Shown one piece after another: positions 1 through 64,000 of a stretch of 64,000 bases of DNA. The stretch spans positions 388,403 to 452,402 of the forward strand of contig JAWQFM010000023.1 of the NCBI GenBank assembly GCA_033442325.1, in the 5' to 3' direction. Under the pieces are notes generated by a model. The model was given only the letters and a program-made list of their open reading frames with translations, did no database searches and was not told the DNA's origin. Both the position numbers and the translations under genes were made by a program. The DNA comes from Salpingoeca rosetta. Lineage: Eukaryota; Protista; Choanoflagellata. The stretch's first letter is position 1, and each line of letters begins with the position of its first letter.

Positions 1-31
1 AACAAACCACAAGAGCACAGAAGTATGCTCT

Positions 32-1381
32 TTAGCAGCCAGGGGTAGGATCAACGATGAGGACGGAGCTGGCACTGTGTGGAATGCCGTAGATGAGGCC
101 ATTGTTGGCAAGCACGCCGCCAAACCAGTAATTGGAGGAGGATGACGGTGCAGCGAGGCTTGTGGTATCCGCACTGTCTGTGGCAGGATCGACAACGAGA
201 ACGGACACGGTACGAAACGGGATTCCCACAATCTTGCCATTACTCGCCAGCGCGCCGCTGCGCCACTTGTGCTCGTCGGAGGGCAGGCCCGCGATCGATG
301 TCGTGTCGGCCGTGTTGGTGGCTGGGTCGATGATGAGGACGCTTGTGGCACTGTATGGGAACGCGTAGATCTTGCCGTTGGGTGCAAGAACGCCGTTTAC
401 CCACTTGGCACCACCGTTGCCGAACCCCGCAATCGATGTCGTGTCTGCTGTGTTGGTGGCCGGATCGATGATGAGCACACTCTCGGCATTGCGTGGAGCG
501 GCGTAGATGAGGCCGTTGTCGGCAAGCACGCCGCCCTGCCATTTGCAGCAGTCCGATGACAGCTCAACGATGCTGGTCACATCGATGGCGTTTGTTGTTG
601 GATCGATGATCAGCACAGCAGCGGAGTTCCAAGGGATGCCGTAGATGAGTCCGTTCGCAGCCACCACACCCCCAAACCACTTGCCGCCACCTTCTGACAG
701 GTCCGCTATGGTCGTTGTGTCTGCAGTGTTGGACGTGGGATCAATGATGAGGACGAACGTGCCATCCAAGGGAATTGCGTAGATGAGGCCGTTGTTGGCA
801 AGAACGCCGCCACTCCATGCGCCATCGCCGCTCGGCAGACCCGTGATCGTGGTCGTGTCAGCCGTGTTTGCGACAGGATCGATAATGAGGACCGACGTCG
901 CCTTGTATGGCAGGCCGTAAATGAGACCGTTGTTTGCCAGCACGCCGCCAAGCCACTTGTCCACGTCAGTACTGAGTCCAGAGATTGTGGTGGTATCCAC
1001 GGTTGGTGGTATGAGGCGGCACAACGTGGCTTGCAGTGAGCTCAAAACGCCAGCTTGCTCTTCCGCCGTGCTCGTCAGCTCAGAGATGGCCTGTTGTTGC
1101 TTTGCAAGTGATCCCGCGTATTGGCGGATGGTAAGTGCTTGCAGCTGCGCCGTGCGTTGGTGCAGTTGCAGCTCCTCGAGCACATCCACGCCGTTTACCA
1201 GCACGGGCTGCGTGAGCGGATCGCTGGTGTTGATGTGCAGCGCGCCGTCACTGTCGCGCACAATCTGGGCGGGGGTCGTCGTGGCCGCTTTCACGGCAGT
1301 TCTTGTACTTGTAGTAGCTGCTGTTACCACCATCACCACCACCAAACACACGCGCAACACCATACAGTGTACACTGGCCAT
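32..1381 (-). CDS. Secreted or membrane-anchored protein: hydrophobic leader, coiled coil, seven ~46-aa repeats (predicted 7-bladed beta-propeller); intronless
   Basis: Likely ATG at 1381 (MASVHC...). Hydrophobic leader VLRVCLVVVMVVTAA, heptad-like LQ/QQ-rich segment, then 7 copies of TADTTxIxxLxxxxxKWxGGVLAxNGxIYxxPxxxxSVLIIDPxTN. Stop TAA at 32-34. Confidence 0.85.
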   Translation of the reverse strand: MASVHCMVLRVCLVVVMVVTAATTSTRTAVKAATTTPAQIVRDSDGALHINTSDPLTQPVLVNGVDVLEELQLHQRTAQLQALTIRQYAGSLAKQQQAISELTSTAEEQAGVLSSLQATLCRLIPPTVDTTTISGLSTDVDKWLGGVLANNGLIYGLPYKATSVLIIDPVANTADTTTITGLPSGDGAWSGGVLANNGLIYAIPLDGTFVLIIDPTSNTADTTTIADLSEGGGKWFGGVVAANGLIYGIPWNSAAVLIIDPTTNAIDVTSIVELSSDCCKWQGGVLADNGLIYAAPRNAESVLIIDPATNTADTTSIAGFGNGGAKWVNGVLAPNGKIYAFPYSATSVLIIDPATNTADTTSIAGLPSDEHKWRSGALASNGKIVGIPFRTVSVLVVDPATDSADTTSLAAPSSSSNYWFGGVLANNGLIYGIPHSASSVLIVDPTPGC

Positions 1382-1666
1382 GGCAGCAAGGGTGGTCTGG
1401 TGGTGCAATAAGAACGAGAGAAGGAGAGAAGGCAGTGGTGGAAGGGAGGGGGAGGAGACGAGAGGATAGAGGGAGAAGAGGAGAAGAAGAGGGAGAGAGG
1501 CAGTGGTGGAAGGGTGGAATGGAACTGGAAAGCGAGGAGCAAACCCAAAATCCAAACACCAAAACGCTTGCTGTATTCGGTTGTGGAGAATTTGTTAATA
1601 ATTTCAATAAATTATCTGCATTCGACTGAATTAAGGTTTGTCACCTGTCCTTCTTGTTCAACAAAG

Positions 1667-6470
<4,804 letters not shown>

Positions 6471-6915
6471 CCAAGGAAGCCCACTTCTGGTGTCACCAGC
6501 GCAGTATTGCTCCATTACCAATGCTTCTCATTTCGCAGCACGCATTTGTGCTATGTTGTGTGTTACACCACGTTCTTCCTTCCGGATCAAGCGAGCAAAC
6601 AAGTGCTTGTTCTGTTGCCCCCTCGTCCCTTAACTTGAATATCACTTGCCTTGATCGCTCCTTTGCCTGCTTGTACCACTGTTGTTGTTTTCGCTTTTGT
6701 ATTGGTTTGAGGTGTGGTGGATTGCACTTGAATGAACCCACAACTTATCAATACAATGGAAATCAAAACCAGTGCAATGTCCCCGTTGTGTTGAGCATAA
6801 GGCTCTGCTGATACGTCGCACAAATGCACCCAACGCACGCACGGTCACAGTCACGCTCACAGCCACAACCCAAACCACGCGCAGGTTTCGCCTCTCCGTT
6901 CAGCTTGTAGTTTAT

Positions 6916-7188
6916 TCATTCCAAAGTGGAGAGGAGGAAGTGAGACCAAACATCAAGCACGTCAAGGTCGAGAACGAGGACAAGTCGTGTTGTTGTGGAT
7001 ATGGCATGGCTCAGCTCAGGATCACAGAACCCAAGCAGCTCCTTCACCTGTGGCAGCGAGGGGTAAGATATGGAGATATGTGGTGAGGGGAAGAGTGTGA
7101 GCGAAAGCGCAGTGCGGCGAGAACGCACCACCGATTCGCACAAGCGTTCACACACACACACACACACACGCACACACACACACACGCG

Positions 7189-7223
<35 letters not shown>

Positions 7224-8808
7224 GCACACACACACGCACACACACACACACATGCACACACGCACACACGCAACACACACACACACACACACTACACAAC
7301 ACACACACACACACGCAAACTTACAATGAGGGATGTGGCCAGTGAGTGATTGAAGAGAAGACGAGGAAGTGCATCGAGCACGTGTTGAAGGTGGTGGCGT
7401 TGGCGGGCGCTGTGGAGCGGCAGGAACCATGCTTGGTTCACACAGGCCCGAAGGACAAGCCACGTTGTCTTGGGGTGCAACACGCCCCCACCCATGTCCA
7501 GCATGTGTTGCAACAATGGCGGTGGTGGTGGTGGCCGTGGTGACACTGACCCACTGCAATCACCACCGCCATCACCATCAACACCAGAATTGCCATCGTC
7601 ACCATCATCTTCATTACAAGTGCTGCGCTGCTGTTGCAATGTTAGCCCCTGTCCCTGCACATCATCATGCGTGTCAGCGTCCTCGTTGCCAGACGTGCAT
7701 GGCACGGACATGAGCACCTCCATTGCCTGCAACATCTGGTCCAAATCCTCAAACTCGTCGTCGTCGTCGTCATCATCGTCATCGTCAGATGAAGAACAAG
7801 AGCCACAATTAGCACCACCAATTGTGGTGGTGTGCTTGGCTGCGTTGTCCACATCACCATCGCCACTGCTTTCGTCAACATCATCGCCGTCGTCGTCGAT
7901 GTTGTTAGCCCTGACAACTGCGTCAAGTAGGGACAGGAACTGAGCTGGCTCCGCAGTCATCAGCAAAGTGGCGCACGCGCGGCACGAAAGGTTGCAATGG
8001 CTGTGGTTGTGGCGGTCATTTCCATGGCGCTCGCTGTTGATATCGGCTGCCACAGCTCTGCAACACGCGTGCTGCGAGTGCCATCGGCCTCTCGAGGGTG
8101 GCTGTTGAGCGTAGAACGCTTGAAGGGCATCCTGCCACGTCCTTGTGTTGTCTTGCATCGCAACTGCCATGCACTTCTGCATGTGTGCATTCATGTGTGT
8201 GCATGTGTGCGTTCATGTGTCTGTGAGTGCATGCATGCGCGGGACGAATTGCCCTTCCGTCTTGTTCCTCCACACTACCCCTCTATCCATCGTCAAGCAC
8301 ATGGAAACCAACCAGGATGGAGATGCGCTGCTTGCGCGCTTGCGATGGCGTTTCCACCAACGATGCCAGCATGGCTGGGTGGCCTGGCCTTCCTCGTCGC
8401 CTCGCAGCCTGCCTCCGCCTGCAGCATGCGTGTGGATGTGGATGTGGAAGTGTGTGTGTGTGTGTGTGTTTGCGGGAAAGAAGTTGGCGATCAGAACAGC
8501 ACAAACGCAGTCATTGGCGCTCTCTCGTGCACAAACTCACCCCCCCAACACACACACTCTCTCTCTTCTACACTCCCACAATCACAGGCTCACACTCACC
8601 CTTCTTGGGCGATGAAGATGTGATGCGGGGCTTGGAAACGCAAGTGATGATGATGATGATGATGTTGGCGTTGGGGCATGTTTGGTTGTTGTTGCGCATC
8701 CTTCTCCTTCTCCCCATCGTTCTTGTGCCCTGCCTGCGCCGTCTCCTTGCACCGCTCAGCTACCTGAACGGCAGCAGCTACATTGCCGCCATCAACGCAC
8801 GCCTGCAT
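6916..8808 (-). CDS. Hypothetical multi-exon protein with acidic low-complexity region
   Basis: Long exon ~7325-8180 with a GTAAGT donor, terminal exon VKELLGFCDPEL...STLE* after a CAG acceptor, and an upstream exon ending IAQE at a GTGAGT donor (~8599). No recognisable domain; start codon uncertain. Confidence 0.4.
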
Positions 8809-9129
8809 GGTTCGCCTTTGGATGAGGAGAGAGAGAGAGAGAGAGAGACGTGCAGTGCAGAGTGTTTGCTTCTTTGGTTGCTTGTGTGGAAAATGGCATG
8901 TCAACAACGCAGACAGGAAGGACCACCAACCAACAGGTGGTTTGGCAAAATTGCACAAATCACCCATCCGCGTTGTAGAATTTTCCCTAATGCTTTGAGC
9001 TGAATTTCCGCAAACAGCAACCCACGCCGTGTGAAGGAGATCGCCCGTTCGTTTTTCCCACCCTTCCCACCCCCATCATCACATCACGGAGACGCTGACT
9101 GAGGCACCACACGAGGGCAAGGGCGGGCG

Positions 9130-10130
9130 ATGCTTGAGTGGGTACGGGACTGGCTTGCCCCGTACGTGCAGCTGTCAAAGAGCCGTGATGAGCGACAGGG
9201 CATAAACAACCTCCGCATTGGACTGAGCACCATCATCGTCGCCCACCACGCTGGCATGCCATATGGAAACGCAGGTGTGATGTGATGTGCTGTGCTGTGA
9301 TGTGATGATGTGTGTGTGTGTGTGTGGTGTGTGATGTGTGATGTGTGCTTTGTAAGATACAATCGTGGGGTTGTAGATGTGTTTACTGATGTGAAGCAGC
9401 CGACATCAGTGGGCGATGCCTCTCACTGCCACTGCACACACACACACATGCACTTTCTCTCACATGCACACACACACGCTCACTCACTCACTCACACACT
9501 TTCTCACGCACTCACACATGCACACACACACACACTTTCTCACGCACTCACACTCGCTCACTCATTCACTCACGCCGCGCGCGCTGTGTATGTAGGACCG
9601 TGGATTCTTGTGAGCGAACATCAGACAGACTGGCTTGGCGGGTTCTTTGCGTTGAGCGAGGCGTTTGCGGTTCCCATCTTCTTCACGCTCTCCGGGTACT
9701 TTACTGAACTGTCGCTGCAGCGCAGTGATGTGTGGGCGTTCTGGAAACACCGCATCCGGCGGCTGTTCGTGCCGCTGATGACCATGCTGCACATTGTCAA
9801 CCCGACGTGCTTCTACTACGCCTACCGCGTGCACTCGCATGCGCCAGATGCAGCCACGGTTGGGTGGTGGGAGTTCTACACCAGCCACTGGCTGGGCCTG
9901 CGGCATCCGCAGCACTTTCAGTGGCTGCACACCGGCCTCAGCGTGCCACTGTGCTCCAAGATCCACATGTGGTTTGTTGAGACGCTGCTGGGCCTCACGG
10001 CGGCGTGGACGCTTGCACGACCGCTTGTTGCGCGGGTTGAGCAGCATGCCCGCGCACGCGGCTGGGCGTGCTCCCCAGACACTATGCGCAGCAGCGCGAG
10101 TACACGTGATATTGTGGGTGGCGATAGCCG

Positions 10131-10204
<74 letters not shown>

Positions 10205-10332
10205 CTGACAGCAGTTCCAACAGCAGCAGGGATGCTAACAGCTCAGCCATGGTTGTGCTGGATGGTGCGGGGCACAGATTGCGCGATACGAACGGCACAC
10301 AGGCGCAGCACCAGCGGAGGAGACCTGTCCAT

Positions 10333-10391
<59 letters not shown>

Positions 10392-11031
10392 CAGCACGGG
10401 TCGCGTGTGGCGCGTGGCTGTGGTTGCTGGTCTCATCACGGGCGCCGTCACGTGGGCCGTCAGGATCCGCCATCCCCTCGACGAGCGACTGGACTTTGCG
10501 CTTACATATGTCAAGCCCGCACGCTACCCGCAGTACGTGCTCAACTTTCTGCTTGGTGTTGCATTTGCGCGACTAGGGTGCACGCTCAAGTCCACGCACA
10601 GGGCAGAACGCACGTCGCTTGCGGTGGCTGGCGGCTGGACGGCGCTGTTTCTGGTGGGCCGCGCGCATATTGAAGGGAACCACAGCCTCATCTCGGCGTT
10701 TAAAGGCGGGTGCACGTGGCACTCGCTGGCGCTGTGCGTGCTAGAGTCTGTTGTGTGCGTGCACGCCACGTTTGGCCTGCTGTCTGCAAGCATGCGGCAC
10801 GCCAGCTACGAGAACAAGAGCACGCGCAAGATGAGCGGCGCCACCTTTGGCGTGTACATGCTGCACATCCCCGTGGTCATGTTCTGGCAGACGGCATTGC
10901 AAGGGTGGCAGGTGCACGGCTCGCTCAAGTGGTTTGCAGTGACGCTGCTCTCTCTTCCGAGCGCCTTTGGCCTCAGCCTGGCCACCCGCTCCGTTCCCCT
11001 CGTCTCCTCTTTCCTCGGCATGCACAAGTGA
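9130..11031 (+). CDS. Acyltransferase-3 family (OpgC/MdoC/OafA-like) multi-pass membrane acyltransferase; 2 exons (9130-9274, 9596-11031)
   Basis: Spliced N-terminus RQGINNLRIGLSTIIVAHHAGMPYGNAGPW matches the AT3 R..LD.LR...H motif. Further family motifs PIFFTLSGYF, RIRRLFVP, HMWFV, FLLG and TFGVYMLHIPV; about 10 hydrophobic segments. Confidence 0.88.
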
Positions 11032-11136
11032 TTGTGTGTGTGTGTGATTGTATGATATTGGATGTGATTGTGTGTGTGTGTGTGTGTCTGTGTCTGTATT
11101 TGTGTGTGTCTGTGTGTGTGTGTGTGTGTGTCTGTG

Positions 11137-11167
<31 letters not shown>

Positions 11168-11458
11168 GTCTGTGTGTCTGTGTGTGTCTGTGTTCGTTCG
11201 TCCGCTTCTGTTTCCGCTTGTGCGCGTGTTTTTGTGTTCACTGTTGCTTCTTGTTTGTGCCCATGTCACTTCGCCCCTTTCTTGCCTGATCTGCAATGCT
11301 GATAACCCCCCCCCCAATTCCATGTGTATGCGCACCCGAGACCCCCGAGACACTGCCCTGTTCTTTCGCTTTCGCTTTCCCTACGTTAGGCCGTTCTGCT
11401 GACCCCCTCTCCTGATGACCACAATGAAGCCGTGCGCTTTCACGTCGTGCTGTGCGTG

Positions 11459-11495
<37 letters not shown>

Positions 11496-12636
11496 GCGTG
11501 TGCCTGCTTGCCTGCTTGCCTGTGCGTGAATGTGTGTCTGGGTGTATGTGTGCGTCTCTGTCTGTGTGCGTGCGTTGTCTCTCTCCCTCTCTCCCTCTCT
11601 CCCGCTCTCCCTCTCTCCCTCTCCCCTTTTGATCTGTGTGTGAATTACTCGCCCAATCTTAGGTCCTTCCCGCTTCACCCGTTGCTGTTCTTGTCCATCA
11701 CCTGCTTTGGTCCTTGTGTTAGTGCTCGCTGTCCCTTTTGGCGATGCGCCTCTAACCACACGCCACCCTTCCCTTCTTTGCGTGCCGCTTTTCCCGTTTC
11801 CTGTGTTACGCACAATAGCAACAATCTGCAACAAACAACACATGGTGGGTGTGCGAAGCAACATGTGGGGAGGGGTTCTGTTTGATTGTGCGCTTGATGT
11901 GACAGAGTCATGGATGTGTCTGTCGCATATGGGGGTCACATGTTGCATGTGCCACACACGACACCTTCATTCACAAGAAGCACAAAAACAAATCGCACCA
12001 AAAAGGCAACTTTGCCTTTGTGTCAACAACAAAAGAAAAAAGGCAAAATTGACTTTGAGTGGGTGCACGACAACGGGCGGTGATGCAGGACAACGAGCGG
12101 TGGCAGTGCGGGGAGGCAGCCGTGGTCCGTTGCTGGGAGGTGGGCCATCACCGGGGAGAAGCCACACCGACCCTGGCCCGTTGCTCGGGTCGAGACGGGA
12201 ACGACGGCGTTGCTCATTCAACTCCCGACACCCGCACCGCAACAAGCGCCGAGCTGCGCCAACCAGGTCCCGCACAGTGCAGCCAACCACACTGGCAGAC
12301 GAAGTCTGCGGTCACTCCAGCAACAGCAACACCCCTGCCACCAGCGCCATGCGCGGCGACGCGAAGGAACAAAGGCAACAAAAGCAACAAGGGAATTGCT
12401 CAAGTGCCGCCCAGTGCAATCGTGCACACGCACACACGCACACGCACGCGTGAGCGAGGTCTCCCTGCGCCCACAAAAGGCCATTCATCCATACCCCCGC
12501 GCGCACGCACACGCACACGCATACACAGAGAGACACTCGAGTGGCATCTGTGAGCCTGCAGCAGACACTTCCGCTTTGCCAGACCTCGCTTTGCAGCACT
12601 GCAGCATATCACGACAACACACACACACAGCCAATC

Positions 12637-12798
12637 ATGATGAAGACGGTTTTTGCACTCGCCTTCCTGGCGTCCATCGCCCTCTGCCGTGAGTGCCGTG
12701 TGGTGACGGTACCTGTGCTATCGTTGCAGGGTTCTGCCTTATTGTACTGTGTGTGTGTGTGTGTGTCTGTGTGTCTGTGTCTGTGTGTGTGTCTGTCT

Positions 12799-12852
<54 letters not shown>

Positions 12853-13538
12853 GACTTTGGACCTTCTGCTGTGGGACGATTGCATGTGTGCTGTGTGGTG
12901 GTTGGTGTTCCTTATGAGAAAGTTGCTTCCATCTCACGCGCTTTGTGCTTTGCACCCAACCAGGCGGTGCGGTGGTTGTGTCGGAGATTGAGAGCTTTGA
13001 TGTTATTGGCGACTACATTGACCAGAAGACACACGCAAGGGACCCCTGCGTCAGAATCACAAACGCCCACGAGGTACGGTTGGACGTTTGCGTGTTTGCG
13101 TGCGTGCGTGCGTGCGTGCGTGTACGTTTGTGAGGATGCGAGTGGAGAGAAGGGGAGACACAGTGCGGATGTCTCTCCTTCCATATGTATGTGTGCGTGT
13201 GTGGGTGAGTGTTGACCTGTCTCACGGCCCACGGCTCACGGCTCACGGCTCACGGCTCACGTCAATGCACGCCCATGTACCATCCATGCACAACCCATTT
13301 GACGACGCATGCAGGGCTTCCGCTTCAACATTGCCACGGAAGAGACGCTTGTTCCCATTTGCCTGAGCCTGTGCCCCGACAGCCGCCTCGGCTACGAGAT
13401 CACGGAGGGCTGCGACGAGGAGTGCGATTTCTGCCTGGAGGCCCTGGAGTGCGTGGACGATAACCCGCCAGAGCACCCCGGCAGCTGCCGCGCCATTGTC
13501 GACCTCGACTGCGGTCAGTGGTGCATTTTGTGTTGTGT

Positions 13539-13571
<33 letters not shown>

Positions 13572-14489
13572 TGTGTGTGTAATGTGTGATGTGTGAATGT
13601 GTGAATGTGTGAATGTGTGTATGTGTGTGTGCCTGTCTGTCTGTCTGCCACAACCCATGACATCTCGTTTCTCGCCCCCACCCCCCTCCACGCACACTCA
13701 TAACCCGCCCCCCCCCCACACGCATACCTTTCCCTCGTCCATCTCCGCCAACAACACAGACGAGGGTCCGTTCACGTGCCTGCCGAGCAACACCGGCGTG
13801 CGCTTCACCCCGGCCGACGTGCCCGAGGGCGTTTCCCAGGCAGATCTCCCGCGCAAGGAGCTTGCCTCTGAGGACGGCTTCATTGCCTTTGTCACGCGCG
13901 AGTGGTGCACGGGCAACAACGAGACATTCGACCTCCTCCCCTGCAGCCCCGGCCGTGAGAACTGCCACGCCATGGAGCCCTGCGAGTCTGAGAGCTACGA
14001 CTGCTGCTACCTCGCATCAAGCCTGGCCCTGTAAGTGTGTCTGCATGTGTGCGCTTCTGTGTGTGTGTCTGTATCTGTGTGTCTGTATTTGTATCTGTAT
14101 CTGTGTGTGTGTCTGTATTTGTATCTGTATCTGTGTGTGTCTGCCTGCCTGTGTCTGTGTGTCTGTGTGCCTGCCTGTGTCTGTGTGTCTGTGTTTCTCT
14201 GTGTGTCGTGTGCACGTCATGAATCCACCCTACTCTCTTGTTCCCTGCCTTGCACTCTGAAAACACACACCACAACACAAAACACGTGCTGCTTCGTCCG
14301 CGTGCTTTCCCCCAACCAACCGACTGCGCCACAACTCACTCTCTGTCTCCACCGCCACACACCGCAACATCAAACAGGACGACAACCACCACCACCACCA
14401 CCACAACCACCACAACTACAACCACCACTACCTCCACAACCACCACCACCGAGGCTGTGACAAGCTCCTTCTTCTTCACAGGCTTTTGA
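12637..14489 (+). CDS. Secreted Cys-rich acidic protein with a Thr-rich (mucin-like) C-terminal tail; ~5 exons
   Basis: Signal peptide [17 protein letters not shown]. Exons at ~12964-13073, 13315-13513, 13760-14030 and 14378-14489 with GT-AG ends. About 15 Cys; ends TTTT...[12 protein letters not shown]. Confidence 0.7.
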
Positions 14490-15714
14490 ATAAGCATACA
14501 CACACCTACCACCCTTAACACTGCCCCTTTCTGTTTTGCTGTCCGTCCGTGTGTCGTATCCTCTACTGTTGCTGTGTTGCGGTAGTTGTAATTGTGTCGA
14601 CTGGGCGTATCATGATGTTATGTACAAGCTGCCTTGGGTGCGCCCAGGGCAACACTCATTCTCGTCTTTTCGTGTTGGCTGGGTGCTGTGGCCCTTGGTC
14701 AGTCGCTTCTCCTGCCCTTTCTGTCCTGTGGTTCCCCTTTTGCGTGTGCGCCTCTTTCTCTCTTCCCGTCCCTGTGTATATGTGCCTGTTGCAGTTCGCA
14801 CCCACCACCGTATTTGCCCAGTGCATTGGTGTTCTCCCAGCTTGATGAGGCTCCACCTCACGGCTTTTGGTTCGTGGTTTTTTGGTGTGTATGGAAACCA
14901 ATGAAGACAACATATGAAACATCCATGTTGAGAGAACAAGTTGCTGTGTGGAATGAAACAATATCGCCACACAGAGTGTCAAAATCATGCGTGCACACCA
15001 TTGTGTTCCTGTGTCACACACATAACGTGCTCGTGTTGGTGCTCAGTGCTGTTTGTTGGTTTTTTTTTTTAATTTGTGGTTCAACACGCGAATAAGCCTC
15101 GTTGGGTTATCACACGGCTAACCCAGGTTGCAAGGACAAGGCAAGACACACAGGACACTGGCCGCAAGTGAACAGACACAACATACGCTGCACATCCACA
15201 CACACGAACACACGCACAACCCCCGCCCTCAACCGACCAAGTTGACCAGCAACAAGGCCTGACGACAACAGAGACTGCAGTGAACACGTGAAGGGAGGCC
15301 ACGCTAAGAAGGAACGTCAACAAGCAACGCAGCAACCAACATGCCGCCTCGTCCAAAAAAAAGCGCAACGAGGGAATAAATATGCCGGTGACGAGTGCAT
15401 TACTGTGCTACGACCATAAGCTGCCACGCCCGGTTCCGCTCAGCTCACCGTGGGGCCAGGCCCACGGCGGCGTCAACGCTAGCACAGGCATGACAGCTGG
15501 CGCCCGTTAGGGCCGACACTTTCTGCCCCTGTCGGCAAACAAAGAAAGTAAAAGAAAGGGGAAAAGAGGGGACAAGCGGTAGGGTAATGTGTTGTGTTGT
15601 GTAAGAGAGTGGGTGAGTGGGTGAGTGGGTGAGGAGATGAAGAATTGCATGGTGTAAACTTTGAGGCGCACACGCATGAGAACAGATGCAGTTCACACAA
15701 ACAAGCCACACACG

Positions 15715-15760
<46 letters not shown>

Positions 15761-16229
15761 CACACTGTGCGTACCGTGTCCGAGGACTTTCCCCGAAGCC
15801 GGCAAGCAGCACTGCTGCTGCCGTTATGAGAGCAACAATCGTCTCTCCGTTTGTAGCTTCGATGGCACTCCTGCATGGGAAAAAAGGGGAGGATGGAGGG
15901 GAGGGAAGCAAAAGAAGTGGAAGTGGGAGGATGGTGGTGAGATAGACGGTCAAAACACAAAAACAGCAACAACAAACTCGAACAAGCAGAACAAGGCACA
16001 CACCAATCCCCCTCATATCCATCATCCCATCTTGGCCCACGTGTTGTTGGCTCTCGTACCTCGCGTGTTGAACTGATCATATCTCGCTGTCAGCACACGC
16101 ACATATTTTTTCGTGGAACACGCCACACTATTTTTTGCTTTGCCGAAAACTCGTGTCTATCTTCGTCAAAACCACACTACGACTTAATTCAGTTTACGAC
16201 AAACGACAGACAGAAAGAAACTTGTGAGG

Positions 16230-16426
16230 ATGATGATGATGCAGCGTTTTGTGGGTGGCTTTGTGGTGGCTGTGGCTGTGGCTGTGCTTGTTGTCGCTGG
16301 CAGCGGCAGCGTCGCAGTTGCGGTTGAAGGCGAAAATGCCAGCGCGATCCGACCCACCGTGTTGTGGCACGGCATGGTGCGTACGTGAGTGGGTGGGTGG
16401 GGGAGGGGGGGCTAGGTGTGTGGGTG

Positions 16427-16457
<31 letters not shown>

Positions 16458-27423: not shown

Positions 27424-28980
27424 ATGGCTCTGGTGACGTCCCGCGCCCCGCCACACCTGCAGCAGCGCTTCAACACCTACGGCATTGCCTTTGAAGACAC
27501 GGATACCGCCGCACACGCAACCGCACACGCAACTACAGACGCCTCACCAAGCAACACCAACGCTAACGTCGCACGCAAGAACAGCTGCACCGCATCACCA
27601 TCAGCAGCATCCATGAGCGCCCAAACCGCCGTGTACTCGCCGCCCCACATCATCTTCCCACGGATCGGGGCTGTGCGAGAGACAGACACAACCAGTGACA
27701 ACGCCATGGGCTGCCACCGATCGCGCTCCCGCACGCACCCGCGCAACTACCAGCCAGCATCACCGGCGGCGTCCAAGAAGCAGGAGCTTGGCCACCAACG
27801 CGAGGCTGACCCTGCGCAATGGGAGGAAGCCCCTGCATCCCCAATTTCCCCAACTTCACCCACATCACCCACATCCCCGACGAGCCGGTTGGAAGCCAAC
27901 TGGCTCTCCGCCATGCGCGATGAGGAGCAGCACGGGCAACAGCAGCGCCACACAAGCGCCAAGCCGGGTACCGTCCAGATCGCAGAGCACAGGCGCACCA
28001 GCTTGCAGCGACCAGCCCCACAACACCACCACCAGCACCACCAGCAACAGCCCGGCGTCGCCACTACCACTACCGATGCCACCTGTCGACAGAATGCCAT
28101 CCATGTGGCAGATGGACAGCAGGAGCTGGAAGACCAGCAGACCCTGCACGAGAACCTGGAGGTGCTCATGACCTGCAAGGACATCACCCACTTTCTCCAT
28201 GCCGAGGCCGACAGCGCCACCTACCTGACACCGCCACGCACCCCCGCCCCGCCCTCGCTTGACGACAGCACCACCTCGGACGAGGACGCCGCCAGCGCAG
28301 AGGAGCCCGCGCCCAAGCCGCGCAAGGCGCTGCGGTGGGCGGACGAGTGCGGCGGCCACCTGCAGCACCACATGCCCTTCTTCATGTACGACGAGCCCTG
28401 GCGCTGCAGCAAGGACCGCGCACAGGCTCCCGCGGCCTACCACACGCTGGAGAACAACACCATCGCCTGCAACGACGAGGCCATGGTCTTTGACGCGTCC
28501 GTCCTGCCGCACACGGCGCCAGCCATGGACACGCGCATCGCGTCCAAGCACGTGCAGGTCGAGGCCGTCACCCTGCAGCTGCCGGCCGTGCACATCTCCG
28601 TCCGCGTCGCCGACGAGTGCTTTGAGAAGAAGATTGTCGTCCGCTACACCACAGACAACTGGGCATCCTTCCACGACGAGGAATGCGACTACGTCCCCGG
28701 GGGCGTGCCGGGCACCACCCGCTTCTCCCTCACGCTGCGCCTCAACAACTACCGCCTCATCAAGAGCATCATGTTCTGCGTCTGCTTCACCACGGGCGAC
28801 GGCGCAGAGTACTGGGACAACAACGACGGCGGCAACTACGCCATTGTGCGCGACCCAAACGCCCGCCCAGCGTCCACCTGCTCCTCGCCGTCAGCGCGCC
28901 GTAACTCGGACGACCTCTTTACCCACCCGGTCTTTGGCTTCGACGCCGACCGCGACGACGCGTGCTGCTTCTACTACTGA
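27424..28980 (+). CDS. Protein phosphatase 1 glycogen-targeting regulatory subunit (PPP1R3-like, CBM21 domain); intronless
   Basis: RVxF-like docking motif RKALRWAD. CBM21 motifs VRVADECFEKKIVVRYTTDNW and FCVCF...EYWDNNDGGNY. Confidence 0.9.
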   Translation: MALVTSRAPPHLQQRFNTYGIAFEDTDTAAHATAHATTDASPSNTNANVARKNSCTASPSAASMSAQTAVYSPPHIIFPRIGAVRETDTTSDNAMGCHRSRSRTHPRNYQPASPAASKKQELGHQREADPAQWEEAPASPISPTSPTSPTSPTSRLEANWLSAMRDEEQHGQQQRHTSAKPGTVQIAEHRRTSLQRPAPQHHHQHHQQQPGVATTTTDATCRQNAIHVADGQQELEDQQTLHENLEVLMTCKDITHFLHAEADSATYLTPPRTPAPPSLDDSTTSDEDAASAEEPAPKPRKALRWADECGGHLQHHMPFFMYDEPWRCSKDRAQAPAAYHTLENNTIACNDEAMVFDASVLPHTAPAMDTRIASKHVQVEAVTLQLPAVHISVRVADECFEKKIVVRYTTDNWASFHDEECDYVPGGVPGTTRFSLTLRLNNYRLIKSIMFCVCFTTGDGAEYWDNNDGGNYAIVRDPNARPASTCSSPSARRNSDDLFTHPVFGFDADRDDACCFYY

Positions 28981-29942
28981 GCTCGCGCAAGCGCAGGCGC
29001 AGCGGCAGGCAGTAGTGAGTGATGGGTGTCGCGGTGTCGCAATGGCTGAGCGTTCTTCGCTCAACCACGCTTGGGACCTTGCCGCCATCATCTCTAAACT
29101 AAGCAACCCTCTTCCCCCCCCCCCTCTTCTTGATTCTTTCCCCTCTTCACACACACACACACACACATCTGATTGATTTTATATCTGCTATCTTTCCTCT
29201 CTACCTTTTCCCCTCCTCTTTTCGACTCTGCTCTTCACCTCGCCAAACTTGGCACGTGTGCCCTTCCTTTGCATGTGCTGTCGTGCCCGCGCACCCATGC
29301 CCCATGTCGGTTTCCGTTGTGCCACCCCTGTCCCCACTGGCACCTGCCGCCTTGGTCACAGCCGCTGTGCGGCGTGTTCTCTGTGCGCGCGTGTGTGTAC
29401 ATGATGTGCGTGGACTGTGATTGGTGCCTGTGGTTTTGTCTCCTTGCTACTTCTCTGAGCATTGTTGCAGCTTTGAATGGGATTTTGGTGTGCGCGACAC
29501 GCATTTCATGTCTTGTGTGCTATCCACGATGATGATGATGATGCCCGTGCTGTTATTTCTGGCCACACGTTACCGTTTCCCCCCTGATGCCTTCATCATG
29601 TCACAGCACTTGATTGCACTGCTTAACTTCTTTGAATGGCGATTTGAGTTTTGATTTGTATCCATCCTTGTTTCCCTATTGCATACGCTGACGATCTTGA
29701 TTCGCAAGTCCCCACGCGCGCGCGCACACACATGCATACGCAACGCATAAATTACTCTCTCGACCCTCAAGCATGTGAATGATGAATGATGACCAGACAT
29801 GGCAACACATAGAAGCCTGGTGAACAGCAAGGTATCGTGGTGATCACAACACAGGGAGAGAGGGCAGTCAGAAGCACAGCGTTGTGCTTCTTCATGCTGC
29901 ACATACGCGTGTGTTTATATGTACACAAGCATCCACAACCAT

Positions 29943-29987
<45 letters not shown>

Positions 29988-30026
29988 CTCACACGCCATG
30001 ACACACCCATTCCCACATACACACCA

Positions 30027-38618
<8,592 letters not shown>

Positions 38619-38961
38619 CACTTGCTGTTGTCAGTCACTTGCTTGTTGTCACTTGCTTGTTGTTACTTGCGACTCTGCGCTCCTGTCAGGGCTGCTCTTT
38701 GTGGTTTGTTGGTTGGTTGGTTGGTTGGTTGGACGGATGACACGAGAAAGACACCGCGAGTGCGAGACAGTCAAGCACCTGCTGCCTGCCTGCTGAATGC
38801 CTTCTCTGCCCCTTGCTTTGGCTGGTGGGTGCGACACAGCCCGAGTGGTGATGACGCGCACGCTGGGCAGGCAAGACACAACAACACACAACCCTCACCC
38901 CAAAACAAAAACAATCGCAGCAGGGCAGTTACAATCCCCGGCATCACAAAATGTAGTCAGC

Positions 38962-38981
38962 TTTGGCGGGAAACTTTTGAA
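38962..38981 (+). promoter_or_regulatory. E2F-like site (TTTGGCGGGAAA) followed by a CHR-like TTTGAA in a divergent promoter
   Basis: Motif match only; lies between the divergent starts at 38618 and 39282. Confidence 0.35.
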
Positions 38982-39281
38982 AAGGAGGTTTGTGTGGGTG
39001 TACGCACGGACAGAGTTGTGTGTGCCTGCAAAGGTGTACAGCTGCAGCAAAGGTGGTCTTCTGTTTGCACGCTTGGCGGCTGTGCACAGCCTCCAAAGCC
39101 AAGAGCACAGGAGGTTTGTCTTGTTTCCTTCGCTTTTGTTCCAAGCAGGTTGCAATGTAGTGACCTGCTTCGTCGCTTACAATCCTCCCGCCATGCATTT
39201 ATTCTATGCACACGTCAACCATTCATTCACTCATCGATACAAACACCTTCTCACCTTTTCTCTCTCTCCCTCCCGTGGTCC

Positions 39282-40056
39282 ATGATGTGGCAGCCACCAA
39301 GCAGCACTAGTGGCAGCATCGGCGGTGGCAACCATGGCGCAGGCCAGGCACCGGCAACACCGTCTGCTCTTCATCAGCAGCAGCATGGTGTTGGTGGGCT
39401 GGGTCAGTTTGGGGCGTTTCAGCCAAACGCCAGTCCAAGTGTGAGAGCAAGCCTCCGGAACCCGCACCAGCGACAGCGCCAGCGAAACTCAAGTGCAGCC
39501 TTGCCAACAACGACAACACCAACAACGGCAACACCAACAACAACACCGACGACAATAACAACACCAACAGCAACAGGCCGAACGACCTCGTCGCCGTACG
39601 TCCCCATCTCCCTCGACCTTGATTTTGGGGCGTCAACGCCCTCCACTCCAGCGTCGCATGTCAACACCCAGCTGATCCCTCGCACGCCCAGGTCTGCGCC
39701 TGAGCCGCCCACAATGTCTGGGCTGCGAACACCGGCGAACGCCTATTCTGCGGCCGCGCATTCAGCCATGACCGCCCCAAGAAGCGCCGCGGCCAGCATT
39801 CCCGCCTCTTCCACGCCATTTGTGTCGATACCGTCCTCCCATCCAACGACACCCTCTGTGCAGGCACGACCAAGCAGCCCAAGACAACGACAACAACAAC
39901 GACAACAGCAGCACCACCACCACCACCACGGTGGCGTACGCGACCAAGCGGCCCACAATACCACCACGGCCACGAACGACCCAGGCACTGTGGCGATCAG
40001 TCGACACACATCGTCTGCTCAGTGGATGCACCAGCAACAGCACCAACAACAAGAAG

Positions 40057-40125
<69 letters not shown>

Positions 40126-41051
40126 AGCAACAACAGCAACAACAGCAACAACAGCAGCAACAACAGCAGCAGCAGCAAGCACACCAGCAACAGCAAGAAC
40201 ACCAGCAGACAGAGTACGGGGACCTCACGATCGTAAACGCCAGTGGTGACAATGACGAGAAGGACCTCAACAACACCAAGACCAACACCATTAGTGGTGA
40301 TGGCGGTGACGACGACGCGCGCCACGAGGCATTCAGCGCTGCCAACTCCACTACACCCGAGGGCGCTCGCAAACGGAGCAGTGGTACCAACAGTCCATCC
40401 CCCTTTGACGGGGCCACCAACGACGAGGCACTCGCAAAGGCTGCTGAAGCGGTGTCCATCAACTCCCAGGTAAGCTGCGCGTGGCGGGGTGTGCGTATGA
40501 AGGTGATGTGGTCGCGGTGCTTTGCTGCGGTGGTGTGTCGGCTGTGGTTGCGAAGCGACAGATGTGACTGTGTTTTGTTTTTCTGTTCTGCATGTGTGCG
40601 GTGCTTGTTGGTTGTGATTTGCCCTGATTTGCATCCCTTCTCATCATCGACACGCAGCTGCTGGACCAGTATCGCACCGAAACTGTCGCCCTGCGCAAAC
40701 GCACCCTGCAAACACGCGGTGAGGACGAACATGTTGTCCCAAGTCGGGGCCATTCCGTGTTCGCACGTCGTGCACACTACCTTGTTGTGTGTGTGTGTGT
40801 GTCCATATGTTTGCGTGTATGTTTGTACGTGCGCGCTGCATGTAATTGCTTCATCACCACGTGCAATTGACGCGGTCTGTTGTTGTCTTGTCGCTGTGGT
40901 GCTGCTGTTCGTGTTGTTTGTAGGCCAAGCAGCCCAGCTCCTCTCCGCATACGTCAAGGTGGCCGTGCGGCTGAAGGAACGTGAGACAGCTATCGCGGAG
41001 CTCAGCAAGCAACTGCAACAGGCAAACAAGGACGAGCAAGCTTGTGCCTGA
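39282..41051 (+). CDS. Low-complexity P/T/S- and polyQ-rich protein with a C-terminal coiled coil; ~3 exons
   Basis: Exon 1 MMWQPP...SINSQ ends at a GTAAGC donor (40469). Exon LLDQYRTETVALRKRTLQTR follows, then ...RLKERETAIAELSKQLQQANKDEQACA*. The 3' end is uncertain. Confidence 0.6.
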
Positions 41052-41591
41052 ACAAAGACAAGACATGAAAGGCAGGGCTCTTTCACACTGCAATCCTGCA
41101 AGTTTCGTCGGTATTTCTACACATCCAAGTGTTGTGCATTGTGTGTGTGTGTGTGTGTGTGCGCGTGTGTGTGCGCGTGTGCGTGTGCGTGTGCGTGTGC
41201 GTGAGTGAGCGAGTGTGTGTGTGTGCACCTCTGCGCACAAACTCTGAGCAGTAAACAGCGCAAAGCACGCACGTTGTTGCGACAGTATCCAAATGCTTCT
41301 CTCCTGTTGTATTTGGAACAAAGCGAAGAAATGCGGTCTCATTACACACACGCGTGATGGGTTGCGGCCAGATAGAGTAACAAGGTGCCGGAGCAAGCGA
41401 AAGGATGTCGTGAAGAGGGTCGTGTAAGACAAGGTGAGCGAACGGTGCTGTGGATTAGGTAACTGTCAACAGAGAACGATAAGCTGGAAGAAGGATAAAG
41501 TCAAACAGGGGCACAAAACCAAAAGGACAGCACAATGAAGAGCAGCCCTAGCACACACACACATGCGTGGCATGCGTGCACACAGACACAG

Positions 41592-41623
<32 letters not shown>

Positions 41624-41630
41624 AGACACA

Positions 41631-41683
<53 letters not shown>

Positions 41684-41739
41684 GTACACTAGAAACACGC
41701 GCACGGTTGACGAAGGACGTATGGACAGGAAGTCACATG

Positions 41740-44199
41740 CTACAGGTTGCTGGTCTCGCTGCACTGGCCGAGGGCACCGGCAAAGACAGCGAGAAGCCGA
41801 AGCTGCACAGCCGTCAGCCCGGCAAGCTGGCTGTTCTTGGCCAGGGACCACTGCACGCTAATCGGAACGGGATCCTGCGGCAGCGTGGTCCACAGGTTGC
41901 CGTGATACATGGCGTGGACCTCTGGCGAAATTGTTGGCGACGACGGCGCAACAGACGCGTCCTCGTGCTCGTAGCCGTTTTCCGGGCGCAGGGTTGAGGA
42001 TGACGATGCAGACGACGTAGCAGACGACCGCTTGCTCGCCTCACTCGTGCCGCTCGTGCTGTCGTCAGAGCTGCTCATGTTCTCCACCACAGACATGCGC
42101 CGCCCAGCGTACGGCTGGCGTGGCTGCTGAGGCCGCTGCTTGGCTTCAGGCCACATGTCGGCAATGGTCTCGTACACGTGTTCGCCACTGTCGTCCTGGT
42201 CCTGGGTGTGTGTCTGCTGCGAAAGATGCTCGCTCGCAACCCCTTCGTCCGAGTGCAAGTGCTCCATAATCAGCTGTTGCATGGTTGGCGACAGCGCGCC
42301 CCCACCTGCCCGCGGCAGGCCGCCAACGACGGCTGCGTGCGTCGAGTGCTGTGTTTGAAATTCCCGGCGAAGCTGGTTCACTCCATACACATCCCTGCAG
42401 TGAACAGTACGCACGTACAGATGAGCATGAGTGTGAAAGTGGGTGTGAAAGTGTGTGTGAAAGTGGATGTATGTGTGAGTGTGTGTGTGTGTGTGTGGCG
42501 TGTTTGTATAACTGTGTGTGGATCTGTGTGAACATCACACAAATTGGTAGCACGGCTGCTTCACCTACCGAGACAGGTTGCCAGTCCACTTTTGGCGAAG
42601 ATGCACTGCAGATGTAAGAATAGCATGCAACACCACAAGGCGAAGGTGAGCCGGTCATGAAATTGCTATTGGGATCGAGCGTTCGAGTGCAAGAATGACA
42701 CGCCCAGGTAGATTAGCAAAGATGACAACTACAGAGCATGTATGGTGACAACATATTGTTGTATTGCTTGGTTTTGAAGCATGTGCGCGTGAGCGTGTGG
42801 TTGATGCTGGTTGATGCTGCGTGCATCAGACCTTGGCGTTTGTGCGCTGGTTCCGTCTTCTGTCGTGAGCGCAGCACGTCCAGTAGACCACTGACACAGA
42901 GAGAGCACAAGCACGCAAGCGCATTCGTGAGCCCCATATTGCTCGCTTGCTTGAAAACACACATCCTCAATCACAACAGTGGCACGCTTGCTGCGAGCGC
43001 TTAGTGCGTGACATGGTTCACAGCTCACGCAGCAGCACACCAACAAGCTCCACAAACAAACAACAAAGCAAACGTGAAGGGAGCCGCAACGTGCAACGCA
43101 CGTATTGTTGTTACTGTTGTTGCTGCTGAGGTTCTGGGCGGAGTGGATCAGGTCGTCGCCAGTCTCTGTCGGATACATGAGCTGCTGCCAGTTGGCGCTG
43201 ATGAACGACCCCAGCGTCGGCAGGTGCTCAGATTGGACTAACGTACATGTACGTGCGTGTGCGTGTGTGCATATGTGTGCACGTGTGTGTGCATGTGTTT
43301 GTAGGGGTGCGGTGTTAGCATATGTGCGAATGGCAAGTATTCAAGCAGGGGAGAGGGTTGCAAAGAGGAAGACGGCAGAGAGGAAGGAATAGTGTGCATC
43401 CCTGTATGATGACAGGTGGATATGCTTGCAGGCAACATCAACAACGTCACACTTACGCAAGTGGGACGGCAGCTTCAGCTGCGAGGCGTGCGCTTGGCTC
43501 TGGTCAAGTGGCTTCATCTGCACAACAGCGAGAGAGGGAGGACGTTGGTCTGCTTGAGTTCCCAACGACGCGGAACATGCACACGAAACAAGCGCTACCA
43601 AGCTCAACCCAGACACATGCAAGCGCGCGTAGAATCATACTTGCTCTTTCCCCTCCTCTGCCATTGCCACTGACCAGATTCTGCTTGTCCTCCATCTTCT
43701 TCTCTGCAGCGAGGCGGCGCATGTTGTACTCTTCTTCCTCCTCTTCCATCTGCCGTTTCAGTGCGAGTGTGGACGCCTGCAGCTGCTCCAAATCTGATGT
43801 CGAAATTGTGCGCATGCAACCAAAACAGTGGGAGGCACGTGGTGGTGTGCGTGAGACCAAGCAACGGCACACACCCACACCCACACCCACACCACACACA
43901 AACAAAACCCACGCGCGGATGTACACCCACCCACACACACACCCACAACCACAACCCCCCCCCACACACACCCCCACACACAAACACACACACAACCCCC
44001 CCCCCCCACACACACAAACAAACAAAACCCACGCGCGGATGTACATACCTCTGTCCTCTTCGGTGATTGCGAGCGTGGACTGCTCGTATGTGTGGAGGTC
44101 GCGCCGAATGATGTCGAGATCAATGCTCTCGGTATCAAACTCATCTTCGGCAATGGCGAGCGAGCCAACGCCGGCTGTCAGGTCTCGTCGCGACAGCGC

Positions 44200-44242
<43 letters not shown>

Positions 44243-46384
44243 GGTGGCGGCGGTATGAGTGTGAGTGTGAGTGTGAGTGCGTGTGAGTGTGAGTGTGAGT
44301 GTGAGTGTGAGTGTGAGTGTGAGTGTGAGTGTGAGTGTGAGTGTGTGTGTGAGAGTGTGTGTGTGCTAGTCAAGTGCTGGATTGAACGATTGTGTGGAGG
44401 GTGGGAAGGTGACGCAGGCACAGACAAGACAATGGGAGAAAGAGGAATCGAGCAGCGACACTCTTGCCACTACAACAATCACCACCAGCACCATCAGCTC
44501 ACCTGTGCGCGGCTTGAGCGGGTGATATCCTGCGTATGCGCTCGTGTCCTCTGTGAGATCGGCACCAGCGGCGGCTGCGCCTCTATCGTCCTCGTCGTCA
44601 GCTGTCGGCGGTAGTGGTGCAATGTCTGGCAACAAACAACGAAGGAGAAACCGATGCCAATCTTCGCCTTGAGCACACGCAGACACACATGCACACATAC
44701 GAAAATATTCACACACACACGTGTTTACACACATCGCGCGCACACAAGTGTTCGCACACGCACGCGACAATATATGCTGGTTCACCTTTGCTTTTCCGAC
44801 TTCCGCGTCGCCGAATCCGCAGCGATTCACGCATGCGATGGAGCTGCCAAACAACAACATGAATTGCAAATATGAGCAAGGTGGTGCCATGGACCAAGCA
44901 AGACGGTTGTTGGGTGCTTGCAGGCACGGTTGAAGAGACAGCATTCACACACACGCACAACCCTCCCCCCAACACCCACCCCACACGCATATCGCCTCAT
45001 ACGCACCATGCCCTTCTTCTTGGTCGATGCACTGCCATCGGAATCTGGTCGAGATGTTGTTATACGCACGCAATGGGAGGGTCAAGATGTGAGACAACAC
45101 AACAGACATTCAATTGTGACAGGCAATGCTGGCGCTCGACCATCGGTTCGGCATTGAAAGAAACGGTGCGCAGGTGCACATGCGGTGTTGTATGTACGAA
45201 ATTGTGCTGCGTTCATCGTGTACGGGGATCACGTGAGAAGATATGGGCAGACAATCAAATCAAACATGCGGTATGGTCTGGCGGGACATCCAAAAGTACC
45301 TCGTTTGGCCTTGGTGGGCGTGGATGATTTGGAGAGGCGCTGTGAACAATAACAGAACAGCATGCACAGCACGTGTGATAAGTGATGGACGAGAGGAGAA
45401 GCAAAACTATTGGGAGAAATAACACGCACGCACGCAAAGACAGGGACACAGATACACACACAGAAAGGGACAAACACACTGACACAACACACACATATAC
45501 AGGCACAAACACACACACACACACACAGAGACAAACGCACGCACGCACGGAGAAGGACACATCCACACAGCTCCTTCACCTTCATGAACTTTGGCGATTT
45601 CTTCGGCGACTTTGGCGGGGGCTGCCGTGGGCTGCGGGATGCCGGATATGACGTGGTGTCCTGACCAACAACCATCTGTTCAAGACCAGCCGAAATCGTG
45701 CACGCGAGCGAGTGTTTGCGCATGCGAGCGAGTGTTTGCAAGGGGGAGTGAGTGAGTCAGTGATTGTGTGTGTATGTGTGTGTGATTGAACAAACAGCAA
45801 CAGGACGAACTCATGAGGCAACTCAAGTTGCGCACAATACGCCACTGCACACTCTCACTTATCGCACGTGAAGAGCACGTTTTCGTGAGCGTACGCACGC
45901 GCGCCACACATACCTCGTCTGTCTTGCTTGAGACGGCGGGGAAATCGTCGCCATAATCCCACGACATTGTGTATGTGTTGGTGACTGACGGCTGCGCAGA
46001 TCCAGACACCGTGTCCTCTCTGCACAGCCGGCAAACACGTGTGAAACAAGCAAAGGGGTGGATGGGAGTGAGGGTGTGTGTGTGAACGCGCGCGCGGCGT
46101 GCGGGGGGGGGGGAATGGTTCCATTGTGGGCACATACTGTGCTATCAACTGTCTGTGTGCATGTGCACGTGGATGTCGATGTGGACGTGCATGTGTGTGC
46201 ACATGTAACCCCAACAGGGAATGCTGCGTTGCGTATTGCACTCACGTGAGCGTCTTTAGCTCCTCCGACGATCCACCGCCCAACTGCATGAGAACAACGA
46301 CGCCAATCGTCGAATCAAGAGTAAACGGGTATTGTGGGCATCAATACAAAGCGAAGCGGAGTGCGGCATGACGTAGCACCATGC

Positions 46385-46441
<57 letters not shown>

Positions 46442-46571
46442 GTTCGACGAGGGAGTGGACGTTCTGCCGCGTTGTTGGGATGTCAAAGTCGAAGCGCTTT
46501 TGTCTGTGGTTCAGTAACATGTGCGCGTCGCGACATGCCAACACGGTGAATAAGAGTCAAACACAAAAATG

Positions 46572-46612
<41 letters not shown>

Positions 46613-46615
46613 ACA

Positions 46616-46672
<57 letters not shown>

Positions 46673-47782
46673 ACACACACACACACACACACACACACGT
46701 GCACACGGTGTTGATACTCAAAGAGGGGAGCCGACCTGCTGGTGGGCGTGTCCTTGGTTGGTGACATCCCGGTCGCTTGGTCCTGTTGTTGTTGATGTTG
46801 TTGTCGTTCAAGCGCCCGCGGGTGTGCGTCGTTTGAGTGCATGTGCAAAGCATGAGCGGCAGTACGTGAATGTGAGTGAGAATCAAGGGATTTGCATAGC
46901 GGTGCTTCTTTCAACTTCCCACGTTCTGGGACCACCCTTCTTTGTCCACACAGAGCACACACGCACGCACACACATACACACATGCCAATCCCACCTCGA
47001 AGAACTGCCGGTGCTCGTAGAATTGTTCGTAACGGAACGCTGGCGCCTTTGATGCCTTTGCATTTGCTTTTGATCCACGCCGTGATGGCCGTTCTAATGC
47101 GTGCGCGAATGGGTGTGGAGTGCGGGTGAAAACGCGAATACGCGTGTGCGCGTAAGCGTGTACATCAAGAAGTGAGTGTGTGTGTGTGTTTACGAATGAG
47201 AGAGCAGCTGTGCATGCGCACATGTATACGCGAATGTGTGTTTGCGCTGTGCACATATTTCGAGGGCGCTTGTGTGTGCATGCCTGCAGGCAAGCCTCGC
47301 ACCACTCCAACAAAGCGAAGACTCACCGCTAGACGGCCGGCGTCTACCGTGTCGGCTTTCCCACTTCTCAATCAGGCGCTTGGACGTGCCCTCGCTGATC
47401 TGCACGGACCGCTGACTTCGCAGCTCTGCTGCAGTGTGGACAGCGCGACGACACGTGTGCCAGGCAGCAAGCGATGTTCATGTGTTGTGGAAGTGGAATA
47501 CAGGCAAGTGTGGTGTTGTAGTGGAGTGAAGTGTGAGGTGAGGTGCAGCGGAATGTGGTATGGTGTAGTGACAGGTATGAATGATACAGCAGCTATGTTG
47601 CAGCAGTTCAATACGACAGGTGACAAGCACCCACCGGGCGGTTCGTCGATGTGGCGCGTGCGCCGACGAAGGCGATCAACAAACTTGCGCATGATGGGAC
47701 GCCGCTCAGCCACGCGCTACAGGGGAACGTATGAACATGACGTATGAGCACGACGTGGTGACCATGACCAGCAATACTTGTG

Positions 47783-47855
<73 letters not shown>

Positions 47856-50800
47856 GTGTGTCCAGGGGCAACATCACCGTGGTGCCATTGACACAACCAA
47901 GACGCGGCATGACAAAGCAGGTCGCCATGATGAATAAGAGGCGTCACTACAGAGTGCTTGCAGGCATTGCAGCACCTGTGCGTCCTCGACGAGGTGCGCC
48001 GCAACCGAGTGTGACGAATCACCGCGGCTGACAGCGATGCTGTTGCTTGATGCCGTGTGATCAGACGCCTACGCCATCGTTGTACAAGATGGTAGGACAG
48101 CGGAGGAGGAAGAGGAGGAGGAGGAGGAGGAGAGAGCGAAAGTGTGAGAGAGAGAGTGTGTGTGCGCGGTTGTTTTGTGTACGTTTGTGGTTGTGCGGTT
48201 GTTTTGTGTATGTTTATGGTTGTGTTGCGTGAGTGTGTTTGCGCGATTTTGTTGGTAGTATGGATGACGGCGAGCATTCGAATGTGTGACGGGTGCAAGT
48301 GTGCCTGTAGAATAAAGGCACCACTTCACAGATGTGCGCAGCGCACACTCATCACTTAAACAGCGTCGACACTTCTATCCCACTGCATATGGTCACCCAC
48401 ACGTGCATAGGATACAGCAAAGCAGGGCACTCGACCTCGTCTTGGGAGCGCCGTGATCCGCGGGACTGCAGCCGGCGCTCGTGCGGTTCTGGTGTGAGGG
48501 GAGAGAACAGCGGCACACGTGGAAGGAAAGCATGGGTGAGCACGCGCGGTAGGGAGGTGGTACATGGCAAACGACAAAGAGGCAGATAGAAAGAGAGAGA
48601 ACAGTGGGGCATGAGCCAGACACGGAGAGGTGCACTCACAAGCCACAAACAGACAAGCGCGCAGCCACACACACACAGGTGGACAGACCAATACACAGCT
48701 GTAGCCAGACAGTGTATGTGCGTGTGTGTGTTGTGTGTTCAACCGCACCTTCCAGTTTGACGTTAATTTCTTTGCGTGAGCGCTTGCGCGTGAAGGAGTT
48801 GTTGTGCCGAAACTTTACCAGGTCTTGCTGCGCCGGCGGCGACTCTGGCGTCTCTGGTGGCGGACGGAAGCACGCACGTCGCAATGATAACGTGTGTGTG
48901 AGAAAAGTGACAGTGAGGGGCAAGAGGAAACCGAGTTCACGTCGTAGATGAGGATGTTGTGTATATGTGTGGGTGTGATTGTGATACTTGCTGATCAGAC
49001 GCCTACGCCATCGTTGTACAAGATGGTAGGACAGCGGAGGAGGAAGAGGAGGAGGAGGAGGAGGAGAGAGCGAAAGTGTGAGAGAGAGAGTGTGTGTGCG
49101 CGGTTGTTTTGTGTACGTTTGTGGTTGTGCGGTTGTTTTGTGTATGTTTATGGTTGTGTTGCGTGAGTGTGTTTGCGCGATTTTGTTGGTAGTATGGATG
49201 ACGGCGAGCATTCGAATGTGTGACGGGTGCAAGTGTGCCTGTAGAATAAAGGCACCACTTCACAGATGTGCGCAGCGCACACTCATCACTTAAACAGCGT
49301 CGACACTTCTATCCCACTGCATATGGTCACCCACACGTGCATAGGATACAGCAAAGCAGGGCACTCGACCTCGTCTTGGGAGCGCCGTGATCCGCGGGAC
49401 TGCAGCCGGCGCTCGTGCGGTTCTGGTGTGAGGGGAGAGAACAGCGGCACACGTGGAAGGAAAGCATGGGTGAGCACGCGCGGTAGGGAGGTGGTACATG
49501 GCAAACGACAAAGAGGCAGATAGAAAGAGAGAGAACAGTGGGGCATGAGCCAGACACGGAGAGGTGCACTCACAAGCCACAAACAGACAAGCGCGCAGCC
49601 ACACACACACAGGTGGACAGACCAATACACAGCTGTAGCCAGACAGTGTATGTGCGTGTGTGTGTTGTGTGTTCAACCGCACCTTCCAGTTTGACGTTAA
49701 TTTCTTTGCGTGAGCGCTTGCGCGTGAAGGAGTTGTTGTGCCGAAACTTTACCAGGTCTTGCTGCGCCGGCGGCGACTCTGGCGTCTCTGGTGGCGGACG
49801 GAAGCACGCACGTCGCAATGATAACGTGTGTGTGAGAAAAGTGACAGTGAGGGGCAAGAGGAAACCGAGTTCACGTCGTAGATGAGGATGTTGTGTATAT
49901 GTGTGGGTGTGATTGTGATACTTGCTGCGATGGTTGCCCGCAGAAGCAGCAGCAGCAACACATGTCACAAGCAGCAGTAGCAGCATCAGCAACACATGTC
50001 ACAAGCAGCAGCAGGTGTTTATGCACTGATGCACTGACCGATGGGCAAGCCCTTTGCCCTGCAGATGCAGTTGTGAACCTTCTGCAGCCATTGCTTCTTC
50101 ATCTCAGCTGTCAAGCCGGGTCAACGAGGCACGAGCACAGCATGCCGATGTGTGAGCGGCGTTGCGCATTTGCTTCAACAAGAGCAACAAGAACAGTGGC
50201 CCAGCTTGCTCGGTGTGTGTACACAACGTAATGCAGAGAAGAGGGGGGCTGTACCGGTGCGGCAGCGAAACACGAAGCTGTTGGCGACGACGACAGATGG
50301 AGGGCTGGCTGGGGCATTGAAGGAGAAGCTTTCGCGCTGCGAGCTCGCTTCCGACGACTGCTTTGTGTTCTCCTCGACCAGGAACTCCCGGTCATCGTCA
50401 TAGAACACGCTCGTCACCGTACACTGCGGTAGTGGTGACAATGGTGGCAGCAGGCCGAGTGATGATTGTTGTCATGATGGTCGTGATGGCATGAACATGA
50501 GATGACGGCCAACGAATGGTGCAGCGTAAAACTGCTGGCCAAACTTGGCCTAGCAAGTGCTGGCACGCACCTCAAGCTTGCAAACACGTCAAGCTGGCAC
50601 GCACTCCCTTCCCCCAGCCCTTCTTCTTTCAGAAGCAAACACCCATCTTATGCTATGTATCATGCTAATGTATGCGACCACCTCGACGGGTTACCTGATC
50701 CAGATCAAGCGGATCTGCAAGCAGGAGGTAGACGGTGTCTCCTCCCGCCGTCTGCTGCTGTTGCGTGATGACGAGGACGTCATTGCACAGCACCACAAAC

Positions 50801-51450
50801 GCCTCAATCACAGTCTTGCGACGCGAGCCTGCGACAACAGCACAGAGACAACACGGAAGGCAGCAGTTGGATGTGAATGTGTGAGGGTGGGAGGAGCTGT
50901 GACTGGAAACCAAAGGTGCATGTAACAAACATCCTAAGCGGCAAAGGGCTGTGTCCTGCACAATTAGCACCAACTCCAACAGCACCAGCAAGACACATAA
51001 CGACAGCGACAGGGCAAGGGTTGCCCCCCCCCCCTCCAAGTTGGTGGCTCTCACGCACCAATGCCCTTTGCAGAGCGCACGCTCTCGGCCATGGTGAATG
51101 TATCTGCAGCCACAAGCTGCCTTCCGTCGGCATCCAGCTGGAACTCCTGGATCTGTGCGGCAAGCAAAACAAATGTGGCATGCAGGTGCTGCGTTAGGGT
51201 GTGATGGGCGCGGCAGGCGACAGTGCGACATCACGAGGGGGAGCCACAAGCGGGCACATCACGCCTTTTTGCCAATGTTGCTTGCTTGCAGGCAAGCTTG
51301 GAAACAAGCACATTGGGCAGATGACCAGGCCTTGCTGCCTCGCAGCACAGCAGCAGGCCCCACCAGAGAGTCACCCACCCACACGCACACACGCACCTCT
51401 GAGCCATCGCGGTTGCGGAGCGCCGTTTGAATCGACGCAAGGGAAGACAT
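41740..51450 (-). CDS. Large multi-exon protein with an N-terminal PH-like domain, a coiled coil and a disordered tail (may be two genes)
   Basis: Start [18 protein letters not shown]|. PH-like exons [20 protein letters not shown] and [15 protein letters not shown]. Coiled coil DLEQLQ...[14 protein letters not shown]. Terminal exon contains EHVYETI. Many small GT-AG exons on the minus strand; full exon chain not resolved. Confidence 0.55.
48058..49925. repeat. Direct tandem duplication, 2 x 934 bp (48058-48991 and 48992-49925)
   Basis: The two copies look identical by eye, and the ORF track repeats identical peptides at a 934-nt offset. Confidence 0.95.
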
Positions 51451-51927
51451 GGCAGTGCTTGACGAGGGGGGGGGGGAGTTGTCCTGCCTCTGGCGTGCCG
51501 TGGCGAGTCACGTTCAAGAACAGAACGTTCAGCAGTCGCGAGGGAAAGAACAATCTCAACACAAGTTCCTCCTCTCTGCAATCAGTTTGTTCTTGCACTC
51601 CTTTCTCGGGGACCAGGAAGAGAGAGGAAGGCCGCTGAGGGATGGTAGTAGTTGGAGGCTGGATATGGATGGATGGATGGGGTGGGTGGTCGCTTGGCCG
51701 GTGGAGAGATCAAGCACTCAAGAAGAAGCAACAAGCAAGGCACAGCAACCGTTTGGTGCTTTGGTCTTTTTGGGTGGTGCTGTGGGTACGGCGGTTTTTG
51801 TGTGGTCAGGTTTTCTCCACTCGGAAGCGAATGACTGAATTCAGACTTTACAACTGAATTCAGTTGGCTCGGGTGGCTTAAACAAGACACAGCGAGAAGA
51901 GTGTGACAGCAGGACCGCTGTTCGCGC

Positions 51928-53240
51928 ATGATGCTGCACTTGGTGTGCTGGAACGTGGCGGGATGGGCGACCACTGTTGACTGCATCAACAGGCGGTGAG
52001 TACACATGTGTTTGTGTGTGTTGTGTATACTGTGTGTGTTGTGTATACTGTGTGTGTTGTGTGTGTTGTGTGTGTTGTGTGTACTGTGTGTGTTGTGTGT
52101 GTCGTGTGTACTGTGTGTACTGTGTGTACTGTGTGTACTTTGTGTACTTTGTGTGTGTACTGTGTTGTGTGTACTGTGTGTACTGTGTGTACTGTGTGTA
52201 CTGTGTGTACTGTGTGTGTGTACTGTGTTGTGTGTGTGCACAAGGTTTGAGTTTGAGTTTGAGACAGGGGAGAGGCGAGGGGAGTCAAGCGAGTGGCCAC
52301 GCTTTGTGTGTGTGTGTGTTTTTTTTTGAAGCATATCCATTCACTCGCCACGTGCTCACCGTTTCTCGTTTCTCGGTTTGTTGCTATCATGTCACATCTG
52401 TCACCTTGGCCTTTCACAGGCATGGAGACGTTGCAACGTGGCTGGCAAAGAACAAGATTGACATCCTGTGTTTACAAGAGGTCAGTGCGTTCAGTGCCAT
52501 CGACATCTGTCTCATTCATGAACGCCTCTGCGCGCGCGCGCGCGCGTGTGTGTGTTTTTTTTTTTTGCCACCTTGATGCAGTGCCATTTCCCATCTAAAC
52601 CACACGGCACACTTGCTTCCTCTCCTTTCGTGTGTCAGGTGAAGGTGACGGCTTCAAGGCTTGCAGAGCAGCCCAAGCTTGCTGGCGTCACACCAGCACT
52701 TTGTGAGTGACTGTGTGTGTGTGTGTTTGCTTGTGTGTGAGTGACTGTGTGTGTGTGTGTGTGTTTGCTTGTGCTTTTGCAAGAGTGGCGATTGCGCCTG
52801 ATGGCGTTAGCTGCGACGTGCCGTGTCGCGCTGTGCTGCGCTGCGACTTGCTTCGCTGCGTATTGCTGTGACGCACACTGCTAGTGAGTCGTTTGTGACG
52901 ACGGTGCTCACTGGAGTGTTGGCCCTGACGTGCTGTGCAGTGGAAAAATACGATTGCTTCTTCTCGTGTTGCTCTGCTGGCACATCTCGTGGCTTCAACG
53001 GCGTTGCCACCTTTGCACGGAAAGGGCTCACAATCTCCGCCGACCCGCAGCCGTTTGCTGACCATGCTCTCGACTGCGAAGGTGCCGTCCATAAACCCCG
53101 CTTGTTTGCGCTGTGTGTATGCTTGTGCTGTGTGTTTTTTTGCGTGTGTTCGAATGTGAGTGTTTGAGCGTTTGTGTGTGTTTGTGAATGTGTATGTATG
53201 TATGTATGTATGTATGTATGTATGTATGTATGTATGTATG

Positions 53241-53274
<34 letters not shown>

Positions 53275-54259
53275 TGTATGTATGTATGTATGTATGTATG
53301 TATGTATGTATGTATGTATGTATGTATGTATGTATGTATGTATGTATGTATGTATGTATGTATGTATGTATGTATGTATGTATGTGTGTATGTGCATGTA
53401 CGTATGTACATATGTGCATGTGTGTGTGTCTGTGTGTCTGTCTGTCTCTGTCTGTGTGTGTCTGTCTGTGTGTGTCTCTCTCTGTCTGTCCTGTGTGCGT
53501 TCTCGTTGCACGTGCAGTTGTGACCAGCACACGTGCCTCACCTTAACTTCACAATGGTGGGTGTCGTTTGCTTTCGTGACCAGGGCGCGCAATTGTCACC
53601 GTACACGACGGCTTTGCCATCTTGAATGTGTATGTGCCGAACGACGGTGCCGGCTCTCGCCGCCTCCCTTTCAAAGTTTGTGCGCACATGCATGCAACAG
53701 GAGGGAGGGGAAGAGACAGTGCATGTCAGAAATGTGCGTGTTGAATGTGTGAATGTGTGAATGTGTGAATGTGTGAATGTGTGAATGTGTGAATGTGTGA
53801 ATGTGTGAATGTGTGAATGTGTGAATGTGTGAATGTGAATGTGTGTATCAACTGTGTGTGTGTGTGTGTGTGCGCGCGCGTGCGCGCATGTGTGTGTCGA
53901 CTGTGTGAAAATGTGCGCGCGCGTCAACTGTTGACACAACGAACAGCCGCACGTTCGGTACTGCGCCGCTTATTCTTGGCTGTGTGTTGCGTCATGGCTG
54001 CATGGGCAGATGCGGTTCTTGCGAGCCATGGAGGATTGCATGCAGCGATTGCGCAATCGTGGCTTTAAAGTCCTGGCCGTTGGCGACTTTAACATCGGAC
54101 GAAGGCCAGAGGTGTGTGTGTGTGTGTGTGTGTGCGTGTGTGTGTGCGTGTGTGTGTGTGCGTGTGTGTGTGTGCGTGTGTGTGTGCAGCTGTGCCATGG
54201 CTGTAGCGCGTGTTTTGCGTGCAGTGATGTGTCGCGTATGACCTATTGCTTAGTGTTTC

Positions 54260-54298
<39 letters not shown>

Positions 54299-56782
54299 GC
54301 ATGCGCACAATGCGCTCACGCACGCATGCACACAATGCTGCGCGCTCATCATCACTCTCAATCGCCTTAAACTCCCATCAGGACATTTCGTGGGATCACC
54401 GCATTCTGAATGTGTCATCATTCATGCGGATGGAACTTCCAGAGGCCGACGCCTCCCGTGACGAGCGCTTTCTCTCCTCCCTCTTCTCCGCGCCTTGCTG
54501 CAGCCACTGCGGCTGGCACGGCTGCTTGTACGTGGTTGTGTGTTTGTGCGAGTCGTATGAGTGCATAAGATGTGTATGAGGTGTGTATCAGGTGTGTGCG
54601 AGCTATTGTCTCGTGTGCCTCGTGTGCCTCGTGTGCCTCGTGTGCCTCGTGTATCGACGTGTCTTATCGTCAACACATGTGTGCGTGTGCGTGTGCGTGT
54701 GCGGAGCAAGAGTCGGCCTTTGCGTCTTCTCTCATGCCATGACGGTGGCGGTGCTCGTTTCACCCAGGTGTCTCCATTGCAGCCCGTCCTCATCTCGTCC
54801 CGGCACCACCTCCGCCCCAAGCACATCCAGCGCAGCACCCCGCACAAGCACTAGCAGCATAAACGGCCGAGCCAGTTTGTCGGCACAGACCTCGACACAG
54901 CCGTCTTCGTTGTCCACACCCTTGCCACCAACGCCAACACCAACACCAACAACGCAAGCAGCGCAGGCATCCACTGCCCTGAGTGATCCCGCCTCTTCTG
55001 CCGACCCTTCAGCCTTCGCAGGCGGCACCAACGACGACACCAGCAGCGCGACCTCACCTGTGCCACCACCATCGTCACCATCGCCATCACCGTCGCCATC
55101 GAGGCGCGGTGTGCGTCGCCACGGCCTCTGCCGTTTCTGCCACGTTCACCTCCACGACGACGAGGCAAAACGCGAGAGGAAGCGCATCAAGCACATGCGA
55201 GCGGCCCTACGGCAAGCGCGCGCACTCCAGGGCGTGGTGAGCACGTAGTCGTATGTTGTTGTTTGTTGTTTGTTGTTGTTGCTGCTGCTGTTATTGCTGC
55301 TGCTGTTGTTGTTGTTGCTGTGTGGGTGTGGGTGTGCTCTATGTGCTTGCGTCATGGATCTGGCATGCAGATGCCTGGATGGCGTTTGTGCAAACGCTCA
55401 TACCTGTTCACACACACATATATACACAGTTGCGGGAGCACTGGCCTGTGGTGACGCATGCGCTGTCGCAGCGTGTGGTGGAGGAGCAAGAGGTGACGCT
55501 GAAGCGAACCAGCAAGCAGGTCAAGTACCGCGTGCGTGTGCGCGGTGTGCAGGGACGGGTGCGATTGGGACAGCCCTGCGAGACAAGGGCGCGTGCCGAG
55601 CATATGTACACGTTCGAGAAGCGCGTGATCAAGGATGACGACGGAACCGGCGACGCATACCTCGGTATACACAATGTGTTGTGTTGTGTTGTGTTGTGTT
55701 GTGTTGTGTTGTGTTGTGTTGTGTGTTGTGTTGTGTTGTGTTCGTCTGTCCACCTTGTCTTCATGCGTGTGCTGTCCGTGTGTGTTGTGTGCATGCGCTT
55801 GTGAACAGCAGTTAATTGCGTGCTTGCATGCAATGGCCTGTGCAACGTGTGTGCACGTCGAGTTGCATGCATGTACCAGTACCAGAACCAGCACCACCCA
55901 CTCACCTCAGCATCACTTGCTTACGCTGACCATCCCTGATCACCGCCACCACTGCAATTAGTTCGCGGCGCGGATGAGATGTGCATTGCAGACATTGTCG
56001 AGTGCTTGGACAAAATCGCCGGCGTGTCGTTGGCAGACTGGCAGCAGCGGTGCCTGGGGATGTTCGCCCTGCCCATCTCCAGCCCGCCCTGTGTGCAGTG
56101 GCTGAACACCCTGCTGGAGAAACGTGGGTGTGTGGATGTGTTTACGTCGTGCTACCCTAATGCGCAGGCAAGGTTCACCTGCCACGACCAATACAAGAAC
56201 CGCCGCTACGAGAACAAGGGCTCACGCATCGACTACATTGTGCTTGACGGCGACTGGAAGCACCGCGTTGTTTGCTCCCCCGCCGATTTGATTACGTCTC
56301 CGGACTGCCCAAACCCGTTTTGCGCCATGTGTGCGCTTTCCGCAGTCACCTTGAACGGCAGGTCTGTGGGTGGGTGGGTTTGTGTGCTCTGTGTGTGTAT
56401 GAATGTGTGTGCATGCGCGTACTTCTTCACCCGATTTCTTGGGCTCTCAGCATCACTGCGTTGTCAACACACAACAAATATATACTTACTTGCACACACA
56501 CACACACACGCACATGTGTTCTCCCACCTCTCTTCCGCTCCGTTGCTTCCGCTCAGGTGGAAACCGGCACCATTTGACGGGACGGGAATGGTTGCAGGTC
56601 GACAAGAGGTGAGCAATGTGCACTCTACCTGCAGCATCAAGGCTGGCCAGAGCCCCTGTGTGTGGGGGGGGGGAGGGGAAAGGGAACCCTCCCCTTTGGT
56701 CTTTACTGCTACCACACCGGACACAGACACACACACACACACACAGACACGCAAACACACACACACTACCACACCGGACACA

Positions 56783-56868
<86 letters not shown>

Positions 56869-56881
56869 AACACACACACAC

Positions 56882-56954
<73 letters not shown>

Positions 56955-56961
56955 CACACAC

Positions 56962-57033
<72 letters not shown>

Positions 57034-57985
57034 CATCTCACTCAGCGTCGCTACTTGCTGTCAACACCAGGACTACGAGGCGCACATCACGCGCCCGCGG
57101 ACAGGCGTTGTATACACGCCACCGCAGTACTCGGATCACCTCGCCATTGCCGTCGTCCTCGACTTGCCCGCGCTGGCGCCACAGAGGTGTGCCTTGAAGA
57201 AAGAACGAAGGAAAGACAGAGAGGACGCAGGCGTTTTGCGTGTGCGCGTGTGTGTATGTGTGTATGTGTGTGTGTGCGTGTGTGCATGTGTGCATAAATG
57301 TGTGTGTGCATAAATGTGTGTGTGGAGGCAATACCATTTTGTGTGCACTTCTGTTGCAATCACGCACATTCACACGCTTGCTTGCGCCCGGTGCAGGTTG
57401 AGCGGGGACAAGGCAACACGTGGCGCACAGCCGCACACGGCCATCAAGCGAATCAGCAGCTTTTTTTCCAAGCGCGCGAAGCGTCAAGCAACGGCAGATG
57501 GACAAGGTGGACGACCAGGCGACGACGTGGACGCACCCACACACGCCAACACAGTGGATGAGGGCGACGACCAAGCGCAGCAGCGGATTACGGGCGCGGA
57601 GCCAGCGCCCAGCACACCGTCAGCGTTGTTGGCCCCGTGCACGCCAGCACCAGCGATTGCCACCTCAGCTACAACAATCTCAGCACCAGCATCAGCAACG
57701 ACAACACCAGTGGCAACGACAATACCCGGCGCCAGAGCTTCTCTGGACGCAAGCGCCAGCGTCTCGTACTCAAACGACACTCAATCTCCATCACTGTCGT
57801 CATCGTGCTCATCGTCATCCACGTCGTCAGCCATGACGAAGAAAGCCAAAGTGGCCACCGGCACAAAGGCAGTGAAGAGCAAGAAGCCAGCGCCAGCAAA
57901 GCGCAAGAGCAGCAGCTCCAAACAACAAGCAAAGAAGAGTGCACCACCCGGACAGCGCAAGATATCCGCGTTTTACAAGCAGTAA
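51928..57985 (+). CDS. Exonuclease III / AP endonuclease family (APE2-like), multi-exon
   Basis: WNVAGW; DILCLQE|VK; FNGVATF; EG|RAIVT; NVYVPN; VGDFNI; GSRIDY; SDHLAI. C-terminal PIP-box-like QRKISAFY. Confidence 0.9.
53191..53385. repeat. (TATG)n tetranucleotide microsatellite, intronic
   Basis: Directly visible. Confidence 0.9.
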
Positions 57986-58625
57986 TTGGTGTGTATTTGT
58001 CATAGCTAGCTGCCAGTGGGCGAACCTCCAAACACCGCCCATACGCTTCCACTTTGTCACCTGTCCACACTGATTCTTTAAAGATTGAATGCAGAGAGCG
58101 CCACGTGTATTTTAGGGCAAATTGAGAAAGCAATCAAAGACAGAAAGGGGCGAGCATGGGCAGGTGAGGACAAACAGGCAAACGAACACAAGTCACAAAG
58201 CGACAGACCCACATTCACGACAACAGAGCCCACCGTGGAGGGGACGGGGGAAGGGAGGCAAAGCAAGAGCTAGGCCAATAGAGCAAGCAAGCAAGCAAGC
58301 AAACGACAAGCCAGGAGGCAGCCGCAGCATCGCATCATCACGTAAGCATATCAGTTTCGGTCAGTGCAGTAAGATCGCGGCCAAATACAAAGGGGTCTGA
58401 TGGAGAGAATAAAAGGTCATGTCGAAACACGTGAGTGGAAGCTAGCAGTCAGGGGGTGGGCACCTCTGCGAGGAGGAACACCCCCCAAAAAACGAGATCA
58501 GGAGCGCAGCGACCGCGCAAGCAACGAAAAAGGAAGTACCAAGCACACAGACGGTGCAGTGCCAAAAGCTAAAACCAAATGGGAGAGGGAGTGTTGCGCT
58601 TCAAAAGCAATGAATAGAAGTAGAA

Positions 58626-58668
<43 letters not shown>

Positions 58669-58740
58669 ATATGTGTGTGTGTGTTATAAAAGAGGTGGCA
58701 GTGAGTGCAATAGAGAGTGGGGGTGGAGCTTGGTCGTAGC

Positions 58741-61554
58741 CTACTTGGAGGAGCGCTTCTTGTCATCACCAAAAGATGAGCAAAACTGGCGCAGCTCCTC
58801 TGGGGTGAGCTGGCAGTCGAGCTTGTTGGAGCGGACTGACTGCAAAAACTGAATGCGTTCGCAGACGGCCTCCACAAACTTCTGCTCCGACATACTCTCG
58901 CGCTCAATGTTGCTGGCAACGGAGAGTTGGCCCATGGTGAAGCGCTCGTACATTCTGCGACCACGCTCGTTCTTGTTGTGGGACTCGGTGCTCGTTGCGC
59001 GCTGGTTGGCCGCGGCCTGCTCCTGCTGGTCATAAGGGGACTTGGGCGTGTAGTACACGGCGCCAATGTCGAGCGAGTCAGGGTCGGCAACGGCAACGGT
59101 GCGCCCAACGGATTCGTTGTGCTGCCTTGTCGCCTCCTCCCAGGCGAGGAGCGTGTCGGCCCACTCCACACGCTCGCGCTCACGCTCGGCGGCGTTGGCA
59201 TTGGCGCTCGAAGGCTGCGCAGGGGCGTCCACGTGGGGCTGCAGGGGCAGCCTGCGCCTGGCGCGGTGGGCGTTGAGCACCCACACAATGAGGTCAGCGA
59301 TGGCGCGGCGTTGCTTGATGATGATGTCAGCTGGAAGCGGGCGGGACGGCTCGGGACCATGGATGTCAACTTCAAACGGACGGCCTGTCTGGCCAGAGTG
59401 CTGTTGCAACACCCAGGAAAGCATGCAGCACTTGTCGCGGCGCGCAAGGGTGTAGAGTGCGCAGTTGAGGATGAATGCCTTTGGCCGGCTGCTCTTGCCA
59501 CTGGGGGCCGGGACGCCATCGACCTCTGGGAAGACGGCTGCTTCGAGGCGGCTGAACGCGGCCTTGAGCGCCTCACGGCGGCCTCGCTCCCGAGCGTTGT
59601 GGCGCTCACGCTTGTCCCCCTTGGCAGGGGTGCTGTTGCCGGTGCGCAGGGCCTTCTTGGTGACCTGACCGCGCGGTGCGGCCTCCTGCGCAGTGCGCTT
59701 CGCAGACTTGCGTCGCTGCTGCTGCCCCTGCTGCCCAACGCTTGAGGGGCTGCCTGAAGGGTATGGCTGCTGGTGGTGAAGCTGCATGTGCTGCCCCTGC
59801 ACGGGCATGTGATGAAGGCCGCCCTGCTGCTGCTGCTGCTGGTGGGCCACGCTTGAGGACGACATTGAGGGGTGAGTGTGTTGCTCGTCCAGGCGATAGA
59901 ATCCACCAGAGGCGTCGATGCCGAGGGTGGGCCGTCCATCCTCAAATGCGCTCTCGGGGCTGTCAAACAGGGCAGTGATGGTGTCCTCGCTGCCAGTGGA
60001 CGGGTTGCTGGCGCTTGTGGAGGAGGAGAGCCTGCTGCGCATGGGGGACATGGCAAAGTGGGCACTGACGCTGTTGAAGTCCGAGTCCATGGTGTCCAGG
60101 CCGACGCTTTCGGTGGACTGCACGCGCTGGAGCGAAAGCTCGGTCTGAGCCGAATCAGGAGGCAGCATGGAGAAGTTGCTATCAAAGAGGTGCGTGCGGC
60201 GGTCGTCGAACTCCTCGTCGAGGGAATCCAGCAAGGGGTCCGAGCCGTCCATGTTGAGGTCCGAGGGGAAGACGGAGATGTAGTCGTCTGGAATTGGTGA
60301 CGTGGGGGGATGGTCAACTTGAGTCCCAGGCGAGGTAGCACCACTGGAGGAAGCGCTGGACGAGCTGCTGCTGGTGCCGCTGCCGGGGCTTGAGCCAACG
60401 CTGTTGGGAGAAGTGTTGCCTGAGGCAGTGGACGTGCTGGTACCACTGCTAGCGCTGCTGGCACTGGCACTGGCGCTGCTTGAAAAATACTGATTCGGGT
60501 GCTGGTGCTGCTGCTGAAGGGTGGTCATGTAGGATGGCTGGTAAGGCGAAACGCCCGGTGAGGCGCTGTAACGACGCGTGCGGTCTGGGTACATCCCTGG
60601 GGCACCCACCCGATGGCTCTGGGAGCGCTGGTCGTAAGGCTTGGTGGACGGGATGCTGTTGCGTGCCATCCAGGGCGCATGCATCGCGGCCGAGTAAGAG
60701 GGACCGCTCGTGCCGCGCAGAGTCGGGGACTGGTGGGTGGTAGCTGCGCTGCTTGTCGTGGATGAAGGCTGCCGCATGTACATGGGCGGATTATCCATGG
60801 GAGGACTGGGGTACGTGAAGGAGCTTGTGGCGTGGCTCGAGGGGGAGCTTGAGGTTGAGCCGTAGCTCACGCTTGGTGCAGACGGCATGTCCAGCACAAG
60901 AGTGTTGCCGGGGTCGATGAGTGACTCACTGTTATGGTCGGGCAGGGTCAGGCCAGGACTGTCTTCAAGGCGCGCGACAGGCCTGCGGTAGCGAAGGGAG
61001 GTATGGTGGTCATCGTTGTCACCGAGCTTCTTCAGGTGGGCACGCTTCGATTCAAGGGCGGCGTGATCCTCGTTGGAGTCGCCAACCGCGTCCGGAGCGG
61101 TGACATCGTCGATGCTTGGGTAAAGTGTCTCATCAATGGGAGGATGGGCCATGCTTTGGCCTAATGTGTTTGGAGGAAACAGGAAGCAACAAACAAATGG
61201 GTGAGTTGGATTGGATGGATGGAAGAGTTGGATTGGATTGGATTGGATGGATGCTGGCATTACACCGTAACACAGCCAAAAGCAACAGCGACTGGTGCAC
61301 AACATGTATGCAAAGAGGTGGGGGGCGAACGAATCAAGCCAAATCACACACACACACACACTGGGTGCGTGTGACGATCGGTGGTGGTGATTGTTTGTGT
61401 GTTTTGTGGGTGCCCAAACAACAAGGCCTCTGAACAAAGCATCATCATCATCGTGACCGACCGAGCCACGCAATGCAACTTGATCACTGCAACCACGTGG
61501 GTGATCGAGTGCCAACCTACCGAACAGGATGGGGTTTGCGTCTTGGATGTCCAT
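58741..61554 (-). CDS. bHLH transcription factor (Myc/Max/Mlx-like basic region) with a second bHLH-like domain; probably 2 exons (intron ~61162-61520)
   Basis: KRERHNARERGRREALKAAFSRLEAAV...KAFILNCALYTL. Long S/P/Q-rich and acidic N-terminus. Short first exon MDIQDANPILF splices in frame (GTAGGT...TTAG) to GQSMAHPP. Confidence 0.85.
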   Translation of the reverse strand: MDIQDANPILFGRLALDHPRGCSDQVALRGSVGHDDDDALFRGLVVWAPTKHTNNHHHRSSHAPSVCVCVIWLDSFAPHLFAYMLCTSRCCFWLCYGVMPASIQSNPIQLFHPSNPTHPFVCCFLFPPNTLGQSMAHPPIDETLYPSIDDVTAPDAVGDSNEDHAALESKRAHLKKLGDNDDHHTSLRYRRPVARLEDSPGLTLPDHNSESLIDPGNTLVLDMPSAPSVSYGSTSSSPSSHATSSFTYPSPPMDNPPMYMRQPSSTTSSAATTHQSPTLRGTSGPSYSAAMHAPWMARNSIPSTKPYDQRSQSHRVGAPGMYPDRTRRYSASPGVSPYQPSYMTTLQQQHQHPNQYFSSSASASASSASSGTSTSTASGNTSPNSVGSSPGSGTSSSSSSASSSGATSPGTQVDHPPTSPIPDDYISVFPSDLNMDGSDPLLDSLDEEFDDRRTHLFDSNFSMLPPDSAQTELSLQRVQSTESVGLDTMDSDFNSVSAHFAMSPMRSRLSSSTSASNPSTGSEDTITALFDSPESAFEDGRPTLGIDASGGFYRLDEQHTHPSMSSSSVAHQQQQQQGGLHHMPVQGQHMQLHHQQPYPSGSPSSVGQQGQQQRRKSAKRTAQEAAPRGQVTKKALRTGNSTPAKGDKRERHNARERGRREALKAAFSRLEAAVFPEVDGVPAPSGKSSRPKAFILNCALYTLARRDKCCMLSWVLQQHSGQTGRPFEVDIHGPEPSRPLPADIIIKQRRAIADLIVWVLNAHRARRRLPLQPHVDAPAQPSSANANAAERERERVEWADTLLAWEEATRQHNESVGRTVAVADPDSLDIGAVYYTPKSPYDQQEQAAANQRATSTESHNKNERGRRMYERFTMGQLSVASNIERESMSEQKFVEAVCERIQFLQSVRSNKLDCQLTPEELRQFCSSFGDDKKRSSK

Positions 61555-63237
61555 GGTGAAAGGAAGGCAGGGGGGAAGGCGGCGCAGTTGTTGTTGCTGT
61601 TGCGGCTGCGGCTGCGCGAGAAAGAGAGAGAGAGAGCTGCAAAAGGGGGGGGGGAGCCTTCAGTTGGTGTTGTAGTCGCTGGTGCGCTGCTCTCTGGTGG
61701 TGGGTGCCTTGCCTCGCTGGCCCTTCGTCTGCCGACCTTCTGTTGTGGAAGCCACCAGGACGGTGTGGAAAAAGGCATGGGCAGCGCTCACTTCGCCACT
61801 TTGTTCCCGCTTTCTGGCTGTGCGCTGCGGCCTGAGCTGGAGGAAGAGGAGGAACAAGGTGGGGCTTTCTTTTTTTCTTCTTCTTTTTGCGCTTCTTGCG
61901 CGCTTGGTTTGCCTGTGCGCTGTGGGGGCTTTTGGCTGCTGTGCGAGCGAAGAATACTGACCCTGGAATGCCGCACAAACCAAGCCAAAACTAATAAATC
62001 GCGCAATACAGACCCAAGAGTTACCGAAAGAAATCTGCGAATGGGAGAAATTTGCGAATAGAAAATTAGGTCTTTCGCTCCAACGCAACCTGTGAATGAT
62101 GTCATCGAAAGAATAAACAAGCCTGACTTGACTTTTGACCTAAAGTGCTGACTTCGTGACCATCAGCAATCCTGCTTCGATGACGACAGCGACGCCCAAA
62201 AGCATCGCAAAAACGTCACGAATGCGTGGCGATGGACTCGATGTTTGGGCCGCAAGGGATGCCTTGCGCTTGGGTAGTACGCTTTGTGGGGAGGACCTGC
62301 CTTTATGGAATCGTGGTGTTGCGTGGTTTATCTGTGTTTGTGTTGTTGTTGTTTTGTGTGTGTTGTTGTTGTTTTGTGTGTGTTGTTGGTGTTGCGTGGT
62401 CTGGGTTTTGTGGTTGTGTGTGTGTGTGTGTGTGTGTGTGATGCGTTTGTTTGTTTGTTTGTGTTTGTGTGTGTGTGTGTGTGTTTGTTTGTTTGTTTGT
62501 TTGTGTTTTGTGTGTGTGTGTGTGTGTTTGTGTGTTTGTTGTGTGTGGCGTTCGCTTTGTGCCCATACGACTTGGTTTTGTTTCTCTCGCCCCCGCGATG
62601 CACCTGTTTTCAGCTGGGTCGCTTCTTGTAATCAGTGCAGAAGGGCCGCTCGTTCGTTGTGTAACAACAACAACAACACCAACACCACGAGCGCGGGGCT
62701 GTTGTCTCGACGGTGTGTAACAACCCACTGCACCCGTGCGCGTGCGCGTGCATATGTGTGTGTGTGTGACATGACAACAACATGGTGGACAATCCAGCAG
62801 AAAGGAAGCGTAACCAAACACGGGAGAAAAGAAAAAAAAAAGCCATGGAAGCGGGCCATGTGAGGGTGGCGCAGCACACAGCCAACGCACCCACTCTTGC
62901 CAGCAACGACAATGTCGTCACTGTGACAGACAAAGGAGCAAGAGAGCAAGAGAGCAAGAGAGCAAGAGAGCAAGAGAGCAAGAGCGCAATTAAGATCGAA
63001 AGGAAGGAAAGGAAGGAAGCAAATACGCAAGTCAGTTACGTAAGGATGGATAAATCAATGAAAGAAGTGAAGAAAGAAAACGGAGCAAGTGAGGAGAACC
63101 GAGGAGTGTTGCGTGAGATGACCATGGGTGGACCAAGGCACGCCGCGGAGTCATCAACAACAGACACAAACCAACACCAAGCACAACACAATACAACAAT
63201 CCATGCAGAACTGGTAACGTGGGACAACGTTGCAGGG

Positions 63238-63777
63238 CTACGGCGGTGGCCGATGGTGGGGGTGGGGTGGTGGCTGCGGCTGATGCGTGGCATTGTGAGG
63301 AGCAGGGGGTGGTGCCGCGTGCATGCCAGGGTGGTGGTGGCTGGCGCCCACGGTTGCCGGCGTGTTGGCGTCGTCCATGCACGCGTACGTGGCGTCATCT
63401 GTCACCACATCGACGCTTCGCGAGCGCGGCAGGGGCGGTGCGCGCGGCAGGGACGGCGCAGACGGGTCAGCGGGGCGCGGTGGTAACGCAGGCTGCCGTG
63501 CCTCCGTTGCTGGCACGCCCATGGTGAACGAAACGGACCTCGACTCCTTGGTGTCCACGCTGGCGGCCAGTACAGCGTGGCCGTTCCGCGGCAGTGGGTC
63601 TCCAAACGACTGGCTGCGGCGACTGGAGAGCGGCGGGGGCGGCTGCAGTGGCGGGCGGCGGGGCTCATATCCACGGAACCTGACGCCGCCAGGGAGCGGC
63701 ACGCCACGGTAATGATCCACAAGCTCCTGGATTGTGGCAAAGGTGTCATTCTCCCCAACCGTCAGGCGGCCCGTTGG
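63238..63777 (-). CDS. Terminal exon of an SH2-domain protein with a Pro-rich tail (gene extends beyond the window)
   Basis: After a CAG acceptor: PTGRLTVGENDTFATIQELVDHYRGVPLPGGVRF, matching the SH2 C-terminal F.s+.eLV.hY pattern. Then PxxP motifs and DATYACM. Confidence 0.75.
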   Translation of the reverse strand, partial: PTGRLTVGENDTFATIQELVDHYRGVPLPGGVRFRGYEPRRPPLQPPPPLSSRRSQSFGDPLPRNGHAVLAASVDTKESRSVSFTMGVPATEARQPALPPRPADPSAPSLPRAPPLPRSRSVDVVTDDATYACMDDANTPATVGASHHHPGMHAAPPPAPHNATHQPQPPPHPHHRPPP

Positions 63778-63955
63778 CTGTCAGAATGAGAAGGGGGGGG
63801 GAGGTGGGGTATGCGGGTGAGAATGCGCGCGCGCGCGCGTGTGTTGGGTGTTGGGGTGTGCGTGTGTGCGTGTGTGCGTGTGTGCGTGCGTGTGTGTTGG
63901 GTGTTGGGGCGTTGGTGAGTTGTGTGTATGCGCGTGCGTGCGTGTGCGTGTTGAG

Positions 63956-64000
<45 letters not shown>

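What the first reader, a model, noticed from the sequence alone, without database searches (positions are those of the whole stretch)
58840..59613. Transcription factor with two bHLH domains in one polypeptide
Seen: besides the clear bHLH at ~59445-59613 (HNARERGRR...KAFILNCALYTL), a second copy lies at ~58840-58986 (ESHNKNERGRRMYERFTMGQLSVASNIERESMSEQKFVEAVCERIQFLQ). It keeps the H-N-x-x-E-R-x-R-R basic motif and a helix-2-like 'A.E.I..LQ'. Known: the H/E/R triad specifies CACGTG E-box binding, and bHLH proteins normally dimerise intermolecularly. Inference: this could be a single-chain pseudo-heterodimer independent of Max/Mlx partners, or a bivalent bridge. The ~150-aa linker contains a further unexplained helical region.
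Basis: partly seen in the sequence, partly recalled or inferred. Interest (0 to 1): 0.7.

Follow-up and report, generated by a model that had tools for sequence, protein, structure and literature searches.

The report
Choanoflagellate protein with two bHLH-like domains
A Salpingoeca rosetta transcription-factor gene has one clear DNA-binding bHLH domain and, about 150 residues later, a very divergent second one that a sister gene in the same genome also keeps. Standard domain models do not recognise the second one, so a natural "two-in-one" E-box binder is plausible but unproven.

Summary
The minus-strand gene is Salpingoeca rosetta PTSG_12955 (817 aa). One exon encodes a Pfam-supported bHLH (residues 528-588) and a second segment (737-786) that repeats the exact H-N-x-x-E-R-x-R-R motif. 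A genome-wide control gives about 1e-4 for a second in-frame copy in this gene by chance.

New here: paralogue PTSG_09766 aligns collinearly over both segments. It keeps N-x-x-E-R-x-x-R, a variable loop and 9 of 14 helix-2 positions, and its helix 1 ends in the canonical L-L-P.

A profile of the two second segments has the Pho4 bHLH as its best PDB hit, in register, but at E 0.62. Language-model neighbours of both C-terminal halves are all bHLH clusters, at scores that are leads only.

Against:
- Pfam HLH finds nothing in the second segment of either paralogue, even at E 10.
- Two AlphaFold models were too poor to test the fold or any pairing.
- No relative outside S. rosetta turned up in four protein searches and one metagenome scan.

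I put a real second bHLH at about 0.7 and an intramolecular pseudo-dimer at about 0.3. Two bHLH domains per chain are already known in the C. elegans REF-1 family.

The parts
58741..61160 (-). Last (second) coding exon of PTSG_12955 with its stop codon (58741-58743). It encodes residues 12-817, including both bHLH-like segments and the linker.
   Evidence: Continuous ORF. Annotated protein P0001 is 100% identical. Acceptor AG at 61162-61161.
61521..61554 (-). First coding exon (MDIQDANPILF + first base of Gly12).
   Evidence: ATG at 61554-61552 and donor GT at 61520-61519. Matches the N-terminus of P0001.
61161..61520 (-). Intron 1, 360 nt, GT..AG. Its length is a multiple of three and it has no in-frame stop, so the raw ORF (937 aa) reads through it.
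59431..59613 (-). bHLH 1 (residues 528-588). Basic region with H532/E536/R540, helix 1, a 14-residue loop and helix 2 (PKAFILNCALYTL). No leucine zipper follows.
   Evidence: Pfam PF00010 at 21.9-28.3 bits, cut-off 20.7, profile positions 1-29. Max is the best single-sequence PDB hit. Profile A3 hits BMAL1, Max, NeuroD, ARNT, USF, Cbf1, Pho4, Ino2 and Myc.
59257..59331 (-). Conserved helix in the linker (residues 622-646, ending in the shared R-x-R-[RK]-[RK]-L-P). Function unknown.
   Evidence: Predicted helical in both AlphaFold models at low confidence. Aligned between the paralogues.
58837..58986 (-). Second, divergent bHLH-like segment (residues 737-786). Basic motif with H739/E743/R747, predicted helix 737-760, loop, predicted helix 770-786 (KFVEAVCERIQFLQ).
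   Evidence: Exact H-N-x-x-E-R-x-R-R motif. Conserved in paralogue P0002 residues 365-413. Profile A4 has Pho4 bHLH as top PDB hit, E 0.62. No Pfam match.
58744..58836 (-). C-terminal tail (residues 787-817) with a short helix (TPEELRQF). Partly conserved in the paralogue (8 of 31 positions).

Best explanation
PTSG_12955 is a Salpingoeca rosetta-specific transcription factor of the class-B bHLH kind. It has a long Ser/Gln/acid-rich N-terminal half and two HLH units in its C-terminal 290 residues.

Unit 1 is a recognisable bHLH without a zipper. Unit 2, 148 residues later, is most likely a strongly diverged bHLH that still carries the base-contacting His/Glu/Arg positions.

Inferred, not shown: both basic regions contact E-box-type half-sites. 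Neither unit has a zipper to stabilise an intermolecular dimer, and the linker is far longer than the roughly 50-60 Angstrom path needed. So the two HLH units probably pack against each other within one chain into the usual four-helix bundle, a natural tethered dimer.

My odds: second unit is a true bHLH about 0.7; it binds DNA about 0.5; intramolecular pairing about 0.3.
For: (1) The exact class-B basic motif occurs twice in frame in one exon. The genome-calibrated chance is about 1e-4.

(2) Paralogue PTSG_09766 aligns collinearly over both units (BLASTP E 2e-16, 27% identity).
- Identity, counted from the invariant columns: 24 of 61 positions in unit 1, 28 of 148 in the linker, 13 of 50 in unit 2.
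- The unit 2 identities are concentrated in N-x-x-E-R-x-x-R and in 9 of 14 helix-2 positions, with a 3-residue indel in the loop between them.
- The paralogue's helix 1 ends in L-L-P, as in canonical bHLHs.

(3) Profile A4 of the two second units against 177,635 PDB sequences: the best hit is the Pho4 bHLH (1a0a), aligned from the basic region to the end of helix 2. The E-value is 0.62 for the whole PDB. If only the roughly 200 bHLH sequences I estimate to be in the PDB (my own estimate, not a count) are the prior target, it is about 1e-3.

(4) The ESM-Atlas feature neighbours of the part after unit 1 are exclusively INO4/INO2-type bHLH clusters in both paralogues.

(5) AlphaFold secondary structure in both paralogues is a long helix, short loop, then helix exactly at unit 2.

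(6) Reading the sequence, there is no heptad Leu zipper after either helix 2.
Against: - Pfam HLH, and every other Pfam model, gives no match to unit 2 in either paralogue, even as isolated 51-55 aa pieces at E<=10. Unit 2 is not among the 11 PF00010 candidates in the genome.
- Single-sequence PDB searches find no bHLH. The Pho4 hit is not significant on its own.
- hhalign of unit 2 against unit 1 aligns only the basic region (E 0.012-0.022, probability 2-3.5%).
- In a local rank test, the unit-2 HMM does not lift the S. rosetta bHLH exons above noise.
- Both AlphaFold models have mean pLDDT 41, so neither the fold nor domain pairing can be read. Foldseek finds nothing, not even for unit 1.
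- The language-model scores (0.79-0.80) are in the range the tool calls leads only. They may also carry context from unit 1.
- Helix 1 of unit 2 in PTSG_12955 contains a Gly and lacks the terminal L-x-P.
- No orthologue outside S. rosetta was found, and there is no expression evidence.
Confidence: 0.55

Rival explanations
1. The second segment is not a bHLH. It is a lineage-specific C-terminal helical module, for example a cofactor-binding or oligomerisation motif. Its basic motif and amphipathic helices resemble a bHLH through convergence, or through a partial internal duplication of the basic region only.
For: No Pfam match in either paralogue. hhalign to unit 1 covers only the basic region. 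The unit-2 HMM does not single out other S. rosetta bHLHs. The only bHLH hit in the PDB is at E 0.62. Any amphipathic helix pair gives the i, i+3, i+7 pattern seen in helix 2.
Against: The six-residue motif has a genome-calibrated chance of about 1e-4. The paralogue conserves exactly the Asn/Glu/Arg/Arg positions and the helix-2 block, and adds the canonical L-L-P. The top PDB hit and all language-model neighbours are bHLHs rather than random families.
Confidence: 0.3
2. Both units are true HLH domains, but they pair between chains rather than within one. Unit 1 of one molecule pairs with unit 1 or unit 2 of another. This would give a homodimer with two DNA-binding heads that bridges two E-boxes, or open-ended oligomers. 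Alternatively, unit 2 acts as an Id-like intramolecular inhibitor of unit 1.
For: Same evidence as for a real second bHLH. REF-1 family proteins with two bHLH domains are discussed in the literature as homodimeric binders (PMC3606163). The long, partly helical linker would allow either geometry.
Against: Nothing here discriminates inter- from intramolecular pairing. An Id-like role fits poorly with the conserved Glu/Arg of the unit 2 basic region in both paralogues.
Confidence: 0.12
3. Gene-model artefact: the two segments are not in the same mature protein, because of an unannotated intron or two separate genes.
For: The genome does have in-frame introns: intron 1 of this gene reads through as ORF.
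Against: There is one uninterrupted 806-codon exon in the public model. The paralogue has the same two segments in one uninterrupted ORF and one annotated protein.
Confidence: 0.03

Closest known systems
REF-1 family of Caenorhabditis elegans (REF-1, HLH-25 to HLH-29)
   Same: Defined by two bHLH domains in a single polypeptide (Alper and Kenyon 2001, as cited in PMC4683635 and PMC3606163). It is lineage-restricted and paralogous, and one of the two domains is much more divergent than the other.
   Different: REF-1 proteins are HES/E(spl)-like, and only one domain resembles HES. The S. rosetta proteins have class-B (Max/Myc/Pho4-type) H-E-R basic regions. They are not detectably related to any nematode protein: the exhaustive phmmer search found no hit at E<=0.001. 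They occur in a unicellular relative of animals, so the origin is independent.
Class-B bHLH proteins that read CACGTG (Max, Myc, USF, Pho4, Cbf1)
   Same: The basic-region pattern H-N-x-x-E-R-x-R-R is present in both units. It corresponds to Max His28/Glu32/Arg36, which is established structural knowledge (PDB 1an2, 1hlo). Max is the best single-sequence PDB match of unit 1. Pho4 is the best profile match of unit 2.
   Different: No leucine zipper follows either helix 2. The loop of unit 1 is long. Helix 2 of unit 1 is not matched by the Pfam model (profile positions 1-29 only). Two units share one chain instead of one.
Engineered tethered bHLH dimers such as MyoD~E47 (Neuhold and Wold 1993; cited in PMC7003098; details from my own knowledge)
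   Same: They show that two bHLH units joined by a flexible linker can fold as an intramolecular dimer and bind an E-box without a free partner. This is the mechanism proposed here.
   Different: They are artificial constructs with short designed linkers. Here the linker is 148 residues (111 in the paralogue) and contains a conserved helix. Intramolecular pairing is not shown.
Fungal INO2/INO4 small bHLH proteins (PF23181, PF23179)
   Same: They are the nearest clusters by language-model features to the post-unit-1 part of both paralogues.
   Different: There is no HMM match: PF23181 finds nothing in the genome and hmmscan finds nothing. The scores of 0.79-0.80 are leads only.

Membership tests
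bHLH (Pfam PF00010), unit 1 (residues 528-588) | Profile match above the curated gathering score | tested here: met
   21.9 to 28.3 bits against a cut-off of 20.7. 27.3 bits in the genome scan. The paralogue's unit 1 scores 22-26.9 bits.
bHLH (Pfam PF00010), unit 2 (residues 737-786) | Profile match above the curated gathering score, or any match at relaxed threshold | tested here: not met
   No family at E<=10 for pieces of 119, 93 or 55 aa, nor for the paralogue's pieces of 93 and 51 aa. Unit 2 is absent from the 11 PF00010 candidates in the genome.
bHLH, unit 2 | Basic region with the DNA-contacting Glu and Arg (and His for class B) at the canonical spacing | tested here: met
   H739, E743, R744, R746 and R747 in PTSG_12955. 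K371, E375, R376 and R379 in PTSG_09766. Chance of the exact motif is about 1e-4.
bHLH, unit 2 | Two amphipathic helices separated by a variable loop, folding as an HLH | tested here: inconclusive
   AlphaFold secondary structure gives helix 737-760, loop, helix 770-786, and helices 365-395 and 399-413 in the paralogue. Mean pLDDT is 41. Foldseek was uninformative even for unit 1.
bHLH, unit 2 | Detectable sequence homology to solved bHLH domains | tested here: inconclusive
   The two-sequence profile has Pho4 (1a0a) as top hit, in register, E 0.62. Single sequences find nothing.
bHLH, either unit | Dimeric four-helix bundle and E-box binding | not testable with these tools
   No multimer or DNA modelling is available, and there are no binding data.
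bHLH-Zip (Myc/Max/Mad/USF/MITF/SREBP) | Heptad leucine zipper continuous with helix 2 | tested here: not met
   Reading the sequence: after L583 the heptad positions 590 and 597 are Cys and Gln. After unit 2 the chain has a Pro within 16 residues.
REF-1 family (C. elegans two-bHLH proteins) | Sequence relatedness to REF-1/HES-type bHLH domains | tested here: not met
   Exhaustive phmmer of residues 515-817 against 1.84 billion representatives found only the protein itself at E<=0.001. The basic regions are class-B type, not HES type. Only the architecture is shared.

The most novel reading that the evidence does not exclude
PTSG_12955 and PTSG_09766 are natural single-chain bHLH pseudo-dimers. 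The two HLH units of one polypeptide form the four-helix bundle, and the two basic regions grip the two halves of an E-box-like site. The factor would then need no Max-type partner. This would be an independently evolved, partner-free solution to obligate bHLH dimerisation in the closest unicellular relatives of animals.
Probability: 0.3. Interest if true: 0.65.

Novelty: new variant of a known kind. Interest (0 to 1): 0.45.

Why it matters
bHLH factors are textbook obligate dimers, and choice of partner is the core of their regulatory logic (the Myc/Max/Mxd network, E-proteins, Id). A natural protein that carries both halves of the dimer in one chain would show how that logic can be bypassed. 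It would also give an experimentally tractable case, since S. rosetta is transformable and amenable to CRISPR.

The only described precedent, the nematode REF-1 family, is unrelated and its binding mode remains unsettled. A second, independent origin in a choanoflagellate would show that the architecture is recurrent.

A practical point follows as well. The second domain is invisible to Pfam, so catalogues of transcription-factor repertoires in unicellular holozoans count this protein as an ordinary single-bHLH protein.

Tried and rejected
**RNA evidence**

**Searches for relatives beyond the two S. rosetta paralogues (all blank)**
- Word search with residues 480-817 of PTSG_12955.
- Exhaustive phmmer of residues 515-817.
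- Word search with the paralogue's C-terminal 260 aa at E<=10.
- Profile of both paralogues at E<=10.
- Metagenome contigs.

**Pfam**
- Nothing for unit 2 at E<=10, including short excised pieces.
- PF23181 (bHLH_INO4) found nothing in the genome scan.

**Profile and rank tests**
- A home-made HMM of basic region plus helix 1, built from five other S. rosetta bHLH exons, had no power. It gave 10 bits to unit 1 and missed the paralogue's unit 1, so I discarded it as a test.
- A unit-2 HMM run against about 470,000 aa of six-frame S. rosetta background ranked unit 1 only around tenth among the non-self hits, in register but within noise.
- hhalign of unit 2 against unit 1 aligned only the basic region.

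**Structure**
- Two AlphaFold runs with a two-sequence alignment both gave mean pLDDT 41.
- Foldseek against the PDB found nothing at E<=0.001, and the positive control (unit 1) also failed.
- The Atlas structure neighbours were meaningless, with TM below 0.4.

**Other ideas**
- Possible autoregulatory E-boxes near the gene: CACGTG is common in the window and even under-represented there, so I dropped this.
- No paper mentions PTSG_12955 or PTSG_09766.
- The plant reports of "two bHLH domains" refer to bHLH-MYC_N plus bHLH, not two bHLH domains.

**Exon joining**
The spliced protein used is the database record returned.
Full report
**What is there**

The window comes from Salpingoeca rosetta. 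The minus-strand ORF 58741-61554 matches the public protein PTSG_12955 (P0001, 817 aa, "BHLH domain-containing protein") at 100% identity over its last 338 residues.

The public model differs from the raw ORF only by one intron, 61161-61520. It has GT..AG ends, is 360 nt long, lies in frame and contains no stop. Everything from residue 12 to the stop lies in one exon (58741-61160).

The N-terminal 500 residues are Ser-, Gln- and acid-rich low complexity.
- Unit 1 is residues 528-588 (window 59431-59613).
- Unit 2 is residues 737-786 (window 58837-58986).

**Unit 1 is a genuine bHLH**

- Pfam HLH scores it 21.9-28.3 bits against a cut-off of 20.7, although only over the basic region and helix 1.
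- Max is its best single-sequence match in the PDB.
- A three-sequence profile (A3) gives 36 PDB matches, of which 34 are bHLH chains (BMAL1, Max, NeuroD, ARNT, USF, Cbf1, Pho4, Ino2, Myc). The best E-value is 0.001.
- H532, E536 and R540 stand where Max has His28, Glu32 and Arg36, the CACGTG-reading triad. That correspondence is established structural knowledge.
- No leucine zipper follows helix 2 (reading).

**Is unit 2 more than chance?**

The nine-residue pattern H-N-x-x-E-R-x-R-R recurs exactly. I calibrated its rarity on the organism's own genome. The degenerate DNA pattern for it occurs 14 times in 55.4 Mb on both strands, against 11 for the reversed control. That is about 1e-7 per start position, or about 8e-5 for a second in-frame copy in an 817-codon gene.

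Three of the 14 hits are in bHLH genes, and two of those three are in this one gene. A real chance instance exists in L016, but it is followed by a microsatellite and has no helix pattern.

**Independent evidence from a paralogue**

A six-frame search of the genome with the part after unit 1 found a second locus on contig 31 (E 7.6e-7). It lies directly downstream of another PF00010 hit. This is PTSG_09766 (P0002, 447 aa).

The two C-terminal regions align collinearly (BLASTP E 2e-16, 27% identity). From the invariant columns, identity by region is:

| Region | Identical positions |
|---|---|
| Unit 1 | 24 of 61 |
| Linker | 28 of 148 |
| Unit 2 | 13 of 50 |
| Tail | 8 of 31 |

Within unit 2 the identities fall in two blocks:
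- N-x-x-E-R-x-x-R in the basic region.
- 9 of 14 positions in helix 2 (K-x-x-E-A-x-C-E-R-x-x-F-L-Q).

A three-residue length difference sits in the loop between the blocks. The paralogue's helix 1 ends in L-L-P, the canonical end of bHLH helix 1. This is the conservation pattern expected of a constrained helix-loop-helix with a DNA-contacting basic arm.

**Further support, all below formal significance**

- The profile of the two second units (A4), searched against all 177,635 distinct PDB sequences, returns three hits at E<=10. The best is the Pho4 bHLH (1a0a), aligned from the basic region through the loop to the final L-Q of helix 2 (E 0.62).
- bHLH chains are roughly a thousandth of the PDB by my own estimate. 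A chance hit of that score being a bHLH in register therefore has a probability of about 1e-3.
- The ESM-Atlas feature search with the part after unit 1 returns only INO4/INO2-type bHLH clusters for both paralogues (0.80 and 0.79). The tool calls such scores leads only. I cannot exclude that the embedding of a part carries context from unit 1.
- AlphaFold secondary structure places a long helix, a short loop and a second helix exactly on unit 2 in both proteins.

**Evidence against**

- Pfam finds nothing in unit 2 of either paralogue at E<=10, whether in context or as excised pieces of 51-119 aa. Unit 2 is not among the 11 PF00010 candidates of the genome scan.
- Single-sequence PDB searches are blank.
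- hhalign of unit 2 against unit 1 aligns only the basic region (E 0.012-0.022, probability 2-3.5%).
- A unit-2 HMM run against about 470,000 aa of S. rosetta six-frame background, which included the other bHLH exons, does not lift any bHLH above noise.
- Both AlphaFold models have mean pLDDT 41. Foldseek on one of them finds nothing and does not even recognise unit 1. The fold criterion is therefore untestable here rather than failed.

**Relatives elsewhere**

None were found. The searches were:
- two word-index searches;
- an exhaustive phmmer against 1.84 billion representatives;
- a two-sequence profile search;
- a metagenome scan.

Each returned only the S. rosetta proteins. The databases carry EukProt records, as the source labels show. 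Whether other choanoflagellate transcriptomes are among them was not shown here.

A 60-residue domain at 30-40% identity would fall below the thresholds of such large searches. So this shows fast divergence or lineage restriction, not proven absence.

**Mechanism**

Shown:
- Two basic-helix-loop-helix-like units lie in one exon and one annotated protein.
- Both units keep the Glu and Arg that contact DNA, in both paralogues.
- Neither unit has a zipper.
- A 148-residue linker (111 in the paralogue) contains one conserved helix (residues 622-646).

Inferred:
- The protein binds E-box-type sites.
- Zipper-less HLH units dimerise weakly, and the linker easily spans the distance from the end of helix 2 of one unit to the start of the basic arm of the other. 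The simplest model is therefore an intramolecular four-helix bundle, a natural analogue of engineered tethered bHLH dimers.
- Intermolecular pairing (bivalent bridging or oligomers) and an Id-like autoinhibitory role for unit 2 remain open. The autoinhibitory role fits poorly with the conserved basic region.

**Comparison with what is known**

Two bHLH domains in one polypeptide define the C. elegans REF-1 family (PMC4683635, PMC3606163, citing Alper and Kenyon 2001). The architecture is therefore not new in kind. The S. rosetta pair shares only the architecture:
- Its basic regions are class-B type, not HES type.
- It has no detectable sequence relation to any other protein.
- It sits in a unicellular holozoan.

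I classify it as a new variant of a known kind, conditional on unit 2 being a real bHLH (about 0.7).

**Limits**

The spliced protein used is the database record.

Noticed in passing
L002:1776-2945 (-), = G000:C31:496775-497944; also L008 (G000:C25:581800-582450) and L009 (G000:C34:381200-381900): A third bHLH-like subfamily (basic region T-E-Q-x-R-R-D-A-I, helix 2 C-x-V-Y-A-F-T-K). One gene lies tail-to-tail next to paralogue PTSG_09766. Pfam gives no hit for the 389-aa ORF and 19.3 bits, below cut-off, for the other copies. Even so it aligns with unit 1, and that alignment's profile hits PDB bHLHs. The C25 and C34 copies are 100% identical over 647 nt, which suggests a recent duplication or assembly redundancy. 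They are 83% identical to the C31 gene. No unit 2 was found in these genes.
   Followed up: partly
window 61161-61520 (-): Intron 1 of the gene is 360 nt, a multiple of three, with no in-frame stop. Retaining it would insert 120 residues without breaking the frame, and the raw ORF (937 aa) reads straight through it.
   Followed up: no
window 55979-57985 (+): The convergent neighbour gene looks, by eye only, like an endonuclease/exonuclease/phosphatase-type nuclease. Its last ORF ends in Q-R-K-I-S-A-F-Y, which resembles a PCNA-interacting (PIP) box and suggests an APE2-like repair nuclease. Long (CA)n/(TG)n tracts at about 56600-57050 inflate spurious ORFs on both strands.
   Followed up: no
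window 58615-58670: An (AGT)n/(GTA)n trinucleotide microsatellite followed by (TG)n lies about 70-125 nt downstream of the stop codon, in the presumed 3' UTR or intergenic spacer.
   Followed up: no
whole window: The E-box CACGTG occurs 53 times in 64 kb. Dinucleotide-preserving shuffles give 87 +/- 8.7, and all 100 shuffles had at least 53, so the palindrome is under-represented here.
   Followed up: no
L006 (G000:C6:2043593-2043736, -): The only PF00010 hit in the genome scan that covers both helices in a single exon (profile positions 6-53, 21.6 bits). It is followed by a heptad-like stretch, so it may be a Mad/Mnt-like bHLH-Zip.
   Followed up: no
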